From the NCBI GenBank assembly GCA_947367795.1, contig CANBER010000001.1, forward strand, positions 1,498-65,497: a stretch of DNA of 64,000 bases, in the 5' to 3' direction. Made by a program: the position numbers and the translations under genes. The notes beneath the pieces were generated by a model. The model did no database searches, was not told where the DNA came from, and saw only the letters and a program-made list of their open reading frames with translations. Each line of letters opens with the position of its first letter. Position 1 is the first letter of the stretch. The DNA comes from an uncultured Candidatus Saccharibacteria bacterium. Lineage in GTDB: Bacteria > Patescibacteriota > Saccharimonadia > Saccharimonadales > Saccharimonadaceae. This document shows positions 1 through 64,000 of this stretch, piece by piece.

Positions 1-5
1 TCGTA

Positions 6-46
6 GCGTGCTCTGTTATCTCGGTAATAACAGCACGCCTCTTTTT
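6..46. terminator. hairpin followed by T-run (possible terminator/RNA stem)
   Basis: gcgtgctctgttat-ctcggta-ataacagcacgc imperfect stem followed by ctcttttt. Confidence 0.4.
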
Positions 47-90
47 GCGTCGCAACAGCCGCCAAGTTCTTCAGTAGCGTAGGCGCAGTC

Positions 91-118
91 AAAGTCCGGC
101 CCAAGGGTCGGACTTTTT
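91..118. terminator. intrinsic terminator downstream of khpA
   Basis: aaagtccggccc-aa-gggtcggacttt stem with A/T tails, just past the khpA stop. Confidence 0.7.
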
Positions 119-135
119 AATCTGGAGTCTAAGAT

Positions 136-552
136 CTAGATCTCAAGATCATCGAGATCAGCAAGCTCAGCGCGGGTCTTTTCAGCTAGCTCGGTTTCGC
201 CGCCGTCCATCGGGGCTGCGCCTTCGAGCTCGTCATCGTGGAGCTCACCGACGGCTTCAGCATCGGCACGAGTTTCGCCTGATGGATGGCTATAGTTGCC
301 GTCTTCATCGGTGTTTACAACTTTGAGGTTGTAACGAGCGCCGTTTTTGGTACCCAAGACTCGGAGGAGAGTACGAATGCTCTGGGCAGTCGCACCACGT
401 TTGCCGATGACGCGGCCGACATCTTCAGGGTCGACGCTGAGAGAAAGCAGGACGCCACGTTCGTCGATCTCGCGGTCCACGACGACTTTGTCTGGATTGT
501 TGACGAGGGTCTTTACGATATATTCTACAAATTGTTGGTCAATGGTTGCCAT
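136..552 (-). CDS. khpA: KH-domain RNA-binding protein KhpA
   Basis: VDPEDVGRVIGKRGATAQSIRTLL (GxxG KH motif); usual neighbour of rpsP. Confidence 0.9.
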   Translation of the reverse strand: MATIDQQFVEYIVKTLVNNPDKVVVDREIDERGVLLSLSVDPEDVGRVIGKRGATAQSIRTLLRVLGTKNGARYNLKVVNTDEDGNYSHPSGETRADAEAVGELHDDELEGAAPMDGGETELAEKTRAELADLDDLEI

Positions 553-692
553 AAGGTCTCCGATTTATTAATGCTATGGTTTTATTATACCACAAGAAGA
601 AAAAATGCAATAATTATTGTGGCAATTTTCATTTGAGATTTGGTGGAGTTTGTGTTATGATAACAGGAGTACTTTAGAAAGTAGGTGAAGGA

Positions 693-1376
693 ATGGGAAG
701 TTGGCTAGAGCAAAGACAGCCCCAAGAGCTAAAAGCAATGCTGGATCAGGAAAATTTCAATATCCATCAGATTGAGGAAGCGACTGGTTTGAAGTTAGCA
801 CATTTCGTACTGGAAGAACAGGGCTTCCGCGCGAAGAGACTTGATCGAGTCGTGGAAATAAGCCCCAATGCAACGAGTGCAGACTGGCAGCTCTATAGCT
901 ATGAAGATGTAGCGGATCGTTGGTCTTATAGCCATTCTATGTTGCAGGAGGCAATACGAGAACTGTCTGCGGCTTATGCGGCGCGACAAAAATTTCTGGA
1001 GCGAGTTGATATGGCGTGGCGACATATGCGCTATAGAGATGATGGCCTCATGATGCATTTTGGATTCTATCGAGCGTTTGTCCGTATAAAATTAGAATTT
1101 CTAATTAAATGCCATATCGAGCTAGAAGAACCGAGCTTTTTCGATGGCTACATCTTGAATTTTTTGCCATCAGGAGAAGTCCAGCTGGGTTTTGCTTGGA
1201 CGGAAGCGGCGATGCCGATCCTGGAGAATAAGCTGGCGTTTTTGGACTGGAAGATGGAGCAATACCGCAAAAATGATCTGCGCAAAGAGCGATTCCGGCA
1301 ACTTCAGGCAGCAAAAATGCAGTTTTTGGCCTGGGAAAAAGCAACCTTTACCACCCTGGATATCCCCTCAGACTGA
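693..1376 (+). CDS. hypothetical protein (ORFan, 227 aa)
   Basis: long ORF; TTGAGA-17-TATGAT at 633-661 upstream; no family recognised. Confidence 0.75.
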   Translation: MGSWLEQRQPQELKAMLDQENFNIHQIEEATGLKLAHFVLEEQGFRAKRLDRVVEISPNATSADWQLYSYEDVADRWSYSHSMLQEAIRELSAAYAARQKFLERVDMAWRHMRYRDDGLMMHFGFYRAFVRIKLEFLIKCHIELEEPSFFDGYILNFLPSGEVQLGFAWTEAAMPILENKLAFLDWKMEQYRKNDLRKERFRQLQAAKMQFLAWEKATFTTLDIPSD

Positions 1377-1383
1377 GGGGATA

Positions 1384-1424
1384 TTGACTTTTATCGTATG
1401 GTGTGATATAATGGAGGTATGGGG
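1384..1424 (+). promoter_or_regulatory. signature sigma70 promoter copy
   Basis: TTGACT-17-TATAAT then GGAGGTATGGGG. Confidence 0.8.
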
Positions 1425-1469
1425 GTCTTTTTTATGAAGGCCTACTACCTTAAAAGGAGAGTGATAGAG

Positions 1470-2318
1470 ATGATAAACGGATACTCTTTGATTTTCCCGG
1501 AGCCGCTGGTAGCGTGCGATGGAACAGAGTACTACTCCTGTCGAGCACCGGATGGAGAATTCACGCTACTGGTGTCCTGTAAGGATCGGCAGCATTACAA
1601 GAATTTGGCGCGCAAACTCAAGAAATTGGGTAAGCGAGAAAGGTCGTTGTGTCGTTTTAGCTGTGCATCGGATTCAGATGAGACTACGAAAGCGACTTGT
1701 CCGAGGAGACAGGAATGCACCAATGTACGGCTAATTCCCTACTTGACGCAGCTAGACGAGGAGCACGGTCAGCTAAGACTGCGGTGCTATAATTTAGCGC
1801 AAATGGTGAAATTGGATCAGATAATGAAAAAATTTTATCTAGATCTGCCGACAGCTTATCGGGTGATTTTTCACCTAGCGACGCTGGTGGAGCGGTTGAT
1901 TTTGATGCAAGTCAGTGTGCCGACTGAGGCTGAGAACTTGGTCCTAGACCGCGAAACTGCGCATGTGACGCTACTCGATTGGTCAAAAGCTGTGAGGTAT
2001 GATACTCTGCCGTTTTGCGAACAGCAGAGATATTATCGGAGTCTTTATGATCTCGCGCGAGAATTGACTGGAGCGAGTTATGAAGACGGACAGTGGACGA
2101 CAGCGGTGCCGTGTGATGAAACGCGCCTGCTTAAGGTGTTTACATTGCTGAGCAAGCTCGATCCAGCCGATGATCAAGAGTTTGATTCTATGGATGCAGC
2201 GATCGACCAGATGAAGAAAGTGAGCGCCCAACAACATGAGCTACTGGATAAAATGAACATTCTGGCTGGTAGCCAAATGAAAGCTCGGAAACCATATCAA
2301 CTGAAGCACAAAAACTAG
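1470..2318 (+). CDS. hypothetical protein, possibly degenerate kinase-like fold
   Basis: start moved to ATG 1470 after AAAGGAG; EAENLVLD...TLLDW loosely resembles kinase PENILL...LIDFG but there is no HRD. Confidence 0.7.
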   Translation: MINGYSLIFPEPLVACDGTEYYSCRAPDGEFTLLVSCKDRQHYKNLARKLKKLGKRERSLCRFSCASDSDETTKATCPRRQECTNVRLIPYLTQLDEEHGQLRLRCYNLAQMVKLDQIMKKFYLDLPTAYRVIFHLATLVERLILMQVSVPTEAENLVLDRETAHVTLLDWSKAVRYDTLPFCEQQRYYRSLYDLARELTGASYEDGQWTTAVPCDETRLLKVFTLLSKLDPADDQEFDSMDAAIDQMKKVSAQQHELLDKMNILAGSQMKARKPYQLKHKN

Positions 2319-2330
2319 GAGGGGAAAGTT

Positions 2331-3614
2331 TTGGAAGAATTAAGAAAAATATTTTTGGATGCCAATGTACCACAGGAGCAGATAGATGGAATCATTGCCG
2401 GTTTGGAACTGAGCAACGTAGATGATCTGAGATTCTATATTGAATCGAAAGACTTTACCGAGGTGGGGGCAGGCAAGTTGGCTTCGAAAAAGTTGGCAGA
2501 GGCCGCAAAAGCAATTAAGGCTGACTTCGAGATGCGGGAAATCAAAGCAAAAGAAATCGAAACGGCTGAAATGGATGCTAATGCGGATCTTAATCTGCTG
2601 GTAGAAGATATCAAAGAGGATGTCTGGCTGGAGAGTCTGCGGCAGACTGGCTTGATCAGATTCGAGGCAGAGACCTATATTGCTGGGATCAAGGCGATGC
2701 TGGCTGGTAATTTGGGCGTGTTCGGCGCTATTGAAAAGCTGGCAAATATGATTAAGGATTATTCCGTGAAAAATGCTCTGCCGTGCCCGAAGTCATATTA
2801 TGCACTGCTTGATGTGATCGCACAGCGACAGTATGGGGCGGCATTTGCGGCTCTGACCAGAGACGAGTATGACGGTATACCGATCTATGCGACAATGGAG
2901 GATATGCTGGATCTGATAAGACAGATCCAGAGTGATTTGGTCCCGCATATTATTAATGTGGCTGAAAAGCTCAATTGTTGGTATTCTGACTTGACCGCTC
3001 AGAAAACCTCAGATTTCTTTGTAGAGAAGACAATTGGAGGATCGATCCAGCGTCAGTATGAGTCATATCCGAGTCCGGCCGCGATTTATGATGCAGCTTT
3101 GGAGCTGAGGACCAGTATTAACCGTACGTTTGCAGGAAATGGGGTCCAGAAGGCTATGGCGATCTTTGGCGAATATTCAACCTTCGTCAAGACGATCAAT
3201 GATCCAGACCTGCCGAAAGCGGTGGGGATGGTCGACCGGGATGCAATACTAACGGCCTTAGGATTAAATGCCAATGCGGCTGCGGTGCGTTCCGAATCGC
3301 AGATTGTGAAGTTTGTGCTGAGCACGCTGGACGCCCGGAAGCTGGCGGCAGTGAGTGAATTGCAGTTCTTCCGCGAGCTGTACGCACTGATGATGCAAAT
3401 CGACTGGTCAGCTTTGACTGGTAGACAGGAGGATGCTAATCTTTTTAGTCGTCAGAGTTCCCCTATAGGGTCCATGATAACTGGACCGGCAATGAACTCA
3501 GGCTTAGCAGCACCCGAGCGCCCGCAGATCGGCACGCAGTCCAATCAGTTCCAGGACGGCGGCCTCCGGCAGCTGGACGGTACGCGCGTTGAGCTGCGGG
3601 AGGAGAGAATATGA
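2331..3614 (+). CDS. hypothetical protein (427 aa, helical)
   Basis: TTG start after AGGAGG; long ORF; co-oriented with 1470-2318. Confidence 0.8.
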   Translation: MEELRKIFLDANVPQEQIDGIIAGLELSNVDDLRFYIESKDFTEVGAGKLASKKLAEAAKAIKADFEMREIKAKEIETAEMDANADLNLLVEDIKEDVWLESLRQTGLIRFEAETYIAGIKAMLAGNLGVFGAIEKLANMIKDYSVKNALPCPKSYYALLDVIAQRQYGAAFAALTRDEYDGIPIYATMEDMLDLIRQIQSDLVPHIINVAEKLNCWYSDLTAQKTSDFFVEKTIGGSIQRQYESYPSPAAIYDAALELRTSINRTFAGNGVQKAMAIFGEYSTFVKTINDPDLPKAVGMVDRDAILTALGLNANAAAVRSESQIVKFVLSTLDARKLAAVSELQFFRELYALMMQIDWSALTGRQEDANLFSRQSSPIGSMITGPAMNSGLAAPERPQIGTQSNQFQDGGLRQLDGTRVELREERI

Positions 3615-3796
3615 GAATTTTGATTGAAACGCAGACAGATCTGGAATTTTGGAGTGCTTACGCGCGAATGGGTCGAATTCTGGACAAAAATGAGCGGCGC
3701 GCAAGAGAGGCGCGCGAAGCTCAAGAATGTCGAAGGCAGAAATTCTGGGACGATATGCGCGCCGATTATCTACATTCTCGTGGTCACTCTTTTTAG
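3611..3796 (+). CDS. small hypothetical protein
   Basis: ATGA overlap with the upstream stop; ends just before a terminator. Confidence 0.6.
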   Translation: MRILIETQTDLEFWSAYARMGRILDKNERRAREAREAQECRRQKFWDDMRADYLHSRGHSF

Positions 3797-3797
3797 C

Positions 3798-3823
3798 AAA
3801 AATGCCCCGCAAGGGGCATTTCT
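3798..3823. terminator. bidirectional terminator
   Basis: aaaaatgccccgcaaggggcattt between convergent genes. Confidence 0.8.
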
Positions 3824-3840
3824 TTTCTACTATAGTGGCG

Positions 3841-4209
3841 TTATTCGGCGGCTGGCGCTTCCTCTGTGGTCGACTCTTCTACGGCCGGCTCGTCTTTGGG
3901 CTGGTTTTTGCGCAGCTTGTCGGCGTGCTTGGCCTCAGCATGTTTCTTAGGAGCTTCCTTGTACCATTTAGGCAGAGTGATTCCCTCTTTTTTGAGCACG
4001 AAAGCTACTCGGCTAGACGGCTGAGCACCGTGCGAGAGATAAAACTCGATTTTTTCTTTGTCGAGAACCGTTTTCTTGGTTTCTGGGTTGTAATTGCCGA
4101 CCTCGGCTACAACACGACCCGAAAGCGGGTGGCGCTGTGATTCCTGGACGACTATCCGGTACACTGGAGCGTGAACACGGCCATTACGTTGCATGCGAAT
4201 CGCTAGCAT
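3841..4209 (-). CDS. rpsP: 30S ribosomal protein S16
   Basis: MLAIRMQRNGRVHAPVYRIVVQESQRHPLSGRVVAEVGNYNP. Confidence 0.97.
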   Translation of the reverse strand: MLAIRMQRNGRVHAPVYRIVVQESQRHPLSGRVVAEVGNYNPETKKTVLDKEKIEFYLSHGAQPSSRVAFVLKKEGITLPKWYKEAPKKHAEAKHADKLRKNQPKDEPAVEESTTEEAPAAE

Positions 4210-4270
4210 ATTTCTCCTTAGGTTATTTGTCCTATTTTACCACAGAGACGGGAGGATGTAAAGAGAGACT

Positions 4271-5008
4271 TTAAGCCGATTTGGCAGATTTGGATTTTTG
4301 CTGGAATTTGAGATAGCCCTTGACGCCTTCGGCAGCGGCATTGCCTTCAGCTTCTTGTTTGGAGTGACCAACACCGGTACCTTTGAGCTGCTTACCGACA
4401 TAGACACCGATGGTGAAAGTTTTGTCGTGATCAGGGCCTTCTTCGTCTAGGACTTTGTAAACTGGCGTAGAGCCATCGGCGTGTTGGGCTAGCTCTTGGA
4501 GATAGGATTTGGGATCGCGCCAGCTACCATCAGCCAGAATTTTATCAATTTTGACTAAAATGTGTTTAGCAATAAAATCGCGCGCGGTATCATAGCCCTG
4601 ATCGAGATAAATTGCGCCAATGACCGCTTCAAAACAATCGGCCAAAATTACAGCATGAGCACGACTGGAGCCGTGTTTTTCGCCTTTGGATAGGCGTACT
4701 AGGGGCTCATAACCCAACTCTTCGCCGGCCGCTCCGATGCTCTCAGTGCGGACCAAGGCGGAACGCCAGGCCGTCATAATACCTTCCGGCTCATTATAAT
4801 TGCGATAGAGAAAATCTGATGAGACGAGCTCAAGCACGGCGTCACCAAGAAATTCGAGACGTTCGTTGTGATCCTTGACCGTGGTTTTATGCTCGTTGAC
4901 GTAGCTGCGATGGGTCAAGGCCGTAATCAGCAGATCAATATCTTGAAACTCGAAACCGAGTTTCTCTCGTGCAAAATTTTGATATTCTTCGACTTGTGTT
5001 TGATTCAT
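4271..5008 (-). CDS. rnc: ribonuclease III
   Basis: HNERLEFLGDAVLEL signature, C-terminal dsRBD; start moved to ATG 5008 after GGGAGG. Confidence 0.97.
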   Translation of the reverse strand: MNQTQVEEYQNFAREKLGFEFQDIDLLITALTHRSYVNEHKTTVKDHNERLEFLGDAVLELVSSDFLYRNYNEPEGIMTAWRSALVRTESIGAAGEELGYEPLVRLSKGEKHGSSRAHAVILADCFEAVIGAIYLDQGYDTARDFIAKHILVKIDKILADGSWRDPKSYLQELAQHADGSTPVYKVLDEEGPDHDKTFTIGVYVGKQLKGTGVGHSKQEAEGNAAAEGVKGYLKFQQKSKSAKSA

Positions 5009-5027
5009 ATAGTGCCTCCCACTATTA

Positions 5028-5771
5028 TTATATACCTTGTCGGATTTTATTTTTGGCAAGTAGCATAAGTTTTTCGATATCTTCGTATTCGATTGCGGCC
5101 AGCGCTTCATTGAACCTAAACCACTTGATACCTTTCATCCATTCTTCTTTGGTAGGGATTTCAGCGTTGTCGAGAGCGCGGACTAGATAGATCTCGGTCG
5201 TCATAAGTACCAACTTGTCGATGCGGCGATATTGAAAATGGATTTTGCCCAGCCAGGTTAAGACTTTGATGTGGAAGAGGCCAGCTTCTTCGCCAATTTC
5301 CCGAATGGCGGTTTGCTTCGCGGTCTCGCCCGGCTCGATGTGGCCTTTGGGGATGGTCCACCGCCCCTTAGAGTCCTGGATTAGGAGAATATCGATATCC
5401 TTGCCATCACGACTGTTACGAAAGACGATACCCCCGGCAGTCGGCTCACGCACGACTTCTTGGATGGCGGGCTTTTTGAAAACTCGCGCCGTGAAACGAG
5501 ATAGGCTATTAGTACGTTCACGTTCGGATTTGAGTGGTAAAGCTTCAGGGACTTTACGGCCAGCTGGAGTAGGCGTCGACGCACGAGTCTTTCTTGATTC
5601 CTTGTCTGTCTGTGACCCGGATTTAGGCGCCGACAGATGGCTCGGGGGATGCTGCGGGGTCTTTGGACGAGTCTTGGGCGGGCGCCGACTCGGACGCGGC
5701 GGGGTCGACTGGTGCGACGGGGTCAGTAGCTCCAATGACTGGCGCTTCATGCGCTTGTGTTTTTTCTTCAT
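5028..5771 (-). CDS. NUDIX hydrolase (start uncertain)
   Basis: Nudix box GHIEPGETAKQTAIREIGEEAGL; nearest ATGs lie inside nusB. Confidence 0.85.
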   Translation of the reverse strand: MKKKHKRMKRQSLELLTPSHQSTPPRPSRRPPKTRPKTPQHPPSHLSAPKSGSQTDKESRKTRASTPTPAGRKVPEALPLKSERERTNSLSRFTARVFKKPAIQEVVREPTAGGIVFRNSRDGKDIDILLIQDSKGRWTIPKGHIEPGETAKQTAIREIGEEAGLFHIKVLTWLGKIHFQYRRIDKLVLMTTEIYLVRALDNAEIPTKEEWMKGIKWFRFNEALAAIEYEDIEKLMLLAKNKIRQGI

Positions 5772-6228
5772 GATGTTTCTCCTCAGGAGATTTTGGTACA
5801 TTATAAATCTGACGATAAGCCGTCCCGAGCACACCATTGATGAATTTGGACGAATTATCAGAACCAAAGGCCTTAGCTAGCTCAACGGCCTCATTGATCG
5901 CAACTTTAGGCGGGACAGTCTCGGCAGATGATTCGAGCTCATAGAGGCCCATGCGTAGGACATTGCGATCAATTGCCGCAATCGTACTGAGTGGCCACTC
6001 GGGAGCCATCGGCTGAAGTTTCTCGTCCAGAGGCGCGAAACGCTCCGACACGGCTCGAGCTAGACCGTAGACAAATTCAGTATCACCAAGGGCTTTGGCA
6101 TAGGGTTCGATATTTTTGGCCACAATCGTGTCAATTTCGGCGGTGGGGTCTCCAGCTTTGTTACGAAATTCATATTCGTACAAACTCTGTAAAACAATTA
6201 TTCTGCCTAAGTGCCGATTGCTAGCCAT
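5623..6228 (-). CDS. nusB: transcription antitermination factor NusB
   Basis: IDRNVLRMGLYEL...VAINEAVELAKAFGSDNSSKFINGVLG. Confidence 0.96.
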   Translation of the reverse strand: MASNRHLGRIIVLQSLYEYEFRNKAGDPTAEIDTIVAKNIEPYAKALGDTEFVYGLARAVSERFAPLDEKLQPMAPEWPLSTIAAIDRNVLRMGLYELESSAETVPPKVAINEAVELAKAFGSDNSSKFINGVLGTAYRQIYNVPKSPEEKHHEEKTQAHEAPVIGATDPVAPVDPAASESAPAQDSSKDPAASPEPSVGA

Positions 6229-6240
6229 ATACCTTCCCTT

Positions 6241-6495
6241 TTATTTAGATTTTTTAGTGATTTTTGTGGTTGTAGTTTGCTTAGTAGATTTGGACTTCGC
6301 TGCTGCTCTTTTGGCTTTGACCGTGGTGGTCGAGGCGGGTTTAGCAGTTTTGACTTTGAGATTTGGGGTCTTTTTGGCGGTCTCAAAAGCCTTGACTGGA
6401 GAAGTGCGATTGACAGCACGGGCCAATTTCAGGCGGAGATGGCTCCGGCGAAGACCAGTCTTGCGCGGGCTACTCTGTTTTTTAGGTTCAGGCAT
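6241..6495 (-). CDS. rpmF: 50S ribosomal protein L32
   Basis: MPEPKKQSSPRKTGLRRSH; Lys-rich tail; position before nusB. Confidence 0.88.
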   Translation of the reverse strand: MPEPKKQSSPRKTGLRRSHLRLKLARAVNRTSPVKAFETAKKTPNLKVKTAKPASTTTVKAKRAAAKSKSTKQTTTTKITKKSK

Positions 6496-6597
6496 AATGC
6501 TCCTTAAAATAATAAAAAATTCTTGTTTCATTTTACCACAGATCGGTGGCCTTGTCTAGAGTTTCAGGCGGATTTTGGAGAATTTGCGCATTTCCTA

Positions 6598-6632
6598 TTG
6601 ACTTTTTAGCCTAAGTGTGCTATAATGGAAGA
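6598..6632 (+). promoter_or_regulatory. signature sigma70 promoter copy
   Basis: TATTGACTTTTTAGCCTAAGTGTGCTATAATGGAAG. Confidence 0.8.
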
Positions 6633-6697
6633 TGAGACTGGTTTCACACTAACTGGGGTGGACTGGGATAGAAAATTATTAAAAGGAGGGGATAGAG

Positions 6698-7393
6698 TTG
6701 AAGAATATCCTAAGAAACTTGCAGGGACGCGTCCTGATTGAGATTTTTGCCTTGAGCATCGCATGCTTAGTGGTTTTGCCGGTTTGGTTGCCGGTGCTCG
6801 TAGGCATAGCCGATACCGGTGTAAACGTGCTGGAAGAGGAACTAAGCAAAACCGCCATACCCGAAAGGCCGGAGTTATTTAAGGCGCCTCCACCGGAGCT
6901 TGAGATGGAAGCCATGAAGCCCTTATTGACCTTCGCGGAACGCGGCGACATGGATCGAGAAGCGAGTTTCTGTATCGTGGATGTGGCAACCGGCAAATCT
7001 TGGTGTAAGCAGATCGAAATTTCGCCGTATCGCGATATCGTGATGAGCCTGGATTTGTCATCATTGACTGACGAAGCGAAAGTGAAGATTCGGCTACCAA
7101 AGAAAGCCGCGCTAAATCAGCCCGGAACGGCGACTTGCACCATCGAGACTGCAACAGAAACTATCTCGGGCGAGATCCAGATCTTGGGACTTGAACCGGT
7201 CGATCTGAAGCCTGGGATTCTGGACGCAGGGCTGGCGATTGTCGCAAGTAGCGATGAAGGCTTGAACAATGCGGAAATTCCCTGGGAGGATGAAGGTGAG
7301 ACGATCGTATTGAAGTATACCTACGTACCGACGGAGGATTCCAGGTTTACCTCAATCTATTCACATCTCGAGGTAAGGAGAACGTTCGATTGA
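6698..7393 (+). CDS. hypothetical membrane-anchored protein (ORFan)
   Basis: TTG after AAGGAGG; N-terminal hydrophobic segment. Confidence 0.75.
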   Translation: MKNILRNLQGRVLIEIFALSIACLVVLPVWLPVLVGIADTGVNVLEEELSKTAIPERPELFKAPPPELEMEAMKPLLTFAERGDMDREASFCIVDVATGKSWCKQIEISPYRDIVMSLDLSSLTDEAKVKIRLPKKAALNQPGTATCTIETATETISGEIQILGLEPVDLKPGILDAGLAIVASSDEGLNNAEIPWEDEGETIVLKYTYVPTEDSRFTSIYSHLEVRRTFD

Positions 7394-7416
7394 GCACTCA
7401 AAAAGGAGGTGATAAG

Positions 7417-7728
7417 GTGCAGGAAACCTTACAGGATGTCGAAGAGTGGCATTTTGATGATGGCACTGGAAAAGCCGACATTAGTGGTAAAAGGCCACGC
7501 CCACAGGTCAGAGAAGGTGACTATACCAGATTTGGACTGTGTGATGATGTGGGCAACCAGATGATGTTGGCAGTGCAAGTGACGACTGTACTGACGTCTG
7601 CGAGCGGATACCACTTGATCGGGCGTGCGAGATATCGTGGCCTGGAATGTCGCGTGGAAGCCGTCGTCAACACGAGTTATCCCCAGCTTGACGGCGTAAA
7701 ACTGATGGTGGGACAGCGTGCGCTGTAA
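7417..7728 (+). CDS. hypothetical protein (ORFan)
   Basis: GTG 7417 after AAGGAGGT (alternative TTG 7390); ends at a terminator. Confidence 0.65.
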   Translation: MQETLQDVEEWHFDDGTGKADISGKRPRPQVREGDYTRFGLCDDVGNQMMLAVQVTTVLTSASGYHLIGRARYRGLECRVEAVVNTSYPQLDGVKLMVGQRAL

Positions 7729-7729
7729 C

Positions 7730-7752
7730 GGCCCCCTTATGGGGGTCTTTTT
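7730..7752. terminator. terminator between convergent genes
   Basis: ggccccc-ttat-gggggtc-ttttt. Confidence 0.7.
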
Positions 7753-8878
7753 AATGGGCTGGGCGCTGTTCGAGCGCACGGGCAACGTTAATGTAGGTAT
7801 CTGGCGCCGGGTCACTAGCCGGCGCCAGTCTCAGCCCCTGAGACTCCACTACGGCATCGCCACGTTCATCGGTGTAGTGGTCGGGAATACGCAGGAGGAT
7901 CCGACCGGCGTCGTAGTCCTGACGCATTTCACGGATTTCGCGCATGAGCTCACGCGAGCGTTGACCAGGTTCGAGCCGAAGATTATTAAATGCACTAAGT
8001 ACAATTGATCCATAATACTGTGCATGTGTTTTGCGGTTGGGCTGAGACTCATAACGATCTTTATAAAACTTTGGATCGAGTTCTCCAATTCCCCGCCCGT
8101 ACGAAGATTTAGAGTTATACCAGACCGGCACACTGAGAATTTGATCCTCCCCATTATGCGATTTGGACTGGCTTTTCCAAAAATAGGCACCGCGCACGCT
8201 GGCGGCTTCGGGGATGGCACGACGTACGAGATCGATCGCAATATTAAGGGTGGCGCCTGAGCGTCCAACTTCGTCAATCACCATAATATTTTTGCCATCG
8301 AGAGAGGAGGCAGTCTGCATGATTTTATCTGGGTCTTCATCTTCAATCCATTCAGGCAAATATAACCCACGAATGCGAGCAAAGTCCGACTCGGGAAGAT
8401 TTTCGGGGCGAAAGTCAGTATAGGTGGCGACTTTAGGACTGCCATCGGGAGACACAGTATAGCCGTTCACATCCACCGGAACACCGCTACGCTGAAACCA
8501 AGTCAGGCGGTCGATGCTAAGATAAGAGTGCTGGGGGCGTTTCTGATCAGAAAAATCGTCCCAAAACGTATTAACGAGCCAGCTCACCGGGCGCGCTGAC
8601 TTGTCCAAGTAAATGATATGATCTGGCGGGGCTAACTCTGGATTTTGAAGATATTCTTTGGACGTGCCATCGAAGCGACAGATCAGATCGGCGGTCTGGG
8701 TGGCAAAAGTGCTCAAAGTGCGGTCAATATTCCAGCGGTGGAAAGTATTATTGCCCCAACGCGAATCGAGTTCAATTTGCTCACCAAAAATAGGGTAGTT
8801 TGCCGGATCCACACGAAACCGATCTGCGGGACGCTCGGCGGCAGACTCAAGATTGGCACTGCGAAGTTTTTCTGACAT
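7751..8878 (-). CDS. hypothetical protein with phosphoribosyltransferase-like motif
   Basis: KNIMVIDEVGRSGATL resembles the type I PRTase PRPP-binding loop. Confidence 0.75.
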   Translation of the reverse strand: MSEKLRSANLESAAERPADRFRVDPANYPIFGEQIELDSRWGNNTFHRWNIDRTLSTFATQTADLICRFDGTSKEYLQNPELAPPDHIIYLDKSARPVSWLVNTFWDDFSDQKRPQHSYLSIDRLTWFQRSGVPVDVNGYTVSPDGSPKVATYTDFRPENLPESDFARIRGLYLPEWIEDEDPDKIMQTASSLDGKNIMVIDEVGRSGATLNIAIDLVRRAIPEAASVRGAYFWKSQSKSHNGEDQILSVPVWYNSKSSYGRGIGELDPKFYKDRYESQPNRKTHAQYYGSIVLSAFNNLRLEPGQRSRELMREIREMRQDYDAGRILLRIPDHYTDERGDAVVESQGLRLAPASDPAPDTYINVARALEQRPAH

Positions 8879-9151
8879 GATGTTTTAAGTTTAAGCGGTA
8901 TACGAGTAATTGTCAAGCTTAGGGATATTATAACTTATCCCTCCTATTGACACATTCACGGATATGTGATGTTATTTAATGGATTCGTAGATCTTGCGGA
9001 TAGTCTTCCTCAAACAAAAGGAGGCGGAAAAATGAGGAACGTCAAAAAATCTGAAAACCGCTTTAACTTGCGCAACGTAATCCAGGATTCAGTATTGTTT
9101 GCCAGTGTTTTCCTATTTCTCGGCTTACTCCCAGCTTGTATGACTTGCTTT

Positions 9152-12100
9152 TCAGACTACCAGATTAATCAGCTTAGCGTGTCCTGGGATGATAATTTTG
9201 CGGATGGATTTGCCGGAAATGAATTTCTGAACATTCGGATCGGCCAGAGCGAGCTCTTCGAGATATTTATGATCATCAATCTGATCAGCCGGCACACTAA
9301 GCTTGGCGCGGAGCTTACCATTAACCTGCACAACGAACTCTACAGTATCTGCAACGAGATACTTTTCGTCCCAAACCGGCCAAACGTCGTCTACAACTAA
9401 ATGTTCAAGCATTTCACTGGCCAGATGTGGAGAGAAAGGCTTGAGCAGCTTCGCTAATACAACTAGATCTTCATGCTCTGCGCCAGATTTATAGAGCGCA
9501 TTAACATATTCCATCAGGGCGGCGACGGCAGTATTGAAGCTGCAGCGGTGCAGGTCCTCGGTGACCTTCTTGATTGTTGCGTGACGCAATGTCCGGCACG
9601 GCTGATACTTGTTCTTTTCAGAACCCGCTCGCGCCGGCCTGTCGTTATAGGCGGCTTGCTCGCTTCGCTCGCCCCCAGTTGGTCGCGAAGAGTTCTGAGA
9701 AAGAACACTGTCAGCCGCTACTGCACCCCGATCCGTGCGACCCTCGGAATCCCCGAACACCAGCGTCCAGCAGCGGTTCAGGAAGCGGTAAACGCCACCG
9801 ATGGCTTGGGTGTCCCAAGCAGCGTCTTGATCGTAAGGACCGATAAACATTTCGTAGGTTCTTAAAGTATCCGCGCCGTAGCCGCTTTCAATTACTTCTA
9901 GAGGATCGATCACGTTCCCTTTACTCTTGCTCATTTTCTTGCCATCGGGAGCATTAATATAGCCATTGTAGAGTAATCTTGTGATCGGCTCTCGGAAGGG
10001 TAAGTAGCCTAAATCAGCAAAAAACTTACACCAAAATCTCACGTATAGCAAATGAGCTACGGCATGGTCACCACCGACATAGATGTCCGTCGGAGCCCAA
10101 TATTTGATCGCTGCCGGATCCCACGCCGCTTGATTGTCGTGCGGGCTAGTGTAGCGCCAGAGATACCAACTGGAGCAAGCATAGCCATCCAGCGTGTCAG
10201 TCTCGCGCGTACATTCAATGTCATTACCCTCAGTATCCTTCAAAGTGACCTTGAGCCAATCCTCGGCCTTGGCGAGCGGCGAGCGTCCAGTATCATCGGG
10301 CTGATAATCTTCGACTATAGGATGCATGACTGGGAGCTGGTCTTCTGGGATGGGGTGAACATTGCCGTCTTGATCATATGCCACTGGAATCGGACAGCCC
10401 CAGTAACGTTGACGAGAAATCAACCAATCGCGCATTTTGTAGGTCACTTTGTGGCGCCCAACGTGCATTTCTTCGAGCCAAGCCACGATTTGTTCGCGAG
10501 CATCCTCGCTGCGCGTGCCGTTAAATTGCGCAGAATTGACCAATTCTCCTTCACCGTGATAAATGCGGGCAGCGTCATTGCTATTTTCTGGTTTTTCGAC
10601 GACTTCGACTACCGGAAGGTTAAATTTTTCGGCAAATTCAAAATCACGCTCATCGTGTGCTGGCACAGCCATGATGGCGCCAGTACCATAGCCCATCAGG
10701 ACATAATCTGCTACCCAAATTGGGATTTGCTCACCGGTCGCCGGATTAATCGCATAACTACCCGTGAAGACGCCGGTCTTCTCTTTGTTTTCTTGACGTT
10801 CAATTTCTGACTTACGCAGCGCCGCATCACAATAAGCCCGGACTTGCTCTCTGGTGTCGTAATTGACAAGGTATTTGACCAAGGGGTGCTCGGGGGCAAG
10901 GACGAGGAAAGTGGCGCCGAAGATTGTATCGGGACGCGTGGTGAAGACGACAATACTATCTGCAGTATTGTCGTCTTCGCGTTGCTCAAGCTGGGCGATG
11001 CGGGCGAAACCGAGTGCGCATTCGGCTTCGATATTCTTATTAGCTTCTAACATTTCTTCGCGAGTCAGCCAGAGCGTATCTTGGATGGCTTGCTCCTCGG
11101 GAGATACGGCGTCACGCTCGTCGTCCTTTAAGACAAAGTAGACTTGGGTTGTCTCAACATCGCGATTGAGGTCTTTGTGCTCGGCATAGAACTGCGCACG
11201 ATAGTTACCTAAAATTCCCTTAAATTCCAAATTCTTGTAGCCGGTCTCTTCGAGCACCTCGCGACGAGCCGCAGTTTCGGCGTCTTCGTCGCCTTCGATC
11301 CCGCCCATCACGGGCGCAATACAATCCATTTTCTTGTAGCTGATAGCCAAGTACTTCCCTGCTACAGGGTCATAAACAAAGGCCTGGATCATGCGACGTT
11401 TGGTGTTCTTTTTACCCTCGCGGGGAGGCTCACCGATGAAATTTGGCCCACCGGCGATCTGGAACTCAATCTCCGCCCCCTCGGAACGACCAATCCAGTT
11501 TTTCTGCATGGTTTTGATTTTTTCGGGCCACTCGAGTGCATCGATCCCTTCCAGCAGCTCATCCGCGTAGTCGGTGATTTTGAAAAACCACTGCTTCATC
11601 TTTTTCTTCTCGACCTCGTGGCCACAGCGCCAGCATTTCCCACCTTCGACTTGCTCGTTGGCGAGGACGGTTTTGTCGACTGGACACCACCACTGGTAGG
11701 ATTCTTTTTGATAAGCCAGTCCAGCCTTAAAAAGCTGTAAGAAGCACCACTGCGTCCATTTGTAATATTCCGGATCGCTAGTATTGATCTCGCGGCTCCA
11801 GTCAACGGCGTAGCCCAGGCGTTTGGCTTGCTTGCGAAAGCTTTTGATATTGGCTGCGGTGGCGCTTTGAGGCGAAATGCCGGTTTTGATGGCATAATTT
11901 TCGGCCGGAAGGCCAAAGGTATCATAACCAAAGGGGCGTAGAACGTTCATTTCCTGTTGCATGTAGAAACGTGTGAGGACGTCGACGATGGTAAAATTAC
12001 GGACATGACCCACGTGCAGACCGGCTCCGGAGGGGTAGGGGAACATTTCGGCGAGATATTTTTTGGGTCGAGCAGAGTCGATGGGTCCGGCTTTGAAAGC

Positions 12101-12163
12101 AGCGGTCTCGTCCCAGATTTTTTGCCATTTTTGTTCAATCTTCAGAGGGTCATATCTATCCAT
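9152..12163 (-). CDS. leuS: leucine--tRNA ligase with inserted NUDIX domain
   Basis: FPYPSGAGLHVGH and KMSKSKGN class I motifs; TTRPDT editing motif; Nudix box at about 11240-11305. Confidence 0.97.
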   Translation of the reverse strand: MDRYDPLKIEQKWQKIWDETAAFKAGPIDSARPKKYLAEMFPYPSGAGLHVGHVRNFTIVDVLTRFYMQQEMNVLRPFGYDTFGLPAENYAIKTGISPQSATAANIKSFRKQAKRLGYAVDWSREINTSDPEYYKWTQWCFLQLFKAGLAYQKESYQWWCPVDKTVLANEQVEGGKCWRCGHEVEKKKMKQWFFKITDYADELLEGIDALEWPEKIKTMQKNWIGRSEGAEIEFQIAGGPNFIGEPPREGKKNTKRRMIQAFVYDPVAGKYLAISYKKMDCIAPVMGGIEGDEDAETAARREVLEETGYKNLEFKGILGNYRAQFYAEHKDLNRDVETTQVYFVLKDDERDAVSPEEQAIQDTLWLTREEMLEANKNIEAECALGFARIAQLEQREDDNTADSIVVFTTRPDTIFGATFLVLAPEHPLVKYLVNYDTREQVRAYCDAALRKSEIERQENKEKTGVFTGSYAINPATGEQIPIWVADYVLMGYGTGAIMAVPAHDERDFEFAEKFNLPVVEVVEKPENSNDAARIYHGEGELVNSAQFNGTRSEDAREQIVAWLEEMHVGRHKVTYKMRDWLISRQRYWGCPIPVAYDQDGNVHPIPEDQLPVMHPIVEDYQPDDTGRSPLAKAEDWLKVTLKDTEGNDIECTRETDTLDGYACSSWYLWRYTSPHDNQAAWDPAAIKYWAPTDIYVGGDHAVAHLLYVRFWCKFFADLGYLPFREPITRLLYNGYINAPDGKKMSKSKGNVIDPLEVIESGYGADTLRTYEMFIGPYDQDAAWDTQAIGGVYRFLNRCWTLVFGDSEGRTDRGAVAADSVLSQNSSRPTGGERSEQAAYNDRPARAGSEKNKYQPCRTLRHATIKKVTEDLHRCSFNTAVAALMEYVNALYKSGAEHEDLVVLAKLLKPFSPHLASEMLEHLVVDDVWPVWDEKYLVADTVEFVVQVNGKLRAKLSVPADQIDDHKYLEELALADPNVQKFISGKSIRKIIIPGHAKLINLVV
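9611..9706. repeat. 96-bp palindromic element in-frame inside leuS
   Basis: arms GTTCTTTTCAGAAC / GTTCTGAGAAAGAAC with inner tcgcg/cgcga; length is 32 codons. Confidence 0.65.
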
Positions 12164-12203
12164 AGATATAATTATAGCATAAAAGCCAGCACACTACCAA
12201 ATA

Positions 12204-12244
12204 TTGACTTTTTGGCACAAGTGTGATATAATGGAAGGATAGGC
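12204..12244 (+). promoter_or_regulatory. signature sigma70 promoter copy
   Basis: TATTGACTTTTTGGCACAAGTGTGATATAATGGAAGGATAGG. Confidence 0.8.
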
Positions 12245-12268
12245 CTATAGTTTCTGTCGCGAAGGTGA

Positions 12269-12559
12269 GTGAAGGAGATGCTAAGAGAGACTTTAAGTGC
12301 ACTTGAAGTAGAACTCGAGGCGCTGTCCGAAGATATCGGGGGAGACGCGATGCAGTCATGCGGAGACTCGCATATGAGCGAGTTATATGAAGAGCTTTTC
12401 CCGATCGAGAGTATGCCAGCTAGAACCAGCATCTTGCATAGAGCAGCTGAGCTGGACGTAAACGTAACGAAGCTTATCAACCAATACGGAGATACTGGAC
12501 GAAACATCGACGTCTGGACGTTTGTTTACCGCGCTCTGGGCGGGACCCAAGGAATCTGA
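12269..12559 (+). CDS. hypothetical protein (ORFan, about 96 aa)
   Basis: between the signature promoter and the hairpin at 12570-12594. Confidence 0.65.
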   Translation: MKEMLRETLSALEVELEALSEDIGGDAMQSCGDSHMSELYEELFPIESMPARTSILHRAAELDVNVTKLINQYGDTGRNIDVWTFVYRALGGTQGI

Positions 12560-12569
12560 CGTCATGAGT

Positions 12570-12594
12570 AGGCGCCTCTAGAGGGCGCCTTTTT
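12570..12594 (+). terminator. intrinsic terminator
   Basis: aggcgcc-tctagag-ggcgcct-tttt. Confidence 0.75.
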
Positions 12595-12613
12595 GTATGG
12601 TATAATGCGAGGT

Positions 12614-13156
12614 ATGAAACTAACTTTGGTACTACATAATATTCGTTCCGCCTACAATGTGGGGGCGATTTTGAGGACGGCTGAGGGACTAGGCGTGGAA
12701 AAGGTAGTGCTGTCTGGCTATACCCCACGTTACAATGATACGGAGATTTTGCCGCATTTACGGGAAAAATTGAATCATCAGATCGAAAAGTCAGCTTTGG
12801 GTGCAGAAAAACTGGTTTTACAGGAAAATTTGGGCAAAAATCTGGCGGATCTATTGACTTTTCTTGATAAGTATGGTATAATGGAGGGATATACCCTAGT
12901 CGGGCTAGAAAATAACCTTAATGAGGCAGAACAAGCTCGACAGCTGATCTTGGGTAGTGAGAAATCACGGGAAATTTGCCAGAAAGCAGAGAAATTGGTG
13001 CTAGTGCTGGGTGAAGAAGTCGGGGGGATTGCCCCGGAAATACGAGCCAAGATGGAATATTTCCTAGAAATCCCAATGCATGGCAAGAAGGAATCTTTTA
13101 ATGTTTCAGTAGCGGCAAGTATCGCGATGTGGGGGTTGATGTGTTACAATAATTAA
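12614..13156 (+). CDS. TrmH/SpoU family RNA methyltransferase
   Basis: LHNIRSAYNVGAILRTAEGLG; LVLGEEVGGI; EIPMHGKKESFNVSVAASI. Confidence 0.92.
   Translation: MKLTLVLHNIRSAYNVGAILRTAEGLGVEKVVLSGYTPRYNDTEILPHLREKLNHQIEKSALGAEKLVLQENLGKNLADLLTFLDKYGIMEGYTLVGLENNLNEAEQARQLILGSEKSREICQKAEKLVLVLGEEVGGIAPEIRAKMEYFLEIPMHGKKESFNVSVAASIAMWGLMCYNN
12854..12890 (+). promoter_or_regulatory. signature promoter copy embedded in the TrmH CDS
   Basis: CTATTGACTTTTCTTGATAAGTATGGTATAATGGAGGGAT, 17-bp spacer. Confidence 0.65.
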
Positions 13157-13185
13157 TGCAATAGTACTTTAAGGAGGTAGCGAAT

Positions 13186-13989
13186 ATGAACGGATTGACA
13201 AACAATCTCATTGATCTGGCTGGTTTGTTTTCGCTGGATGGTATCAGGATCCATATTAGCAATATGGATGAAATCAGGCTGAACGCGCGGGAGGGCACAG
13301 ATATGCCTGGGGTGGTGAGCCGCTATGATGTGGGAGTAGATTTTACCCAGCCGACGTTTCGGAAGGTCTTTTTGCAGGGTATGGTCATCACCGACGAAAT
13401 GTGTGTACGGTATTTGTTAAGGTTGCCCACTAGACAGCTCCAACCTCTGGGCGATGAGTCGCTGACGATGCGCGAAGCGGAGATGCTGAAGGTTTTTAAC
13501 GACCTGCCCGAGGATGAACAGGAGAATATTCGGACGCAGGTACGGCAGGAGATTGAGTCGAAACTGATTGGCGAAAATCCTAGCTGGGTGATTTGGGTCG
13601 TGGCACTGCATATTGACCATATCACCTTGACCTGCCACGATAAAGACGACATGACCAATATCAACATGATCGACGTATGTGCGGAGAATCTTACGCTGAA
13701 GATCAGACTGCAACCACACATGGTGATCGGCGAGAAGACTGGAGGGACAGAGCAGGGCGCCGGAACCGGAAAGATGGACCGTGAGACCAAAAGGTATCAA
13801 GAGCATGTGCCGGACGGGCAGAGTGATCGACGGGAGCCGTTGACGATCGACTACGCCATTTCGGGAAGTGGTGAACGCGGACATACGCGGACATTATTAC
13901 TACGGACCTATTTTGGCGAGCGGCAGTTTTCGACCATGCAGTACACGATCCATGCGATGGAACTGGCCAGACGACTGAAATCTTGCTGA
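13186..13989 (+). CDS. hypothetical protein (ORFan, 267 aa)
   Basis: AAGGAGGT RBS; terminator at 14011-14034. Confidence 0.8.
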   Translation: MNGLTNNLIDLAGLFSLDGIRIHISNMDEIRLNAREGTDMPGVVSRYDVGVDFTQPTFRKVFLQGMVITDEMCVRYLLRLPTRQLQPLGDESLTMREAEMLKVFNDLPEDEQENIRTQVRQEIESKLIGENPSWVIWVVALHIDHITLTCHDKDDMTNINMIDVCAENLTLKIRLQPHMVIGEKTGGTEQGAGTGKMDRETKRYQEHVPDGQSDRREPLTIDYAISGSGERGHTRTLLLRTYFGERQFSTMQYTIHAMELARRLKSC

Positions 13990-14010
13990 TTTTTGCTTCA
14001 AAACCTCTTG

Positions 14011-14034
14011 CAGGCCGCCCGAACGGGCGGCCTG
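14011..14034. terminator. terminator between convergent genes
   Basis: caggccgccc-gaac-gggcggcctg. Confidence 0.75.
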
Positions 14035-14036
14035 AA

Positions 14037-14768
14037 CTATTTGATGAGTTTTTCGGCGTCGCTGAGGGGCTGGATGCCCGAAGCGCTAGAGAAGCCATCG
14101 TAATAATTGGTCTTAATTGGCGAATGGCCGATCTTATTGGCGGCTTCGACGATTTCTCGGATGTCATCGGTGAGCCGGTAGATCTTAAGATCGCTCTTTG
14201 ATACCAGACCAAAGGGGACCATTTTGTTTTGATAAAATTTGTCGAGTGGACGCCAGAAACTTTTGCCGAAGAGGAAAACCGGCATCTTGGGCATTTTGCC
14301 TTCTTGCATCAAAATCGTAATCTCGGTGAGCTCGTCCATGGTGCCGAGTCCGCCAGGGAAAGCAACATAGACTTTAGCCGACATCGCAAGCATGACTTTG
14401 CGAGCAAAGAAATACTGAAACTGCAGAGTATCCGTGAGATAAGGATTGGGGTGTTGCTCGTGCCGGAGGGTGATATTGAGACCGATACTGCGGCCGCCGT
14501 ATTCAAAGGCGCCGCGATTGGCGGCTTCCATGATGCCCGGACCACCGCCGGTGATGACAGCGTGGCCGTTTTGGGCGAGCAACTGCCCCAGTTCGCGAGC
14601 TTTTTGACAATATTTATTATCCTGAGGAAGACGGGCAGAACCAAAAATCGTCACACCTTGCGGAAAAGTGCGGACAATCTTAAGCCCACGTTCGAGATCG
14701 TTGGCGTAGGCTTTCGCGCGTTCAACGTCGGCGGCTTCGAGCTGTTTTAGGATTTCTTCATCTAACAT
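14037..14768 (-). CDS. LOG family (TIGR00730-like) Rossmann-fold protein
   Basis: ITGGGPGIMEAANRG; FFARKVML; FPGGLGTMDEL. Confidence 0.93.
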   Translation of the reverse strand: MLDEEILKQLEAADVERAKAYANDLERGLKIVRTFPQGVTIFGSARLPQDNKYCQKARELGQLLAQNGHAVITGGGPGIMEAANRGAFEYGGRSIGLNITLRHEQHPNPYLTDTLQFQYFFARKVMLAMSAKVYVAFPGGLGTMDELTEITILMQEGKMPKMPVFLFGKSFWRPLDKFYQNKMVPFGLVSKSDLKIYRLTDDIREIVEAANKIGHSPIKTNYYDGFSSASGIQPLSDAEKLIK

Positions 14769-14778
14769 AGTTCCCTTT

Positions 14779-15753
14779 CTAGAATTTAATTTCTGTGATC
14801 AATTGGCAAGGCATCGGATGGAGATCGACGGTACGGGTGAGAATCCCGGCTTTGGCACCGTATTTTGTGACCACGCTGGCAGCGTTGGCCGCAGCGAAGC
14901 ACAGAGCCTCGCGAAAACTCTGGCCGTCCGCCCATGCAGCCAAAAATCCAGCGCCAAAAGCATCGCCGGCACCCGTAGAGTCGCGCATGCGGACTTGTTC
15001 GTAAACTCCTAGGCGATAAACCTCCTCGTGATTAGTGGCGATTGAGCCCATCTCGCCATCCGTAATGATAACAGTCGGGCAATACGCGGCTAAGTGGGTC
15101 AAGAGTTCAGTCAAAACTACGCCGGGGACGATCTTGGCAGCTTCGCGTTTATTGAGTAAGAGGACGTCGACATCACTCAGTAAGCCGATCAGCTTGGGCA
15201 GCTCGGAGATTTCCTTTTCGCCGGGATTAAACATCACTTTGGTGCCAAGAGCGTGAGCTTTTTCGAAAAGCGCCAGGAGCTGATACATGTCTCCACGCAA
15301 GCTTGTAACGTAAATCCAATCAGGATGGATAACATTGAGCTGGCTAGGGTCGAGATTGCTGAATTTGCCAGAGACACCGCGATGAGTCAGGATGGTGCGT
15401 TCGCCTTTTTTCGCGTCCAGTAAGATTACAGAGCAACCAGTCTTGCCGCGCGGGAAAGAGATAAATCCAGTATCGACATTCTCTTCGTCCAGGCAAGCCA
15501 AGATCGCTTCGCCTGCGGCGTCCTGCGCGATATTACTCAACAAAATCGACTCGTGTCCAAAGCGGGCAAAAGTCACAGCCGCATTCGTGCCGCCCCCGCC
15601 GACTTCATAGCTAATGCGATCAATGTCAATCTTATCGCCGATCACCATGCGACCAAAAATGGAAGCTCCAGCGACTTCGGAGCCAGCAAAATCGTCACGG
15701 TCGATCAGGTAAATATCCTGCAGGGCACTGCCGACAGAGACGATACGCGCCAT
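14779..15753 (-). CDS. PfkB-family carbohydrate kinase
   Basis: GGGGTNAAV and DSTGAGDAFGAGF. Confidence 0.93.
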   Translation of the reverse strand: MARIVSVGSALQDIYLIDRDDFAGSEVAGASIFGRMVIGDKIDIDRISYEVGGGGTNAAVTFARFGHESILLSNIAQDAAGEAILACLDEENVDTGFISFPRGKTGCSVILLDAKKGERTILTHRGVSGKFSNLDPSQLNVIHPDWIYVTSLRGDMYQLLALFEKAHALGTKVMFNPGEKEISELPKLIGLLSDVDVLLLNKREAAKIVPGVVLTELLTHLAAYCPTVIITDGEMGSIATNHEEVYRLGVYEQVRMRDSTGAGDAFGAGFLAAWADGQSFREALCFAAANAASVVTKYGAKAGILTRTVDLHPMPCQLITEIKF

Positions 15754-16401
15754 TTAGATGAGAACTCCCTTCTTTTCTGATTCGGTGATTAGGGACTGAT
15801 ACATCGCGGCAGGATCTGCGGCCTGAGTAATAGCGCTACCGACATTAATGACATCAATATTGGCATGGGCCAGAGCACGGATATTGCTTAGATTGGCCCC
15901 GCCATCCCAGCCAACTTCGATTTCCGGCTTAATGGCACGAATTAGTGGGACCTTTTCGATCTGCATCATATCAATTGCTCCACCCTGGCGCCCAAGCTCG
16001 CCGGCAAAAATCATGGCGTGATCGGCACTAGCAATCAACTCGCGTACGCGCCCGGGGAAAGTGGTTTTGATCAGGGCAATACCGGTTTTGATTCCGGCGG
16101 CACCGAGTTTAGAGAAGATTTCGGAGAGGTCATCGTCCACTTCGGCGTGTAGAATGCAAAGGCTAGGCTTCAAAGCAAGAATGTGCGCCAGATGTTCACT
16201 GGGGCGAGCCGTCATGAGATGCAAATCGACAGTGATGCCCTCCGGCACGGCCATGCCTGCCAGCTGGACGGTCGTAGTCGGGGCGAAGCTGCCATCGGAA
16301 ACGTCGATTTGGATGCGACTGGCGAATTGTTTGAATTTGGTGAGGTTAGTCGCAAAAACTTCAGGATTATCGGTGGTGATCGTAGGAACAATCAAAGCCA
16401 T
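15754..16401 (-). CDS. rpe: ribulose-phosphate 3-epimerase
   Basis: QIDVSDG, DLHLM, WDGGAN, INVGSAI. Confidence 0.88.
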   Translation of the reverse strand: MALIVPTITTDNPEVFATNLTKFKQFASRIQIDVSDGSFAPTTTVQLAGMAVPEGITVDLHLMTARPSEHLAHILALKPSLCILHAEVDDDLSEIFSKLGAAGIKTGIALIKTTFPGRVRELIASADHAMIFAGELGRQGGAIDMMQIEKVPLIRAIKPEIEVGWDGGANLSNIRALAHANIDVINVGSAITQAADPAAMYQSLITESEKKGVLI

Positions 16402-16404
16402 AAA

Positions 16405-16935
16405 CTATTCTTCCTCATCCTCGTCAGCGTCGTCTTTACTAGTGGCCGTCTTAACACGAAATCCGCCTTCAAATTCGGCTGGGTTTTGGTCAAGGCGCGC
16501 TACACGACGACTATAGCGTTTTTCTGTGGAGGGTCGAGCGTGGCAGAAGGCCTTAATCAACTGCTCCATCGTATCGACATCAAGCTCATCGGCTGCTAGG
16601 CAGAGGATGTTAGCGTGGTCATGTTCGCGGCCGAGGCGAGCAGAGTCTATCGTAGTCGCATTGATAGCGCGGGCACCCTTGATACGATTGGCCTGCATAC
16701 AGACTCCGTGGGCTGAGCCACAAAGTAGGACTCCGATGGAATGTTCGTTTTCGGCAACTGCTTGGGCTACTGCGATCGCAGGATCGTTAAAGTCATCATC
16801 TTCAACATAGCTCTCAGCACCCATATCTTCGACGGTGACATTCTCATGACACTCATTAAGCATTGGAAAGAGCTCTTCCTTCTTTTTGAAACCACGATGA
16901 TCAGCACCGAGATAAATTCGATATTCTGGTAGCAT
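16405..16935 (-). CDS. rpiB: ribose-5-phosphate isomerase B
   Basis: LGADHRGF; LCGSAHGVCMQANRIKGARA; REHDHANIL. Confidence 0.92.
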   Translation of the reverse strand: MLPEYRIYLGADHRGFKKKEELFPMLNECHENVTVEDMGAESYVEDDDFNDPAIAVAQAVAENEHSIGVLLCGSAHGVCMQANRIKGARAINATTIDSARLGREHDHANILCLAADELDVDTMEQLIKAFCHARPSTEKRYSRRVARLDQNPAEFEGGFRVKTATSKDDADEDEEE

Positions 16936-16961
16936 AATTCCTCCTTCTTTTTCTCAGTCTA

Positions 16962-17966
16962 TTATATTTCGCGTCCAAAATCAACAGATAGCTCTACCAA
17001 GCGATTTGAGTATCCCCATTCGTTATCGTACCAAGTTATAACTTTGACGAGATTGCCGCCTACGACGTCAGTGAGCGGCAGGTCGATAATGGCAGAGTGA
17101 GAATTACCCCGGAAATCGGAGCTGACGAGCTCGTCGTGAGTGACAGCAAGAATGCCTTCGTAGTAGGGCTCGCGGGAGGCTTTTTCGAAAACTGCGTTGA
17201 GCTCATCGCGCGTAACATCGCGCTTCAAAACGGCAGTAATGTCCGACATGGAAACCACTAAGGTCGGAACGCGCACGCTCAGGCCGTTGAATTTGTCTTC
17301 GAGGCTGGGAATGGTCAGAGCAGTGGCTTTGGAAGCGCCAGTGGCGGTCGGGACAATATTGACCGCAGCAGCACGGGATTCGCGCAGATCCTTGGCAGCG
17401 TCGTCGACTAGTCTTTGTGAAGCGGTATAGGAATGCACGGTAGTCATCATGGCTTTTTCGACGCCGAAATTGTCCTCGATAACTTTCATGACGGGAGCAA
17501 TGCAGTTGGTGGTGCAGCTCGCACAAGACAGAATATCGTCATCAGCGGTCACGACCTCTTCATTGACACCAAGAACTACGGTCTTGGCGCCGGGGCCTTT
17601 GGCTGGAGCAGAAATAATGACCTTGCGCGCGCCGGCTTTGATGTGGGCACGAGCGTCGGCGGGATTACAAAACCGCCCGGTGCACTCCATAACGGCGTCA
17701 ATTTTGAGACGATCCCAAGGTAAGCGGATGGGGTCGGGCTCGTTTAAAAATAGAATCTTGACGCCATCGACGATAATATGCTTGTCGTCGTAGCTAACGT
17801 CATGATCGTAAACACCGTAGGCAGAGTCGTACTTGAGAAGATGAGCGAACGTGCCAGCATCACCCAAACTATTAATCGCAACAATTTCAGCGTCTCGGCG
17901 TTCAAAAGCAATCTTGAAAGCACAACGTCCAATCCTACCGAATCCGTTGATTGCTAATCTCACCAT
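16962..17966 (-). CDS. gap: type I glyceraldehyde-3-phosphate dehydrogenase
   Basis: INGFGRIGR; ASCTTNC; WYDNEWGYS. Confidence 0.98.
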   Translation of the reverse strand: MVRLAINGFGRIGRCAFKIAFERRDAEIVAINSLGDAGTFAHLLKYDSAYGVYDHDVSYDDKHIIVDGVKILFLNEPDPIRLPWDRLKIDAVMECTGRFCNPADARAHIKAGARKVIISAPAKGPGAKTVVLGVNEEVVTADDDILSCASCTTNCIAPVMKVIEDNFGVEKAMMTTVHSYTASQRLVDDAAKDLRESRAAAVNIVPTATGASKATALTIPSLEDKFNGLSVRVPTLVVSMSDITAVLKRDVTRDELNAVFEKASREPYYEGILAVTHDELVSSDFRGNSHSAIIDLPLTDVVGGNLVKVITWYDNEWGYSNRLVELSVDFGREI

Positions 17967-18128
17967 TTATTTTGCCTCCTACTTCTACTTAGTAATCATT
18001 ATAGCATAAACTCTTCACAGTGAAAGTATTGACTTTTGTGTGCCTTTATGGATTCAATCGCTCCCGTTTTTTTAAAGCTCCAGTTGCGATGGAATGAATT
18101 GCGCTGTTCTAGGATATCCTTTAGTAGC

Positions 18129-18149
18129 TTACGTTTTTCAAAAACGTAA
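18129..18149. repeat. palindrome P1
   Basis: TTACGTTTTT-C-AAAAACGTAA. Confidence 0.9.
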
Positions 18150-18190
18150 AGTAGTTTGATGGCCAATAACAGAGGTGAGATACGAAAAAG

Positions 18191-18220
18191 TACCTTACGT
18201 TTTTTAAAAAACGTAAGGTA
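18191..18220. repeat. perfect 30-bp palindrome P2
   Basis: TACCTTACGTTTTTTAAAAAACGTAAGGTA. Confidence 0.95.
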
Positions 18221-18322
18221 GCGGTGGCTGGAGTTTTTTGTAAAAGTGCGAGATAGGCCTTTAGGGACTATCTCAACACTACGTACGGGTTCTAGTAATA
18301 TATAACTATAGCCTCACCTCCT

Positions 18323-18525
18323 CTATCCTTCGTCCGTAGTGGCAGTCTTGCAGTATCAGCCGGCAACTTGGGTGCGGTTGGCAACTTCGGCTACAGCAGA
18401 TCTTCCATTGCTCAAGCTTATGTTTCCGTTACCGCTGCCGGAATGTCATATTTGCTTTTTGACGCAGCTTTAATTTCGCCCACCAAAGACCAAAGTCCTC
18501 GTTGGTATGGTTTCCCCATCCGCTG
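18323..18525 (+). other. gene-less 203-bp CLec/FISUMP-like variable cassette (copy C)
   Basis: CTATCCTTCGTCCGTAGTGG...CGTTGGTATGGTTTCCCCATCCGCTG; reads LSFVRSG...RWYGFPIR*; in-frame stop at 18296 and no start codon after it. Confidence 0.85.
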
Positions 18526-18596
18526 ACAATCATCACAACAGTGCGTAAATATCTAAACCCTTAGCACTATCACTATATATAAACTAATAGGCTAGG

Positions 18597-18799
18597 CAGC
18601 GGATGGGGAAACCGTACCAACGATGGAGCGGGCCGCTCGACGGGAATACGCTAGACGCATTGAAGGCGAGGTAGTACGCGGTAGCAGAAGTAACTTGATC
18701 AAACATCACGGAAGTTGAACTCCAATCGTAGCCATGGACGCCGAAGCCCCCCAGAGAACCGTTGTTCAGATCAACGAGTCCACTACGGACGAAGGATAG
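18597..18799 (-). other. gene-less 203-bp CLec/FISUMP-like variable cassette (copy A)
   Basis: same ends; reads LSFVRSG...GYDWSS...AYYLAF...RWYGFPIRCLAY*. Confidence 0.85.
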
Positions 18800-18919
18800 A
18801 GAGTATTGAACGTAAAAATAACAGTTGACGAGGCTGGGAGCGTGAGTTCCCCATGCTGTTGGCTTAACAAAATCAGACACCCCGAGACGGAGTGCCTGAA
18901 AGTAAATCCTGGCCAGCAA

Positions 18920-19399
18920 CTATGCACGCGCGAAATGGGCGAAGGCGCGGTTGGCCTCAGCCATGCGGTGGCAGTCCTCTTTCTTTTTGAAGGCGGCACC
19001 GGTCTCGTTGTAAGCGTCGACGATTTCGAGCTCAAGGCGTTTGGCGTAAGGCATGCCTTGACGAGCACGTGCACTCTGGACGAGCCAAGAAAAAGCGAAG
19101 TGCTGCTGACGATGACCGGAAATCGGGAACGGAATCTGATAGTTTGCACCCCCAACCCGGCGAGACTTCACCTCGAAATCCGGAGAGACGTTAGCAATGG
19201 CTTTCTCGAAAACCGCAACTGGATCTTCGGAGCCTAATTTTTTGGCTGCGCCTTCGAGGGCAGAATAGACTGCGCGCTCAGCGGCTTGTTTTTTGCCGTC
19301 CAGAATTGATTTGTTGATCAAGCGCTGCACCAGCACAGACTGATATTTGCGATCTGGGCTAACTTTACGTTGAAGAGATTTGGTGACTTTGCGTGGCAT
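18920..19399 (-). CDS. rpsG: 30S ribosomal protein S7
   Basis: VKSRRVGGANYQIP; HRMAEANRAFAHF. Confidence 0.98.
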   Translation of the reverse strand: MPRKVTKSLQRKVSPDRKYQSVLVQRLINKSILDGKKQAAERAVYSALEGAAKKLGSEDPVAVFEKAIANVSPDFEVKSRRVGGANYQIPFPISGHRQQHFAFSWLVQSARARQGMPYAKRLELEIVDAYNETGAAFKKKEDCHRMAEANRAFAHFARA

Positions 19400-19402
19400 A
19401 GA

Positions 19403-19813
19403 TTATTCTCCCTTCTTTGCACCATATTTAGAGCGGCCCTGTTTGCGACCCTGAACACCTTGAAGGTCAAGCGTACCACGAACGATGTGATAGCGCACAC
19501 CTGGAAGATCAGGCACACGACCACCGCGGACCAACACAACAGCGTGTTCCTGCAGGTTGTGACCTTCGCCACCGATATAAGCCCAGACTTCCTGGCCATT
19601 GGTCAGACGGACACGAGCAACTTTGCGCAAGGCGGAGTTTGGTTTCTTTGGAGTCTTAGTAGTGACTTTCAGACAAACACCACGTTTGAGCGGAGCAGCC
19701 TGCTCATAACGCTTAGTCTTGAGCGTATTGATAATGGAACCGAGCGCAGGAGCCTTGGATTTCTTGGCGGCTTTCTGGCGTGGCTTGCGAATCAACTGAT
19801 TGATTGTTGGCAC
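19403..19813 (-). CDS. rpsL: 30S ribosomal protein S12
   Basis: [11 protein letters not shown]; [13 protein letters not shown]. Confidence 0.99.
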
Positions 19814-20012
19814 AATATAACTTCCTGATTAACTTAATATTGTGGCATTTTGGTACAGCAATACAAAATGCCTGAAACTCTTGTTAGATTATAGCGCAAA
19901 TGGTCCAAAAATGCAAGAGGTTTTGGGGAGTTTTGAGGAAAGCCTCAACTTTAGGGATTATTTCGGAATTTTTGCTAAAATTTACTGTTTTTTACAAAAT
20001 GGCGCTTTTCTA

Positions 20013-20055
20013 TTGACTTTTTGGAGTAAGTGTGATATAATGGAAGGATAGGGTC
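20013..20055 (+). promoter_or_regulatory. signature sigma70 promoter copy
   Basis: TATTGACTTTTTGGAGTAAGTGTGATATAATGGAAGGATAGGGTC. Confidence 0.8.
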
Positions 20056-20102
20056 ATCTGATCAAAACCAGTAAAATAGCACTTTAGTAAGGAGGTGGAG
20101 TA

Positions 20103-20897
20103 ATGGTAAATTACTTCAAGCGCAGGAAGGAAATTTTGAATCAACTGGATGTGTTAACAACCAGACGAGCGAACTACAGAGCACAGGGCGGGATCAACTA
20201 TGTAGACTATAGCGGGGGCATCCAATACGTACTCTGCTGGAAGGCAAAGTTCCCTTTTCGTGATTGGGTGGGAGTGCTAGTCTTAACGGCGATAGTCTTA
20301 ATAATCCCAATATCTTATGCGGGGATTATCCTCAGTTTTCCGCAGGCTTTGGGGCTTTTTCTGGCAGCAGCTTGCGTATCCCAAATCATCTTAGCATTGA
20401 TGAGCAACGCCGATGCGAGGAAGTCGATCAAAGAGACTGGCCAAGGAGAAATCATTTTCTTCTGGTATTCACAGAAACTGCTGGGTAAAGTTTTGACAGA
20501 GAACAAAAAGCTTGAATCCGCAATCCATCAGGCTACTGAAGAAAAAGCATTGCGTGAAGACGAAAAGCGTAAAAGACGGGACGAAAGAAAGGCGGAACGA
20601 TTGGCGGAAGCCCGCGAAGTAAAACATCGGTTTGATCTGGCAGCGGACATCGTCCGTCAGGAATTAGGCGGTACAGTTAATTTCAGAACTGAGATTGACG
20701 AACAAACCGGAGAAGAAATCGCGACGACCGCAGTAATTGAACTGCTTAGCTCGGACCTATCCAAGATATGCACAAATGAGATCGGCATGTCAGAAAGAGG
20801 ACTCGAAATTTTGTTGGATCGCATTGCCCTGCTGCAAACCGTGGTTCAAAACCGGAGACGTTTGACAGAGCTGATGGAAGACGTCGAAGAAGATTAA
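20103..20897 (+). CDS. hypothetical membrane protein with coiled coil (ORFan)
   Basis: AAGGAGGT RBS; two hydrophobic segments and a charged helix. Confidence 0.8.
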   Translation: MVNYFKRRKEILNQLDVLTTRRANYRAQGGINYVDYSGGIQYVLCWKAKFPFRDWVGVLVLTAIVLIIPISYAGIILSFPQALGLFLAAACVSQIILALMSNADARKSIKETGQGEIIFFWYSQKLLGKVLTENKKLESAIHQATEEKALREDEKRKRRDERKAERLAEAREVKHRFDLAADIVRQELGGTVNFRTEIDEQTGEEIATTAVIELLSSDLSKICTNEIGMSERGLEILLDRIALLQTVVQNRRRLTELMEDVEED

Positions 20898-20909
20898 TCT
20901 AGGACCCTG

Positions 20910-20936
20910 GGCCCCACTTTAAGTGGGGCCATTTTT
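20910..20936. terminator. terminator
   Basis: ggccccact-tta-agtggggcc-attttt. Confidence 0.75.
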
Positions 20937-20957
20937 ATACTTAGTGAGGCTTGAGTC

Positions 20958-22313
20958 CTATTTAGATTTCTGGTTGGTCTTGGGTTCTTTGACGGCTTTC
21001 GTCTTGGTGGATCTTTTGGCGGAACCCTTGGTGCTCTTGCTATTAGTCTCAGCTAGGAAGGCTAAGGTTTTGTCGATCACCATGCGATTGCGAATATCCT
21101 GACGAACCTCGGGCTGTTTGAGACTATCGAGGGCGTCTTTTGACTTCTGATAAACGGCCTTCAATTCCGCAATTTTGGCGTCAACTTCCTCTTCGCTAGC
21201 GGTAATTGCCTGCTCTTTAGCTAAAATCTGAAGTACGAGAGAGGCCTTGACACGCTCTTCGGCGAGCTCGCGGGCGGATTTTTCCCATTCTTCGACGGTC
21301 TGACCGGCATGTTCAAGGAATTCCTCAAAACTTTGGCCATAACTTGCAGCATTGCGCACTACGTCGTCCCGGATATAACGGAGCTGATCTTTGATCAGGA
21401 TTTCGGGAGCAGAGACTTTGGAAGCCTCGACCAGTTCCTTGACGAGATCGTCATGAAATTTGCCCATCACGCGGTGGCGATTCTGTGCCTCAAGATTTTT
21501 CTTGATATCAGCGCGCAGCTCGTCCATATTTTTGAAATTGCCGCATTTCTTAGCGAGAGCGTCGTCTTCTGCGGGCTTCGTGACTTCGTTGACTTGTTTG
21601 AGCAGGACTTCAAAAGTGGTTTTTTGACCGGCCAGAGTTTTCTCAGGGTAATCCTTGGGAAAAGTCAGCTCAAGATCAAATTTATCTTCAGGTTCGTGGC
21701 CAACAATACCATCCTCGAAGCCGGGAATAAACTGGCCTGAGCCTAAAGTAAGATGATGGTCGGTTGCGCTGCCGCCCGGGAAGGCTTCGCCGTCTTTTTT
21801 GCCAACGAAGTCAATAATAACCTCATCGCCAGTCTTGGCGGCGCGTTTCACGGCTTTTTTGTCGGCATAGGCGGTAACGATGTTGTCTATGATTTCCTGG
21901 ACGTCGGCAGTAGTAGGCTCAGTGTCGCCCATCTTGGCTTTGAGATTTTTGAAATTACCAAGCTTAACTTCAGGAAGAATGTCGGCCTTGGCGACGTACT
22001 CGACAGTCTCGTCGGGCACGAATTTCTTGACGTCGACATTTTCGATGGCAATCGGCGCTAACTTTTGATCGTCAAAAGCGCGGGGCATGGTCGTGCGCAC
22101 GGCCAGATCTAGCGCGCGCTCAGCGATCGCATTGGGCGCCAGATGCTTGACGGCGAGATTGATCGGAGCCTTACCCTTACGAAATCCTTGGACTTTGATA
22201 TCTTTAGCAAGCTCGGCGACTGCACGCTCACGCACTGGCGCCAAATCTCCAGCATCAAGCGTAACTGTAATTTCCACCTTAGTATCAGATAGTTTTTTAG
22301 TAGTAGTCTTCAT
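20958..22313 (-). CDS. tig: trigger factor
   Basis: VQGFRKGKAP; FKBP domain GSGQFIPGFEDGIVG. Confidence 0.97.
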   Translation of the reverse strand: MKTTTKKLSDTKVEITVTLDAGDLAPVRERAVAELAKDIKVQGFRKGKAPINLAVKHLAPNAIAERALDLAVRTTMPRAFDDQKLAPIAIENVDVKKFVPDETVEYVAKADILPEVKLGNFKNLKAKMGDTEPTTADVQEIIDNIVTAYADKKAVKRAAKTGDEVIIDFVGKKDGEAFPGGSATDHHLTLGSGQFIPGFEDGIVGHEPEDKFDLELTFPKDYPEKTLAGQKTTFEVLLKQVNEVTKPAEDDALAKKCGNFKNMDELRADIKKNLEAQNRHRVMGKFHDDLVKELVEASKVSAPEILIKDQLRYIRDDVVRNAASYGQSFEEFLEHAGQTVEEWEKSARELAEERVKASLVLQILAKEQAITASEEEVDAKIAELKAVYQKSKDALDSLKQPEVRQDIRNRMVIDKTLAFLAETNSKSTKGSAKRSTKTKAVKEPKTNQKSK

Positions 22314-22352
22314 GAGGGATATTATAGCACAGATCCCCGGAATAGAGAAATG

Positions 22353-23942
22353 TTAGGGGGTCTGAAGGCCGGCGCGCTCAGTAGTACGGAGGTGGCGTAG
22401 AGTGTCTTTGAGGTTGGCGCCTAGCTTAACGTCGGGGTTGAGGATGTTATTGGGGTCGAAAGCTGCTTTGATCTCGCGGTAAAGCTTCAGCTCGGCATCA
22501 GAAAGTACGCCACTAGTCGACAAGGACTTGACGCGACCTTCGGGACTGCCACCAGTCAAGGAACCCTCACAGGAGATTACAAGATCGCTGTACTGGCGCA
22601 AAAAGGTAATGGCAAGTTTGCGACCATCTAAACTACTAAGGTCGACTAATGGACGAACGTTATAATTTGAAGTTGAAAACGAGCCAAACATAGGTAGATC
22701 AAGGGACAGCGTTTCTTCGAGCGTGTGTAGCCCGGCGAAGAAATCTTCCAGGCGGAAGTTCGGTACATAGACGTCGTCCGCCACGGGCGCGCGTTCGCCA
22801 GCTTGATTATCATTGAGAAAACTCATCAAGGCGGAATAAAATTCGCTAAAAGCATCGTGATTCTCGAGATTTTCTTCAATCGCAAAAGTACCAGGAGGCA
22901 GCACATCGAGGCAGTGTTGGAGATTTTTGTTGAGGCGCCATTTATGGTTATCAAAACTCACGATCACGAGCCAACCACGATCAAATTCTGGATTCAACAG
23001 GATGGGTTGATTACCATATTTGGCAGCTTCTTGTACAATACGTAGATCGTAGAATTTGAGTGAGCGTGGATCAAGCTCCTGAACGAAGTTAAGAAAACGT
23101 AGCAGCGCCTTCGCGTCAGGCAAGGTGACCGCTAAATGACGCGTCGCTGATGGCAATGGTTCCACACGAAGAATCACGTCGCTAATGACCGCCAGCGTCC
23201 CCTGTGAGGCAAACATTAGCGGAAGCAAATTAGTCACGCGTTGTTCACGAATTTTGGTGACATTGGCATATCCGGCAGCATCAAAATGCGACATGGTGCG
23301 ATTCACGATGGTATCTCCATGGCGATCCAGAAGCTGCGTAAGGCGACGATAGAGAGCACCTTCAAAGTTGGAAGCGGCAAGCTTGGGTGCGAGATTGCGA
23401 GCCGTCATGGGACCAAGCTGGATCAGATCGCCATTAGACAACACAACTTCTGCACGTTCGATATAATGAAAGACACCACCATATTTATCCGAAATGTCGT
23501 CATTCGGACAATTCGCAATCAAACCGCCCAGCGTCGCGCGAGGATCATAGTCAATTGGCAGGGTCAGTCCCTGCAAAGCCAGAGCTGAATTGAGTTGGCC
23601 CAAGGTTACACCTGGCTGCGCCCGCACTAGACGACCGCGTAGGTCTAGCTCTTCGATGTGGTTGAGTTTCTCGGTAGAAATGATCAAACCGTCCCCAATC
23701 GCTGCACCAGTTTTGTCCAATCCGGTGCCACGCAGCGTAACTGGTAAGCGAAAATTGCGCATAGCAAGCTGGTTGGTAAAACGTAAAAGCGCCTGGATAT
23801 CTTCGGAACTCTCCGGAAATACCACAAGACGCGGAGAAATTTGCAAAATCGACCGATCGGTAGAGTATTGCCGACAGATAGATGGACGATCAAAAACATT
23901 GCCAACAATGTACTGATTCAGATAATTAGCAAGTTTACTCAC
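22353..23942 (-). CDS. FAD-binding oxidoreductase (FAD-linked oxidase family)
   Basis: VTLRGTGLDKTG; TLGGLIAN; KAAFDPNNILNP. Confidence 0.88.
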   Translation of the reverse strand: MSKLANYLNQYIVGNVFDRPSICRQYSTDRSILQISPRLVVFPESSEDIQALLRFTNQLAMRNFRLPVTLRGTGLDKTGAAIGDGLIISTEKLNHIEELDLRGRLVRAQPGVTLGQLNSALALQGLTLPIDYDPRATLGGLIANCPNDDISDKYGGVFHYIERAEVVLSNGDLIQLGPMTARNLAPKLAASNFEGALYRRLTQLLDRHGDTIVNRTMSHFDAAGYANVTKIREQRVTNLLPLMFASQGTLAVISDVILRVEPLPSATRHLAVTLPDAKALLRFLNFVQELDPRSLKFYDLRIVQEAAKYGNQPILLNPEFDRGWLVIVSFDNHKWRLNKNLQHCLDVLPPGTFAIEENLENHDAFSEFYSALMSFLNDNQAGERAPVADDVYVPNFRLEDFFAGLHTLEETLSLDLPMFGSFSTSNYNVRPLVDLSSLDGRKLAITFLRQYSDLVISCEGSLTGGSPEGRVKSLSTSGVLSDAELKLYREIKAAFDPNNILNPDVKLGANLKDTLRHLRTTERAGLQTP

Positions 23943-24000
23943 CTTCCCACCTATTTAACACTGTTTTTATTGTAACATAAGCGAAAAGTCGATGATAGTC

Positions 24001-24035
24001 TTGACTTTTTTATCAATGTGTGCTATAATGGGAGG
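24001..24035 (+). promoter_or_regulatory. signature sigma70 promoter copy
   Basis: TTGACTTTTTTATCAATGTGTGCTATAATGGGAGG. Confidence 0.75.
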
Positions 24036-24221
24036 ATGGGGTACTCGCATCAATCAATTCCTAAAAAGTGTTGGGTAGGCGACCAGCAGAAGGTCTGCTA
24101 CGATTCGCGCGATGAAGCTGAGGCTGCGGCGTTAGTGGCGGAGCACGATTATGGTGCACCAAAATTGTCGGTCTATAAGTGCGAGTACGGCGATCATTGG
24201 CACTTGAGTTCACGAGGCTAA
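24036..24221 (+). CDS. small hypothetical protein, C/H motif
   Basis: near-leaderless ATG 24036; YKCEYGDHWHLSS. Confidence 0.7.
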   Translation: MGYSHQSIPKKCWVGDQQKVCYDSRDEAEAAALVAEHDYGAPKLSVYKCEYGDHWHLSSRG

Positions 24222-26344
24222 TCTTCCTGGAAAATGCCTGTGTTCGGGACCTTAGGGACCAGGCCGCGGAGGGCGGCGAGGTTAGTCGCTAGATCGAGAG
24301 TAGTGGAAGGCGAAGAGCTGTTGGCATTTGGATGATTGGGGGTAGGAGATTCGGAGGGGTCAAAGATGCTCGGAAGGTTCGAACTGGGTGAGTTCGCAGA
24401 ATCTAGAATTAGGTCACGAGGTTCTCCACGAGTCTCAGTGGAATATGGCATAAGACGTAGAACGGAACGCGACAGGACGTCAGCGATGGTAAAGTCTGGA
24501 GTCAGGCGAGGATCTAGTATCCCAAGGATGGCGTCATTGAGGATTACAAGCAAATAGTCCGCATTAGTAGTGAAAGTGATATGATATTTCCCAGGGTCAA
24601 CTGCAGTGGACTGAAGATTGGAAATAGTCGGAACGATGGGGTGACTAGAGCGCACCGTGAGACGTGCAGACATGGTACTACTGTAGCCCTTCGGGCTAGT
24701 CACGCGGACTTGGATAAAAGTATCTAGCGGCGCGTCATAAGTTTGATAGACGTCGGGGCCAGCATTGGCGGTTTCGAAGACATTGTCACCGTCTAAGTCC
24801 CAGTCATAGCGCGGAAATGATACCGATGAATTTGCCGCGAAATGAAATTGGTCACCCACTAAGCCCTCGTAAGTCTCGGAGTTCAAGCTGACGCTGGGTC
24901 GACCAGCGATTTCAGAAAGGGCGCGTTCGGCTTCGGTGCGCAAGTTATAAGCCCGGCCGTTGGTGGCCGACACGAGTGGTGCGAAGGCTTCAACATTGAC
25001 GTCTGAGGCAGTTAGTGCGTAGACATTGACGGGGTCAATTTTAAGACTTAACTCCACCACTTGAGCGAGAGTAGTAGAATCAAAATCCGGCGTACGGTAA
25101 GTGCCATCGGTGAGGAGTACGGCAGATTTGGTCGCACCGACTTGCCAAGAAAGTCGGTTCATGGAGTTATAGAGTGCAGAAAGCGCCGATTCACGACCGG
25201 TGCCATCACCGCCGGAAAGACTATGGGTAATTTTGTCGAGGTAAACGCTGAACTGCTCGGGCGTACAACTAAAATCACAATACTGAATATTCTCAAGTGA
25301 GCGCAGATCACCATAGCCAAAGAGAGCGACCCGACCGCCTTGGCTCCAAACAGCTTCCGCGAGACGTTTGGCTTCCATTTTGTACTGGTTCGCAAGGCCA
25401 ATCATTGACCCAGTGTGGTCAAAAAGGATGACGAGGTCATGGGTCGACTTGGACGACCCGGGAAGCGTGGCCGGTGGATTCTCGGAGCTGGGCGCATAGT
25501 GTTGCTTGACTTTATCCAAAATATGAGCGGCAGCATCGCGATAGAGCCCGCGCGCCACATACTGAGAGTGATCAGCAATATTGAAGCCTGAGCTACACAT
25601 AATATCTAGTCCGTTGCACCAAAGTCCGAGTTTACCGAGATAGGCCGGAGGTTGATAGGGGCGATAACTGCCGAGCACGCCTTCATAAGCGTGACAGTCT
25701 GAGACGTAGGCACGGTAATCAGAGAAATTACGGCCTAGGCAGGCGTCGGGATGGTTGCCCTTGCCTTCGGGAAGATAAGTCTTCGGATCACCAAAATTAG
25801 CTACATAGAGAATGCGACTGGAGTCCAGTGTGGGAAGAGAGTGGGTCACGAGCATGGCGCCTTGTGAGTATCCACCAAGGACAAATTTAGTTTCGGGACA
25901 GGAGGCGGAAATTTCAGCAAGGTGCGCCTGTAGTTCCTGCTCACCGATGCGCACGCTTTGGCCGAAGCGAAAAGCGCTGCCAGCACTAAAATATGCCCCG
26001 AGCAGATTGCTAATTCCTTCTACCGATCCTGAGACGGGAGAGGCGGGATATTGAAACTCTGCGTCCGGATCACTACCTAGTTCGTAAAAACGATAGCGCA
26101 GGTTTAGGCCCGCATCTTTGATCGCTGTCGTGTTTTCGGCCTGCCAAGCTGTCATACTGGCACCATTGAGCGGCTCGCCAGACCCGCGCGCGAAAATATA
26201 TTCAAGATCGACACATGAAGCCTGGGATGCGGATGAGCGTTGCAGAGCGAAAGTGCCTGGCGGCGATAAACTACAAACCGTAAAAGTAATCACGCAGATA
26301 ATTACAGCGAAGTGATACATTTTAGTGGTCAGTTTGGATAGCAT
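24218..26344 (-). CDS. secreted cutinase-like + vWA + PKD-like protein
   Basis: signal peptide; IFARGSGE and GGYSQGA cutinase motifs; DLVILFDHTGSM vWA MIDAS; YDWDLDGD; C-terminal VPNTG. Confidence 0.85.
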   Translation of the reverse strand: MLSKLTTKMYHFAVIICVITFTVCSLSPPGTFALQRSSASQASCVDLEYIFARGSGEPLNGASMTAWQAENTTAIKDAGLNLRYRFYELGSDPDAEFQYPASPVSGSVEGISNLLGAYFSAGSAFRFGQSVRIGEQELQAHLAEISASCPETKFVLGGYSQGAMLVTHSLPTLDSSRILYVANFGDPKTYLPEGKGNHPDACLGRNFSDYRAYVSDCHAYEGVLGSYRPYQPPAYLGKLGLWCNGLDIMCSSGFNIADHSQYVARGLYRDAAAHILDKVKQHYAPSSENPPATLPGSSKSTHDLVILFDHTGSMIGLANQYKMEAKRLAEAVWSQGGRVALFGYGDLRSLENIQYCDFSCTPEQFSVYLDKITHSLSGGDGTGRESALSALYNSMNRLSWQVGATKSAVLLTDGTYRTPDFDSTTLAQVVELSLKIDPVNVYALTASDVNVEAFAPLVSATNGRAYNLRTEAERALSEIAGRPSVSLNSETYEGLVGDQFHFAANSSVSFPRYDWDLDGDNVFETANAGPDVYQTYDAPLDTFIQVRVTSPKGYSSTMSARLTVRSSHPIVPTISNLQSTAVDPGKYHITFTTNADYLLVILNDAILGILDPRLTPDFTIADVLSRSVLRLMPYSTETRGEPRDLILDSANSPSSNLPSIFDPSESPTPNHPNANSSSPSTTLDLATNLAALRGLVPKVPNTGIFQED

Positions 26345-26521
26345 TTTACTCCTTGGCCTGAAGCCTAATTAATGATTTGTGCGAGTATAACAAAGCTCGC
26401 AACAAAAACTCAAGCATAGCCATGATAATTTGGTAAAATTGCAAAAAATTGCCCTTTTGTGAGGCAATTTGGGGTATTTTCTAAGGGTAAAGCTTAAATT
26501 TCGTCAAGCATAAGTACGTTA

Positions 26522-27169
26522 TTACCAGATAATTTCTGGCATTGCGTGTGCGGCGAGGAACTCATTAGCGAGACGAAAATGGTTGTTGCCGAAAAAACCG
26601 CTGCGAGCAGAAAGTGGTGAAGGATGCGCCGATTCCAAAATCAGGTGCTTTTCGGGGTTGATCAGCGCGCGTTTACTTCGAGCATCACGCCCCCAGAGCA
26701 TAAAAACAAGATGTTTGCAGCGATTATTAAGATGGCGCACGGTAGCTTCGGTGAAAACTTCCCAACCTTTGCCACGATGCGATCCGGCTCTGTGGGCTTC
26801 GACCGTGAGGACATTATTCAGCAAGAGAACACCCTGCTTCTGCCAAGCCGATAGATTTCCGGTAGGGTTGGCGTGCTGACCGTATTCGGTATCAATTTCT
26901 TTGTAAATATTGACCAGCGAAGGTGGGATAGGCTGAGAGTTTGGTACTGAAAAGGCGAGCCCATGAGCCGCTCCTGGGGTATGATAAGGATCTTGCCCCA
27001 GGATAACAACTTTGACTGCATCTAGATCCGTCGTAAAGGCCCGGAAGACCTGGGTTTTAGCTGGAAACACATCTTTGGAAGCATAGGCTTCGTGCAAGAA
27101 TTTACTAAGTGACTGAAAATAGGGTTTGGAGAATTCTTCAGCGAGAAATGGTTTCCAGCTTTCGTGCAT
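26522..27169 (-). CDS. ung: uracil-DNA glycosylase
   Basis: GQDPYH; HPSPLSA. Confidence 0.98.
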   Translation of the reverse strand: MHESWKPFLAEEFSKPYFQSLSKFLHEAYASKDVFPAKTQVFRAFTTDLDAVKVVILGQDPYHTPGAAHGLAFSVPNSQPIPPSLVNIYKEIDTEYGQHANPTGNLSAWQKQGVLLLNNVLTVEAHRAGSHRGKGWEVFTEATVRHLNNRCKHLVFMLWGRDARSKRALINPEKHLILESAHPSPLSARSGFFGNNHFRLANEFLAAHAMPEIIW

Positions 27170-27170
27170 T

Positions 27171-28382
27171 TTAGGACCTCTTGGTGCGATTAGTAGATTT
27201 GGAGCTGATCTTGCGTGAACTGTTTTGAGCAGAATTGGCTTGTGGTTTGACGTGGACTACAATCAAGCCTAGACCAAGGAGCATAGCGATGAAGCCAGTA
27301 GCGACACCGATGTACGGGATTAGCGACAAAAGTCCAAGAATAACGACCCCAACGAGAGCTTCAAGATAGATGTTGGTGTGGAGCTTGCAAAGTTTTTCTA
27401 GAATCATATGACCTAGCCAAATACCGGCGAAACCCTGAGAAAGATAGACCATGATCGCATAGAAGAGCAGGGCGATGATGCCGAGAGGCGCAGCAACTAG
27501 AGTAAAGAGAGCAACAAGAGCGATGACTGGAATTGCAATGAGGACACCGAGACCAATGGCAAGATTGGTACCAAAGCGACTAGTAGTGGATTGTTCTGCG
27601 ATTTTGGTATGTAAGGATTTATAAAATACGCAAATGAGAGCCATGATTAGGAAGAGTGCCACCATGCTCATCATTTTGCTATATATTCGGATTAGAAGTA
27701 GCGAGGATGGGCTAGCTTCTTCTACGTGATAAGTTTCACGTTCAGCGGCTTCAACTTTATTGAGACCGGCTATATCAGCGTCATCATTATAGGTAAGTCG
27801 CCCCGCGATCTTGACATCTCCGGCGAACTCGACATGCCCGACGGAAAGGTCCACATTACCATCAATTGTGACATCCTTGAAAACTACACGGTCGGCCGTG
27901 ACGGCAAGACTGCCTTTGAGATCCGTGCGTACATACACTGTGGCAGCCGCGATAAAACTATCGCGGCCAATTTTAGCAGACGGCTCAAGTGTCACGACAT
28001 TACCAGCCACGTAGAGATCTTTTTCGGTAGTACCAGAAAAGTCAATCATATTACCAAAAATGAACCCATATTCGGAATTAGTCTGTAAGTTCAGAGAGTT
28101 GCCAGCTAGCAACATCAGCCCGGAAGGAACTGCGGCATTACTGGAGAAATTGTTGCCCGCGAGAAGTAAATTCTTACCGACGCGAAGACGTAAGGATTGC
28201 TCGTCATCGTCAGTCGTAGCATCAAAGGTCGGTGTGATTTTTTGTGGCTCGCTGGTAGGCTTGGCCTCTTCTACGGTCGTATCGTGCAGCTCAGTGCCAA
28301 CTTCGATCGCCATTACTGGCGTCGCCGTCAGGCAGAGCACGGTGAACAAACCGCCGGCGATTATTTTTAATATTTGCTTCAT
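27171..28382 (-). CDS. membrane protein with bactofilin-like beta-repeat domain
   Basis: repeated AGN/IxGD beta motifs followed by several TM helices. Confidence 0.7.
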   Translation of the reverse strand: MKQILKIIAGGLFTVLCLTATPVMAIEVGTELHDTTVEEAKPTSEPQKITPTFDATTDDDEQSLRLRVGKNLLLAGNNFSSNAAVPSGLMLLAGNSLNLQTNSEYGFIFGNMIDFSGTTEKDLYVAGNVVTLEPSAKIGRDSFIAAATVYVRTDLKGSLAVTADRVVFKDVTIDGNVDLSVGHVEFAGDVKIAGRLTYNDDADIAGLNKVEAAERETYHVEEASPSSLLLIRIYSKMMSMVALFLIMALICVFYKSLHTKIAEQSTTSRFGTNLAIGLGVLIAIPVIALVALFTLVAAPLGIIALLFYAIMVYLSQGFAGIWLGHMILEKLCKLHTNIYLEALVGVVILGLLSLIPYIGVATGFIAMLLGLGLIVVHVKPQANSAQNSSRKISSKSTNRTKRS

Positions 28383-28391
28383 ATTATCTCC

Positions 28392-29573
28392 TTATTTAAT
28401 ATTTTTATCATAGTCAACGTCCGAGATTTCGTACTTGCGTCTTTGGTTGATCTTGGAGAGGATCTTAGTTGCGGCCCAGCCAACAAAAGCGAGAACGAAA
28501 AAGTACACAAAACCAAAACTGGTAAATTCGGGGGCACTCTCGGTAAAGAGGCTCAAGATGCCGGCGCCGGCAGACATGGAAGTCACGATGGTCAAGCTAT
28601 TGATGGAGCTTGAAGTGATATCTTGCTTAATACTATCAAACAGCTTCTGTGCGCCCTGAACGTAGTTTTTGGTCATGTCCCATAGGTCACGAATATAATC
28701 CAAAGTATTACGTAGGGTCTCATAGCGAAAACCAGAAATTGCAAGGAACTCTTCGAGATCTTTGTCTTGTTTGGCAATGCGCTCACGCGTAGAAATATAA
28801 GTCGACATCTGACGGATACGTCCATCAATTAAGGTTACGGTCTTGGCGTAGGCCTCGAGTTTAGTCGAGAATTTGATTACATCGCTGCCGCGGACTTTGG
28901 CACGATCTTTGACAGCGTCGATCTTCTCCCAAATAATCCGGTGCAAATTAAGATAACGGTGGAGCTGACCTTTAAATTCACGGATAAAAACTTGTTCTTC
29001 GACGTAGCGCTCGATGTTGGTGTGGCTAGTTTTCTTATTGTTGATGAAGTAATATTTGTCGCCGCGAAGCACACTGTAGTTTTTATTATCGAATTCGAAA
29101 TATTTTTGGCGTTCAGTCTTGGCAAGAAGTTCGGCAATGTCTTCACGTGTAGCGTTATCGCAAACAATAAAATACGGGAAGATATTCTCGATATGGGCAA
29201 GCTCTTTGGGGACAGGAGCGCCGAGGCTAAAGAGATAATTAATCGCGGGAGAAAGTTTTTGTTCATAATAATCCTTGAGACGCTCGACATCAGCAAAAAG
29301 TGTTTCTTCACTCACATTATCGCTGCCTACCACAATGAGGCCGTCTTCAAAAATTTTGACCTTGAGACGCTCGCTTGTAATGACCTGGATGAATTCCTCA
29401 CCGGATACGCCATATTCCACACTGCCGATTTCTAGGTCTTTGCGCAGCTCGGTTAGTTTCTTTTTGCTCAATTTAATCTGAGACTCGCCATTACGCAAGA
29501 AATCGTAAACTTCGGAAAGTTGTAGCATAGTACGCTGAAACCAGCCTCCGATGTAAATGTTGCTAATTTTCAT
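28392..29573 (-). CDS. conserved hypothetical protein with two C-terminal TM helices (CorA-like topology)
   Basis: 393-aa ORF; hydrophobic C-terminus. Confidence 0.75.
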   Translation of the reverse strand: MKISNIYIGGWFQRTMLQLSEVYDFLRNGESQIKLSKKKLTELRKDLEIGSVEYGVSGEEFIQVITSERLKVKIFEDGLIVVGSDNVSEETLFADVERLKDYYEQKLSPAINYLFSLGAPVPKELAHIENIFPYFIVCDNATREDIAELLAKTERQKYFEFDNKNYSVLRGDKYYFINNKKTSHTNIERYVEEQVFIREFKGQLHRYLNLHRIIWEKIDAVKDRAKVRGSDVIKFSTKLEAYAKTVTLIDGRIRQMSTYISTRERIAKQDKDLEEFLAISGFRYETLRNTLDYIRDLWDMTKNYVQGAQKLFDSIKQDITSSSINSLTIVTSMSAGAGILSLFTESAPEFTSFGFVYFFVLAFVGWAATKILSKINQRRKYEISDVDYDKNIK

Positions 29574-29593
29574 GCCTTCCCTTTTCTCCTTTT

Positions 29594-30031
29594 TTATACA
29601 TCTTTAGCAAAGAATTTGGCATCGACAACCTCAAAGCCATAGCGTTGGTACATCGCATGAGCGGGTGCCCGGAAGTTTTTGGACCACAATTCGACAGTTT
29701 TGACATTACATTTGCGACAAATCCGAAATACTTCGTCTAGGAGCTGGGTACCGAGGTGATGTCGACGCATATCGGGACGAACACAGACGTGATTCAAAAT
29801 CGCAAAAGTATTCATGTCTTCATAGATCGTAGGGACGATGGTGATCTTGGTATGGGCGACTAACTGGTCATTGAGATACCCGTTGACGTAAATTTGATTG
29901 GGATCATGTTCGGTGCGACGCCAGATCTTACGAGCATAAGACAATGGAGTTTGTTCATCGAAACACTCATTGGTCAGTTTAATAATATCCTCTAGATCCG
30001 CTGCTGTAGCAATGCGAAATTTTACCTCCAT
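29594..30031 (-). CDS. GNAT family N-acetyltransferase
   Basis: VCVRPDMRRHHLGTQLL motif A. Confidence 0.9.
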   Translation of the reverse strand: MEVKFRIATAADLEDIIKLTNECFDEQTPLSYARKIWRRTEHDPNQIYVNGYLNDQLVAHTKITIVPTIYEDMNTFAILNHVCVRPDMRRHHLGTQLLDEVFRICRKCNVKTVELWSKNFRAPAHAMYQRYGFEVVDAKFFAKDV

Positions 30032-30067
30032 TAGTACCTTTCTTTTTATTGAATTAGTTTAATTATA

Positions 30068-30292
30068 CTATACATTAGGAATTTCTACTAACTTTTTACG
30101 GCTATGAGAGCCGGCTTTAATCATAATGGCAGTTTTGGGCAGATGAAAATGTTTGGCGAGTAGCTTAACGAGAGCAGCGTTGGCCTCGCCGTCGATAGGT
30201 TTTTCACGCAAATAGACTACAAACTCATTGCCATCCATTATGACGAGAGGGCCTTTTTTGGAGCCGGGCTTCACCGTAATTTGGTAAATCAT
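30068..30292 (-). CDS. DUF167 (YggU-like) protein
   Basis: ITVKPGS; PIDGEANAALVKLLA; SRKKLVEI. Confidence 0.88.
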   Translation of the reverse strand: MIYQITVKPGSKKGPLVIMDGNEFVVYLREKPIDGEANAALVKLLAKHFHLPKTAIMIKAGSHSRKKLVEIPNV

Positions 30293-30300
30293 ATTATATA

Positions 30301-31005
30301 TTATATATCACGCAGGATGCGATCGATGATTTTGGGCTTGAGCTCGTAATATTCTGACTGGCTAAATTGGATGTTTGCAATGCAGTATTCCTGATTCGCG
30401 ATATGGCTGCACCAAATACATTCATGTAAATTGCCACAATCTTGGATAAAAAGTGAGTTACTGATTTTGCTGGAACAAATTACTTGGTAGGAATTGGTGC
30501 AGGAATTTGAGTCATCGACGTTAATACAGTAATTTAGGGTATCGCTGCGTTTACTTGCGAGCGCATAACGGCTACGGAAGGTGCCGCTGCAATAAATTAA
30601 GTAATGCGAATCTCCACAGTTCGTAGACGAATAGATATTGGTGCAATTATAGATTGGATCACTAGCGTGGACGTTCTCGCTATTAAAGACACGTTCCGTG
30701 GTAATAGAATTGATGTCGTGCCAGATTTTTTCAAGTTGATCGATGTCGCTAGTGGGTGACTTATCAGTCAATATCCAGCCATTGGTATCGCTGCGTTTTT
30801 CAGAATTTGCACAAGTGATATATTGCGCTGCACCAGGTAAAATTGAGTAAGTTGGTTCACCGGTAGTGCTGTCAGTCACAAGTTCTGGAAGTTGTAGGCT
30901 TGAAGCAAACTTAGTGCGCAATTCGGATAGAGTGTAGGGGTTGTCTTGCATAAAAATAGCTTGGAAGATTTCTTGAACTACAGCTAAAGTTTGGTCTTGG
31001 AGCAT
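30301..31005 (-). CDS. hypothetical protein with Cys/Ser-rich beta repeats
   Basis: repeated C-x-N/S units (NCTNIYSSTNC, NLHECIWCSHI). Confidence 0.7.
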   Translation of the reverse strand: MLQDQTLAVVQEIFQAIFMQDNPYTLSELRTKFASSLQLPELVTDSTTGEPTYSILPGAAQYITCANSEKRSDTNGWILTDKSPTSDIDQLEKIWHDINSITTERVFNSENVHASDPIYNCTNIYSSTNCGDSHYLIYCSGTFRSRYALASKRSDTLNYCINVDDSNSCTNSYQVICSSKISNSLFIQDCGNLHECIWCSHIANQEYCIANIQFSQSEYYELKPKIIDRILRDI

Positions 31006-31018
31006 GAGATCCTTTCAA

Positions 31019-32728
31019 TTATGATTTTTCAAAGTCGGGAGTACGAGCATGCACGGTGGGCAGAAGCTCTCCGTCACGGCTTAGCCTAACTAGGCATTCA
31101 CGGGCGCGTAGTCCTGTAAGGAATTCTTCGCGGTGCTCGATGGTATCTTTGTGAGCGAGTTTGATTTTCAGATTACGAGCAAGCAGAGTGGCATCAGATT
31201 TGGAAACACGAAATAAGTAATAGTTCGAAGTATTAGCAAAAATCGAATTGAGCAAATTTGGACTCAGTTGCGCTAGGTATTGTCCTGCCAAAATTACCGA
31301 AACATGATATTTGCGGAGTTCGGAGAGAAATCGGGCCAAAATTGGACTTTCGATGGCAGCAACCTCGTCAATGATGACGATGAGATGTTCGGGGACTATA
31401 TTGCTCTCCGCTAAGAGAAAAATTTGTTGCATAAGCAAACCGGCAATAGTGCGCGTGATCTTTTCGCCTAGATTAGTACGACTAAGTGAAAAAATCGTGA
31501 GAAAATTTTCGCGAATACTGTCTGCAAAATTCATAGCAATGTCTGCTTCATTAAAAACCGGCGTCATTTGCATTTCGTCAATAAAAGCAATGATGGGGGC
31601 GATGGCTAAGTCGTAAGCCTGAGTACGTAGCTCGGAAAAATCCGCGAGGAAGAAATGCGCGGTAGATGAAGGAATCTCATCGCGATGATCATTCAGTAGC
31701 TGATTGCGGAAACTGACTTCGAGAAGCAGACGACGCAGCGTAACAAAGGAAAAGTCCGAAATCACGGTCAGGAGAGAGATACTATGACGCAAGACACGTT
31801 CAAGACGACTATTATAATTATCTCCCAGGAGTGACTGAAATAACCCCAGCATTAACTCAACGTAGGCGCCCAAATGCTCAACCTCAGCCGCAAAGAGATT
31901 GAGACTCGAAGCAGGTGTTTGAAAATCAAAAATTGTTTGATCGGAAATGGCCGAAAGATCTTCGCGCAGAGCATCGTGTGGGTCAATAATCAAAATTTTA
32001 TAATTCCCCGCCTGCTGAAGTGTAGCGATGCGTTGTACAAGTAGGGCAATAAACTTAGATTTGCCTACTCCGCTCCCGCCCAAAATCAAACTGTGTCGAT
32101 CAAAATCAAAATCCGTGAGCCTAAAGGCGAGTCTTTGACTAGTATAAGGAAAGGTGTATAGCAACAGGAGAGCATCGGGTGACGGTGTACTGGCGTAGCG
32201 CAGAGCTTTTTCAGATTTGAGATAGGTGGGGAACTTTTTATAACAAAGCGCCGGATGCTTCGTAAAATCAATCGCTATGAGCTCGTATAGTGTATAGCAA
32301 ATTATTCTTTGAGAATTTAACTTAGATCCAATAAAATAATACAACGTCGCACAGGTGATCAGGCGCCCTGCGACTAGTCTACAATGCAATTGTAAATGGG
32401 AAAACTTTTGACCAGAAGAGTGTAGGCGTTCAATCAGGGTACCTAAACTGTAAAACGATAAATTCAAATCAATGCCCGGAGTTCTAGGAGATACACTGCA
32501 AGTTTCAAAGGATGATGGATATAAAAGAAAATCCCCATCGCCGAGACTGGTCGGTAGAGCGTGGGAAGCCATAAGATAATAATGCAACGTCCGACCTTGC
32601 AGGGTAATGATAACTTTCCAGGCTGCAAAATGGCCAAGATAATGCCGTAGAGAATTAAGCAAGGTTCGCCAACTGTCTGGAGACAAATTAGCAGCACGCA
32701 GATAGATTTCATAGCAAAAATTGGGCAT
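31019..32728 (-). CDS. HerA/VirB4/TraD-like P-loop ATPase (DUF87-like)
   Basis: Walker A GGSGVGKS; IIDPH; Walker B IVIIDEV; SELRKYHVSVILAGQYLAQL. Confidence 0.87.
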   Translation of the reverse strand: MPNFCYEIYLRAANLSPDSWRTLLNSLRHYLGHFAAWKVIITLQGRTLHYYLMASHALPTSLGDGDFLLYPSSFETCSVSPRTPGIDLNLSFYSLGTLIERLHSSGQKFSHLQLHCRLVAGRLITCATLYYFIGSKLNSQRIICYTLYELIAIDFTKHPALCYKKFPTYLKSEKALRYASTPSPDALLLLYTFPYTSQRLAFRLTDFDFDRHSLILGGSGVGKSKFIALLVQRIATLQQAGNYKILIIDPHDALREDLSAISDQTIFDFQTPASSLNLFAAEVEHLGAYVELMLGLFQSLLGDNYNSRLERVLRHSISLLTVISDFSFVTLRRLLLEVSFRNQLLNDHRDEIPSSTAHFFLADFSELRTQAYDLAIAPIIAFIDEMQMTPVFNEADIAMNFADSIRENFLTIFSLSRTNLGEKITRTIAGLLMQQIFLLAESNIVPEHLIVIIDEVAAIESPILARFLSELRKYHVSVILAGQYLAQLSPNLLNSIFANTSNYYLFRVSKSDATLLARNLKIKLAHKDTIEHREEFLTGLRARECLVRLSRDGELLPTVHARTPDFEKS

Positions 32729-32784
32729 GTTTCTAATATAACAAAGTCAAAAATCTAAAATTGACTTTGAATGAACAAAAAATG

Positions 32785-33591
32785 TCAGATGATTGGGATG
32801 AGGAAGTCAGTGACCGCATCATGATAGTGCTCTAGTTCGGGCTGATTTTTTAGTCGGTAAGGACAGGTAGGCAAAAATTCACAATAAAACTGGTCCGAGC
32901 TGCGCTGGATGTCGATAGCTTCTTGGGAAGGGATTACGAATTTGATCCAGCGTGAGTTCGGAACACGATAAATGCGAGTTTCTGGAGCCTGAGGAGGATT
33001 CGTCCAGAGGACACAATACTCGTAACGCTCATGAGAATCACGACCATGATGATAAGTAATCATACCATAATCCGGATGACCTAAAGTAGGATACTTACGC
33101 TCGAGTTCAAGATAGGTACGAGGCGCGTCCACCTTGATGTGGTCAAAATTAGTCTCTACACCAAATCCATATAGTTCAAAATCTGGCAACTCCACAATTT
33201 CATAAGAATGGTTGCAGGGCGAGATGGGCTCTGGCAAACTTAGACGAGGGTAGCACTGAAGAATATGGGGAGAAAGTCTAGCTTGGCTTGGGTTGATGCC
33301 ATGAAATTTACGAAAGGCGCGCGAAAAGCTCTCAGTGCTACAATACCCATACTGCGCGGCAAGATCTGCGATGCGGTAATCAGTTTGAATTAAATCTCGC
33401 CCTGCTAAGGTCAGGCGTCGCTTGCGAATATAGTCCCCTAAAGTAATGCCAGCAAAAAGTGGAAAGACACGTTGTAGGGTTGATAAGTTGACGCCAGCAA
33501 GTCTTGCAAGTTGATCAAAATTTAATTTTGTATCAAGGTGGTTTTCGATATAATCTAGCAAAACAGCCAGTCTTGAGTAAAAAGTCGCCAT
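32785..33591 (-). CDS. AraC-family regulator with GyrI-like effector domain
   Basis: YIRKRRLTLA; AAQYGYCSTESFSRAFRKFHGINPS; start ATG 33591. Confidence 0.92.
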   Translation of the reverse strand: MATFYSRLAVLLDYIENHLDTKLNFDQLARLAGVNLSTLQRVFPLFAGITLGDYIRKRRLTLAGRDLIQTDYRIADLAAQYGYCSTESFSRAFRKFHGINPSQARLSPHILQCYPRLSLPEPISPCNHSYEIVELPDFELYGFGVETNFDHIKVDAPRTYLELERKYPTLGHPDYGMITYHHGRDSHERYEYCVLWTNPPQAPETRIYRVPNSRWIKFVIPSQEAIDIQRSSDQFYCEFLPTCPYRLKNQPELEHYHDAVTDFLIPII

Positions 33592-33612
33592 ATGTGGTAT
33601 AATTATGGTAAC

Positions 33613-33936
33613 ATGAAAGGTCATCATTGTCACTGTGGTCTTAAAAGCCAGCTAGCAAAACTCCGGACTAGGAAGCTTGGGCTTTTGGGTATGGTTTTGT
33701 TTGGCTTACATCTATTGTTTCACGTGGTGGAATGCCTGATCTTGCCAGCAATCATTGTGGGGTTTAGCGGTCATACACATAATCATGACACGATTGCGGT
33801 AGAGGAAACTGCTGAAGTTATTCAGGTGGAGCAGCTGAGTAACTTTATTTTAGCAGGGCCTGATGACCTTACTTTAGCTGATGTGGGTATGGTAATTTTG
33901 TCGCAAATGAATCAATTACAGCTTCATACCGAGTAG
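33613..33936 (+). CDS. small His/Cys-rich membrane protein
   Basis: MKGHHCHC; TM segment with HLLFHVVEC; HTHNH. Confidence 0.65.
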   Translation: MKGHHCHCGLKSQLAKLRTRKLGLLGMVLFGLHLLFHVVECLILPAIIVGFSGHTHNHDTIAVEETAEVIQVEQLSNFILAGPDDLTLADVGMVILSQMNQLQLHTE

Positions 33937-34599
33937 AGTTTGCTTGTCTGCAGGGCTAACGCGTCGAGACTCGCGCGCTTTTTGGATGGCTTTATTATGG
34001 GTAAAGACTGATAGTTGATCGTGTGAAAGATAATCTAGTGTGGCGTCACGATGTTTCGCAAAAGCTTCGGCAACTAACCATGCTGTCGCCATATTAACGT
34101 AGTATTGTTCACTTTTTAATTGATCGATGATAGCAAAAATGCGGTCGAGATATTCTGGGAGGAGAAAGTGATCGAGCATCATAACAAGCATAAAACGTAG
34201 CTCATATTCCTCAGAGCTGGTGCGATAGGTAGTGATAAAATCCCAAACTTGCGACAAGTCCGAGGTTTTAAACTTAAAGCTAGAGCAGAAGACATCACAG
34301 GTCGCCCAATCATGAATCAGTGGGACAAACCAGGCTACATAGTCAAGGCGTTCGCTAAGCCCCATGGGAGCAGAAGCGACAACAATACCCGTGATCATGG
34401 CCTCTTCATAAAATTCCGGGATTAATCCATCGAGAAAGCTCCAGAAATCAGCTTTCGTGATCTCTCGAGCCAGCTTACGCTGCTCGGGAATACGGACACC
34501 AATGACATTTTTGGCTTGGGGGCAGGTCCGAAGGTGAAACTCGCGGTAAGCTGGGTCTTCGAGTTCGTATAGTCTTTGCCGCAGTTCGTCGCTGGTCAT
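33916..34599 (-). CDS. DNA alkylation repair protein (AlkD-like)
   Basis: IGVRIPEQRKLA; IHDWATCD; YYVNMATAW; THNKAIQKARES. Confidence 0.88.
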   Translation of the reverse strand: MTSDELRQRLYELEDPAYREFHLRTCPQAKNVIGVRIPEQRKLAREITKADFWSFLDGLIPEFYEEAMITGIVVASAPMGLSERLDYVAWFVPLIHDWATCDVFCSSFKFKTSDLSQVWDFITTYRTSSEEYELRFMLVMMLDHFLLPEYLDRIFAIIDQLKSEQYYVNMATAWLVAEAFAKHRDATLDYLSHDQLSVFTHNKAIQKARESRRVSPADKQTLLGMKL

Positions 34600-34601
34600 G
34601 G

Positions 34602-35639
34602 CTATTTTTGATTCCGGGCACGGAAGGCCTCGAGATCAAAGCCTTTAGTGTCAACGTGCTCGTGAGCAATTTCGAGTTTGACTTGGGGGTTAATTTCGGA
34701 AATTTGTTTGCGGGGATAGCCTTCGACGCGAATATCGTCAACTGTAAAATCATAAAAATCATGCTTGTCAGGATTAAGCCAAATTGTAGGATAGCATTCT
34801 ACTGGATTGCGACGCAGTAGTTCTTTAGCTTGCTCAATGTGTCGATCATAAATTTGGATGTTTTGATAAAACCACGTAAATCGCCCTGGAGTATAGCCGC
34901 TGTGTCGCGCTACAAGATGTAGAAAAACGAGATATTGCATTTGATTAATACAACCGGCCGCCATAAAGTCGCTGGAGCGCTGATAAAGGCACATATCAAG
35001 ATAGTTGACTCCATCTTTGCCGCGTCGGACATTCCAGGCCGTCTGATAAGCGCAAGGCTTGTGGCCATGTTTATCCTTGAAATCGTCAACTTGCCAGAGA
35101 TTGATAATGTGACGACGTCCGTCGGGGTCATTCTTGATGCCGTCAAGCAAATTTTTGACCAGATCGTGACGACGCACAGTTTCGCCATAAACAGCACCAA
35201 TAGTCCGATCTCCGATGTCCCATTCATCCCACCAGGTAATGTTATATTTGTCGCGAAGGAGATTAAGATCATTGCTCTGATCCTGGTAAATCCAGAGAAG
35301 TTCGCCGATGGCACTTTTGATAGCTATGGGGCGTAATGTCATCAGGGGGATCTCACCTTTCGTGAGATCATAAGTCATCATACCGTGATTAATACTGAGC
35401 GTATGCGAAGGTGCACCATCATCGTAAGTCGAGCTCGGACATTCATTAATGCAGCCCTCATCAATAATACGTTGTAAGAGCTCTTTAGCATAGATGTCAC
35501 CTTTGGTTCCCGGGAACTTGGGCGCATCAACTGCATGATCTCCCGCCTCAGCACGATTAGACTCATGAGTACGTACGGAGGACCAAATTGGGAGTACTCC
35601 AAACAAGTAGTTATCTTTTTTTTCGATAGTTTTTTTCAT
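34602..35639 (-). CDS. thyA: thymidylate synthase
   Basis: PCAY catalytic Cys; YQRSSD; QIYDRH. Confidence 0.93.
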   Translation of the reverse strand: MKKTIEKKDNYLFGVLPIWSSVRTHESNRAEAGDHAVDAPKFPGTKGDIYAKELLQRIIDEGCINECPSSTYDDGAPSHTLSINHGMMTYDLTKGEIPLMTLRPIAIKSAIGELLWIYQDQSNDLNLLRDKYNITWWDEWDIGDRTIGAVYGETVRRHDLVKNLLDGIKNDPDGRRHIINLWQVDDFKDKHGHKPCAYQTAWNVRRGKDGVNYLDMCLYQRSSDFMAAGCINQMQYLVFLHLVARHSGYTPGRFTWFYQNIQIYDRHIEQAKELLRRNPVECYPTIWLNPDKHDFYDFTVDDIRVEGYPRKQISEINPQVKLEIAHEHVDTKGFDLEAFRARNQK

Positions 35640-35660
35640 GTTACCTCCGCATAAGTTTAG

Positions 35661-36059
35661 TTACATTCCAGAAAAGACCCAATAAATAAATGCGCCGACA
35701 ACGGCTGCTGCCATGACTGAGCCAAGCCACAAGAAAACACCCAGAAATCCTGAAAACCAGCGGCGAATCTTATGCTTGTCGTAGACCTTAATAGCGGCAG
35801 TAAGCTCATCGTGCACTATCGCATCCTCACGTAAGCTGCGGCGGACGACGTCGGTCACGGCATCAATTGCTAAAACCTGGGTAGAAAGACAGCCAGCGAA
35901 CGTTCGCGCAAAGCGCTCGTTGCTCTTGGTGCGCTTCTCTATACGACTAAGTCGCTGCTCGAGATCAGTGATGCGATTGTCTTTTTTAATTAAGGCCTGG
36001 CTTAGCTCAGACAAATCATACTCTGAGGTATCGTCAGGTTTGGTAAGTTTTTTACTCAT
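35661..36059 (-). CDS. hypothetical protein with C-terminal TM helix
   Basis: 132-aa ORF with GGAGG RBS, co-oriented with thyA. Confidence 0.7.
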   Translation of the reverse strand: MSKKLTKPDDTSEYDLSELSQALIKKDNRITDLEQRLSRIEKRTKSNERFARTFAGCLSTQVLAIDAVTDVVRRSLREDAIVHDELTAAIKVYDKHKIRRWFSGFLGVFLWLGSVMAAAVVGAFIYWVFSGM

Positions 36060-36180
36060 GCGGGGCCTCCACTCTCCGTTATATTAGTGTCTTGCCCAAG
36101 GACTGCTTCCCTTTTATCTCAACTCGCAGTTGATTGTTGTTTTCATTATAACATAGATGTTTTCGGTAAAGATAAAATTG

Positions 36181-36197
36181 GTTGTAAATTTTACAAC
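36181..36197. repeat. palindrome 20 bp upstream of cassette D
   Basis: GTTGTAAA-T-TTTACAAC. Confidence 0.7.
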
Positions 36198-36217
36198 AAT
36201 TAAAATTTTGGAGGACC

Positions 36218-36420
36218 CTATCCTTCGTCCGTAGTGGAGATGTTACCATCCCAAGCGGATCACTTAGAGATACCGGAAATTATAACTGCACCTGGTCATC
36301 TTTCGCCCACGAGTTAAGTTCTTCAATTTTCGCAAAAGCATATGATTTGACTTTTACCGATCTAGGAATTCGGCCCATGAACAGCAGCGATGATCGTTGG
36401 TATGGCTTCCCCATCCGCTG
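36218..36420 (+). other. gene-less 203-bp CLec/FISUMP-like variable cassette (copy D)
   Basis: same ends; reads LSFVRSG...TWSS...AYDLTF...RWYGFPIRC; in-frame stop at 36185 and no start codon after it. Confidence 0.85.
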
Positions 36421-36471
36421 CTACCTTTCTGCCAAAATACTTAGAATAAAAAACTAACTTTATAAAACAGT

Positions 36472-36496
36472 TTACGTTTTTTGAAAACGTAAGGTA
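36472..36496. repeat. palindrome P3, homologous to P1/P2
   Basis: TTACGTTTT-TTG-AAAACGTAA then GGTA. Confidence 0.88.
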
Positions 36497-36510
36497 AATT
36501 TTCAGGAAAT

Positions 36511-36536
36511 CGTTGGTTTATTTTCCCCATCCGCTG
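36511..36536 (+). repeat. isolated cassette 3' end
   Basis: CGTTGGTTTATTTTCCCCATCCGCTG vs CGTTGGTATGGTTTCCCCATCCGCTG (23/26). Confidence 0.85.
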
Positions 36537-36652
36537 CCTGATCAGAAGATCTACCGATCAATAGGCCTATCCCTAAATCCAAATTCTAACCAATGCCTAA
36601 GAATGCTATAATTAAGTGAACACCATTTACAATTATTTAAAGGAACACTTTT

Positions 36653-37189
36653 ATGCCACGCGCAAGAAGCAAAGAAGACCTAATTAAGGCCGCCAACGAA
36701 CAATACATCAAACTAACAAAACTAATTGATTCACTATCAGAAAAGGAATTGAATACCGATTTTGACTTTTCAGACGATCCGAAGAAGACAGAGCGTCACT
36801 GGGGCCGCGATAAAAACCTACGTGATATTTATATTCATCTCTACGAGTGGCACCAACTCTTGTTGAATTGGATCAAGGCTAACGCAAACGGAGAAGAAAA
36901 ACCTTTTATTCCTGAGCCATATTCTTGGAAAACTTATGGCGATATGAATGTTGAGTTTTGGCAGAAACACCAAAAGACCAGTCTAGAAGATGCTAAGGAA
37001 ATGTTTGAGAAATCTCATCAAGAAGTTTTGAAGCTTGCTGAGAAATATACGAACGAGCAGCTTTTTGGACGTGGAATTTATCCGTGGGTAAATACCGACC
37101 TGGGCTCATATTTCGTCAGTGTAATGCCTAGTCACTATGATTGGGCAATGAAAAAGTTAAAAGCCCATCAGAAAAATTGTGCAAGCTAA
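36653..37189 (+). CDS. ClbS/DfsB family four-helix bundle protein (DUF1706-like)
   Basis: MPRARSKEDL; RDKNLRDIYIHLYEWH; FIPEPYSWKTYG; SHYDWAMKKLK. Confidence 0.88.
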   Translation: MPRARSKEDLIKAANEQYIKLTKLIDSLSEKELNTDFDFSDDPKKTERHWGRDKNLRDIYIHLYEWHQLLLNWIKANANGEEKPFIPEPYSWKTYGDMNVEFWQKHQKTSLEDAKEMFEKSHQEVLKLAEKYTNEQLFGRGIYPWVNTDLGSYFVSVMPSHYDWAMKKLKAHQKNCAS

Positions 37190-37208
37190 TTAATAAAGAG
37201 GATAAAGT

Positions 37209-37674
37209 GTGGTTTATTTAGTCTATTGTGATAATAAATCAAAAATAATTAGGTAAAATCTTAGATGACAGCAAAACGATGGTGATTCGCGGTGCTGCTG
37301 GCCGGAAGATTCCCCATAGCCGAGTATTTAAAGATGAAGCGCTTTACTTTATGGAGAAAGGTAGCAAGAAAATTGCTGCGAAAGCTATTGTAAAAGATGT
37401 CCAGAACTTTGTAAAACTCGCAGACGGAATAATTACCAAAACGATTGAAGATAATAATGATAAACTGCGGCTCACCGGCAAGCAGAAAGAACGCTGGCAT
37501 AAGAAAAATCTGTGCTTAGTAGAATTTGAGAATGTAGAAGAAATTGAGCCATTAGATTTTGATCATCAAGGCAATCTGGATGACTGGCTAATTATAGACA
37601 AAATTGAGGATGTGGTGGTCGGCACCAGTATCCCGTATAATTATGAGAAACCAAAGTTACAACGCCGACAATGA
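37209..37674 (+). pseudogene. conserved hypothetical protein with apparent frameshift near 37245
   Basis: GTG 37209 after AAGAGG reads VYLVYCDNKSKI then stops; removing one A joins it to LGKILDDSKTMVIRGAAGRKIPHSRVF. Confidence 0.6.
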
Positions 37675-37699
37675 CTTGTAAAAATTTAGTAATTAATTA

Positions 37700-37902
37700 C
37701 AGCGGATGGGGAAACCGTACCAACGATCGACCGGGCCGCCCGACGGGTAGACGCCAGGCGCACGGAAGTCGAGGAGGTACGCGGTAGCAGAAGTAACAGA
37801 AGTAAACACCCGTAAAGCCGAAGACCAGCCGTAACCATCGAGGCCGAAGCGCCCCATAGAACCGGCGCCCAGAATGACGGTCCCACTACGGACGAAGGAT
37901 AG
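37700..37902 (-). other. gene-less 203-bp CLec/FISUMP-like variable cassette (copy B)
   Basis: same ends; reads LSFVRSG...GYGWSS...AYLLDF...RWYGFPIRCN*; no ATG/GTG/TTG in frame upstream. Confidence 0.85.
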
Positions 37903-37929
37903 AGGAGGTGAGGCTATATTATAATATAC

Positions 37930-37954
37930 AAACCACCCCAGAATGAGGTGGTTT
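37930..37954 (-). terminator. terminator of the DUF362 gene
   Basis: aaaccacccca-gaa-tgaggtggttt. Confidence 0.65.
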
Positions 37955-37979
37955 ATAGAGTTGGTTTTAGTTTATTAGA

Positions 37980-38900
37980 TTAATCAAGTTCGATAAGCTT
38001 ATATTCTCTAGAGCCTAGGCCGAGCTTTTCGGCTGCTTCAAGAATATGACGTCCTTTTTTGCCTTCGACGCGATTTACGAAATGATCGCGTCCAGGGTCT
38101 TCAGATTGCCAAATTAAATCAATGCAAGCTTGGTCGAGCGCCACAGGGTCGAGCGAGGCGGCAATACCAATATCGGCCATGCAGGGCGTTTCAGGATGCG
38201 ACGAACAGTCGCAATCAACTGAAAGATTATTAATAACATCAATATAGATAATCGGCTTGCCCGAAGCAGCAAAGTAATCGGAGATGGCTTTAGTAGCTTC
38301 TGCCATTGATTCGAGAAAAGCATTCTGGGAAGGCAACATCTCCGACATGTTTTCTGCACTATCAAAACAATGTAAGAATTTTTCCAAATCACGAGATTTA
38401 CCAGCGGTATGGATATAAGTCTTGCCGACTGAAGACGCTAGACCGATAGCTTGATTTTTGATGACGCCGCCAAAACCTGCCATCTGATGACCCTTGAAGT
38501 GCGCCAGATTAATTAACGTGTCATATTGATCGAGATTTTGTCCAATAATATCAACATCAAGATGTGTGCCGCCGTGGACTGGGATTTCAATTTCACCATC
38601 GGCATCCAGAATATCTATCTCGGCAATGTCGGTAAACCCGTGATCTTGGGCAGCCTGTAAATGTTCAGCAGTTGTAACGCGTTTGCCTTTGTAGGCAGTA
38701 TTACATTCAACGATGGTACCTTTGACTTTTGTGATGAGATCTTTGATAAGTTGTGGATTCAGAAAATTATTTCCACCTGGCTCTCCGGTCGAGACTTTAA
38801 CCGCCACCTTACCTTGAGGCGGCACTTGAAGAGCTTCAAAGACTTGCACAAGTGCTTCAGGTGTAATATTTTTAGTGAAATAAACTTTACTTTGTGGCAT
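37980..38900 (-). CDS. DUF362 domain protein (putative Fe-S)
   Basis: VKVSTGEPGG; VECNTAY; HFKGHQMAGFGG; DCDC; SLDPVALDQA. Confidence 0.88.
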   Translation of the reverse strand: MPQSKVYFTKNITPEALVQVFEALQVPPQGKVAVKVSTGEPGGNNFLNPQLIKDLITKVKGTIVECNTAYKGKRVTTAEHLQAAQDHGFTDIAEIDILDADGEIEIPVHGGTHLDVDIIGQNLDQYDTLINLAHFKGHQMAGFGGVIKNQAIGLASSVGKTYIHTAGKSRDLEKFLHCFDSAENMSEMLPSQNAFLESMAEATKAISDYFAASGKPIIYIDVINNLSVDCDCSSHPETPCMADIGIAASLDPVALDQACIDLIWQSEDPGRDHFVNRVEGKKGRHILEAAEKLGLGSREYKLIELD

Positions 38901-39582
38901 TTTGGGCCTCCTGTTTAAATTTTACAGCTTGGTAAACAATTTGATTGACTTCGGCAAGGTCTCTAGCAATCACAACATAGCTAGCCTCACTAAAATCGCG
39001 CGAAGCGACAGGAAGTTGACGTGGCCAATCGTTGAGCAATGTTTTGTCCTGACACATAATATCACGAGTCTTTTGAGCATATGTCCACGAAATCTCAGGC
39101 ACAATATTAAGTTTGGCAGAAGATTTTGCGATATTATATGGACTGTCATCGACAAAGGCAAAGACCTCGGCCGGGATCGTCTTACGGTTGGTTTGTATGG
39201 TAACAAGATTAAGTGCGATACGCTCCGGTGGCAAGTTAGGTAGAATCTCGGCTAGTTGCCGGCGTTTATGTTCAATAATTTCTTCGGAAAAACAGTTGCT
39301 ATTAATGTAAACTTCTGCACCGAGGGATTCCGGACGCAAAATCTCTTGAGCTTCGGGGTAGAAATCCATCTTCGCAAATACTTCACTCAAATGAAAAGCT
39401 TCAGTGATGGCAGACTTTTCGGCATCACTGAGACGCGGATCATCGGCGTAGTGGTAATCGATGTCGCGGTCTCTGCTATACCCGATATAATTCAGATCAG
39501 CCTGAAAAAGCGACCAGAGTACATCATCTACGTCATAAACAATCTTAGGAGCCATACTATCTAATTTATCTGTCATGGTCAC
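38887..39582 (-). CDS. HAD-like 5'(3')-nucleotidase-like protein
   Basis: VYDVDDVL (DxD) and FVDDSPYNI; next to dut. Confidence 0.7.
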   Translation of the reverse strand: MTMTDKLDSMAPKIVYDVDDVLWSLFQADLNYIGYSRDRDIDYHYADDPRLSDAEKSAITEAFHLSEVFAKMDFYPEAQEILRPESLGAEVYINSNCFSEEIIEHKRRQLAEILPNLPPERIALNLVTIQTNRKTIPAEVFAFVDDSPYNIAKSSAKLNIVPEISWTYAQKTRDIMCQDKTLLNDWPRQLPVASRDFSEASYVVIARDLAEVNQIVYQAVKFKQEAQNATK

Positions 39583-40048
39583 CTCTTAAATTGTTATCAG
39601 TCGATCCGAAGCCGCCCTGGCGACGAAGATCGACTGGTTGATCTTGATCAACCACGAGATATTTCTGGAAAATTACTTGCGCAATGCGATCACCTCTTTT
39701 AATAGTAACCTCATGATCAGTGATATTATACATAATAACGCTAAAGTGCCCATCGTTGGATGCGTTATTATAATAATCACTATCAATGACTCCGATGCCG
39801 TTCGCTAAAACTAAACCCTTAGAAGCGCAGGAACTACGTGCCGCAATTAAATAATACTCATCGGGCTGACAGTAGGCTTTAAGACCCGTGGGGATAATAG
39901 TAGGAGTAATACCGGGATGAAATGGCGGCAGAATTACATCTTCGGCGGCAGCAATATCATATCCCGCCGAATGTCGAGTACTGCGACGAGGAAGCGTGAT
40001 GCCTTGGTCTTCCCAGCCTTTAGCGATTTCAAAACCTCGAAGACGCAT
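39566..40048 (-). CDS. dut: dUTPase
   Basis: SAGYDI; TGLKAY; RSS; GVIDSDY; GDRIAQ; RQGGFGST. Confidence 0.96.
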   Translation of the reverse strand: MRLRGFEIAKGWEDQGITLPRRSTRHSAGYDIAAAEDVILPPFHPGITPTIIPTGLKAYCQPDEYYLIAARSSCASKGLVLANGIGVIDSDYYNNASNDGHFSVIMYNITDHEVTIKRGDRIAQVIFQKYLVVDQDQPVDLRRQGGFGSTDNNLRGDHDR

Positions 40049-41743
40049 TTATTTCTTCCTTTTGGTAGGATAGTATACAATATACTCTCCGAAGCGTTCA
40101 GATGACATTTGTTTTAGAGTGGGGTTGTCTGGAACGGTGTTCGAACCCATAAAGACATAGGTGTCATCCGGATCAATTATCTCTAGATCTCCTCCTCCAA
40201 AACGATATTCTCCAAGTACGAGTACGTGCGAGCTCTGAATGTAACTTGTGCGTTGAAATTCTTCCGCGTCAATCTCGTCGGCTAAAGCAGTATAGATATA
40301 TGGCTGAGAATAAAGTCCCCCGACCCAGACCTGTATCTCGCCTGACGTATGTTCTTTGGCAAAGTCGACGGCTTGGTCGTAATCGTCCAGGGTGACAAAC
40401 AAATCCCGATCATGAACGGTAAGGGGATATTCAAAGTAATACCATTTGGCAAAGAGGCCGAAAGAAATCAAATAAAATGTGCCGATCGCAACGAGGCTCC
40501 AGCGCCAATGTTGATATAACCAGAAGATCGCTACGGCCAAAAAGTAGAATAACGGTACATAAATCGCGTTAATTCGATTGATGTTCGGGCCATCAAGGAT
40601 CATGGCACAGAAAAAGTTCATAATGAAGAACACGAGCATGAAGATATCCAATGAGAATTCGGAGCGGGCTGCTTTAGAACGCACGTCCGAGCGCACCCAG
40701 AAATATGAGCGCCTAGCGACAATTCCCAGTCCCAGCACAACTAGAGGAATACTAAAATAATACATTGTGCCAAAAGTCGGATTAGCATTGTAACTCAAAA
40801 AATCTTGACTAAAAATTATATTAAAAATGTTGAGGTTGTGGGGGATGTTTGCAAGGCTGAATTCCCCGCCACGATAAAACCACATCTTAGGAACAGAGAA
40901 AAACCGATTGGCGATTTCTGGAATAATTCCCTGATTAATTGCCAACATAAGGATGAGCGGAACAGCAAGCAGCCCAAGCGGAATCGCAAAAGCAAATAAC
41001 TCGGCGAGTTTCAGACGTTTAGTATAAAGCGCGTAAATCATGAGGGCTGCGAGAAAGGCCGGTAAAATCAGATACGATACCGCGTAGGTATATAGCGTTA
41101 TGCCAAAGGTGACACCAGCGAGCACAAATTGCCAGATTTTGTGCTCTTTGAAAGCTAGCCAAAGTGCAGCAATAGACATAATCGAGAGCGGGAAGAAAAG
41201 ATATGATTCTAGCCCCCAGCGCGAGTGCATAATCGAGAACGGTAAAACAACAAATAAAGCTAAGCTGATTAGAGCAAAGGCCGGGCCCTTAACACGTCGC
41301 ATGAGAAAATAAAACACTACAGCTGCCGCTAAGGCTAAAATTACAGCTGGAATGCGAATTGCAAAAATACTAAATCCCAGGATGCGCACAACAATTGAGG
41401 CTAAATAAGTATAAAGCGCGTTCTGACCACCACCAAAATTAATCAAATAGGCTGGATGGTGATAGCCGAACCGATCCGTACCATGTTTGGCTAACGAAAG
41501 AGCGTCGTAAGCCATGCCAGCCTCGTCTACGTGGAGGCCAGCCGGAACCGCACCAAGTCTGAAGCTTAAGGCTATCACTAAACAGATTCCTAGAATACTA
41601 GCAATAATGATTTCGGTAGTTTTGCTGAGCGGAAAACTTTCAGGAGGATTTTGGGGAAATTTATACTTCCGATAGATCACAAAACTGATCAGTCCTAGAG
41701 TGATAAGTAAAATGATAATATTAATAATATTAATCAGATTCAT
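40049..41743 (-). CDS. GT-C (ArnT/PMT-like) membrane glycosyltransferase
   Basis: GLHVDEAGMAYDA; multiple TM helices. Confidence 0.82.
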   Translation of the reverse strand: MNLINIINIIILLITLGLISFVIYRKYKFPQNPPESFPLSKTTEIIIASILGICLVIALSFRLGAVPAGLHVDEAGMAYDALSLAKHGTDRFGYHHPAYLINFGGGQNALYTYLASIVVRILGFSIFAIRIPAVILALAAAVVFYFLMRRVKGPAFALISLALFVVLPFSIMHSRWGLESYLFFPLSIMSIAALWLAFKEHKIWQFVLAGVTFGITLYTYAVSYLILPAFLAALMIYALYTKRLKLAELFAFAIPLGLLAVPLILMLAINQGIIPEIANRFFSVPKMWFYRGGEFSLANIPHNLNIFNIIFSQDFLSYNANPTFGTMYYFSIPLVVLGLGIVARRSYFWVRSDVRSKAARSEFSLDIFMLVFFIMNFFCAMILDGPNINRINAIYVPLFYFLAVAIFWLYQHWRWSLVAIGTFYLISFGLFAKWYYFEYPLTVHDRDLFVTLDDYDQAVDFAKEHTSGEIQVWVGGLYSQPYIYTALADEIDAEEFQRTSYIQSSHVLVLGEYRFGGGDLEIIDPDDTYVFMGSNTVPDNPTLKQMSSERFGEYIVYYPTKRKK

Positions 41744-42698
41744 GTGTATCCTCCTTTTCTAAATCTTCAGCAATAACGTAGCGCGGTCTAGCTTTGGTTT
41801 CACTATAGATTTTGCCAATGTATTCGCCAATTACACCAAGTGATAAGGTCTGCACTCCGCCGACGAGCCAAATTGAACAGATCGTAAAGGTCCAGCCGGA
41901 GATAGCTCCACCGCAAAGCTTAACTATGACAGCATAAATCAGCACCATGACACTAACAAACGTCACCAGAAACCCGAGCATAGTGATAAAGCGGAGTGGT
42001 TTGACACTGAGTGACGAAATTCCGTCCCAAGCGAAGCTCAGCATCTTTTTGAGAGGATACTTCGACTCTCCAGCAAAACGTTCACCACGTTCGTAATATA
42101 CAATAGCGGTCTTAAATCCAATCATCGGGAAAATGCCACGCAGGAAAAGATTAACTTCGTGGTATTTAGCAAGTTCGCCCAGGACTTTGCGGCTCGTGAG
42201 GCGGTAGTCAGCATGGTTAAAAACCACATCAACGCCCATGATTTTCATGAATTTGTAAAAGCTTTCAGCGGTAAAGCGTTTGAACCAAGAATCTTTGGCG
42301 CGTGAGGAGCGGACGCCATAAACGATTTCGGCTCCATCCTGATATTTAGTTAACATTTCATCTATGACATCAATATCATCTTGCAAATCGGCGTCCATGC
42401 TAATCACGATATCGGCACGATCTTTAGCGGTCATTAGACCGGCGAGCAAAGCATTTTGATGGCCACGGTTGCGCGAGAGTGTAATACCGACAAAATGCGA
42501 ATCGGATTGATGCAGTTTTTGGATAATTTCCCAAGTGTCATCCTTGCTGCCGTCATTGACAAACATAATACGGCTTTGGTCGGAGATCTTTTGATCGCAG
42601 ATGAGGTGGGTCAGCTTATATTGGAGTCGGCTAGCAGTCTCGTGTAAGACGTCCGACTCGTTATAGCACGGTATAACGATATATAATATATGTTTCAT
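41730..42698 (-). CDS. GT2 glycosyltransferase (GtrB-like)
   Basis: VIPCYNE; VNDGSKD; RNRGHQNAL; MDADLQDD; C-terminal TMs. Confidence 0.93.
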   Translation of the reverse strand: MKHILYIVIPCYNESDVLHETASRLQYKLTHLICDQKISDQSRIMFVNDGSKDDTWEIIQKLHQSDSHFVGITLSRNRGHQNALLAGLMTAKDRADIVISMDADLQDDIDVIDEMLTKYQDGAEIVYGVRSSRAKDSWFKRFTAESFYKFMKIMGVDVVFNHADYRLTSRKVLGELAKYHEVNLFLRGIFPMIGFKTAIVYYERGERFAGESKYPLKKMLSFAWDGISSLSVKPLRFITMLGFLVTFVSVMVLIYAVIVKLCGGAISGWTFTICSIWLVGGVQTLSLGVIGEYIGKIYSETKARPRYVIAEDLEKEDTHESD

Positions 42699-42849
42699 TG
42701 GTATTATTATAGCATAACTGAATCATGTTTGGTGCTCCAAGCTAGTAGAGGTCAGAATTATAACGTTTATGTTTGGAAAAATCTCGCAGGCGTGAGATAA
42801 TGGGGAAGAACAGTAACCATACTGAGCTCTTTAGAAAGGAAGTGATAAG

Positions 42850-43491
42850 GTGAATCACGTTTTTAGGCAGCCCATAGCGCCAGAGGATCAGATCCTGATA
42901 GTGTATGACGTGGATGATATTTGTCACGCACAGGGGAAGCGGATTGCAGACGATCTGGAGTTTGATTTGGCAGACTGGACAAGTTTTTACATCGAGAGAA
43001 TTCCGAGATTTTCAGATGACTTGAAAAAACGTGCCAGAGCTGCGTTGTCAGACGAGAAATATTTTCGTGATATCGAGTTCTATGACGGAGTGGAAGATAT
43101 TTTGCGGCCCGAAGAATTGGATCCGCGTGTTGAAGTGGTGTTCAATACCAAGACGGGAACACGGGAGGGAGCCGATCTGAAACTGCGCCAGTTGATGGAG
43201 AAGATACCGGGATTGACGAGTGACAAAATCACATCGACTATTTACGAGAATACAAACGAAACGCGATATAAGGATATTCCGAAAAATACCTTTGTGTTCG
43301 TGGATGACAGTCCTTACAATCTCGGCATGTCACCGGCAGAGATCAACGTCACGATGATCAAACCATGGAATACCTCGCCTGAAGGGTTAAATCTGATTAA
43401 AGGTAAAAATGTAATTATGTTTCCCACACTCCTGCAAATCAATCGGTTCATCTATTTCCGCACAAAGGTGCGCTTGATGACGGGTATCTAG
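42850..43491 (+). CDS. HAD-like nucleotidase-like protein (second copy)
   Basis: VYDVDDIC and FVDDSPYNL; GTG start. Confidence 0.7.
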   Translation: MNHVFRQPIAPEDQILIVYDVDDICHAQGKRIADDLEFDLADWTSFYIERIPRFSDDLKKRARAALSDEKYFRDIEFYDGVEDILRPEELDPRVEVVFNTKTGTREGADLKLRQLMEKIPGLTSDKITSTIYENTNETRYKDIPKNTFVFVDDSPYNLGMSPAEINVTMIKPWNTSPEGLNLIKGKNVIMFPTLLQINRFIYFRTKVRLMTGI

Positions 43492-43503
43492 TATACTAGA
43501 TAC

Positions 43504-43534
43504 GGGGCCGCGACTTCAGTCGCGGCCCGCTTTT
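43504..43534. terminator. bidirectional terminator
   Basis: gggccgcgac-ttca-gtcgcggccc. Confidence 0.8.
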
Positions 43535-43538
43535 CTTC

Positions 43539-45377
43539 CTAGACCTCAGCGGTTTCGGCAAACTGAGAGTTATAGAGCTCGGCGTAGAACCCGCCCTGTT
43601 TCAGCAATTCGTCGTGAGTCCCCTGTTCAACGATGTTGCCAGCCTTCATTACCAGGATCAAATCAGAGTCGCGAATCGTCGACAAACGATGCGCAATAAC
43701 GAAGGAAGTACGACCATGAGTGAGTTTAGCGAAGGCGTCCTGGATAATTTGCTCAGTGCGAGTGTCGACATTGCTAGTGGCTTCGTCCAAAATCATCATC
43801 GGTGGATTAGCCACCATCGCGCGTGCAATGGTGAGCAGCTGTTTCTCGCCAGCGGAGATATTATCCGAGTCTTCCGAAATCACAGTGTGATAGCCGTGCG
43901 ACAGAGATTCAATAAAATGATGAATGCTGCTAGCCTCAGTGGCGCGTACGATATCTTCATGTGTGGCGTGATGGTTGCCATATTTAAGATTTTCTTCAAT
44001 AGTGCCCGAAAAGAGCCAAGTGTCTTGCAGTACCATGCCAAAAAGTTTACGTACGTCGGAGCGTCTCATCTCCCTAGTCGGTACACCATCAATCGTGATA
44101 TAGCCACTGTCTGGATCGTAGAAACGCATTAGTAGGTTGATGATCGTAGTCTTCCCTGCGCCGGTGGGACCTACGATAGCTACTTGCATACCAGGTTTGA
44201 TTTTGACCGAAAAATCTTGAATGATAGGCTTGGTTTTATCGTAGGAAAAATTAACTTTGTGGAATTCTACTGCACCCTGCACTGGGTTTATAGTCTTGAC
44301 TGGGTCCAGGTCGGGCGCCTCTTCGGGCTCGTCAAGAAAATTATAGATACGTTCGGCAGCAGCGAGGGTCTGCTGGATGTTGGATGTGATCTGTGAGACC
44401 TCGGTAATGGGACGATTAAACTGATTGACGTATTGAATAAAAGCTTGAACGCTGCCAATCATCAGTTTACCCTCAATCGCCAACCGTCCACCGGCCACAC
44501 AAATCAAAACGTAGCTGATATTGGTGCAGATGTGAGTAATCGGGAAAGCCAGGGCAGAATAGAACTGAGCTTTCCAAGATACTTCATAGAGTCGTTGATT
44601 TGTGCTAGAGAACTTTTGGAAGGCAGTTGCTTCGTAGGAATTGGCTTTAATGATGGATTGCCCGGAATAATCTTCCTCGATCGCGCTGTTAAGTGTACCT
44701 AGAGTCGTCTGCTGAGAACGGAAGAAAGCTTGGGCTTTTTTGGCAATAAAACTCACTAAGATAAGCGATACGGGCACCGCTACTAGTGCGATCACTGAAA
44801 GCCAGACTGAAATGGTCAGCATCATAATCAAAATGCCTACTAGCGTGGTAGCGCTGGTAATAATTTGCGTGAGGACATTAGCCAAAGTATTAGCTACCAT
44901 ACTTACATCGTTATTCATGCGGGAAAGTACGTCGCCAAACTGGTGCTGGTCGAAGTAAGAGATGGGCAAGTGCGAGATTTTCTCTAGGATATCAGTGCGC
45001 ATTTTACGAGCATAGTGCGCCGAGACGACGGAAAGAATTACACCTTGAATATAATTCAAAACTGCGGAAGCAAGATAGAGCCCGATGAGGATGAGGGCCA
45101 ACTTACCCAATCGCCCCCAGTTAATGGCGGCACCGAGGGTTTCAGCATCCGGGACGGCACCATTGGCGGCTACAATGGCGGATTGATAATCTTCGACGGC
45201 GTAGTCGGTCATGGATCCGAGAAGTTTGGGTCCGAAAATGGAACAAACTGTAGCGCCGATGGCGAGAATTGCCGCACATAGAATAGCTACTCGCCATGGG
45301 CGCAGCGAAGCGCAGAATCGGCCAAAGGCGATACTGAGTTTTTGGGGTTTTTCTCCAGATGTAGAATGTTTAGGCAT
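43539..45377 (-). CDS. ABC exporter ATP-binding/permease subunit
   Basis: GPTGAGKT; SAGEKQ; ILDEATS; start moved to ATG 45377. Confidence 0.95.
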   Translation of the reverse strand: MPKHSTSGEKPQKLSIAFGRFCASLRPWRVAILCAAILAIGATVCSIFGPKLLGSMTDYAVEDYQSAIVAANGAVPDAETLGAAINWGRLGKLALILIGLYLASAVLNYIQGVILSVVSAHYARKMRTDILEKISHLPISYFDQHQFGDVLSRMNNDVSMVANTLANVLTQIITSATTLVGILIMMLTISVWLSVIALVAVPVSLILVSFIAKKAQAFFRSQQTTLGTLNSAIEEDYSGQSIIKANSYEATAFQKFSSTNQRLYEVSWKAQFYSALAFPITHICTNISYVLICVAGGRLAIEGKLMIGSVQAFIQYVNQFNRPITEVSQITSNIQQTLAAAERIYNFLDEPEEAPDLDPVKTINPVQGAVEFHKVNFSYDKTKPIIQDFSVKIKPGMQVAIVGPTGAGKTTIINLLMRFYDPDSGYITIDGVPTREMRRSDVRKLFGMVLQDTWLFSGTIEENLKYGNHHATHEDIVRATEASSIHHFIESLSHGYHTVISEDSDNISAGEKQLLTIARAMVANPPMMILDEATSNVDTRTEQIIQDAFAKLTHGRTSFVIAHRLSTIRDSDLILVMKAGNIVEQGTHDELLKQGGFYAELYNSQFAETAEV

Positions 45378-47130
45378 GTTTTCCTCCACTCGTTTTAAGC
45401 TCGGCGGCAAATTCTGCTTCGGATAATTGAGACTTGGCAATTTCGCGATACACTTTACAACTTTGCAGTAGCTCGCTATGTGTGCCCTTACCGACGACTT
45501 GACCTTGATTTAGGACGACTATTTGATCCGCATCTTTGATGGTACTAATACGTTGCGCGACGATCAAAGTCACAGCGTCTCCGGTAATTGTCTTGAGATC
45601 ATGGCGGAGCTTGGCGTCGGTTTTCATGTCTAGGGCCGAGAATGAATCGTCGAAAATATAAATGTCTGGATCCTTGGCAATGGCACGAGCAATCGAAAGC
45701 CGCTGACGCTGACCGCCAGATACGTTAGTGCCGCCTTGGGCAATACGTGAGTCATATTTCTTATCAAGTTTTTCGATAAACTCGCTGGACTGGGAAATGC
45801 GTGCCGCAAGCCGCATGCGGTCATCATCGGCTTCGGGTGCGCCAAAGAGAATGTTACTTTTTACGGTGCCGGCAAAGAGTAAGCCGCGCTGTGGCACATA
45901 GCCAATCCGACGCATAAGATCAGATTCTGAGTAATCCTGGATATTAATACCATTAATTTTGATTTCTCCGCCAGTAGCTTCGTAAAACCGCGGCACGAGA
46001 TTGATCAGGGTAGACTTGCCGGAGCCGGTCGAGCCGATAAAGGCGGTAGTTTGACCAACTTTCGCAGTGAAAGAGACGTCCTGGAGGACTTTTTCTTCGG
46101 CCCCAGGATAGGCGAAATCGACGTGAGAGAATTCAACTTCGGGCTGCAGACTAGGCTTGCCGATAGTTTGGGCTTTCCAGGTGATTTTGGGACGAGTTTC
46201 AAGCACCTCATTCACACGCTTAGCTGAAACACTGGCGCGGGGCAAGATCACAAACAGCATAGTAAGGAAGAGGAAGGACATTACAACCTGAATTGCATAT
46301 TGCATGAAAGCCATCATGTTGCCGAGATAGGCAAAGTTAGTCGTAATTAGCGAAATTCCAATCCAGATACAAAGTAGCGTCGTGCCGTTAAAGACTAAAC
46401 TCACCAACGGACTATCCAGCGACATGATGGTGTCGACCCAGACATTGAGTTTGGCAAATTCGTGGTTGGTCTGCTGAAATTTACGCCCCTCAAGTGACTC
46501 GTTATTAAAGGCGCGAATCACGCGGAGGCCGGTGAGATTCTCGCGTGTGAGCAGAGTAATTCGGTCGGCGAGTTGCTGGATAAGTTTAAATTTGGGCATG
46601 ACGATCGACATGATCAAAATCGTCAAGAAGAGGATAATACCCACCGCGAGCGCAATAATCCAGGTCATATCCGGTGCAGTAGCAATAGCTTGACCAATAG
46701 CCAGAATACAAGTCATCGGCGCCCGCAAAGCCATAGAAAGACAGATGACAACGGCGGATTGGACCTGCGAAACATCGTTCATAGTGCGCGTGATGAGTGA
46801 GGCAGTAGAAAATTTGTCCACATCGGCAATGCTAAATTGAAGAATATGCTGGAAAATATCGTTGCGTAGATCGCGCGAAAAGGCTGTGCCGATACGCGCC
46901 GAGAGAAAATCAGTCATCAGCGCACAAGAAGCCGCAAGAATAGCAAAGCCAATCATACCAATACCGGTACCCCAAATGTACCCCATGTCGCCAAGCATAA
47001 TGCCTTTATTGATAATATTTGCCATCATGGCGGGAAGTTGCAGGCCGGCCCACACCTGCACCGCGACCATGAAAAACAGCAAAATCACAGATTTAAGATA
47101 GGGCTTGAGGTAACGAAATAACTTCAACAT
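45370..47130 (-). CDS. ABC exporter ATP-binding/permease subunit (heterodimer partner)
   Basis: GSTGSGKS; SGGQRQR; IFDDSFSALD. Confidence 0.95.
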   Translation of the reverse strand: MLKLFRYLKPYLKSVILLFFMVAVQVWAGLQLPAMMANIINKGIMLGDMGYIWGTGIGMIGFAILAASCALMTDFLSARIGTAFSRDLRNDIFQHILQFSIADVDKFSTASLITRTMNDVSQVQSAVVICLSMALRAPMTCILAIGQAIATAPDMTWIIALAVGIILFLTILIMSIVMPKFKLIQQLADRITLLTRENLTGLRVIRAFNNESLEGRKFQQTNHEFAKLNVWVDTIMSLDSPLVSLVFNGTTLLCIWIGISLITTNFAYLGNMMAFMQYAIQVVMSFLFLTMLFVILPRASVSAKRVNEVLETRPKITWKAQTIGKPSLQPEVEFSHVDFAYPGAEEKVLQDVSFTAKVGQTTAFIGSTGSGKSTLINLVPRFYEATGGEIKINGINIQDYSESDLMRRIGYVPQRGLLFAGTVKSNILFGAPEADDDRMRLAARISQSSEFIEKLDKKYDSRIAQGGTNVSGGQRQRLSIARAIAKDPDIYIFDDSFSALDMKTDAKLRHDLKTITGDAVTLIVAQRISTIKDADQIVVLNQGQVVGKGTHSELLQSCKVYREIAKSQLSEAEFAAELKTSGGKHA

Positions 47131-47194
47131 TAGACCATCATAACGCTAATTTTTAGCAAAGTCAAGCCTGTAGTGCCAAAAATCGACGGTTCTA

Positions 47195-47236
47195 TTGATT
47201 TTTTGGCTTAAGTATGCTATGATGGAAGGATAGGGT
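47195..47236 (+). promoter_or_regulatory. signature promoter variant
   Basis: TATTGATTTTTTGGCTTAAGTATGCTATGATGGAAGGATAGGGT. Confidence 0.7.
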
Positions 47237-47275
47237 GCTCTCAAGCAGAGAAACTCAGAATTATTTAAGAAAGAG

Positions 47276-48007
47276 GTGATAAACTTGTCCGAAAAAAGGA
47301 TAAGATGGCTGATCATCGCATCGGCCAGTTTAGTGATGACGCTAATTGTGGCAAATTTACTGGCGCTGAAGATCTGGTGGTTATTTGGTGTCCCGGTTGA
47401 TGCAGGAATTTTACTCTTTCCCTTGTCGTACATCGTCGGGGATCTGCTGGCAGAATTCTATGGCGAAAAGCTGGCAAACTTTGTCGCGCTGGTGGCGGCC
47501 ATGTTTGGCGTCCTGACGCTCGCGGTGATCGCGCTAGCGAATCAGCTGCTGGATTATCCTGGCGCAGACAATAGCGCTTTTACTGTGATAGCTAGTGCTG
47601 CTGGACGAATCTTTTTGGCCAGTATTGTGTCGTTTCTACTGGGTCAGCTGGCGAACAATCGCCTATTTGAAGCAATCCGCCACAGGGGTGGCTGGCTGGG
47701 ATTGGCACGTGATCCTTTTGCCGTGGTGCAGTTGGGAGTCGGGGCCGAGTTAGCCAATGTGAGTCCTAAGTTGACTGATCTTAGCTTCGTGTCAGCCTTT
47801 GCCAAGCGGGCAATCATTTCGTCAGGTGCCGCCCATGCAGTAGACGCGGTGGTGTTTGAAGTGTTCGCATTTTATGGTAAATTGCCCTTCTCGGAATTCT
47901 GCCGCCAAGTAGTGTGGGCTTACCTCTTGGGGCTAACCCTTGAACTCTTGCTCTTTCCTGTGACCTACTACGTCGCCTGGAGAGGACACTCTGCCCCCTG
48001 TGATTAG
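47276..48007 (+). CDS. queuosine precursor transporter (VUT/YhhQ family)
   Basis: ANLLALK; AGILLFPLSYIVGDLLAEFYG; adjacent to tgt. Confidence 0.85.
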   Translation: MINLSEKRIRWLIIASASLVMTLIVANLLALKIWWLFGVPVDAGILLFPLSYIVGDLLAEFYGEKLANFVALVAAMFGVLTLAVIALANQLLDYPGADNSAFTVIASAAGRIFLASIVSFLLGQLANNRLFEAIRHRGGWLGLARDPFAVVQLGVGAELANVSPKLTDLSFVSAFAKRAIISSGAAHAVDAVVFEVFAFYGKLPFSEFCRQVVWAYLLGLTLELLLFPVTYYVAWRGHSAPCD

Positions 48008-48017
48008 GGGGCTTTTT
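47993..48017 (+). terminator. terminator
   Basis: gccccct-gtgatt-agggggc-ttttt. Confidence 0.65.
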
Positions 48018-48036
48018 ATGCTATAATATATTGTAT

Positions 48037-49263
48037 ATGGAATTTAGGGTAGAAAAGACGCTAGCGAATGGCCTAGGGCGAGCAGGCGTGATCAAGACTA
48101 CGCACGGCGAAATCAAGACGCCGGCTTTTATGGCAGTGGGGACGCGGGGGTTTGTGCGTTTTATCCCGGCAGATGAACTGCACGCTTTGGGGGCGCAGGC
48201 GATGCTATCAAATGGCTATCATTTACGACGACAGGCGGCGGAAATTGCCATGTCTGGAGGATTAGCTAGCTGGTCGCCAACTGATCAACCCACTGAGCCG
48301 TGGCAGGGACCAACGTTGACCGATAGCGGTGGATTCCAAGTGATGTCGCTGGGGTCGGGGCTAGGTAAGGTGGTCTCAATGGAGCGTGAGCGCGGGGTCA
48401 CCAATACTGCACACACCGAACGCCTAGCGAAGGTGACAGAGGAGGGAGTGAACTTCATTGATCCGTTTGATCATCAGCCGGATTTTATTGGACCGGAGGA
48501 ATCGATGCGGATCCAGTGCCAAATCGGAGCGGACATTCACATGGCGTTTGACGAGCTGACTTCGCTGGCCGACACTTACGAGTATAATGTTGAGGCACTG
48601 CAGCGTACGGAACGCTGGGCGGAGCGAAGCTTGAGGGAACATCTGAAACACCGCGACGATTTAGGTTACCGTCAAAATCTTTACGCCGTGTTGCAGGGCG
48701 GACGCTGGGAGGATCTCAGGCGACAAACGGCGCGCAACCTGGCCGCGATGCGCGTAGATGGCGCAGGATTTGACGGTTTCGGACTGGGCGGGGCATTTCT
48801 GAAGGAAGATCTGGGTGAGATTTTGCGCTGGTGCAACGAAGAGTTACCCCAGGAGAAGCCTCGACATCTCTTGGGGTTATCACATCCGGATGATATTTTG
48901 ATCGGAGCGGAAATGGGGGCCGATACATTTGACTGTGTCGCACCGATGCGTGAGGCTCGACACGGCAAGATTTATACCCTACAGGGTAATTATAATCTAC
49001 GCAAGATGACAGAGTCAGGCGAGCCACTCGCTAAGGATTGTGATTGTGCAACTTGCCAAGCGGGCTGGACTAGAGGTAGCCTGCGGGCGCTGTGGCGCTC
49101 GGGCGAGGTGGAAAAGAAGCAAAAATATTATAATTTGGCCTCGGTTCATAATTTACGATTTATCGTACGCCTGACGGAGGAGGTGCGCGCAGCGATAATG
49201 GGTGATTATTTCACAGAGTACAAAGGCAAGTTTTTGGCGGAGTATTATGGCGGCCAGATTTAA
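48037..49263 (+). CDS. tgt: tRNA-guanine transglycosylase
   Basis: TPAFMAVGT; DSGGFQV; MAFDE; DTFDCV; CDCATC and HNL zinc site. Confidence 0.95.
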   Translation: MEFRVEKTLANGLGRAGVIKTTHGEIKTPAFMAVGTRGFVRFIPADELHALGAQAMLSNGYHLRRQAAEIAMSGGLASWSPTDQPTEPWQGPTLTDSGGFQVMSLGSGLGKVVSMERERGVTNTAHTERLAKVTEEGVNFIDPFDHQPDFIGPEESMRIQCQIGADIHMAFDELTSLADTYEYNVEALQRTERWAERSLREHLKHRDDLGYRQNLYAVLQGGRWEDLRRQTARNLAAMRVDGAGFDGFGLGGAFLKEDLGEILRWCNEELPQEKPRHLLGLSHPDDILIGAEMGADTFDCVAPMREARHGKIYTLQGNYNLRKMTESGEPLAKDCDCATCQAGWTRGSLRALWRSGEVEKKQKYYNLASVHNLRFIVRLTEEVRAAIMGDYFTEYKGKFLAEYYGGQI

Positions 49264-49336
49264 ATCTATCCCCTTGGATGACGTAAGTTGTCGACAGAGT
49301 AAGTCTATGCTACAATAGAGAGAATGAAGGAGGTCT

Positions 49337-50470
49337 ATGCATAGGACAATTGAGGTGGACACCAAAACGTTTGTGCGATTTTGGCTGGTGATTTTGGGTT
49401 TTGGACTGGCGGGATTATTCATCTGGAAAGCACTGGGAGCACTAGTGATTATCGGGATTGCGCTATTTTTAGCGATTGCGATCCGACCGCTAGCGACACG
49501 CATAAATCGCCTGACTAAGCGCGACCATGCCGCCTCTTCTACAGTGCTGGCTTACACGATCGTAATTCTGTTTCTAGGGCTGGTGCTGGCGGTGGTGGGC
49601 CCGGTGGTGATCGAGCAGACCACGCAGTTGGTGCAGCAGCTCCCGGCGACGTTTGAACATACCCTAGGTGGCTGGGACGGGATTAATGATTTCGGCCGAA
49701 CGTTAGGAATCGATAATCTACAACACGAAATTACGAATGCTTTGCAGAGTTTTTCGAATAGTTTTGTGTCGAATATCGGCAATACTCTGGTAGTGAGTGT
49801 AAGTGCGATTGCCAACGTGCTGACGAATGTGATTTTGACCATTGTGTTGACGCTGTTTTTCTCGCTTGAAGGCCCCGGGATTATGGAATCATTCTGGAAA
49901 ATGCTCGAGGGCAAACGCAAGAATGCGACAATCCAGGCGGTGAAGCGTTTGACCGATCGGATGATTAATGTTGTATCGACTTATTTTTCACATCAGGTGA
50001 TGGTGGCGTTTTTGGACGGCTGCGTGGTGACGATCGTGGTACTCTTGCTGGCGTTTGTGTTTGGGTTCCAGGGGAGTTTGGCCTTACCAATGGGACTGGT
50101 GGCTTTTCTGTTTTATCTCATACCAATGTTTGGTCCGATTATCAGTTGTGCGTTAATCACTCTGATTCTGCTTTTCAGCTCGCCGGCAGCAGCGGTAGTG
50201 TTCTTGATTTTCTATATTATCTATGCCCAGGTCGAAAACAACGTGATTGCGCCAAAAATTCAAGGCAACGCGTTAAATCTGCCTGCTACAATGATTTTGG
50301 TAGCTATTATCGTGGGAATGAATGTGTTTGGTCTGGTCGGAGCGATCATCGCGATACCAATTGCAGGCTGTATTCGGGTGTTATTTGAAGAGGTGCCAAA
50401 TTTACGCGAGGCAGAGCGCCGTAATGACGTAGCGGAGATTCGACTAGAGAAGTCGAGCCAGAAGGCTTAG
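49337..50470 (+). CDS. AI-2E family transporter
   Basis: multi-TM; LIPMFGP; QVENNVIAPKIQG. Confidence 0.9.
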   Translation: MHRTIEVDTKTFVRFWLVILGFGLAGLFIWKALGALVIIGIALFLAIAIRPLATRINRLTKRDHAASSTVLAYTIVILFLGLVLAVVGPVVIEQTTQLVQQLPATFEHTLGGWDGINDFGRTLGIDNLQHEITNALQSFSNSFVSNIGNTLVVSVSAIANVLTNVILTIVLTLFFSLEGPGIMESFWKMLEGKRKNATIQAVKRLTDRMINVVSTYFSHQVMVAFLDGCVVTIVVLLLAFVFGFQGSLALPMGLVAFLFYLIPMFGPIISCALITLILLFSSPAAAVVFLIFYIIYAQVENNVIAPKIQGNALNLPATMILVAIIVGMNVFGLVGAIIAIPIAGCIRVLFEEVPNLREAERRNDVAEIRLEKSSQKA

Positions 50471-50512
50471 CGCTTGGCAATTATCGAGCCGCGTGATATA
50501 ATTAAGTTATCT

Positions 50513-50587
50513 TGGGTCGTCGCCAAGTGGTAAGGCACTGGGTTTTGGTCCCAGCATTCGCAGGTTCGATCCCTGCCGACCCAGCCA
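50513..50587 (+). tRNA. tRNA-Gln (TTG)
   Basis: acceptor stem TGGGTCG/CGACCCA, D-loop AAGTGGTAA, anticodon loop TTTTGGT, T-loop GTTCGAT, encoded CCA. Confidence 0.96.
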
Positions 50588-50626
50588 CGGATTTAGGATA
50601 GATGTGAAGTCAAGAGGAAAATATTC

Positions 50627-50661
50627 TTGACTTTTTTGATAATGTGTGATACAATAGAGGT
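50627..50661 (+). promoter_or_regulatory. signature promoter variant
   Basis: TTGACTTTTTTGATAATGTGTGATACAATAGAGG. Confidence 0.7.
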
Positions 50662-50717
50662 AGAGCTGAGATAAAGCTTTAGGTTTTGATGTGGTCAAAC
50701 ATAGATTGGAGGGATAA

Positions 50718-51512
50718 ATGATGACTACAGAAAAGAAAAGTAACTTAAGAATGAAGCGAGCTGAACAGCGGCAGAAAGAGAAAGAGTTTCTTGAAATCCT
50801 GCTGCAACTGAGCGAGGATCTGCCCTGGCAACACAAATGGTGGAACTTGGTATCGCCGGAGTTCAGAGAAAAAGACTGGATTCAGGCCATGTACCAGGGA
50901 CTGGTACATGGCCGGGTGCCCGGCCTGCAGACTTTGCGCCAGTGCCTCGGTGATCCGATCTCACCGACGATAATCGTGCGGATGAATTTGATCGGCCTGA
51001 TTCTGGAAGTAACCAATCTGGAACGACAGTACTGTGCCAAGGTCTGCAAGATCAATATCACACAGCTTAGGCGGCTGCAGGAGTTGGTGGAAATGTGCGA
51101 TGAGGTAATCGCAAGAATGCCGAAAATCGCACAAAATCCTCAGGTGCAGGAATTGATGAAAGAGCTGAAGAACTGGCTGGCGGTGGAAAAGCAGCATTAT
51201 CAGAACTCAACTTTGTCGCAGGAGAAGCTGATTAAGCAGCGCAAAGTTCTGTTTCGGAAAGCCTTTCTGGGGAGCTTGCCCAGGGAAATCCTGGGCGCTT
51301 ACGAAATGGACGCCGAGCCAACGCTGCGTGCAGATCTGGTCAACCGGGCTGTACAGCTGAAATGCGAGCTGGGCATCAGTATTCTGCCGGAAAGCCAGTG
51401 TATTCGGAATGTATCGAAGGCTGTAACTAAGGATTTAGTAGACAGCCTGACGCGGATGCAGGAAACTGATGAAATGCAACAGCGGTTGCTGATATTACTC
51501 GAGGCATCGTAG
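50718..51512 (+). CDS. hypothetical helical protein (ORFan, 264 aa)
   Basis: GGAGG RBS; terminator at 51537. Confidence 0.8.
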   Translation: MMTTEKKSNLRMKRAEQRQKEKEFLEILLQLSEDLPWQHKWWNLVSPEFREKDWIQAMYQGLVHGRVPGLQTLRQCLGDPISPTIIVRMNLIGLILEVTNLERQYCAKVCKINITQLRRLQELVEMCDEVIARMPKIAQNPQVQELMKELKNWLAVEKQHYQNSTLSQEKLIKQRKVLFRKAFLGSLPREILGAYEMDAEPTLRADLVNRAVQLKCELGISILPESQCIRNVSKAVTKDLVDSLTRMQETDEMQQRLLILLEAS

Positions 51513-51536
51513 ACGTAGCTTAGCTTCATAACCAAA

Positions 51537-51565
51537 GCCCGGGACGAAAGTCCCGGGCGATTTTT
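51537..51565. terminator. terminator
   Basis: gcccgggac-gaaa-gtcccgggc. Confidence 0.8.
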
Positions 51566-51606
51566 GCCTAGAACCATAGGCGGAACTAACGGAAGTTGAT
51601 TCTGCG

Positions 51607-52839
51607 TTATGAATAGTAAGTGACTGTGAAGGTAGTTCCCTGGCCTTCGACGGAGCGGACGGCGATTTGGCCTTGGTCAGATTCAATGATCGCCTTGGCA
51701 AGAGAAAGTCCGATGCCGATACTGGAAGATTTAGCATTCTGGGACTTGTAAAAGCGTTCGAAAATATGATGCAGGTCCTGAGGAGAAATCCCCTCGCCAT
51801 GGTCAGAGATGATGAGGCGGAGGAAAAGCGGGTTCTGCTTGACGGCGATCTCTACGACGCTACCTATAGGACTATGCTCGATGCAATTCTTGACGATATT
51901 AGTGAGCGCTTCGCTCTGCCAACGCAGATCAAGTGAAACCTCTGTAGTCAGGTCGCCAGAAATTTCGAGCTTGACTTCAGCAATGTCGGCAAGCACGGCG
52001 AGATTTTGTTGTACTTCGGAGAGGAGAGCTGCAATGGGAAATTTGGTGCGGTGAAGTTTGATGGATTTGCTATCAAATTTGGCAAGATTCAGGAGAGTGG
52101 TGACGAGACTGGACATGGCTTCAGTTTGGCGACTAATCGTCCGTAAAAACTCCTGGCGAGTAGCGGCGGGCATTTCAGGGTCATCGTAAATATTATCTAC
52201 CATGATTTGGAGTGAGGTGAGTGGAGTACGGAGCTGATGTGAAATGTCGGCTAGGGCAGTCTCGAGTTCTTGACGCGCCAGGCGGTTCTGGTCGGCGGCC
52301 TCACGCAGCGCGACGGTGATCTTGTAAAGTTCGTTAGTGAGTAGCGAAAATTCGCCTTCTTGATTTTCGGCTAGGCGGAGATCGTAGATCTTGTTGCCTA
52401 AGTCTTGCAGATATTGCACCAAACGGCGAATCTTGCGCGAAGTGCGATAATCTAGCCACCAGAAATAAAGTAAAAGTACTAGGCCAGACGCAAGGATAAT
52501 GAGAAGAGCGGTGGCGAGAACTTGGGTTACAAAATTGCTCGCGCTCGGAGAAGCTAGGTCGCTCGATAAGTAGCCATATTGGCGCAGGGCTGCCTCGCCC
52601 CGAGCAACCATGGCGGAACTCGGAGAACGTAACTCCTGAATAACACGCAACGGGTCAAGCTCGGCGCTAGAGTCATTGGAATTATTCGTGAGTGCGGCGC
52701 CAATAATCCCAGCTAGCTCGCGATTTGCCGCAGCTTGGTAGGAGGTGCGCAAGGCGCCAAATGCGGTGACGAGAGCTAGGCTGGCGGCTAAAACGACACA
52801 GAAAATTGGCAGGAAAATGCGGATTAGTCGACGGCGCAT
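51607..52839 (-). CDS. sensor histidine kinase
   Basis: ADISHQLRTPL; NIVKNCIEHS; DHGEGI; GIGLSLA. Confidence 0.95.
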   Translation of the reverse strand: MRRRLIRIFLPIFCVVLAASLALVTAFGALRTSYQAAANRELAGIIGAALTNNSNDSSAELDPLRVIQELRSPSSAMVARGEAALRQYGYLSSDLASPSASNFVTQVLATALLIILASGLVLLLYFWWLDYRTSRKIRRLVQYLQDLGNKIYDLRLAENQEGEFSLLTNELYKITVALREAADQNRLARQELETALADISHQLRTPLTSLQIMVDNIYDDPEMPAATRQEFLRTISRQTEAMSSLVTTLLNLAKFDSKSIKLHRTKFPIAALLSEVQQNLAVLADIAEVKLEISGDLTTEVSLDLRWQSEALTNIVKNCIEHSPIGSVVEIAVKQNPLFLRLIISDHGEGISPQDLHHIFERFYKSQNAKSSSIGIGLSLAKAIIESDQGQIAVRSVEGQGTTFTVTYYS

Positions 52840-53489
52840 AAACGATATCCTAGATTCTTAACAGTTACGATTGCGCCGGGGAGGTTGAGCTTGTTACGCA
52901 GGCGTTTCATGTAAACGGTAAGAGTATTGTCATTTACGATGCGTCCAGAAGCATCCCAAATTTCGTCGAGGAGACGTTCACGAGTAACAATGCGGCCGGG
53001 GTTTTCGAGTAGACAAAGTAGGAGCCGACGCTCTAGCGGGCTCAAAGTGATAACACGATCCCCCACTTTGACCTGATCGGTATCAAGCTGAAAGGAAAGT
53101 TTGCCACAGATTAGGGTAGAAGCGTACTGAGTCCCATGGCGTAAAATTTTACGGATTCGCAGTAATAGCTCGCGAGTGCGGAAGGGCTTGGTGATGTAAT
53201 CTTCAGCGCCAAGTTCGAGACCGCGAACAATGTCGTTTTCATCGTCTTTGGCAGTGAGGAAAATAATTGGAAGGTCGGGCTGATCGCGGCGCAGGGTTTC
53301 GGCCAAGGTAAACCCATCGCCATCGGGCAGCGAGATATCAAGCAGAATTAGGTCGTAATGATGCGAATTGAGCAGGTCGCGCGCGGTTTTGAGACTTGAG
53401 GCGACATTCAAGAGATATTTTTCCCGCTCGAGAAGATAAACCAGACCTTTGGCAGTGAGAGGATTATCTTCAACGAGCAGGATCTTCAT
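52824..53489 (-). CDS. OmpR-family response regulator
   Basis: LLVEDN; LLDISLPDGDG; DYITKPF; wHTH LTVYMKRLRNKL. Confidence 0.96.
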   Translation of the reverse strand: MKILLVEDNPLTAKGLVYLLEREKYLLNVASSLKTARDLLNSHHYDLILLDISLPDGDGFTLAETLRRDQPDLPIIFLTAKDDENDIVRGLELGAEDYITKPFRTRELLLRIRKILRHGTQYASTLICGKLSFQLDTDQVKVGDRVITLSPLERRLLLCLLENPGRIVTRERLLDEIWDASGRIVNDNTLTVYMKRLRNKLNLPGAIVTVKNLGYRLCAVD

Positions 53490-53504
53490 ATATTTTATTA
53501 TAAC

Positions 53505-55721
53505 TTAGATATTTTCGGAACGGATGGTTTCGATAATATTTTGTTTGGCGACTTGTTTAACCGAGTAGCGCATGATCACGGCGATTAAGAGAGCTACCGC
53601 CAGGATAGAAATCAGAATGGGCACAAGCGGGAACTGAAAACCGAAATCAATTGAGCTCGCAATCGAACTATAGACGCCGTATGAGAAGAGGATGCCGAGC
53701 GGGATACCGATCAAAAGAGCTTTTCCAGTATACATGAGGCTTTCTAGCCGAATCATGCGGTTGAATTCATGATTGGTCATACCGACAGAGCGCAAGATAG
53801 CAAATTCATTGGCGCGTAAGGCAATATTGGTGGTAATGGTGTTGAAGATATTGGTCACGCCAATCAGAGTCACAACAATGACAAAGCCGTACAGGAAGAT
53901 GCTAACCAAGAGATAGAATCGGCGCATCTGGGCACTAGTTTCCTGAACATCAATAAAATTGAAGTGCTCGAATTTTTCACTTTCATCAATGCCGGTGAGA
54001 TATTCCGAAACTGTAGCAAGATTGTCCGTAGCTCCGCCGATGAATTGAATCTCATCAGGATCAGGCAAGAACTTGTCAGCAAGATAATGATTTTCGGGAA
54101 TGAATACTGCGCTATAGTAGCTATTTTCAAAACCAAGGGGCTTAGTGTCAGAAATTTTGGTAATAGGCAGATCGATGTAGTTGTATTTGGTCTGATATTC
54201 AGCCTGAGTCCCGTCGTCACCTAGCTCTGGCTGTTCTAACTCGCGACGTTCAGTAACTTCAACATTAATCGTATCACCTTCTTTGATATCTGGATATTGG
54301 CGCAGGTAGCTATAGCCTCCGTCATCATTCAGTGCAATGGCTTGATCGTTCAGAATTGCAGCATGTGAATAATCTTTAAGGTTGAGGCCGATGGATTTGG
54401 CGTATTTTTCGAAAGCGTCTTGGCTCATGATGGTCACGCCATCCGCCAGCCCGTAAGTATTTTGGTAGTAGGCATAATCCTGGAGGTTGAAACGTTTGAC
54501 TAGATCGCGATAGAATTCAATGCTACCACCGTTGATGGCAAAATCAATATGGCTATGATTGAATTGCAGACTGGTGGCTCGCTGGCCATAATCGAGGAAG
54601 CTAGCTAGCCCGATGAAAGTTGCAACCGACAGCACAATAGAAATCACCGTGGTGCGATATTTCTTGCGACTGCGTTTGAGATTTTTGTTCGCAATCACGC
54701 CACCGATGCCGAAAGTTTGGCGGATAAGCTTACCCGTGCGAAGCTTGCGCGGTTTGATTTTGACGTCTTGGTTGCCTCGGATGGCTTCAATCGGAGAAAT
54801 GCGTCCCGAACGTATAGCAGGCATGAGACTGGAAAGCAGAATCGTGACAAGACTAAGCAGAATTGCCACCGGGAAAATCCAAAACGGCATAGAGAAAGCG
54901 ATACTCGTAATCATCATGCCGTCAAGCAAGAGGTTTATAATTACGATCAAAATTGCAACTGCAACTGTACCTAAAATTACACCCAGTGGAATACCAATCG
55001 CCGCGATCACGAAGCTTTCAAAGAAAACACTTTGGCGAATTTGGCGAGGTGTAGCGCCAATACTAGCTAGCATCCCAAATTGACGGGTGCGTTCAGTAGC
55101 AGAAATGCTAAAACTATTGCGAATGACAAATATACTGGTCACAACAATAATACCAATTACCAAAGTAGCCAAGCTATAAAGCGATTTCAGAGTGACATCA
55201 CCCATCACGCCTTCATAACGCAATAATTCGCTGTTAGTGCGGACATTGATAGAATCATCATGATTTGCAGTTAAAGTGTCAAGAATTTGCTGGCGAATTT
55301 GATCATAGTCTCCGGGACGATCGTAGCGAACATAGATATTATATTTGCCTTTGGCGTCAGCCGGCAAAGTAGTAATCGGTTCAAAAAGCGAAGCACTGTA
55401 GGGTTCGTTCTGATATAACTCGTAAGTCTCCTTGGAATCGCCAAGCTGCTCGTCGGTAAGTGGTGTGGAGTAGTAATATTTGGCGACGTGTTGGTTTTCT
55501 TCAATGTATTTGAGATCTTCAGTCGGCACAGCTTCATACATATCGTGATAATCACCAACTTGCGCGATAGCCCAACTTTTCATCATATCCTGAAAGCTCG
55601 TAACGATGCCCGCCACAGCTAGAATAAGAGCAGTCGAAAGCATGACACCGATAATAGTGACCCCAGTGCGGCGTTTATTCTCCCGGAGATTAGTGAGAGT
55701 GAGACGTTGCAAGATGTTCAT
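53505..55721 (-). CDS. FtsX-like ABC permease
   Basis: ERTRQFGMLASIGAT; EFAILRSVGMT; start ATG 55721. Confidence 0.9.
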   Translation of the reverse strand: MNILQRLTLTNLRENKRRTGVTIIGVMLSTALILAVAGIVTSFQDMMKSWAIAQVGDYHDMYEAVPTEDLKYIEENQHVAKYYYSTPLTDEQLGDSKETYELYQNEPYSASLFEPITTLPADAKGKYNIYVRYDRPGDYDQIRQQILDTLTANHDDSINVRTNSELLRYEGVMGDVTLKSLYSLATLVIGIIVVTSIFVIRNSFSISATERTRQFGMLASIGATPRQIRQSVFFESFVIAAIGIPLGVILGTVAVAILIVIINLLLDGMMITSIAFSMPFWIFPVAILLSLVTILLSSLMPAIRSGRISPIEAIRGNQDVKIKPRKLRTGKLIRQTFGIGGVIANKNLKRSRKKYRTTVISIVLSVATFIGLASFLDYGQRATSLQFNHSHIDFAINGGSIEFYRDLVKRFNLQDYAYYQNTYGLADGVTIMSQDAFEKYAKSIGLNLKDYSHAAILNDQAIALNDDGGYSYLRQYPDIKEGDTINVEVTERRELEQPELGDDGTQAEYQTKYNYIDLPITKISDTKPLGFENSYYSAVFIPENHYLADKFLPDPDEIQFIGGATDNLATVSEYLTGIDESEKFEHFNFIDVQETSAQMRRFYLLVSIFLYGFVIVVTLIGVTNIFNTITTNIALRANEFAILRSVGMTNHEFNRMIRLESLMYTGKALLIGIPLGILFSYGVYSSIASSIDFGFQFPLVPILISILAVALLIAVIMRYSVKQVAKQNIIETIRSENI

Positions 55722-55722
55722 A

Positions 55723-56400
55723 CTACATCCTTTCGTCCTTGATAATTTTGCCATCTTCAAAAGTGATCACGCGATCAGCTTGACTGGCAATTTCGAGATC
55801 GTGCGTAATGATAATGATGGTTTGATGATACTTTTGGTTGGACAATTTGAGGAGGGAAAGGATTTCGTCCCCCGATTTAGAATCAAGATTTCCGGTCGGC
55901 TCATCAGCGAGGATAATGGCCGGATCATTGATGAGCGCCCGACCAATCGAGACGCGTTGTTGCTGACCCCCAGAAAGCTGGTTAGGAAGGTGATTGGTGC
56001 GATGAGTTAACCCTAACGTCGTGAGGAGCTCCTCCATACGTTTACGACTGACGGGTTTGCCATCTAGGTCACAGGGCAGAGTAATATTTTCCTTAACGTT
56101 GAGAATGGGAATTAAATTGTAAAACTGATAAATAATACCGACCTGACGGCGGCGGAAAATCGCCAAAGCATCATTGGAGAGCTGATAAATATCTTTGCCG
56201 TCAATTAAAACTTTGCCGGAGGTCGGGCGGTCGACGCCACCTAAGAGATGGAGGAGAGTGGACTTGCCCGATCCGCTGGCGCCAACGATCGCGACGAACT
56301 CTCCTTCATCGACTGAGAAATCCACGTCGTCGACCGCCCGCACCCGATTTTCCCCCTTGCCATATGTTTTGGTCAAATTCTTGACTTCTAGAATTTTCAT
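55723..56400 (-). CDS. ABC ATP-binding protein (LolD/MacB-like)
   Basis: GASGSGKST; LSGGQQQRV; ADEPTGNLD. Confidence 0.96.
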   Translation of the reverse strand: MKILEVKNLTKTYGKGENRVRAVDDVDFSVDEGEFVAIVGASGSGKSTLLHLLGGVDRPTSGKVLIDGKDIYQLSNDALAIFRRRQVGIIYQFYNLIPILNVKENITLPCDLDGKPVSRKRMEELLTTLGLTHRTNHLPNQLSGGQQQRVSIGRALINDPAIILADEPTGNLDSKSGDEILSLLKLSNQKYHQTIIIITHDLEIASQADRVITFEDGKIIKDERM

Positions 56401-56460
56401 AACTTTTCCTGATTAAAGTTGACTCCTGGCTATCACCAGTTATATCGATTCTAACAAAAT

Positions 56461-56482
56461 CAAGTGACAATCAGGTGACAGA
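56461..56482 (-). promoter_or_regulatory. putative OmpR-type tandem binding site
   Basis: minus strand CTGTCACCTGA-TTGTCACTTGA, 11-bp repeat ahead of a TAGAAT -10. Confidence 0.55.
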
Positions 56483-56499
56483 TTGATGCGCTCGGCAAC

Positions 56500-57654
56500 T
56501 TAAACTGGGTCTGATTTGGATTTAACGGGTGATGTAATCGATATTTTGTCGGAGCTCTTTTTAGATTCAGACTTAGAAGATTTGGGTTTGGCGGGGTTAG
56601 GCTCAGGATTTTTAACCTCTTTGATCGGTTTTGACGTTTTAGCCTCTGTGGGCTTCGCCGGCGACTTGGACGGCGGCTGGGAGGCTGATTTTGGTTTTGG
56701 CGTTTCGGGAACCTTGGGCGAGGACGTGGTAATCTTAGGGGATTTGGGGGAGGATGTTGTGAGCTCAGGAGCTTTGGACGACTTGGGCCCTTTACCATGC
56801 AAGTTCTTGGCAGATTTATGATCGGTCAATCCTTCGACATTAACCTTGACAATCGGGGCTTTAGTAGGTGCAGTTGGCTTCGTCTCGAGCGCGATTGGAG
56901 ACTTAGTAGACGAAACCGGCTGCGCTGCGTTAGTCGTTGAAGGTTTAGTGGCTTCGGGCACGGTAGACACTGCTTCATCTTCTTCGATAACAATGGTCTT
57001 AATACGGGGCAGAACAATGGTTTCGGAAAGTCGGCCGCTCATCGCAAAATCAATCACCACACAGAGATAACCAAAGATCAGATCAATAACTGCAAACAGA
57101 ACCAACCACCACAACATCGTAGCAATTGAGATGCGTTCATAATTTAAAATCTCGTACGGATAAATTAGATCGGACGACTGCGAAATATAAAAACTCGACA
57201 ACAGCACAAATCCGACATAAATAACTAGAAAGGCCAGCCAATTAAAGGGGTCGATCGGGCGCCACAGCCCCTTCATAGAAAAGAAGATCCAGCCGACCAA
57301 CATCAAGACTGGCACGAGAAAATTCACGATCACGCCACCAATACCACTGGCGCCCGGCAAATCCATGCCACAGCCCGCAAAGATAACTGCGCCAATCATC
57401 AGCATAATGCCCGAAACCACCAGAGCTCCTTGCAGCATAGGGCAGATCTCAAAGCCCGGGCTGAGGCGACGCATGGCGAGCGAAAAAATGCCTCCAAGAA
57501 TATAATATATACTAGCAATCAGCATAACCCAGGTAGCCAAAAGCCGCCAAGCGGCAACACCACTCGCATTAAACTGCAGCCACACCCCGAGCGCCGCGAT
57601 GACGCCTAGCACTAAGCGGTAAATTGTAGCCCCAACACGACTGGATATATACAT
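56500..57654 (-). CDS. Pr6Pr/FAR-17a-like membrane protein with long K/P/S-rich tail
   Basis: about 6 TMs; NFLVPVLMLVGW; LIYPYEILN; low-complexity C-terminus. Confidence 0.7.
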   Translation of the reverse strand: MYISSRVGATIYRLVLGVIAALGVWLQFNASGVAAWRLLATWVMLIASIYYILGGIFSLAMRRLSPGFEICPMLQGALVVSGIMLMIGAVIFAGCGMDLPGASGIGGVIVNFLVPVLMLVGWIFFSMKGLWRPIDPFNWLAFLVIYVGFVLLSSFYISQSSDLIYPYEILNYERISIATMLWWLVLFAVIDLIFGYLCVVIDFAMSGRLSETIVLPRIKTIVIEEDEAVSTVPEATKPSTTNAAQPVSSTKSPIALETKPTAPTKAPIVKVNVEGLTDHKSAKNLHGKGPKSSKAPELTTSSPKSPKITTSSPKVPETPKPKSASQPPSKSPAKPTEAKTSKPIKEVKNPEPNPAKPKSSKSESKKSSDKISITSPVKSKSDPV

Positions 57655-57663
57655 AAGTCTATT

Positions 57664-58143
57664 TTAAGGCTTTTTCCGATAATTTGCAATTGCCGCAGCC
57701 AACGCCTCGTGCCCTAAGACCGAACAATGCACTTTGTGTTCAGGTAGACCGCCGAGGTAGGCAGTAATAGTTTCGGGTCCCACGGTGAGAGCTTCATCCA
57801 AAGTTTTACCTTTAATTAGTTCGGAAAGGGCCGAAGTCGCGGCAATTGCACTGGCGCAACCGTAGGTCTTCCAGCGAACGTCAGAAATCTTGCCGTCCTT
57901 GATCACTAAAAACATTTTCATTTGGTCACCACAGACCGGATTCCCTACAACACCTATGGCATCACAGGCGAATTGTGCTTCGTCGCCCATGAGGAAATTG
58001 CACGGGTTCAAAAAATGTTCTTTTACCAGGTCAGAATAAACCCAAGAAGTACTCGGAGATGCCCCAGAAGTAATTTTAGTATTGACTTTTTCACAATTCT
58101 GTGCTATAATGGAAGTATGGGGGGTGTTTTCAGATTGAGACAT
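57664..58143 (-). CDS. iscU: Fe-S scaffold IscU/NifU-like
   Basis: YSDLVKEHFLNP; GNPVCGD; YGCASAIA; KVHCS. Confidence 0.92.
   Translation of the reverse strand: MSQSENTPHTSIIAQNCEKVNTKITSGASPSTSWVYSDLVKEHFLNPCNFLMGDEAQFACDAIGVVGNPVCGDQMKMFLVIKDGKISDVRWKTYGCASAIAATSALSELIKGKTLDEALTVGPETITAYLGGLPEHKVHCSVLGHEALAAAIANYRKKP
58082..58124 (+). promoter_or_regulatory. signature promoter copy inside the iscU 5' end, pointing antisense into iscS
   Basis: TATTGACTTTTTCACAATTCTGTGCTATAATGGAAGTATGGGG. Confidence 0.65.
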
Positions 58144-59287
58144 CCTTTTCTCCTAGTTTAATGGTACTCATGTCACGCAGACGAGCGATAATCGGCGGCA
58201 GGACCTGCATTACTCGTTCAATGTCTGCCTCAGTAGTGTCCAGCCCGAGCGCAAAGCGAATGCTGTTGTGGGCAATCTCGGCATCGTGCTTGGTGGCCAT
58301 AATGACGTGACTGGGGCGCAAATCGCCTGCTGCGCAGGCGCTGCCCGTGCCAACGTAAATTCCCTGCTCGCTGAGATAAAGTTGAATGCTTTCGCCTTCT
58401 GCAGCGGCAAAGCTGAGATTAAGAATATGAGGCAAGGAATGCTCGGCCGGGGTATTACAAGTGCAATATGGAATTTCTTGCAATATTCTCTGCTTCAACT
58501 CGTTGCGCAGCTTGGCGACCCCAGCCCACTTCCGGCAGCTCCAGTGATCCCAGCACCAAGCAGCTGCAGCGCCAAATCCGGCAATGCCGATAATATTGGT
58601 TGTCCCGGCGCGACGGCGATTTTCTTGATGGCCACCCAGAATCAGGGGGTGATACGGGCTCCCCTGCTTCACGTAAAGGACACCAACGCCGATGGGGCCA
58701 CCGATTTTGTGAGCGGAAAGCGTCATATAATCAACACCGAGCGTCCGGACGTCGATTTTGATTTTACCAAAGGCTTGCGTAGCGTCAGTATGCACGAAAA
58801 TGTTGTGCTTTTTACAATGTTTAGCAATCGCGGCGAGCGGTTCTAAAGTACCGATTTCGTTATTAGCCAGCATGACCGATACCAGGTCGACATCAGGTGA
58901 TATATCCGCTGGAGATACACGCCCTTCGGCATCTACGGGCAGGATAGTGACTTGGCTAGCACGAGCTTTGGCAGATTCAAGAACGCTAGGATGTTCAATC
59001 GCGCTCACAGCAACCTTGCGGTCGCGAAAGGTTTCCATGACGGTATTATTCGACTCACTGCCACCGCTAGTGAAGATAATTTCTGCGGGATCGGCGTTGA
59101 TCAAACGGGCAATTTGGCTACGGGCAGCCTCGACAATCTGGTGCGCCATATGACCACGCTGATGCAGACTTGAAGCATTGCCATAATCGGCAAGTAGGGC
59201 TTCTTGCATTTGCTGTTTCACGATTGGAAGCAGCGGCATGGTGGCAGCGTGATCGAGGTAAATCGGATGGTCGGATTGCTCTAACAT
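58130..59287 (-). CDS. iscS: cysteine desulfurase
   Basis: YLDHAATMP; SAHKIGGP; TGSACAAG. Confidence 0.93.
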   Translation of the reverse strand: MLEQSDHPIYLDHAATMPLLPIVKQQMQEALLADYGNASSLHQRGHMAHQIVEAARSQIARLINADPAEIIFTSGGSESNNTVMETFRDRKVAVSAIEHPSVLESAKARASQVTILPVDAEGRVSPADISPDVDLVSVMLANNEIGTLEPLAAIAKHCKKHNIFVHTDATQAFGKIKIDVRTLGVDYMTLSAHKIGGPIGVGVLYVKQGSPYHPLILGGHQENRRRAGTTNIIGIAGFGAAAAWCWDHWSCRKWAGVAKLRNELKQRILQEIPYCTCNTPAEHSLPHILNLSFAAAEGESIQLYLSEQGIYVGTGSACAAGDLRPSHVIMATKHDAEIAHNSIRFALGLDTTEADIERVMQVLPPIIARLRDMSTIKLGEKDVSI

Positions 59288-59385
59288 TGGTTTAAAAATT
59301 CCTCAATCCTAGCCGTCATGACTGCTTCAGTAAGTTCTGTGGTCACGGATTTGCTTTGATCTGAAGTTGATTCGTTTTCTGACAT
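59281..59385 (-). CDS. 34-aa acidic peptide (not in the ORF track)
   Basis: ATG after AAAGGA, 2 nt past the folA stop; its TAG overlaps the iscS start. Confidence 0.4.
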   Translation of the reverse strand: MSENESTSDQSKSVTTELTEAVMTARIEEFLNQC

Positions 59386-59387
59386 GA

Positions 59388-59867
59388 TCATCCTTTTCTA
59401 GTATATTTAATAATCTGATAATTTGTATTGTCGAAAGTACCACTCTGCAAGACCTCCTGCCGCCAAGCATTACGGTCAAAGTCTGGGAAATAAGTATCGG
59501 CGGGACGGCTCGCGGCAACTTCTGTCAAATACAGCACGTCGGCGAGCGGAAGAAACTTCTGATACAAACTGGCGCCGCCAATGATAAATTTAGGGCCGTC
59601 GTGCGATGATATCCAAGTGTCGAGTTCCGCCGCATTACACCACGTGATATTGTGCTGGTCGCCTTTGGTACGCGAGAGGATGATATTGTCTCGCCCTGGT
59701 AGGGCACGGCCGATACTTTGAAAAGTTTTTCGCCCCATGATCACAGGGTGTCCCATGGTAGTTCGTTTGAAAAACTGCATATCCTCTGGGATTTGCCAGA
59801 GTAATTTGCCATCTCGACCAAGACCACCGTCCTGACTGACACAAGCGATGAGATTAAGATCGTGCAT
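59388..59867 (-). CDS. folA: dihydrofolate reductase
   Basis: LLWQIPEDMQFFK; IMGRKTF; IIGGASLY; DTYFP. Confidence 0.96.
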   Translation of the reverse strand: MHDLNLIACVSQDGGLGRDGKLLWQIPEDMQFFKRTTMGHPVIMGRKTFQSIGRALPGRDNIILSRTKGDQHNITWCNAAELDTWISSHDGPKFIIGGASLYQKFLPLADVLYLTEVAASRPADTYFPDFDRNAWRQEVLQSGTFDNTNYQIIKYTRKG

Positions 59868-60367
59868 TACTCTATCCTCATAATGTTACCGGTGCCGTAT
59901 TCGAGATGGAGGAGTCTTTGGTTTCTTGAACCGCGAAACTTGAGGGTGAGATCTCGCTCACTCAAGACAAAGGGCCCGTCGATCAGAGCGTCGAGACTCT
60001 TTAAGAACTCCCATTTGGCGCCGCCGGCGGCTCTTAACTCGTCGTAGACGTAGCCGCTAAAGCTCCAAACGTTCCAGCCAAGCTGCTCGCGGCACCAATC
60101 GGCGATAATTTTGCAGGCTTCTGGCTGTTCAAAGGGCTCGCCGCCACAAAAGGTGATTCCAGCTTGCCCCTTGAACTCGGAAAGCCGAGCGCAGACTTCG
60201 TCTACTGGTACTAGCATACCGGCGCGGAAATCCCAGGTTTCAGGGTTTTGGCATCCGGGACACCGGCGAGCGCAACCCTGAGTCCAGAGGACGGCGCGCA
60301 GACCGTAGCCATTAACAATACTGTCACGTTCGAGAGGTCCAGAGAGACGAATTTGCTGCGCCGACAT
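59867..60367 (-). CDS. nrdG: anaerobic RNR activase
   Basis: NGYGLRAVLWTQGC; CARRCPGC radical-SAM motif; RGSRNQ. Confidence 0.95.
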   Translation of the reverse strand: MSAQQIRLSGPLERDSIVNGYGLRAVLWTQGCARRCPGCQNPETWDFRAGMLVPVDEVCARLSEFKGQAGITFCGGEPFEQPEACKIIADWCREQLGWNVWSFSGYVYDELRAAGGAKWEFLKSLDALIDGPFVLSERDLTLKFRGSRNQRLLHLEYGTGNIMRIE

Positions 60368-60370
60368 AGG

Positions 60371-62716
60371 TTATTTTTTGCCCGTCATTGAAGTTTGATT
60401 GTGCTTCACCGCTTCGCGCTTGCATTTTTCCTCGGTGGAATAAACCCCGGCGACATTATGCTTGACGCGGTCATGCTCTTCGGCCTTCTTACCATCATTC
60501 CAGCGCTCGAGACTACCTACGAGATAGCCGGTAATCCGCCTGAGCCGTTCGAACGGCACGTCGTCTTCGTGACGTCCACAGGAAGGACAACGGTCTCCAT
60601 CGATGATGCCCGAATAGCCACAGATTGGATCACGATCGACCGGATGGTTGACGGAACCGTAGCCGATGCCGGATTCTTTCATTTTGCGGATTACAGCTTC
60701 GAAAGCATCGATGTTCTGCGTGGGGTCGCCGTCCAGTTCGATATAAGTAATATGGCCGGCGTTACAAAGTGCATGATAGGGAGCTTCAATCTCAATCTTC
60801 TCGAAAGCACCGATCGGATAGTAGACTGGCACATGGAAGCTGTTAGTATAATAATCGCGGTCAGTGACGCCGGCGATTTTGCCATATTCTTTGCGATCCA
60901 TCTTGGTAAAGCGTCCAGCGAGACCCTCGGCGGGAGTTGCAAGTAGAGTAAAATTGAGATGATATTTCTTACTATAAGCATCACAACGCTCGCGCATATG
61001 GGTAATAATGTCAAGACCAAGCTCGCGAGATTCGGGGTCTTCGCCGTGGTGCTTGCCGACCATAGCCACCAGACATTCTGCCAAACCGATGAAACCAATG
61101 CTTAAAGTACCGTGTTTGACAACATCACGCAAAGTGTCATCCCAATTGAGCTTCTCGCTGCCGAACCAGTTGCCTTCGCCCATGAGGAAGGGGAAATTAC
61201 GCACATGCTGATTCGCCTGGAACTCGTAGCGTTCGAGGAGCTGCTCGGCGACAAGATCCATTTTTCCGTCAAGATCTTTGTAAAAACCGGACCAGTCAGC
61301 CTCTTTACGCTCACCCAAGGCGATACCATGTTTAATTCCTAAACGCACCAAGTTGATTGTGGTGAAGCTACAGTTGCCACGCCCAGTCGCGATGCCGTCA
61401 CTTTCGGGAAAAACGCTACCAAAAACGCGGGTACGACAACCCATGGTAGCGATTTCGGTACGGTAATCGCCGGGTTTGTAGCTTTTGAGATTGAACGGCG
61501 CGTCGATGAAGACAAAATTGGGGAAGAGGCGCTTAGCTGAAACTTCCATACTCTTCTTGAAGAGATCGTAATTCGGGTCTTCGGGGTTGTAATTAATACC
61601 TTCTTTTACCTTAAAAATCGAAATTGGGAAAATTGGAGTCTCGCCATGACCGAGACCATCTTCAGTAGCTTCAAGTAGGCACTTACTCACAAGCCTGCCC
61701 GCTGGAGTGGTATCAGTACCGAAGTTGATGCTAGTAAATGGCACCTGAGCACCCGCACGGCTATGCATAGTGTTAAGGTTGTGAATGAAACCTTCCATAG
61801 CTTGAAAAGTTTGGCGCTCGACGTCTTCGTTGGCACTCTCAACGATCTCGTTCGGTAACTTAAGCTTTTTGATGGCTTTGTCGTCGCCGTAAGCAAGATC
61901 TTCGGGAATTTTAACGGTGATTTCTTTATTTCCACTGAAGCGATTGTACTGGCGAATGGCACGGCTTAATGCCTTGCGGAAGCTTTTGTCGACGCCTGGA
62001 GCCATAGCATAGTCAAAGTTGGGGATACTTTGGCCACCATGCTGCTCATTCTGATTAGCTTGAAGAATAATGGCGGCAAGCGCACCATAGCTACCGATAC
62101 TATTTGGAGTACGGAGATGTCCGTGGCCAGTATTGAAGCCTCCATCAGCAAAGAGTTGCAGCGGATCGGTTTGACAGCAAGTCAAGGTGCCAGTGGCATA
62201 GAAATCAAGATCGTGGACATGAATATCTCCGTTGTCATGAGCCTTGGCAAATTCCGGTTTCATCAATAAGGTTTTGGCAAAAATCTTGGCACCTTCTGCA
62301 CCAAACTGTAGCATCTTACCCATGGCGGAATTACCATCGACGTTAGCATTGCTACGTTTCACATCGGAATCTTCAGAAGCATCGGCAATTGCAATGGTAC
62401 GATAAGTGTTCATCAAATTGCTCTTAGCCTCGCGTACACGATTACGCTCTTGGCGATAAGTAATATATTCTTTGGCGGTACGCTTGAAAGCTGACTCCAT
62501 CAAAACGTCTTCGACAATGTCCTGGATCTGCTCGACGCTTGGAGTGCGTTGCTTAATGGTAGCCTCAGCACGTTTGACGGCTTTGTCGGCAATTTGTTTC
62601 GCACGATCGTGCTTAAACTCCTCAGTGGAGAGTCCAGCTTTAGTAATGGCTTCAGTAATTTTATTCGGATCAAAATCAGCGATTTTCCCATCCCGTTTGA
62701 CAATTTTTTTGAACAT
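60371..62716 (-). CDS. nrdD: anaerobic ribonucleoside-triphosphate reductase with ATP cone
   Basis: VKRDG ATP cone; HVHDLD; RRITGYL glycyl-radical motif. Confidence 0.97.
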   Translation of the reverse strand: MFKKIVKRDGKIADFDPNKITEAITKAGLSTEEFKHDRAKQIADKAVKRAEATIKQRTPSVEQIQDIVEDVLMESAFKRTAKEYITYRQERNRVREAKSNLMNTYRTIAIADASEDSDVKRSNANVDGNSAMGKMLQFGAEGAKIFAKTLLMKPEFAKAHDNGDIHVHDLDFYATGTLTCCQTDPLQLFADGGFNTGHGHLRTPNSIGSYGALAAIILQANQNEQHGGQSIPNFDYAMAPGVDKSFRKALSRAIRQYNRFSGNKEITVKIPEDLAYGDDKAIKKLKLPNEIVESANEDVERQTFQAMEGFIHNLNTMHSRAGAQVPFTSINFGTDTTPAGRLVSKCLLEATEDGLGHGETPIFPISIFKVKEGINYNPEDPNYDLFKKSMEVSAKRLFPNFVFIDAPFNLKSYKPGDYRTEIATMGCRTRVFGSVFPESDGIATGRGNCSFTTINLVRLGIKHGIALGERKEADWSGFYKDLDGKMDLVAEQLLERYEFQANQHVRNFPFLMGEGNWFGSEKLNWDDTLRDVVKHGTLSIGFIGLAECLVAMVGKHHGEDPESRELGLDIITHMRERCDAYSKKYHLNFTLLATPAEGLAGRFTKMDRKEYGKIAGVTDRDYYTNSFHVPVYYPIGAFEKIEIEAPYHALCNAGHITYIELDGDPTQNIDAFEAVIRKMKESGIGYGSVNHPVDRDPICGYSGIIDGDRCPSCGRHEDDVPFERLRRITGYLVGSLERWNDGKKAEEHDRVKHNVAGVYSTEEKCKREAVKHNQTSMTGKK

Positions 62717-62773
62717 AAAAAATATTACCTCCTGTTTTTACTGTTCATAAATTTTTGTTTAAAATTGTGTTTG

Positions 62774-62821
62774 ACCCTACATCTAGTGTCTATATCAATT
62801 TTAAGACACTATATATGGTGT
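62774..62821 (-). promoter_or_regulatory. tandem NrdR boxes overlapping the nrdD promoter
   Basis: minus strand ACACCATATATAGTGT (62806-62821) and ACACTAGATGTAGGGT (62774-62789), 32 bp apart; TTGACA-17-TAAAAT. Confidence 0.75.
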
Positions 62822-62854
62822 GTCAATAAATTTTACGTTGTATTTATTACAACA

Positions 62855-64000
62855 TTACGCTTGTGTTTGAAATTTCTTATATAGTTCAATTACGGCAAGC
62901 GGGATGAAGAAGGCAGCCACAACGGTAAGGATAAGTGGCCAGAACGGCACAGCCACGGTGCCAGTGATCGGTTGAAGTGGGCCAAAGAGGGCGGAGATTT
63001 GCAGCAAAATGGCTACTACTAGAGCCCACCAAAAGGCATGGTGACGAACTTTGAAACGGCGTGCTACCGAATCGTAGTGTCCCCGAGCAGCTAAGGCACT
63101 ACTCCACTGCATCACGACGAGGGCAGTAAAGGCCAAAGTATTAGCCTGAGCAGAGGAGTCCAAAAGCCAATCAGCTAGCAAATAAGTCAGAAGGGTCAGG
63201 CTCGCCATGGTGATTGCGATCACCAGCATACGGATCACCATATTAGCAGGTAGAATCGCGGCATCTTTGTGCTCAGGTTTTTGACGCAAAATTCCCTGCT
63301 CAGGAGGCTCAAGGCCGAGCGGGATTACGAGAAGTGAGTCAGTGACAAGATTAATCCATAAAATCTGAATCGGTGTCAACATTTGCGCGCCAAAGAATAA
63401 CAGGGCACCCAGCGTAGTAAGAGCTTCGCCGGCATTAGTGGCAAGAAGGTATCCGAGCATACGACGGATATTAGCAAGCACGGTACGACTTTCTTGAATG
63501 GCAGCAGTAATGTTTTTAAAATTGTTATCGAGTAGTATGATATCGCCGGCATCTTGGACGATCGATGGACTATCGCCCATAGCGATTCCGACGTGCGCCC
63601 CCACGAGAGCAGGCACGTCATTGACGCCATCACCAGTCATAGCGCAGATTTCAGTCTGCTTGATGGCGGAGAGGATGCGAAATTTATCTTCGGGGGTAAC
63701 GCGGGCAAAGATAGTAGTGTCGCGCACAAGTTCGATCAGATCCTCATCAGTGATGTTGCCTAATTTAGAACAATCTAAAACTTCGGAAACGTCACGCGCC
63801 AATCCCAGAGCTTTACCAATAGCATAAGCCGTGCTGGCATGGTCACCGGTCACCATTTTGGTCGAGACTCCCATGCGACGGTTCTGGCGAATCGCTTTAG
63901 CGGCTTCTGGGCGCAAGGCATCAGCCACGGCAACATAACCGACAAAATCAAACGAGGATTTCTTGTCGAGGCGCTGCAATTCGTTGATTTCATGGTGCAC
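62855..64000 (-). CDS. P-type cation-transporting ATPase (3' part; start lies outside the window)
   Basis: MVTGDH; MTGDGVND; QILWINLVTD. Confidence 0.95.
   Translation of the reverse strand: MHHEINELQRLDKKSSFDFVGYVAVADALRPEAAKAIRQNRRMGVSTKMVTGDHASTAYAIGKALGLARDVSEVLDCSKLGNITDEDLIELVRDTTIFARVTPEDKFRILSAIKQTEICAMTGDGVNDVPALVGAHVGIAMGDSPSIVQDAGDIILLDNNFKNITAAIQESRTVLANIRRMLGYLLATNAGEALTTLGALLFFGAQMLTPIQILWINLVTDSLLVIPLGLEPPEQGILRQKPEHKDAAILPANMVIRMLVIAITMASLTLLTYLLADWLLDSSAQANTLAFTALVVMQWSSALAARGHYDSVARRFKVRHHAFWWALVVAILLQISALFGPLQPITGTVAVPFWPLILTVVAAFFIPLAVIELYKKFQTQA

What the first reader, a model, noticed from the sequence alone, without database searches (positions are those of the whole stretch)
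18323..18799. Family of gene-less, fixed-length CLec/FISUMP cassettes: candidate silent-cassette diversification system
SEEN: four copies (18323-18525 +, 18597-18799 -, 36218-36420 +, 37700-37902 -), each exactly 203 bp and colinear without gaps. The 5' 20 nt (CTATCCTTCGTCCGTAGTGG) are identical and the 3' 26 nt (CGTTGGTAYGGYTTCCCCATCCGCTG) nearly so. Interiors of C and D are heavily diverged yet stay open for 67 codons (LSFVRSG...G.G..WSS...AY.L.F...P...RWYGFPIR). None has an upstream gene body, and C, D and B have no start codon in frame. Similarity breaks at TG| inside the final Cys codon (copy C reads TGA there). KNOWN: this pattern matches the C-terminal ligand-binding region of CLec-fold FISUMP (Fib_succ_major-like) proteins, the fold targeted by DGRs. 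Silent cassettes with conserved flanks drive vlsE and pilE variation. INFERENCE: the ends are conserved as DNA, not only as protein, and the interiors are kept translatable. The copies therefore look like donors swapped between two homology arms into an expressed surface gene elsewhere. I know of no such system described in CPR.
Basis: partly seen in the sequence, partly recalled or inferred. Interest (0 to 1): 0.92.

Follow-up and report, generated by a model that had tools for sequence, protein, structure and literature searches.

The report
Archive of orphan DGR variable cassettes
The four 203-base repeats belong to about 75 start-less copies of the hypervariable tip of one surface-protein gene that a mutagenic reverse transcriptase (a DGR) rewrites, and they look like a stored library that is copied back into the single expressed gene.

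Summary
There are four colinear 203-nt copies with DNA-identical ends, and none has a gene body. They are a small part of a larger family: the 860-kb mouse-gut Saccharibacteria genome holds about 76 copies, which account for half of its contig breaks.

A DGR lies on another contig, with a reverse transcriptase followed by an Asn-codon-rich template repeat (TR). Copies 18597-18799(-) and 37700-37902(-) differ from the TR almost only at its adenines, so they are genuine variable repeats (class I). Copies 18323-18525(+) and 36218-36420(+) are old, diverged members (class II). Their changes are mostly at third codon positions, their frames are open, and their arms are still DNA-identical.

The 21-33 nt upstream of most copies encode YNIASPP. 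This is a remnant of one 605-aa FISUMP-like target gene, which is split between two contigs here and bridged by independent assemblies. In those assemblies the gene carries the interiors of different orphans, including a class II one, while the orphan loci stay unchanged.

Best reading: DGR mutagenesis combined with a silent-cassette archive that is exchanged by homologous recombination. The DGR part is solid. The exchange rests on short-read assemblies. The RT-proximal "template" also varies between samples, which is unexplained.

The parts
18302..18322 (+). Remnant of target-gene coding sequence (..ITIASPP) directly upstream of cassette 18323. It is not a promoter or an anti-Shine-Dalgarno element.
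   Evidence: ATAGCCTCACCTCCT reads in frame as IASPP and is shared by about 45 of 72 copies. It matches ..YNIASPPLSFVRSG.. of the 605-aa gene and YNIAGAPLYFVRGG of a full-length gene in relative G014.
18323..18525 (+). Class II (diverged) orphan cassette: 67 open codons, then TGA; no start codon.
   Evidence: Compared with the TR, 69/161 non-A and 26/38 A positions differ. The non-A changes by codon position are 17/11/41. Both arms are identical to the family. The sequence is identical in 4 independent samples.
18567..18596 (-). VR-type 3' flank of cassette 18799 (CCTAGCCTATTAGTTTATATATAGTGATAG). It holds the codons ..CLAY and the stop at 18584-18586.
   Evidence: The same flank follows the VR of the full-length gene and about 15 other copies.
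18597..18799 (-). Class I orphan cassette: a DGR variable repeat without a gene body. It lies 120 nt downstream of rpsG, tail to tail with 18323-18525.
   Evidence: Compared with the TR, 20/38 A positions differ against 18/161 non-A positions (Fisher P = 1e-7). It is identical in 4 samples. In another strain, cassette positions 34-105 are replaced by 69 unlike letters.
36218..36420 (+). Class II (diverged) orphan cassette; only the 20-nt 5' arm and 26-nt 3' arm are shared with the family.
   Evidence: Compared with the TR, 70/161 non-A and 17/38 A positions differ (no A bias, P = 0.5). The non-A changes by codon position are 13/16/41. It is contiguous with both flanks in a 1815-nt contig of another run.
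36511..36536 (+). Lone 3' arm (CGTTGGTTTATTTTCCCCATCCGCTG) with no interior or 5' arm, 90 nt downstream of cassette 36218.
   Evidence: Motif scan and sequence. The same variant occurs at C22:10202-10227.
37700..37902 (-). Class I orphan cassette: a DGR variable repeat without a gene body, 77 nt downstream of a DUF362 gene.
   Evidence: Compared with the TR, 24/38 A positions differ against 11/161 non-A positions (P = 3e-13). The locus is identical in ENA sample ERZ14231479. In ENA contig L150, 190 nt are identical to the VR of the full-length gene (the 33-nt remnant plus the first 157 cassette positions).
37903..37935 (-). 33-nt remnant of target-gene coding sequence (..YYNIASPP) upstream of cassette 37902.
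   Evidence: It is identical to the expressed gene from ATTATAATATAGCCTCACCTCCT onward, and similarity stops upstream of that (alignment A2).
18131..18214 (.). Two AT-rich palindromes (ACGTTTTTCAAAAACGT at 18131-18147; ACGTTTTTTAAAAAACGT at 18197-18214) beside the cassette pair.
   Evidence: 6 of the 8 genomic matches to this pattern lie within 350 nt of a cassette. Function not tested.

Best explanation
The four repeats belong to a family of about 75 promoterless, start-less 3' cassettes. Each copies the last 67 codons (the variable repeat, VR) of one 605-aa secreted FISUMP-like surface protein, and most also carry 21-33 nt of upstream coding remnant. That protein is the target of a diversity-generating retroelement (DGR).

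Shown: an RT gene and an Asn-codon-rich template repeat lie on contig C9. About half of the cassettes, including 18597-18799(-) and 37700-37902(-), match the template at non-adenine positions and differ at about half of its adenines. They are therefore products of DGR mutagenesis. The other half, including 18323-18525(+) and 36218-36420(+), are old and diverged.

Inferred: the cassettes are not translated where they lie. They form an archive. RecA-type homologous recombination through the two DNA-identical arms (20-43 nt and 26-51 nt) copies whole or partial interiors into the single expression site. The cell would thus combine de novo adenine mutagenesis with re-use of stored, previously selected variants. 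The same exchange would keep the arms homogenised.

My odds: class I copies are DGR VRs, 0.9. The cassettes serve as recombination donors, 0.55.
For: DGR components:
- RVT_1 scores above its cut-off at C9:34168-34698.
- The best solved-structure match is a 328-aa RT, 8ub7, at E = 1.7e-23. The IGNLTSQ motif is visible in the ORF.
- The template repeat lies 340 nt downstream of the RT. 19 of its 67 codons are AAY, and 37 of its 38 scored adenines sit at codon positions 1 or 2.
- The same RT-then-TR layout is found in two other species of the genus.

Adenine signature:
- In the 24 class I copies, 463/912 A sites changed against 327/3864 non-A sites. Per-copy P values run from 1e-5 to 1e-15, apart from two borderline copies at about 1e-3.

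Target gene:
- The body is at C19:1-1513 and the VR at C8:38336-38605. They are joined in ENA contig L014. The gene lies next to the RT in contigs L149, L150 and L152.

Selection, meaning the sequences were once expressed:
- Scaffold adenines (AGT, TAC, ACT, ACC, ATC-66) changed in 0-3 of 24 copies. AAY first positions changed in 12-22 of 24, and a synonymous TCA in 21 of 24.
- Class II copies are open in 21/22 cases against 7% expected. Their changes are concentrated at third codon positions.

Arm homogenisation:
- Fisher P = 5e-61. The arms of relative G014 differ at synonymous sites, so the identity is specific to this genome.

Exchange:
- 12 full-length versions from other assemblies share their N-terminal 536 aa, with only isolated substitutions, but carry different VRs.
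- L149 carries 218 nt identical to class II orphan C36+4664, with only 11 nt shared at the 3' crossover.
- L153 carries the whole interior of C7-262. L150 matches window copy 37902 over 190 nt.
- The donor loci are unchanged and single-copy in other samples.
- Within G000, identical interiors sit behind different flanks: six contig-end pairs share a 77-mer.
- RecA is present.
Against: - All evidence for transfer into the expression site comes from short-read assemblies of a 76-copy repeat, and those assemblies disagree. L014 joins the gene body to the TK context, while L149, L150 and L152 join it to the RT context. At least one path choice is therefore wrong, or the strains are rearranged.
- No long-read run was available.
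- Orphan loci are constant across samples from 2020-2025, so ongoing DGR action on them is not shown.
- The RT-proximal 'template' is not invariant in the species, which does not fit the canonical DGR model.
- No accessory Avd-like protein was recognised.
- Transcription of the cassettes is essentially untested: the only evidence is one 151-nt metatranscriptome contig.
Confidence: 0.55

Rival explanations
1. Dead debris kept looking alive by the DGR. The cassettes are non-functional 3' stubs left by duplications. Retrohoming from the TR keeps overwriting them, which resets the non-A positions and the arms. AAY codons cannot mutate into stops, so the frames stay open without selection, and the cassettes have no donor role.
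For: No start codons or gene bodies. Strong A-specific signature in class I. In 11 or so copies, similarity to the family begins exactly at the 5' edge of the TR (CCTTCG...), as expected if only the TR-covered part is refreshed. The orphans are stable across samples.
Against: The 22 class II copies do not match the TR inside (30-45% of non-A sites differ). Even so, 21 are open, their changes are biased to third codon positions, and their arms are DNA-identical. Full homing would have overwritten them. Scaffold adenines are protected in class I, which indicates selection on an expressed protein. About 20 kb (2.3%) of a streamlined 0.86-Mb genome is taken up by these copies. Orphan interiors appear in the full-length gene in other assemblies.
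Confidence: 0.2
2. Selfish MITE-like or retro-copied element. The unit (coding remnant + VR + 25-nt 3' flank) spreads by itself, for example by RT-mediated copying or by insertion next to existing 3' ends, and has no role for the cell.
For: About 76 copies lie at unrelated intergenic sites with fairly fixed unit ends. Neighbouring copies are convergent (9 pairs) or tandem (14 pairs) and never divergent (0 pairs). This suggests that new copies arise at the 3' ends of old ones. Copy number expands in some lineages: about 75 copies in G000, about 45 in G014 and about 2 in G010.
Against: No transposase or target-site duplication was identified. Protein-level constraint in class II and at scaffold adenines is not expected for a selfish non-coding element. 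Arm identity together with 42% interior identity is not the pattern of a recent burst.
Confidence: 0.1
3. Shufflon-like site-specific inversion. Tail-to-tail pairs bounded by inverted 20-nt motifs are flipped by a recombinase to swap C-termini.
For: There are nine convergent pairs. In G014, two full-length genes each lie tail to tail with an orphan.
Against: Neither pair in the window abuts a gene body. In the one G014 gene-orphan pair examined (L009), the inverted identity is only about 9 nt. No recombinase gene was found next to the loci examined. Tandem arrays and single copies do not fit this model.
Confidence: 0.05
4. Independently translated 70-aa mini-proteins that use a non-canonical start (for example the in-frame ATA of ..AATATAGCC..).
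For: The frames are open. Gene callers produce hundreds of 62-230-aa ORFs of this family in public data. One RNA contig lies inside cassette 18323.
Against: There is no ATG/GTG/TTG with a Shine-Dalgarno site in most copies. The 67 residues are only the C-terminal third or so of the FISUMP-like domain. There is no signal peptide. The upstream conserved bases are a remnant of the parent gene's codons.
Confidence: 0.05
5. Misassembly: the cassettes are really the ends of ordinary long genes that the assembler joined to the wrong flanks.
For: 38 of 76 contig ends lie within 300 nt of a cassette arm, and assemblies disagree around the expression site.
Against: Independent k=31 contigs from several samples show unique flanks running straight into stub starts, with whole orphan loci contiguous. 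Only 5 full-length bodies exist in the genome against about 76 cassettes.
Confidence: 0.03

Closest known systems
Cellular DGRs with several or remote variable repeats (Treponema denticola, 7 non-adjacent targets; Legionella-type CLec2 / Fib_succ_major VR class; PMC5758913)
   Same: An RT plus an adenine-rich TR, A-to-N differences in the VRs, a VR at the C-terminal end of a secreted ligand-binding-type protein, and VRs far from the RT acted on in trans.
   Different: There are at least 24 complete TR-matched VRs (about 76 family members), compared with a published maximum of 7-8 targets per DGR; CPR DGRs are also said to have mostly one target (PMC5758913). All but one or two VRs have no gene. 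A second, TR-unlike class shares only the arms. The RT-proximal copy varies between samples. No Avd was recognised.
Silent-cassette gene conversion systems (Neisseria pilE/pilS; Borrelia vlsE with 15 silent cassettes, PMC2632889)
   Same: One expression site plus many promoterless partial copies. Conserved DNA at the cassette borders. Mosaic (segmental) variants at the expression site, with donors that stay unchanged. RecA is present.
   Different: The cassettes are dispersed over the whole chromosome rather than held in one array. They cover only the last 67 codons. A retroelement creates new cassette content. Transfer has not been shown on single molecules. No G4-type cis element was seen near the gene.
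Chicken and rabbit immunoglobulin diversification (pseudo-V gene conversion plus somatic hypermutation) - a functional analogy only, from general knowledge
   Same: Targeted hypermutation of one expressed binding site, combined with templated conversion from a bank of non-expressed partial copies.
   Different: The molecules are unrelated (AID versus a reverse transcriptase). Here the bank itself carries the hypermutation signature.
R64-type shufflon / invertible C-terminal segments
   Same: Alternative C-terminal coding segments lie tail to tail and are bounded by short inverted repeats.
   Different: There is no adjacent gene body and no recombinase at the window pairs. Most copies are tandem or solitary.

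Membership tests
Diversity-generating retroelement (DGR) | Reverse transcriptase of the DGR type | tested here: met
   RVT_1 scores above its cut-off. The best PDB match is the 328-aa RT 8ub7 at E = 1.7e-23, well ahead of Drt2, retron and group II RTs. From memory I take 8ub7 to be the Bordetella phage DGR RT. The IGNLTSQ motif ([ILV]GxxxSQ, the DGR hallmark known from the literature) is visible in the ORF.
Diversity-generating retroelement (DGR) | TR/VR pair whose differences lie at TR adenines | tested here: met
   Met for 24 complete copies, including window copies 18799(-) and 37902(-): 51% of A sites changed against 8.5% of non-A sites. Not met for 22 class II copies, including 18323(+) and 36218(+).
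Diversity-generating retroelement (DGR) | VR lies inside (at the 3' end of) a target ORF | tested here: not met
   Not met for the four window copies or for any other dispersed copy. Met only for the 605-aa gene.
Diversity-generating retroelement (DGR) | Invariant template repeat | tested here: not met
   The RT-proximal copy is Asn-rich in G000, G014 and G010. Within the species it carries 8-10 substitutions, nearly all at A, in runs X9 and X15. In L150 and L152 it has a VR-like interior plus a VR-type 3' flank.
Diversity-generating retroelement (DGR) | IMH and hairpin/cruciform downstream of the VR; accessory protein (Avd) | tested here: inconclusive
   A 12-bp-stem hairpin lies about 55 nt after the VR of the full-length gene. 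Orphans share only about 25 nt of that flank. The ORFs next to the RT have no Pfam or NCBIfam match apart from a weak CdiA_C hit.
Silent-cassette gene conversion (pilE/pilS, vlsE type) | Single expression site plus multiple promoterless partial copies sharing conserved border sequences | tested here: met
   One full-length gene carries both arms, about 75 stubs exist, and the arms are DNA-identical.
Silent-cassette gene conversion (pilE/pilS, vlsE type) | Donor sequence appears in the expression site while the donor is retained | tested here: inconclusive
   Seen across short-read assemblies. The donors are unchanged and single-copy in the four other samples examined. There is no single-molecule proof, and the assemblies conflict on the downstream context.
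Silent-cassette gene conversion (pilE/pilS, vlsE type) | Homologous-recombination machinery present | tested here: met
   RecA at C2:26595-27377, E = 2e-142.
FISUMP (Fib_succ_major, PF09603 / TIGR02145) and C-type-lectin fold of DGR targets | Profile match over the curated threshold | tested here: inconclusive
   The single cassette peptides give no hit. P0001 matches TIGR02145 below the cut-off (28.9 against 41.65 bits). 27 of 48 full-length homologues match PF09603 at E < 1e-3, with a best value of 5e-7.
FISUMP (Fib_succ_major, PF09603 / TIGR02145) and C-type-lectin fold of DGR targets | C-type-lectin-like fold of the VR-bearing domain | tested here: inconclusive
   The AF2 model of the whole protein is good (pLDDT 87). 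However, the Foldseek hits are pilin-like folds of a size (about 124-160 residues) that fits the N-terminal domain only. A model of the C-terminal part alone failed (pLDDT 33).
Shufflon | Invertible segments abutting a constant gene body, with a dedicated recombinase | tested here: not met
   There is no gene body beside either window pair, and no recombinase was seen at the loci examined.

The most novel reading that the evidence does not exclude
A two-tier diversification system. A DGR writes new adenine-mutated tips of one surface adhesin. A chromosome-wide bank of about 75 silent cassettes stores variants that have already been selected. Recombination through 20-50-nt arms returns them, whole or in segments, to the expression site. 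It may also return them to the RT-proximal template site, which would re-seed mutagenesis from an archived variant and would explain why the 'template' differs between samples. This would be a bacterial counterpart of hypermutation combined with pseudogene conversion in vertebrate antibody genes, in an 0.86-Mb epibiont genome.
Probability: 0.4. Interest if true: 0.92.

Novelty: new variant of a known kind. Interest (0 to 1): 0.8.

Why it matters
DGRs are described as one template rewriting one or a few genes. The surveys I could read give at most 7-8 targets per element and mostly one in CPR bacteria (PMC5758913, PMC11661182). Here a genome of 0.86 Mb spends about 2% of its DNA on some 75 gene-less copies of the variable tip. 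The same pattern appears in a second species of the genus and in hundreds of short ORF clusters in public metagenomes. If the copies are donors, this couples retroelement hypermutation with cassette gene conversion and provides a memory of past variants, which has not been described for DGRs. It would bear on how ultra-small epibionts keep up with changing host surfaces in the gut. It also matters in practice. These cassettes cause half of the contig breaks in this MAG. They produce chimeric-looking target genes in assemblies. They are also invisible to DGR finders that require a VR to lie inside an ORF.

Tried and rejected
- Pfam and NCBIfam scans of the four 67-aa peptides gave nothing. A profile of 23 cassettes against PDB sequences gave only chance hits.
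- Rfam on 17.9-19.0 kb gave no credible RNA family.
- I first read the conserved TATAAT...CCTCACCTCCT upstream as a promoter plus an anti-Shine-Dalgarno leader, or as an SD for the opposite strand. I rejected this because it is the codons YNIASPP of the parent gene.
- Scaffolding contigs by terminal overlaps found nothing at first. Later I found that the assembly shares terminal 77-mers.
- An exact 16-mer scan of GTDB genomes returned only chance single hits. No other species has this arm in multiple copies.
- Runs labelled as RNA were mostly DNA-like. The one true metatranscriptome gave 3 contigs in 20 kb, one of them inside cassette 18323, which is too little to call transcription.
- No PacBio or Nanopore run was available. 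Contigs fetched from ENA could not be used for read laying.
- The 69 replaced letters of the other-strain variant of copy 18799 could not be read out.
- An orthologous 'empty site' downstream of rpsG could not be used, because synteny is not kept in G014.
- The C-terminal-only AF2 model failed. Foldseek gave no C-type-lectin match.
- No G4 motif was seen near the expression gene.
- An inversion between VR and TR does not explain the VR-type flank at the template site, because both sites then carry the VR-type flank.
Full report
**Naming.** I name the four copies by coordinates: c18323 (18323-18525 +), c18799 (18597-18799 -), c36218 (36218-36420 +) and c37902 (37700-37902 -). The window is C1:1498-65497 of an 860,540-bp, 38-contig genome (94.6% complete). 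The public runs that hold it are mostly labelled mouse gut metagenome.

**Observation.**
- All four copies are exactly 203 nt and align without gaps.
- The first 20 nt are identical. The last 26 nt differ only at two Y positions. Similarity stops at CCGCTG|.
- Each keeps 67 codons open.
- The in-frame stretch upstream is 8, 40, 10 and 23 codons, without a credible start.

**The family is far larger than four.**
- The core TTCGTCCGTAGTGG (at most 1 mismatch) occurs 76 times in the genome. 46 of these copies are exactly 203 nt long up to the 3' motif. Nearly all the rest are cut by contig ends or differ by whole codons.
- 38 of 76 contig ends lie within 300 nt of an arm, so the family is the main reason this genome is fragmented.
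- Neighbouring copies within 700 nt are convergent (9 pairs) or tandem (14 pairs) and never divergent.

**A DGR is present.**
- The only RVT_1 match in the genome is at C9:34168-34698. Its best solved relative is the 328-aa RT 8ub7 (E = 1.7e-23). The ORF contains IGNLTSQ.
- A cassette copy lies 340 nt downstream, at C9:35269-35471. It reads NVNLNNGSLRNFGINGYGW...NLNFNASGVNPSNGPNNRWNGFPIRC. 19 of its 67 codons are AAY.
- Species G014 and G010 of the same genus have the same layout: an RT followed by an Asn-rich repeat.
- I compared each complete copy with this template (TR). The copies fall into two classes.
  - Class I has 24 copies, including c18799 and c37902. Non-A mismatches are 2-36 of 161 and A mismatches are 16-24 of 38. 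Fisher P values run from 1e-5 to 1e-15 for all but two borderline copies, which are at about 1e-3. Overall, 51% of A sites changed against 8.5% of non-A sites.
  - Class II has 22 copies, including c18323 and c36218. Non-A mismatches are 48-73 of 161, with no adenine bias.

**What the stubs are.**
- The conserved bases upstream of most copies (TATAATATAGCCTCACCTCCT) look like a -10 box plus an anti-SD. Read in frame they are YNIASPP.
- A full-length gene in G014 has ..YNIAGAPLYFVRGG.. at the same place.
- G000 has five full-length bodies of 555-605 aa: a signal/TM segment, a pilin-like beta-sandwich N-domain, then CWMTQNL...ICPKGW.LP...FY.VR.G...VRC. Four of them have their own diverged C-termini.
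- The fifth runs off contig C19. Its exact full-length form (P0001, 605 aa) exists in an independent ENA contig that joins C19 to the end of C8. It reads ...SNVAGTGQDGNNYNIASPPLSFVRSG...GFPIRCLAY.
- The orphans are therefore copies of the last 67 codons of this one gene. They carry 0-33 nt of upstream coding remnant and about 25 nt of 3' flank.
- FISUMP membership is weak. TIGR02145 is below its cut-off in P0001. PF09603 matches 27 of 48 homologues. The C-type-lectin fold could not be shown.

**The orphans are real and stable.**
- Logan contigs of four samples reproduce the unique flank running into c18323. They also reproduce both c18323 and c18799 with no difference.
- c36218 is contiguous with its flanks in another run.
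- The c37902 locus is identical in an ENA sample.
- Orphan C36+4664 is intact and at single-copy depth in four samples.

**Signs that these sequences have been expressed and selected.**
- Within class I, adenines in scaffold codons (AGT-6, TAC-24, ACT-37, ACC-40, TAC-42, ATC-66) changed in 0-3 of 24 copies. AAY first positions changed in 12-22 of 24, and a synonymous TCA in 21 of 24.
- Class II interiors are only 42% identical to each other in DNA. Even so, 21 of 22 are open (7% expected), and their changes are concentrated at third codon positions.
- The arms stay DNA-identical. Third positions changed at 1/110 (5' arm) and 33/176 (3' arm) against 734/1144 in the interior (P = 5e-61).
- The arms of G014 differ from those of G000 at synonymous sites. 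The identity is therefore concerted evolution within this genome and not slow evolution.

**Evidence for exchange.**
- Twelve full-length versions of the gene from other assemblies share their first 536 residues, apart from isolated substitutions, but have different VRs.
- Several of these VRs equal G000 orphans.
  - P0121/L149 is 218 nt identical to class II orphan C36+4664. Only 11 nt are shared at the 3' crossover, which is too short for a de Bruijn chimera at k = 21 or more, given the G000 repertoire.
  - P0132/L153 carries the whole interior of C7-262.
  - P0124/L150 matches c37902 over 190 nt.
  - P0134, P0128, P0129 and P0001 are partial or mosaic matches.
- Five others (P0122, P0123, P0126, P0131, P0133) have no match of 14 or more residues in the G000 repertoire. 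By my own reading of the sequences, not a computed test, P0126 and P0131 differ from the template mostly at Asn positions.
- Within G000, six pairs of contig ends share a 77-mer inside a cassette but have different 5' flanks.
- In another strain, positions 34-105 of c18799 are replaced by 69 unlike letters. That is a block change, not a set of A-point changes.
- RecA is present.
- Because the orphan set is shared and stable while the expression site differs, the consistent direction of transfer is orphan to expression site.

**Caveats.**
- All of this rests on short-read assemblies of a 76-copy repeat.
- The last 420 nt or so of the gene exist twice. There is a long stub after a terminator at the end of C15.
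- The assemblies disagree on the downstream context. L014 gives the TK context. L149, L150 and L152 give the RT context.
- No long reads could be found.

**An unexplained point.**
- The RT-proximal copy is not constant within the species.
- 5-kb contigs of runs X9 and X15, contiguous with the RT gene, carry 8-10 substitutions there, nearly all at adenines, and the two runs differ from each other.
- In X1 the 5' part is changed, while the 3' half matches G000 at single-copy depth.
- L150 and L152 have a VR-like interior followed by the 80-nt VR-type flank with the hairpin at that site.
- Either the template is often overwritten from the nearby inverted VR or from the archive, or the template site is itself exchangeable.

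**Breadth and literature.**
- G014 has at least 41 copies similar to its own TR and about 45 stub-length matches. G010 has only a few.
- A profile of the cassettes finds 941 protein clusters (258 at E < 1e-10). The best 150 are nearly all 62-230 aa, and many hold 2-5 cassettes in tandem.
- The published surveys I could read report at most 8 adjacent or 7 remote targets per DGR, mostly single targets in CPR, and VRs inside ORFs (PMC5758913, PMC11661182, PMC8144416, PMC10907252).
- I found no paper that links DGRs with silent cassettes. Paul et al. 2017 could not be read.
- Earlier notes of this scan report orphan VR cassettes in other Saccharibacteria genomes. I treat these as leads, not as evidence.

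**Mechanism.**
- Shown: the RT and TR; the adenine-specific signature in about half of the copies; one full-length target gene; the truncated, start-less nature and stability of the orphans; arm homogenisation; protein-level constraint.
- Inferred: the orphans are an archive whose content is copied through the arms into the expression site by homologous recombination (odds 0.55). The DGR supplies new content at the expression site.
- Unknown: how new orphan loci arise (the lack of divergent pairs hints at formation at 3' ends); whether orphans are still homing targets; why the template varies.

Noticed in passing
genome contig C9:35269-35471 (outside the window); loci L018, L150, L152: The RT-proximal 'template repeat' is Asn-rich in this genome. 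In other samples of the same species it carries A-site substitutions that differ between samples, and in two ENA assemblies it has a VR-like interior plus the VR-type 3' flank with hairpin. This does not fit an invariant TR.
   Followed up: partly
window 1379-1430, 6593-6644, 12199-12250, 12849-12900, 20008-20059, 23996-24047, 47190-47241, 50622-50673, 58077-58128: Nine plus-strand copies of a strong promoter-like unit (TATTGACTTTTT-n-TGTGATATAATGGAAGGATAGG). Its tail GAAGGATAG equals the reverse complement of the cassette 5' end. I treat this as coincidence until tested.
   Followed up: no
window 18131-18147, 18197-18214, 36474-36490: AT-rich palindromes (ACGTTTTT..AAAAACGT) sit next to cassettes. 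6 of the 8 strict matches in the genome lie within 350 nt of a cassette. Some cassettes share a second 3' module (..CLSAKILRIK.. followed by this palindrome).
   Followed up: partly
window 36511-36536: An isolated cassette 3' arm without an interior or 5' arm. The same variant occurs on contig C22.
   Followed up: partly
whole genome: Neighbouring cassettes are convergent (9 pairs) or tandem (14 pairs) and never divergent (0 pairs). This suggests that new copies form at the 3' ends of existing ones, or that paired 3' ends (a ready-made cruciform) are favoured.
   Followed up: no
protein P0001 residues about 55-210 (gene on C19): The N-terminal domain of the DGR target is modelled as a beta-sandwich. 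Its best structural matches are chaperone-usher pilins (CfaB, FimA, Caf1; Foldseek E about 1e-4).
   Followed up: no
C9:35759-36073(-) / L150:5262-5549: A 95-aa ORF lies between the target gene and the template, with a weak CdiA_C (toxin C-terminal domain) match (E = 0.002, below the cut-off). G014 has a 127-aa ORF at the same place.
   Followed up: no
window 18352-18502: In the one run clearly labelled as a metatranscriptome (X38), only three 151-nt contigs map to a 20-kb stretch, and one lies inside cassette 18323. This is a hint of transcription but is too thin to use.
   Followed up: partly
C15 right end (last 86 nt) and C19 left end: A second, longer stub of the target gene starts at ..IANSNAPGSICPKNW.. 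directly after a terminator hairpin. The last 420 nt or so of the gene therefore exist twice, and assemblies pair the two copies with two different downstream contexts.
   Followed up: partly
C11:31148 (contig end): A 60-nt run made almost only of G at a contig end. It is probably a sequencing or assembly artefact.
   Followed up: no

Follow-up and report, generated by a model that had tools for sequence, protein, structure and literature searches.

Convergent cassettes in a Saccharibacteria genome probably belong to an archive of silent variable-repeat copies of one surface-protein gene

Introduction

To our knowledge, diversity-generating retroelements (DGRs) and gene conversion from silent cassettes are the two main strategies of targeted protein variation in bacteria, and they have so far been described separately. 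In the silent-cassette systems of Neisseria (pilE/pilS), Borrelia (vlsE/vls), Anaplasma (msp2), and Treponema (tprK), a single expression site, whose N-terminal part is constant, is accompanied by many partial copies that have neither promoter nor start codon and that carry conserved anchors around a variable core. The alleles found in the expression site of these systems are whole or mosaic copies of the silent cassettes. In the Mycoplasma vsa and vpma loci, silent genes without 5' ends, each opening with the same short conserved box, are clustered by the recombinase, and switching occurs by inversion. The R64 shufflon (Rci recombinase, sfx sites) holds alternative C-terminal cassettes tail to tail between short in-frame inverted sites. 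Features of Borrelia vls are also described elsewhere (PMC2632889, PMC11499132). The DGR of Treponema denticola has seven non-adjacent targets, and the largest number of targets in a DGR survey is 7 to 8 (PMC5758913).

The region studied here lies in a window, by which we mean the whole 64-kb stretch of DNA that was analyzed (C1:1498-65497), within an 860-kb assembly in 38 contigs of an uncultured Candidatus Saccharibacteria bacterium. A genome of 860 kb suggests that the host is an ultra-small bacterium. A preliminary description of the window had noted two convergent pairs of cassettes, D/B and C/A, and had compared them to the C-terminal cassettes of the R64 shufflon, suggesting that the segments may be invertible or mobile units able to capture genes.

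Results

The preliminary description had placed D on the plus strand and B on the minus strand, converging around two genes, and both the coordinates and the motifs proved to be exact. Cassette D (36218 to 36420, plus strand) is a start-less 65-codon copy of a variable repeat that reads FVRSGDVTIPSGSLRDTGNYNCTW...RWYGFPIRC. It is of a strongly diverged type, and CTATCC is the sole remnant of the canonical flank on its 5' side. The 3' flank of D (36421 to 36539, plus strand) contains a hairpin, TTACGTTTTTTGAAAACGTAA, at 36464 to 36496 and an orphan second 3' motif at 36509 to 36539. Cassette B lies on the minus strand and spans 37700 to 37929 together with its canonical 5' flank, with the cassette itself at 37700 to 37902 and the flank, TATAATATAGCCTCACCTCCT, at 37903 to 37929; its product reads FVRSGTVILGAGSMGRFGLDGYGWSSALRVF...RWYGFPIRCN followed by a stop. 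In the second pair, cassette C (18323 to 18525, plus strand; 18298 to 18525 with its canonical 5' flank) is also of a diverged type, and the truncated Cys codon attributed to it was found as described, in that the frame ends in GFPIR followed by TGA, the Cys codon being replaced. Cassette A (18597 to 18799, minus strand; 18560 to 18799 with its canonical 3' flank) comes directly after rpsG, and its flank, CTAGCCTATTAGTTTATATATAGTGAT, encodes RCLAY and a stop. Two hairpin palindromes, TTACGTTTTT..AAAAACGTAA, lie beside the C/A pair at 18125 to 18220, and 9 of the 11 such palindromes in the genome are within 180 nt of a cassette.

Counted from the first base of the 5' motif through the last base of the 3' motif, each of the four cassettes in the window is exactly 203 nt long, and none has a start codon or an N-terminal domain. 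Their 20-nt 5' ends are identical, and their 3' ends are nearly so. The shared 20-nt start of D and B, CTATCCTTCGTCCGTAGTGG, forms perfect inverted ends 1645 nt apart (arms of 20 nt at 36218 to 36237 and 37883 to 37902, 100% complementary), and C and A, whose 3' motifs are 71 nt apart, have arms of 22 nt (18321 to 18342 and 18780 to 18801, also 100% complementary). Both the convergence of C and A across this short distance and the inverted ends formed by the 5' motif at the two loci had been recognized before, and we recovered them here. The middle 154 nt are 40% identical between D and B and 42% identical between C and A. Since the sequence common to D and B is confined to the ends (20 nt plus 29 nt), the two look like independent members of an archive.

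The core sequence TTCGTCCGTAGTGG occurs 76 times in the genome, and a profile search returned 73 to 82 copies; the cassettes make up about 2% of the 860 kb. The repeats at the two loci thus exceed chance expectation but are no peculiarity of D/B and C/A. Each contains a reading frame of ~65 codons with the pattern FVRSG...GYGWSS...RW.GFPIRC. Among the 57 full copies, all but one (56) have this coding frame open, compared to 0 to 7 of the 57 for each of the other five frames and 15% for shuffled copies. Every cassette copy lacks a start codon, and none is preceded by a long open reading frame (ORF) in the same frame. The cassette ends are conserved even at synonymous sites, and the middle varies at all three codon positions, with 39 to 44% identity between partners. 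The cassette peptides had no match in Pfam or NCBIfam even at an E value of 10. We considered that the cassettes could be read as small RNAs, which was rejected because it is the sense coding frame alone that is kept open, and a search of Rfam returned nothing at the cassettes. Neighboring cassettes within 3 kb of each other form 25 pairs, of which 13 are tandem, 10 convergent, and 2 divergent, and the excess of convergent over divergent pairs may reflect some structural role of pairing. The D/B pair is the sole pair that encloses genes; the nine other convergent pairs have no cargo. A cassette motif also lies within 400 nt of 38 of the 76 contig ends. Contig-end graph reconstruction placed forks at k = 77 inside cassettes, with the joining nodes absent from the filtered assembly, and the cassette family explains why assemblies break at the same repeat across the lineage. 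Other genomes of the genus with 37 to 127 cassettes are G014, G016, and G010. The G010 version of the motif, TTCGTCCGCAGCGG, has synonymous changes that leave the encoded residues unaltered, and it shows no variation across its roughly 125 sites, suggesting concerted evolution within each genome.

The preliminary description had noted that neither a constant gene nor a recombinase is adjacent. This holds for the D/B segment, but a constant gene and a DGR are both present elsewhere in the genome. Five paralogues of a secreted protein are encoded in the genome, with a sub-threshold FISUMP domain (TIGR02145, E values of 1e-8 and 3e-6), and the paralogue on C19 runs off the left contig end ~40 codons before FVRSG. 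In sister assemblies, which were fetched via the neighboring gene, the target gene is complete: it encodes 605 aa and ends in ...GQDGNNYNIASPPLS followed by FVRSG...GFPIRCLAY and a stop. The earlier idea of alternative C-terminal cassettes was upheld, with this 605-aa surface protein as the product of the constant gene. The flanks common to most cassettes, TATAATATAGCCTCACCTCCTCTATCC upstream and CTAGCCTATTAGTTTATATATAG downstream, are target-gene sequence, and the 5' flank of B is target-gene coding sequence (YNIASPPLS). Given that the cassette flanks are the target gene's own sequence, each cassette is a copy of the gene's 3' end truncated on the 5' side. A variable repeat at the 3' end of a coding gene is found in the 605-aa target, but not in the dispersed copies. 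An AlphaFold model of the C-terminal domain of the target had a pLDDT of 31.5 and was unusable for recognizing a C-type lectin fold, and a sequence search of the PDB found no relative.

The master locus is itself arranged tail to tail, with one small gene in the approximately 1.1 kb that separates the variable repeat from the template; contig C9, at its right end, runs on into the 3' flank of the target. Although the cassettes differ among G000, L052, L059, and L060, the small gene has the same orientation in all four, which argues for conversion rather than inversion at this locus.

The reverse transcriptase is a 382-aa ORF at C9:33784-34929 that matches PF00078 above the cutoff at C9:34168-34698 and contains VIGNLTSQ and YVDDF. 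Its NCBIfam matches were all below the cutoffs, and an exact sequence look-up returned no record. Synteny is kept in metagenome relatives, one of which is without the template body. Among the other genomes of the genus, orthologues with at least 66% identity were found only in the cassette-bearing G014, G016, and G010. The 339-aa ORF upstream of the reverse transcriptase had no family match, and no Avd-type accessory gene was recognized. An Asn-rich template repeat, FVRSGNVNLNNGSLRNFGINGYGW..., starts 345 nt downstream of the reverse transcriptase on C9 and reads FVRSGNVNLNNGSLRNFGINGYGWSSSSVAFTSVTSATAYNLNFNASGVNPSNGPNNRWNGFPIRC, which is unusually rich in Asn codons.

Differences between cassettes and template were concentrated at adenines in part of the family. 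In the 21 cassettes closest to the template, which include A and B, 10.7 copies differ per template adenine, compared to 1.4 per other base (about 7-fold). Of the mismatches to the template, 20 of 24 are at adenines in C13_256- and 21 of 27 in C29_289-. Cassette B has 36 to 40 mismatches (24 to 25 at adenines) and A has 38 to 40 (20 at adenines), compared to 87 to 91 for D (17 to 18 at template adenines) and 96 to 98 for C; the mismatches of C and D are mostly at non-adenines. By their 36 to 40 versus 87 to 91 mismatches, B and D differ in age, as they do in flank type.

The variable stretch of the 21 cassettes nearest the template begins past the 5' motif and ends ahead of GGTTTCCCCATCCGCTGC. 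Changes are almost absent at the adenine in the 5' motif and at the ATC adenine of the 3' motif, and the template and the variable repeat diverge right after CGCTGCCTA. On this sequence evidence, GGTTTCCCCATCCGCTGC is a putative IMH-like 3' boundary, and the 5' boundary appears to be set by homology. The limits of variability in the cassettes agree with the published description of DGR boundaries (PMC5758913). The same layout recurs in the sister species G014, where an Asn-rich template is accompanied by a convergent variable repeat and the differences between the two are likewise adenine-biased. From the combination of a reverse transcriptase, a template, adenine-specific differences, and a variable repeat in a target gene, we conclude that the genome carries a DGR. 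The template position in some sister strains carries a variable-repeat-like cassette, which in L060 equals the expression-site repeat, and L051 and L053 have a broken reverse transcriptase, suggesting that the DGR half of the system is not active everywhere.

The variable repeat in the expression site differs in six of six sister assemblies that were aligned, and the 90% cluster of the target protein contains 12 different alleles. Several of these alleles matched silent cassettes. P0164 equals C7_256- at 66 of 66 residues, and P0154 (L055) equals C36_4670+ with 99.5% nucleotide identity over 220 nt. Given that C36_4670+ has 81 mismatches to the template, of which 15 are at adenines, it could not have arisen from the present template by adenine mutagenesis. 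P0166 equals C11_1468- at 62 of 66 residues, differing near the 3' end, and both P0166 and P0152 are mosaics of silent cassettes. Cassette B itself is represented among the alleles: P0157 (L059, sample ERZ14864075) matches B at 64 of 66 aa. Its nucleotide sequence is the same as that of B in the upstream flank and for about 185 nt into the repeat, then has five differences in ten bases, is identical again in the 3' motif, and continues into the expression site's own flank. The preliminary description had favored double-ended conversion over simple inversion, and these alleles agree with it. They carry whole silent cassettes bounded by the 5' and 3' motifs and retain the flanks of the expression site, which points to double-ended segmental conversion anchored on both motifs. 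With its demonstrated match to an allele of the expressed gene, cassette B is a candidate donor cassette, a role that is testable. The silent copies of B and D are unchanged in three other, clonal assemblies, and the expression site differs in all six that were aligned. Transfer could run in either direction, given that silent copies could also be deposits of earlier expression-site sequences.

The two genes between D and B are both on the plus strand. The first (36653 to 37189) has a low G+C content and encodes a 178-aa, DinB-like DUF1706 protein, and its earlier assignment to the ClbS/DfsB family was confirmed with PF08020 (E value of 2e-53). The second had been called frameshifted, for which we found no support, given that it is an intact 131-codon ORF (37279 to 37674) that sister assemblies call as a 131-aa gene; it had no family match. 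The stretch between the cassettes was correctly described as AT-rich, with a G+C content of 37.7% compared to 47.7% for the window. Of the 12 genomes compared within the genus, only 3 have homologues of DUF1706, all of them located elsewhere, and the DUF1706 loci of G010, G007, and G011 have neither flanking cassettes nor inverted repeats of at least 18 nt. In the comparison with G010, DUF1706 is 84% identical, compared to 60% for the neighboring core gene DUF362, and this difference together with the patchy distribution points to horizontal movement of DUF1706. An empty site for D/B was not obtainable from relatives in the genus, which are too diverged, with 53 to 64% amino acid identity at DUF362.

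Within the genome, a 144-nt module (window positions 36393 to 36536, comprising the 3' motif of D, flank, hairpin, and orphan 3' motif) recurs with 97.9% identity at the right end of C22, where a convergent cassette follows 72 nt on without genes between. The simplest history suggested by this cargo-free copy is that the two genes were inserted into a cassette pair or were lost from the other copy. On this reading, the two enclosed genes are ordinary accessory genes lying in, or inserted into, a cassette pair. Cassette D, the orphan 3' motif, and cassette B are 100% identical, in the same gene order and orientation, in ERZ14231479, ERZ14864654, and JGI 3300006217. One order and orientation of the segment was seen in G000, L040/L042, L041, and L043; orientation was compared in three other assemblies, and 21 further contigs with the same neighbors were left out. 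Since the other assemblies with the locus are clonal, showing 100% identity across 2.5 kb of flank, the invariance of D/B covers little evolutionary time.

Discussion

We consider it probable that D/B and C/A are independent members of an archive of silent, 5'-truncated copies of the target gene and that these copies are DGR variable repeats. The last ~65 codons of one surface-protein gene would constitute a DGR variable repeat that has been copied into a silent, genome-wide archive. The conserved 5' motif would then mark where homology with the template repeat ends on the 5' side, and the conserved 3' motif would serve as an IMH-like 3' boundary of mutagenesis. The expression site would receive copies of silent cassettes through segmental gene conversion, with the conserved ends as anchors. 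Given that both anchors are retained in each cassette, the cassettes may also be rewritten in trans by the DGR. The inverted 20-nt ends of D/B would be a plain consequence of two family members lying convergent, and the evidence points against the segment being a functional invertible or mobile unit.

We considered that the cassettes could be inert debris, that is, nonfunctional remains from a 3' end of the target gene that was repeatedly duplicated in part or retro-copied, in which case the matches to alleles would record past dumping. The cassettes are without start codons or a demonstrated expression signal of their own, they are scattered in intergenic DNA, and transfer could have run from the expression site to them, all of which would fit such an origin. 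However, neutral decay would be expected to close frames and erode ends, and the coding frame is open in nearly all full copies even though the middles are ~40% identical and the ends are perfectly conserved at synonymous sites. The silent loci are also constant while the expression site differs among assemblies of the same study, and one expression site is occupied by C36_4670+, a cassette that adenine changes to the present template cannot produce. We therefore regard inert debris as unlikely.

It is very unlikely that D and B are the ends of a composite mobile element that captured, and can move, DUF1706 and the 131-aa ORF. The low G+C content of the cargo is in line with such an element, as are the patchy occurrence of DUF1706 at different loci in the genus and its higher identity to G010 than that of DUF362. 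However, no transposase was found, and the outer flanks of the segment differ, without a target-site duplication, since the outer flank of B is target-gene coding sequence. D and B are also unrelated in age and flank type. The gene-capturing unit proposed in the preliminary description finds no counterpart in relatives, in which DUF1706 lies at other loci without cassettes, or in the cargo-free module on C22 and the nine other convergent pairs that enclose nothing.

The inversion proposed in the preliminary description, in which recombination at the inverted 20-nt motifs, either site-specific or homologous, would flip 36218 to 37902 and change what joins each cassette, seems highly improbable: the ends are perfect inverted repeats, three Xer-like tyrosine recombinases are present in the genome (one adjoining the target paralogue on C37), and the variable repeat and template of the master locus are themselves tail to tail around a small gene, but that gene is fixed in orientation despite different cassettes, the D/B gene order is the same in three other assemblies with 100% identical cassettes in one orientation, no recombinase or constant gene lies in or near 36.0 to 38.1 kb or 18.0 to 19.0 kb (the Xer-like genes being confined to C37, C7, and C6), and, with no constant N-terminal gene at either end, inversion of the segment would express nothing. 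A separate candidate, a vsa-like switch operated by the Xer-like gene beside the C37 paralogue, was rejected given that the C terminus of this paralogue has neither motif at the nucleotide level.

Returning to the archive of silent cassettes, a more tentative extension is possible, although we think it less than likely. The genome could house a two-tier machine in which the DGR writes the expressed gene, ~80 silent cassettes in trans, and a periodically replaced template, and in which conversion reads the archive back; convergent pairs with cruciform-capable inverted IMH ends would be the preferred landing sites. If this is true, a replaced template would open positions other than the original adenine sites to mutagenesis. 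Already on the archive reading that we consider probable, both of the main strategies of targeted variation converge in this organism on a single stretch of 65 codons in one surface-protein gene, in an 860-kb genome. Our literature search found no report of a DGR coupled to an archive of silent cassettes. For the locus itself, a speculative invertible or mobile element is replaced by a testable role as donor cassettes.

Each of the closest known systems shares part of its organization with the locus described here. As in the R64 shufflon, C-terminal cassettes lie tail to tail between short inverted in-frame sites, but here no constant gene or recombinase adjoins them, a single orientation was found in the assemblies read, the cassettes are dispersed, and conversion keeps the flanks of the expression site. 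The Mycoplasma vsa and vpma loci also have silent copies that lack 5' ends and open with the same short conserved box; unlike in Mycoplasma, the loci here are dispersed, and the evidence points to conversion and DGR mutagenesis.

The likeness to pilS, vls, and msp2 comprises one expression site, start-less partial copies with anchors, and alleles that are whole or mosaic cassettes. In contrast to those systems, the cassettes are scattered over a small genome as singles, pairs, and short arrays instead of forming a single array, the variable core appears to be also the substrate of a mutagenic reverse transcriptase, and the host appears not to be a classical pathogen. Like DGRs with several or remote targets, the system has a reverse transcriptase that adjoins the template, differences specific to template adenines, a variable repeat at the C terminus of a surface protein, and a putative IMH-like 3' boundary, and remote targets are possible. 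Unlike such DGRs, no Avd-type gene was recognized here, the template position is overwritten in some strains, many copies differ from the template far beyond adenine sites, and about 80 variable-repeat-like sequences, ~10 times the survey maximum, have neither a start codon nor an N-terminal domain.

Results and Discussion

Hairpin palindromes of the form TTACGTTTTT..AAAAACGTAA are mostly found near the silent cassettes of this genome, which are start-less copies of about 65 codons of the variable 3' end of the target gene. These palindromes occur at 11 sites genome-wide, including 18125-18220 and 36464-36496 in the window; a cassette lies no more than 180 nt away at 9 of the 11, and the palindromes are frequently paired at a spacing of 66 nt. 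A second repeat, 52 nt long and promoter-like (TTGACTTTTT-N-TGTGATATAATGGAAGGATAGGG), is present at nine sites on the plus strand between 1379 and 58128 of the window. The tail of this repeat, GAAGGATAG, matches the cassette 5' junction in reverse complement.

At cassette A, an open frame on the minus strand (18584-18919) starts at the codon immediately after the rpsG stop, in the rpsG frame, and runs into the cassette; read-through of rpsG would therefore fuse ribosomal protein S7 to the cassette. We consider that this in-frame continuity is probably due to chance, which would produce it in one case out of three.

Silent copies are not restricted to the length of a cassette, given that a longer copy of the target gene, truncated at its 5' end, is present on contig C15, where it begins ...IANSNAPGSICPKNW directly after a terminator-like hairpin. 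The right end of C15 and the left end of C19 are identical over their terminal 77 nt. On C37 (683-3464), outside the window, the gene for a 589-aa paralogue of the target of the diversity-generating retroelement (DGR) lies between two silent cassettes, immediately upstream, and a XerC/D-like tyrosine recombinase gene, directly downstream; the FISUMP match of this paralogue is sub-threshold (TIGR02145, E 1e-8). Two further Xer-like genes are located on C7 and C6. At the left end of C3, the contig-end cassette is immediately preceded by a large serine recombinase (~560 aa) and a tRNA-like stretch, an arrangement that may represent the border of an integrated element.

At the master locus, where the variable repeat of the expressed target gene and the template are arranged tail-to-tail, a small gene of 95 to 105 aa separates the two (C9:35759-36073 in this genome, corresponding to L052:9226-9543 in a sister assembly). 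The gene is conserved, adjoining the reverse transcriptase also in an 80%-identical relative (L045), and its product has a weak match to CdiA_C (PF18451, E 0.002); either an accessory role or a nuclease function is possible. In sister assemblies (L052, L053, L059, and L060), variable-repeat-like sequence replaces the Asn-rich template at the template position; L051 and L053 have either a split reverse transcriptase or none. In some lineages, the system seems to have undergone decay or overwriting of its DGR half.

Cassettes are also found in another species of the same genus (G010), where they are shorter and carry a synonymous variant of the motif, TTCGTCCGCAGCGG. They are very often placed head-to-head with only about 12 nt between them (e.g., L026:417-458), a preference opposite to the tail-to-tail pairs of the genome studied here.

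What the first reader, a model, noticed from the sequence alone, without database searches (positions are those of the whole stretch)
37700..37902. Cassettes A and B differ in a DGR-like, codon position 1/2-biased pattern
SEEN: by hand, A (18597-18799) and B differ at about 43 of 201 nt with no indels. About 35 differences are at codon positions 1-2 and about 8 at position 3 (e.g. AAC/GGC, AAC/GCC, GAT/ATT, TAC/CTC, AAT/CGT, CAT/GAT). Neither copy has A at all variable sites, so neither is the template of the other. KNOWN: DGR reverse transcriptases randomise template adenines, typically in AAY codons, giving this spectrum. Ordinary drift gives third-position bias. INFERENCE: A and B are independent mutagenised products of one unseen A-rich template, archived at non-coding sites. 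That would link DGR output to a stored cassette library.
Basis: partly seen in the sequence, partly recalled or inferred. Interest (0 to 1): 0.82.

Follow-up and report, generated by a model that had tools for sequence, protein, structure and literature searches.

The report
Retroelement-scarred silent cassettes feeding one adhesin gene
Cassettes A and B are two of about 70 start-less spare copies of the variable tip of one surface-protein gene in a mouse-gut Saccharibacteria genome; they carry the adenine-only scars of a retroelement found on another contig, and whole spare copies, B among them, turn up in the expressed gene in other samples.

Summary
A and B differ at 43 of 203 nt with no indels, split 21/14/8 by codon position.

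The predicted template exists. On another contig a DGR-type reverse transcriptase (IGNLTSQ, YVDD) sits next to a 203-nt template repeat with 14 AAY codons. Of the A/B differences, 21 lie at template adenines, all at codon positions 1-2. The other 22 are ordinary backbone differences.

A and B are gene-less. The 860-kb genome holds at least 69 such cassettes. Frame 0 is open in 40/40 full copies, and most have no start codon. The conserved 5' flank is leftover coding sequence (NYNIASPP).

One full-length 605-aa surface protein gene lies convergent to the template and RT. In near-identical strains from other samples its first 534 aa do not change. Its last 71 aa differ, and in several samples they equal particular silent cassettes:
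- B for 167 nt
- C36+4664 at every interior base
- C7-262 at every interior base

The silent cassettes themselves are identical across independent samples.

Best reading: a DGR combined with a silent-cassette gene-conversion archive. I found no description of this combination. Caveats: the evidence rests on short-read assemblies, there is no time series, and the template locus behaves oddly in some samples.

The parts
37700..37902 (-). Cassette B, a silent gene-less copy of the 68-codon variable region. It differs from the template at 38 of 203 sites, 25 of them template adenines. It has no IMH-type 3' flank (TAATTAATT follows CCGCTG).
   Evidence: Identical at single-copy depth in four runs and in two further assemblies. 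Its first 167 nt are found in the expression site of L064.
37903..37927 (-). 5' arm extension of B. ATTATAATATAGCCTCACCTCCT(CT) is leftover coding sequence (N)YNIASPP of the full-length gene. It is not a promoter.
   Evidence: Compared with full-length protein P0001 and the expression-site DNA.
18597..18799 (-). Cassette A, a silent copy directly downstream of rpsG. It differs from the template at 41 of 203 sites, 21 of them template adenines.
   Evidence: Identical at single-copy depth in runs X1, X7 and X9, and partly different in X16.
18567..18596 (-). IMH-type 3' flank of A (CCTAGCCTATTAGTTTATATATAGTGATAG). It includes the in-frame stop after ...RCLAY. Its first 28 nt are the same as at the expression site.
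18323..18525 (+). Cassette C, a silent copy far from the template (98 mismatches, no adenine bias). It lies tail-to-tail with A.
   Evidence: Stable in X1, X7 and X9.
36218..36420 (+). Cassette D, a silent copy far from the template (90 mismatches, no adenine bias).
   Evidence: 100% identical in assembly L069.
36511..36536 (+). Orphan 3' conserved arm (…TTTTCCCCATCCGCTG) with no cassette body.

Best explanation
A and B are silent, promoter-less, 5'-truncated copies of the last 68 codons of one surface-protein gene of a mouse-gut Saccharibacteria. They belong to a genome-wide archive of about 70 such cassettes.

The full-length gene encodes 605 aa: an N-terminal membrane helix, a beta-sandwich and a Fib_succ_major-like C-terminal domain. 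It lies convergent to a diversity-generating retroelement (RT plus an adenine-rich template repeat).

Two processes appear to vary the tip of that protein.
1. Mutagenic retrohoming from the template randomises the 14 AAY codons. This left the adenine-specific scars seen in A, B and about 19 other cassettes.
2. Faithful homologous recombination (gene conversion) uses the conserved 5' arm (about 23-50 nt) and 3' arm (about 27-60 nt). It copies whole or partial silent cassettes into the expression site.

Shown here:
- the template and RT
- the adenine bias
- the gene-less state and preserved reading frame of the cassettes
- the expression site and its sample-to-sample replacement by sequences identical to silent cassettes
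- the stability of the silent cassettes

Inferred:
- that the transfer is RecA-type gene conversion
- that the DGR is active now
- that A and B got their scars either in place or by being copied back from the expression site
- that the purpose is to change the binding specificity or antigenicity of an adhesin
For: Template and RT:
- PF00078 RT at C9:34168-34698 with IGNLTSQ and YVDD.
- Template repeat with 14 AAY codons.
- Among 21 template-close cassettes, 51% of cells differ at template adenines against 8% elsewhere. All four bases occur at the AAY sites.

Cassette family:
- 69 5'-motif hits, 41 of them exactly 203 nt.
- Frame 0 is open in 40/40 full silent copies. The other five frames carry stops in 36-40/40. 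Shuffles expect about 33/40 copies with a frame-0 stop.
- Most copies have no start codon or upstream ORF.

Expression site:
- Order is gene-VR-flank-950 nt-TR locus-RT in 158-249 kb contigs.
- The 11 full-length members shown of the 23-member protein cluster share the N-terminal 534 aa. All 11 have different last 71 aa.

DNA identity to silent cassettes:
- L066 VR matches C36+4664 at every interior base, although that cassette is 81 mismatches from the template.
- L068 matches C7-262 at every interior base.
- L064 matches B over the first 167 nt.
- L067 matches C27-81 at 77/77 compared.

Faithful copying: C36+4664 has 42 interior adenines and none is changed. At 20% or more misincorporation per adenine the probability is below 1e-4.

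Stability contrast:
- Silent copies are stable.
- The G000 VR joined to the gene's 3' end has zero depth at 99% identity in X1, X7 and X16, although its flanks are present.

Other:
- RecA is present.
- The same architecture occurs in a second species with 73 cassettes, while canonical single-VR DGRs occur in other congeners.
Against: - All cross-sample evidence comes from short-read assemblies and Logan contigs. Repeats of 30-78 nt around the cassettes can mislead assemblers. Two contigs (L087, L088) leave the VR into other flanks.
- G000's own contig also runs from that VR into the TK gene. So the VR tested may belong to the second, truncated gene 3' fragment rather than the expression site.
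- There is no time series in one lineage. 'Switching' could instead be fixed differences between very close strains.
- The silent cassettes were never seen to change by adenine-only steps, so DGR action on them in place is not shown.
- The residual differences between expression VRs and donors (10 of 14 at template adenines) fit either a short DGR tract or a partial conversion tract that left the resident 3' end.
- No Avd gene was recognised.
- Foldseek gave no C-type-lectin match.
- In some samples the template locus itself carries a mutated cassette. The simple model does not predict this.
Confidence: 0.75

Rival explanations
1. The cassettes are inert leftovers: beheaded target-gene paralogs or duplicated gene ends that the DGR kept rewriting. 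They have no donor role, and the matches between expression-site VRs and silent cassettes are assembly chimeras made through the shared arms.
For: - The cassettes have no start codon.
- AAY-to-NNY changes cannot create stops.
- Two contigs leave the VR into other flanks.
- The template locus is assembled inconsistently between samples.
Against: - Frame 0 is also open in all 18 template-distant cassettes, with protein-like conservation. Drift would not keep that.
- The L066 3' junction GGTTACCCCATCCGCTGCCTAGCC keeps the donor's rare GGTTACCCC variant. The cassette shares only about 16 nt with any flank-bearing copy there, which is too short to bridge at k>=21.
- Contigs of 158-249 kb pass through the gene, VR, spacer and RT.
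- The VR joined to the gene's 3' end varies between samples while silent copies do not.
- The trait is kept at about 70 copies in two species with 0.8-0.9 Mb genomes.
Confidence: 0.13
2. The cassettes are alternative templates. They are transcribed and the DGR reverse transcriptase writes them into the VR, so scaffold switching is RT-driven rather than recombinational.
For: - The cassette boundaries coincide with the template/VR homology boundaries.
- In some samples a cassette-like sequence occupies the template locus, and in L065 it is identical to the VR.
- An earlier scan note on another DGR proposed this mechanism.
Against: - Copies at the expression site are exact at 42 adenines (C36+4664) and 30 adenines (C7-262). 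An adenine-mutagenic RT should not do that.
- The silent cassettes lack the template's 5' leader and 3' flank.
- Where donor and VR differ, the VR carries template-type bases at sites where the donor has no A.
Confidence: 0.06
3. There is no retroelement involvement. A and B are ordinary diverged paralogous fragments under diversifying selection.
For: Half of the A/B differences are at non-adenine sites, and many family members show no adenine bias.
Against: - An RT with DGR motifs lies next to an AAY-rich template.
- Up to 84% of a cassette's mismatches fall on the 19% of sites that are template adenines.
- All four bases occur at those sites across cassettes.
Confidence: 0.02

Closest known systems
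Diversity-generating retroelements (Bordetella phage BPP-1 mtd/TR/brt; cellular DGRs of Legionella, Treponema and the candidate phyla radiation)
   Same: - RT with the [I/L/V]GxxxSQ motif.
- An intergenic adenine-rich template with AAY codons.
- A variable region at the very 3' end of a surface-protein gene.
- Mismatches concentrated at template adenines.
- Template and VR share sequence up to CCGCTGCCTA and then diverge, as IMH and IMH* do.
- A hairpin downstream of the VR.
   Different: - About 70 additional VR-length copies have no gene attached and are dispersed over the whole 0.86-Mb genome. About half of them are not derivable from the template.
- Whole cassettes are copied faithfully into the target gene.
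- No Avd was recognised.
- Surveys I could read report mostly one or two VRs per DGR (PMC11661182) and place VRs inside coding sequences (PMC8144416).
Silent-cassette antigenic variation by gene conversion (Neisseria pilE/pilS, Borrelia vlsE/vls, Anaplasma msp2 functional pseudogenes, Treponema tprK donor sites)
   Same: - One expression site plus many promoter-less truncated copies.
- Conserved arms around a variable core.
- The donors stay unchanged while the expression site takes on donor sequence, either whole or in segments.
- The donors are dispersed, as in msp2 and pilS.
   Different: - The expression site is also the target of a retroelement that creates new sequence, so the repertoire is not limited to the archive.
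- Many archive members carry retroelement scars.
- The organism is a non-pathogenic ultra-small epibiont.
- Dependence on RecA or other factors is untested.
Shufflons and invertible multi-gene systems (R64 pilV shufflon, Mycoplasma pulmonis vsa)
   Same: Alternative C-terminal segments for one protein, with tail-to-tail cassette pairs.
   Different: - The cassettes are scattered over at least 30 contigs, so inversion between them would scramble the chromosome.
- The donors are retained unchanged.
- No dedicated recombinase was looked for or seen next to the loci.

Membership tests
Diversity-generating retroelement | Reverse transcriptase of the DGR type (motif [I/L/V]GxxxSQ plus YxDD) | tested here: met
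   RVT_1 hit over the cut-off. The translation shows IGNLTSQ and YVDD. That this motif is diagnostic is from my own knowledge.
Diversity-generating retroelement | Template/variable repeat pair whose mismatches fall at template adenines | tested here: met
   - In the closest cassettes, up to 84% of mismatches fall at A.
- B has 25 of 38 at A and A has 21 of 41.
- Across the 21 close copies, 51% of cells differ at A sites against 8% elsewhere.
- Not met for about 19 distant cassettes.
Diversity-generating retroelement | Variable region inside, and at the 3' end of, a target gene | tested here: not met
   Not met for A and B themselves: they have no start codon and no upstream ORF. It is met for the single full-length gene next to the template and RT.
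Diversity-generating retroelement | IMH at the VR versus IMH* at the template, with a downstream hairpin | tested here: inconclusive
   VR copies continue CCGCTGCCTAGCCTATTAG..., and at the expression site a hairpin follows (CACAAGTAGACC..GGTCTACTTTGTG). The template continues CCGCTGCCTATTTTGCC. Function was not testable. B lacks this flank.
Diversity-generating retroelement | Accessory variability determinant (Avd) | tested here: inconclusive
   No Pfam hit among the small ORFs around the RT and in the spacer. A divergent Avd cannot be excluded.
Diversity-generating retroelement | C-type-lectin-fold scaffold for the VR | tested here: inconclusive
   The AF2 model of the C-terminal domain is confident (pLDDT 89.6), but Foldseek found no PDB neighbour (best E=1.2). 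There is only a weak Fib_succ_major hit, which is also precomputed for homologues.
Silent-cassette gene-conversion variation systems | One expression site plus multiple promoter-less partial copies with conserved arms | tested here: met
Silent-cassette gene-conversion variation systems | The expression site acquires sequence identical to silent copies while the silent copies stay unchanged | tested here: met
   Shown between samples of near-identical strains (against 48, 49, 76). It is not time-resolved and rests on short-read assemblies.
Silent-cassette gene-conversion variation systems | Dependence on homologous recombination machinery | not testable with these tools
   A RecA gene is present. 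Dependence needs genetics.

The most novel reading that the evidence does not exclude
Information flows both ways. The retroelement invents new tips at the expression site. Variants are then copied back into dispersed silent slots by conversions bounded by the cassette arms, which would explain why cassettes without any IMH flank, such as B, carry adenine scars. They are recalled later, giving a heritable memory of past binding specificities. The archive can even overwrite or re-seed the template locus, as the cassette-like sequences at the template locus in some samples suggest.
Probability: 0.3. Interest if true: 0.92.

Novelty: new variant of a known kind. Interest (0 to 1): 0.82.

Why it matters
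DGRs and silent-cassette gene conversion are the two classic ways bacteria hypervary a surface protein, and they have been treated as separate inventions. Here both seem to act on the same 68 codons of one gene, in an 0.86-Mb epibiont genome that spends about 1.6% of its DNA on the archive.

If confirmed, this has several consequences:
- It explains the 'orphan' VR-like repeats that DGR finders discard.
- It shows how a DGR can escape the limits of a single template scaffold.
- It gives a tractable case for asking what Saccharibacteria need to vary: attachment to host bacteria, or escape from phage or gut IgA. The strain is widespread in laboratory mice.

Tried and rejected
- Pfam and NCBIfam on the 69-79 aa cassette peptides gave nothing.
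- I first read the conserved TATAAT...CCTCACCTCCT 5' flank as a promoter or anti-SD element, or as an SD on the opposite strand. I rejected this when the full-length protein showed it encodes NYNIASPP.
- A structured-RNA or MITE reading was rejected because only one frame is open in all copies.
- A shufflon or inversion reading was rejected because the donors are dispersed and retained.
- Looking for a long ORF upstream of every cassette found none longer than 118 codons.
- RNA runs could not test whether B is transcribed. Two 'RNA-Seq' runs look like DNA, and two metatranscriptomes had no depth on B's neighbours. Metatranscriptome contigs do cover the target gene.
- Whole-protein Foldseek hit only pilin-like beta-sandwiches weakly, for the N-terminal domain. 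The profile search of PDB sequences gave nothing.
- No PacBio run was listed.
- Literature searches for a DGR combined with silent cassettes, gene conversion, FISUMP or Saccharibacteria found no description.

Full report
**Observation.** B (window 37700-37902) and A (18597-18799) are both sense on the - strand. They align without gaps and differ at 43 of 203 positions, split 21/14/8 over codon positions 1/2/3. The window also holds two + strand copies (18323-18525 and 36218-36420) and an orphan 3' arm.

**The template and RT exist.** The window is part of an 860-kb, 38-contig genome. Its only RVT_1 match lies on contig C9. The protein has IGNLTSQ and YVDD. IGNLTSQ is the DGR hallmark, from my own knowledge.

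About 340 nt downstream lies a 203-nt repeat with 14 AAY codons and flanks unlike the other copies. Upstream of it sits a promoter-like TATAAT box, and behind it a hairpin.
- Template adenines are 19% of sites.
- They carry 25 of B's 38 mismatches and 21 of A's 41.
- In the closest cassettes they carry up to 84% of mismatches.
- Over 21 template-close cassettes, 51% of cells differ at adenine sites against 8% elsewhere, and all four bases occur at each AAY site.

Of the 43 A/B differences, 21 are at template adenines (Fisher p=3e-7), and all 21 are at codon positions 1-2. The other 22 are spread 8/6/8, and 15 of them lie at positions 74-105, where the family shows a few mosaic haplotypes. So the retroelement signature is real, but it explains only half of the A/B divergence.

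**A family of gene-less cassettes.**
- The 5' motif occurs 69 times and 41 copies are exactly 203 nt. Many lie at contig ends, in tail-to-tail pairs or in tandem arrays.
- All keep one frame open: LSFVRSG...GSLR.FG..GY.WSS...AY.L.F...PS.GP..RW.GFPIRC(LAY*). Frame 0 has 0 stops in 40 full silent copies. The other five frames have stops in 36-40 of 40. Shuffles expect about 33 of 40 copies with a frame-0 stop.
- The frame runs upstream only 0-118 codons, usually with no start codon, into terminators, tRNA genes or other cassettes.
- About 19 copies, including the two + strand copies in the window, are 61-98 mismatches from the template and show no adenine bias.
- The conserved 5' flank TATAATATAGCCTCACCTCCT is not a promoter. 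It encodes NYNIASPP, the residues that precede the VR in the full-length protein.
- The cassettes are therefore beheaded gene ends that mostly share one truncation point.

**The expression site.** The genome has five full-length paralogues of a roughly 560-600 aa surface protein. Four have their own diverged C-termini. The fifth, on C19, runs off its contig just before the VR.

Its exact N-terminus was found in a 23-member protein cluster. The 11 full-length members shown share an essentially identical first 534 aa, and all 11 have different last 71 aa.

Contigs of 158-249 kb from ENA assemblies give this order: infB, small ORFs, target gene, VR, a 78-nt flank with a hairpin, a spacer of about 950 nt, the template locus, RT, then fmt-def-priA. 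This is a canonical convergent DGR. It joins G000 contigs C19, C8 (right end) and C9.

At the DNA level:
- The VR of L066 matches silent cassette C36+4664 at every interior base, although that cassette is 81 mismatches from the template.
- L068 matches C7-262 at every interior base.
- L064 matches the window's cassette B over its first 167 nt.
- L067 matches C27-81/C16-81 over the 77 nt compared.
- Other samples carry VRs that are not in the archive. Judged by amino-acid changes, these differ from the template mainly at AAY codons.

**Silent copies are stable and the expression site is not.**
- B is identical at single-copy depth in four runs from four studies.
- The 3,050-nt region containing B and D is 100% identical in one further independent assembly (L069). 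The 2,058 nt held for a second (L070), which cover B but not D, are also 100% identical.
- A and the neighbouring + strand copy are identical in three runs and partly different in a fourth.
- By contrast, the interior of the G000 VR that is joined to the gene's 3' end has zero depth at 99% identity in X1, X7 and X16, although its flanks are present.
- Eleven and a half kilobases upstream of the VR are 99.98% identical between assemblies.

**Two mechanisms.** The whole-cassette copies are exact at 42 interior adenines (C36+4664) and 30 (C7-262). At 20% or more misincorporation per adenine, the probability of this is below 1e-4 for C36+4664 and about 1e-3 for C7-262. So the transfer is faithful. 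I infer homologous gene conversion through the conserved arms. RecA is present.

Between six expression VRs and their donors there are 14 differences in about 1,000 nt.
- Ten are at template adenines (binomial p=3e-5).
- Two of the remaining four are at the cassette boundaries.
- The adenine-site differences cluster at the 3' end, at positions 154-185.

This pattern fits either a short template-derived retrohoming tract or a partial conversion tract that kept the resident 3' end. I cannot separate the two.

Only 9 of 21 template-close cassettes keep the IMH-type 3' flank, and B does not. So the adenine scars are not tied to a local IMH. This favours, but does not prove, copying back from the expression site.

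**Relatives.** The organism is an uncultured Candidatus Saccharibacteria of the mouse gut. Congeners have the same RT, Asn-rich template and convergent VR layout. Some have just one full-length target. One other species has 73 gene-less cassettes, and several have 15-28. Other families of the order have essentially none: a single weak match in 16 genomes.

**The protein.** The AF2 model is confident (pLDDT 87.7) and shows an N-terminal membrane helix, a beta-sandwich with weak pilin-like matches, and a C-terminal domain. The C-terminal domain modelled alone (pLDDT 89.6) has no PDB neighbour by Foldseek, so a C-type-lectin fold is not shown. Metatranscriptome contigs cover the gene.

**Unexplained.**
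- In three ENA assemblies, and in Logan contigs of X16, the template's 5' flank is followed by a mutated, VR-like cassette with the VR-type 3' flank. In L065 this cassette is identical to the VR.
- X1 and X16 lack words of the A-rich template, while X7 and X9 have them.
- An X7 contig suggests that the spacer can invert.
- Possible causes are conversion of the template by a cassette, inversion between the inverted VR/template pair, or assembly of a mixed population.

**Caveats.**
- The evidence comes from short-read assemblies and contigs only.
- The cassettes are flanked by repeats of 30-78 nt. Two contigs (L087, L088) leave the VR into other flanks. G000's own contig does the same, running from the VR into the TK gene, so the VR tested may belong to the second, truncated gene 3' fragment instead.
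- There is no time series.

Against chimeras as the general explanation:
- The L066 3' junction keeps the donor's rare GGTTACCCC variant, and the cassette shares only about 16 nt with any flank-bearing copy there.
- The long contigs run through both unique sides of the VR.

**Novelty.** Six full-text searches found no paper that combines a DGR with a silent-cassette archive. The surveys I read report mainly one or two VRs per DGR and VRs inside genes. Earlier notes of this scan saw orphan cassettes in other Saccharibacteria genomes. I read them only after the analysis above, so they are leads and not support.

Noticed in passing
G000 C9:35269-35480 (off-window; L032:8836-9047), compared with L064:12826-13110, L065 and L067: The template locus has two states. 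G000 and runs X7 and X9 have the A-rich template followed by CCTATTTTG. Three ENA assemblies and run X16 have a mutated VR-like cassette with the VR-type 78-nt flank behind the same template 5' flank. In L065 that cassette is identical to the expression-site VR.
   Followed up: partly
Off-window: the ~950-nt spacer between VR and template (L032:9048-10000; L064:11872-12824): The spacer is bounded by short inverted repeats, CCGCGGT(GAGT/TCG)GTGCCGATCTTT. An X7 contig joins the VR-side repeat to the template-proximal end of the spacer, as if the spacer can invert. It holds a 98-aa ORF with a weak CdiA_C hit.
   Followed up: partly
window 1379-1430, 6593-6644, 12199-12250, 12849-12900, 20008-20059, 23996-24047, 47190-47241, 50622-50673, 58077-58128: Nine + strand copies of a strong promoter-like unit, TTGAC-N17-TATAAT followed by GGAAGGATAGGG. 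Its tail resembles the reverse complement of the cassette 5' end.
   Followed up: no
G000 C15 right end (L063) and C19 left end (L062): A second, beheaded copy of the last ~130 codons of the target gene starts right after a terminator hairpin on C15. It shares a 77-nt contig overlap with the full-length gene. The VR flank also continues into a TK-lysS context (C8, L087), so there may be a second long acceptor site.
   Followed up: partly
G000 C37:683-2449, C6:24669-26391, C2:22985-21507 (-), C27:3920-2367 (-): Four further full-length paralogues of the surface protein (35-39% identical). Each has its own diverged, non-cassette C-terminus ending ...RC(V/L)A(R/K).
   Followed up: partly
G014 (same genus), e.g. 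L050-L061: A second species has 73 gene-less cassettes with a different conserved 3' flank (CTAGCTAGTTAGAGTATAGGTAGTAGGAGGATAG) and the same template/convergent-VR layout.
   Followed up: partly
P0001 model residues 55-205: The N-terminal beta-sandwich of the target protein gives weak Foldseek matches to chaperone-usher pilins and TasA fibre subunits (E about 5e-4). The C-terminal variable domain has no PDB neighbour at all.
   Followed up: partly
G000 C36:4431-5306 and C37:1-300: Tandem arrays of cassettes at 233-295 nt spacing with a 30-36 nt spacer. The unit length is not a multiple of three, so the arrays are not one ORF.
   Followed up: no
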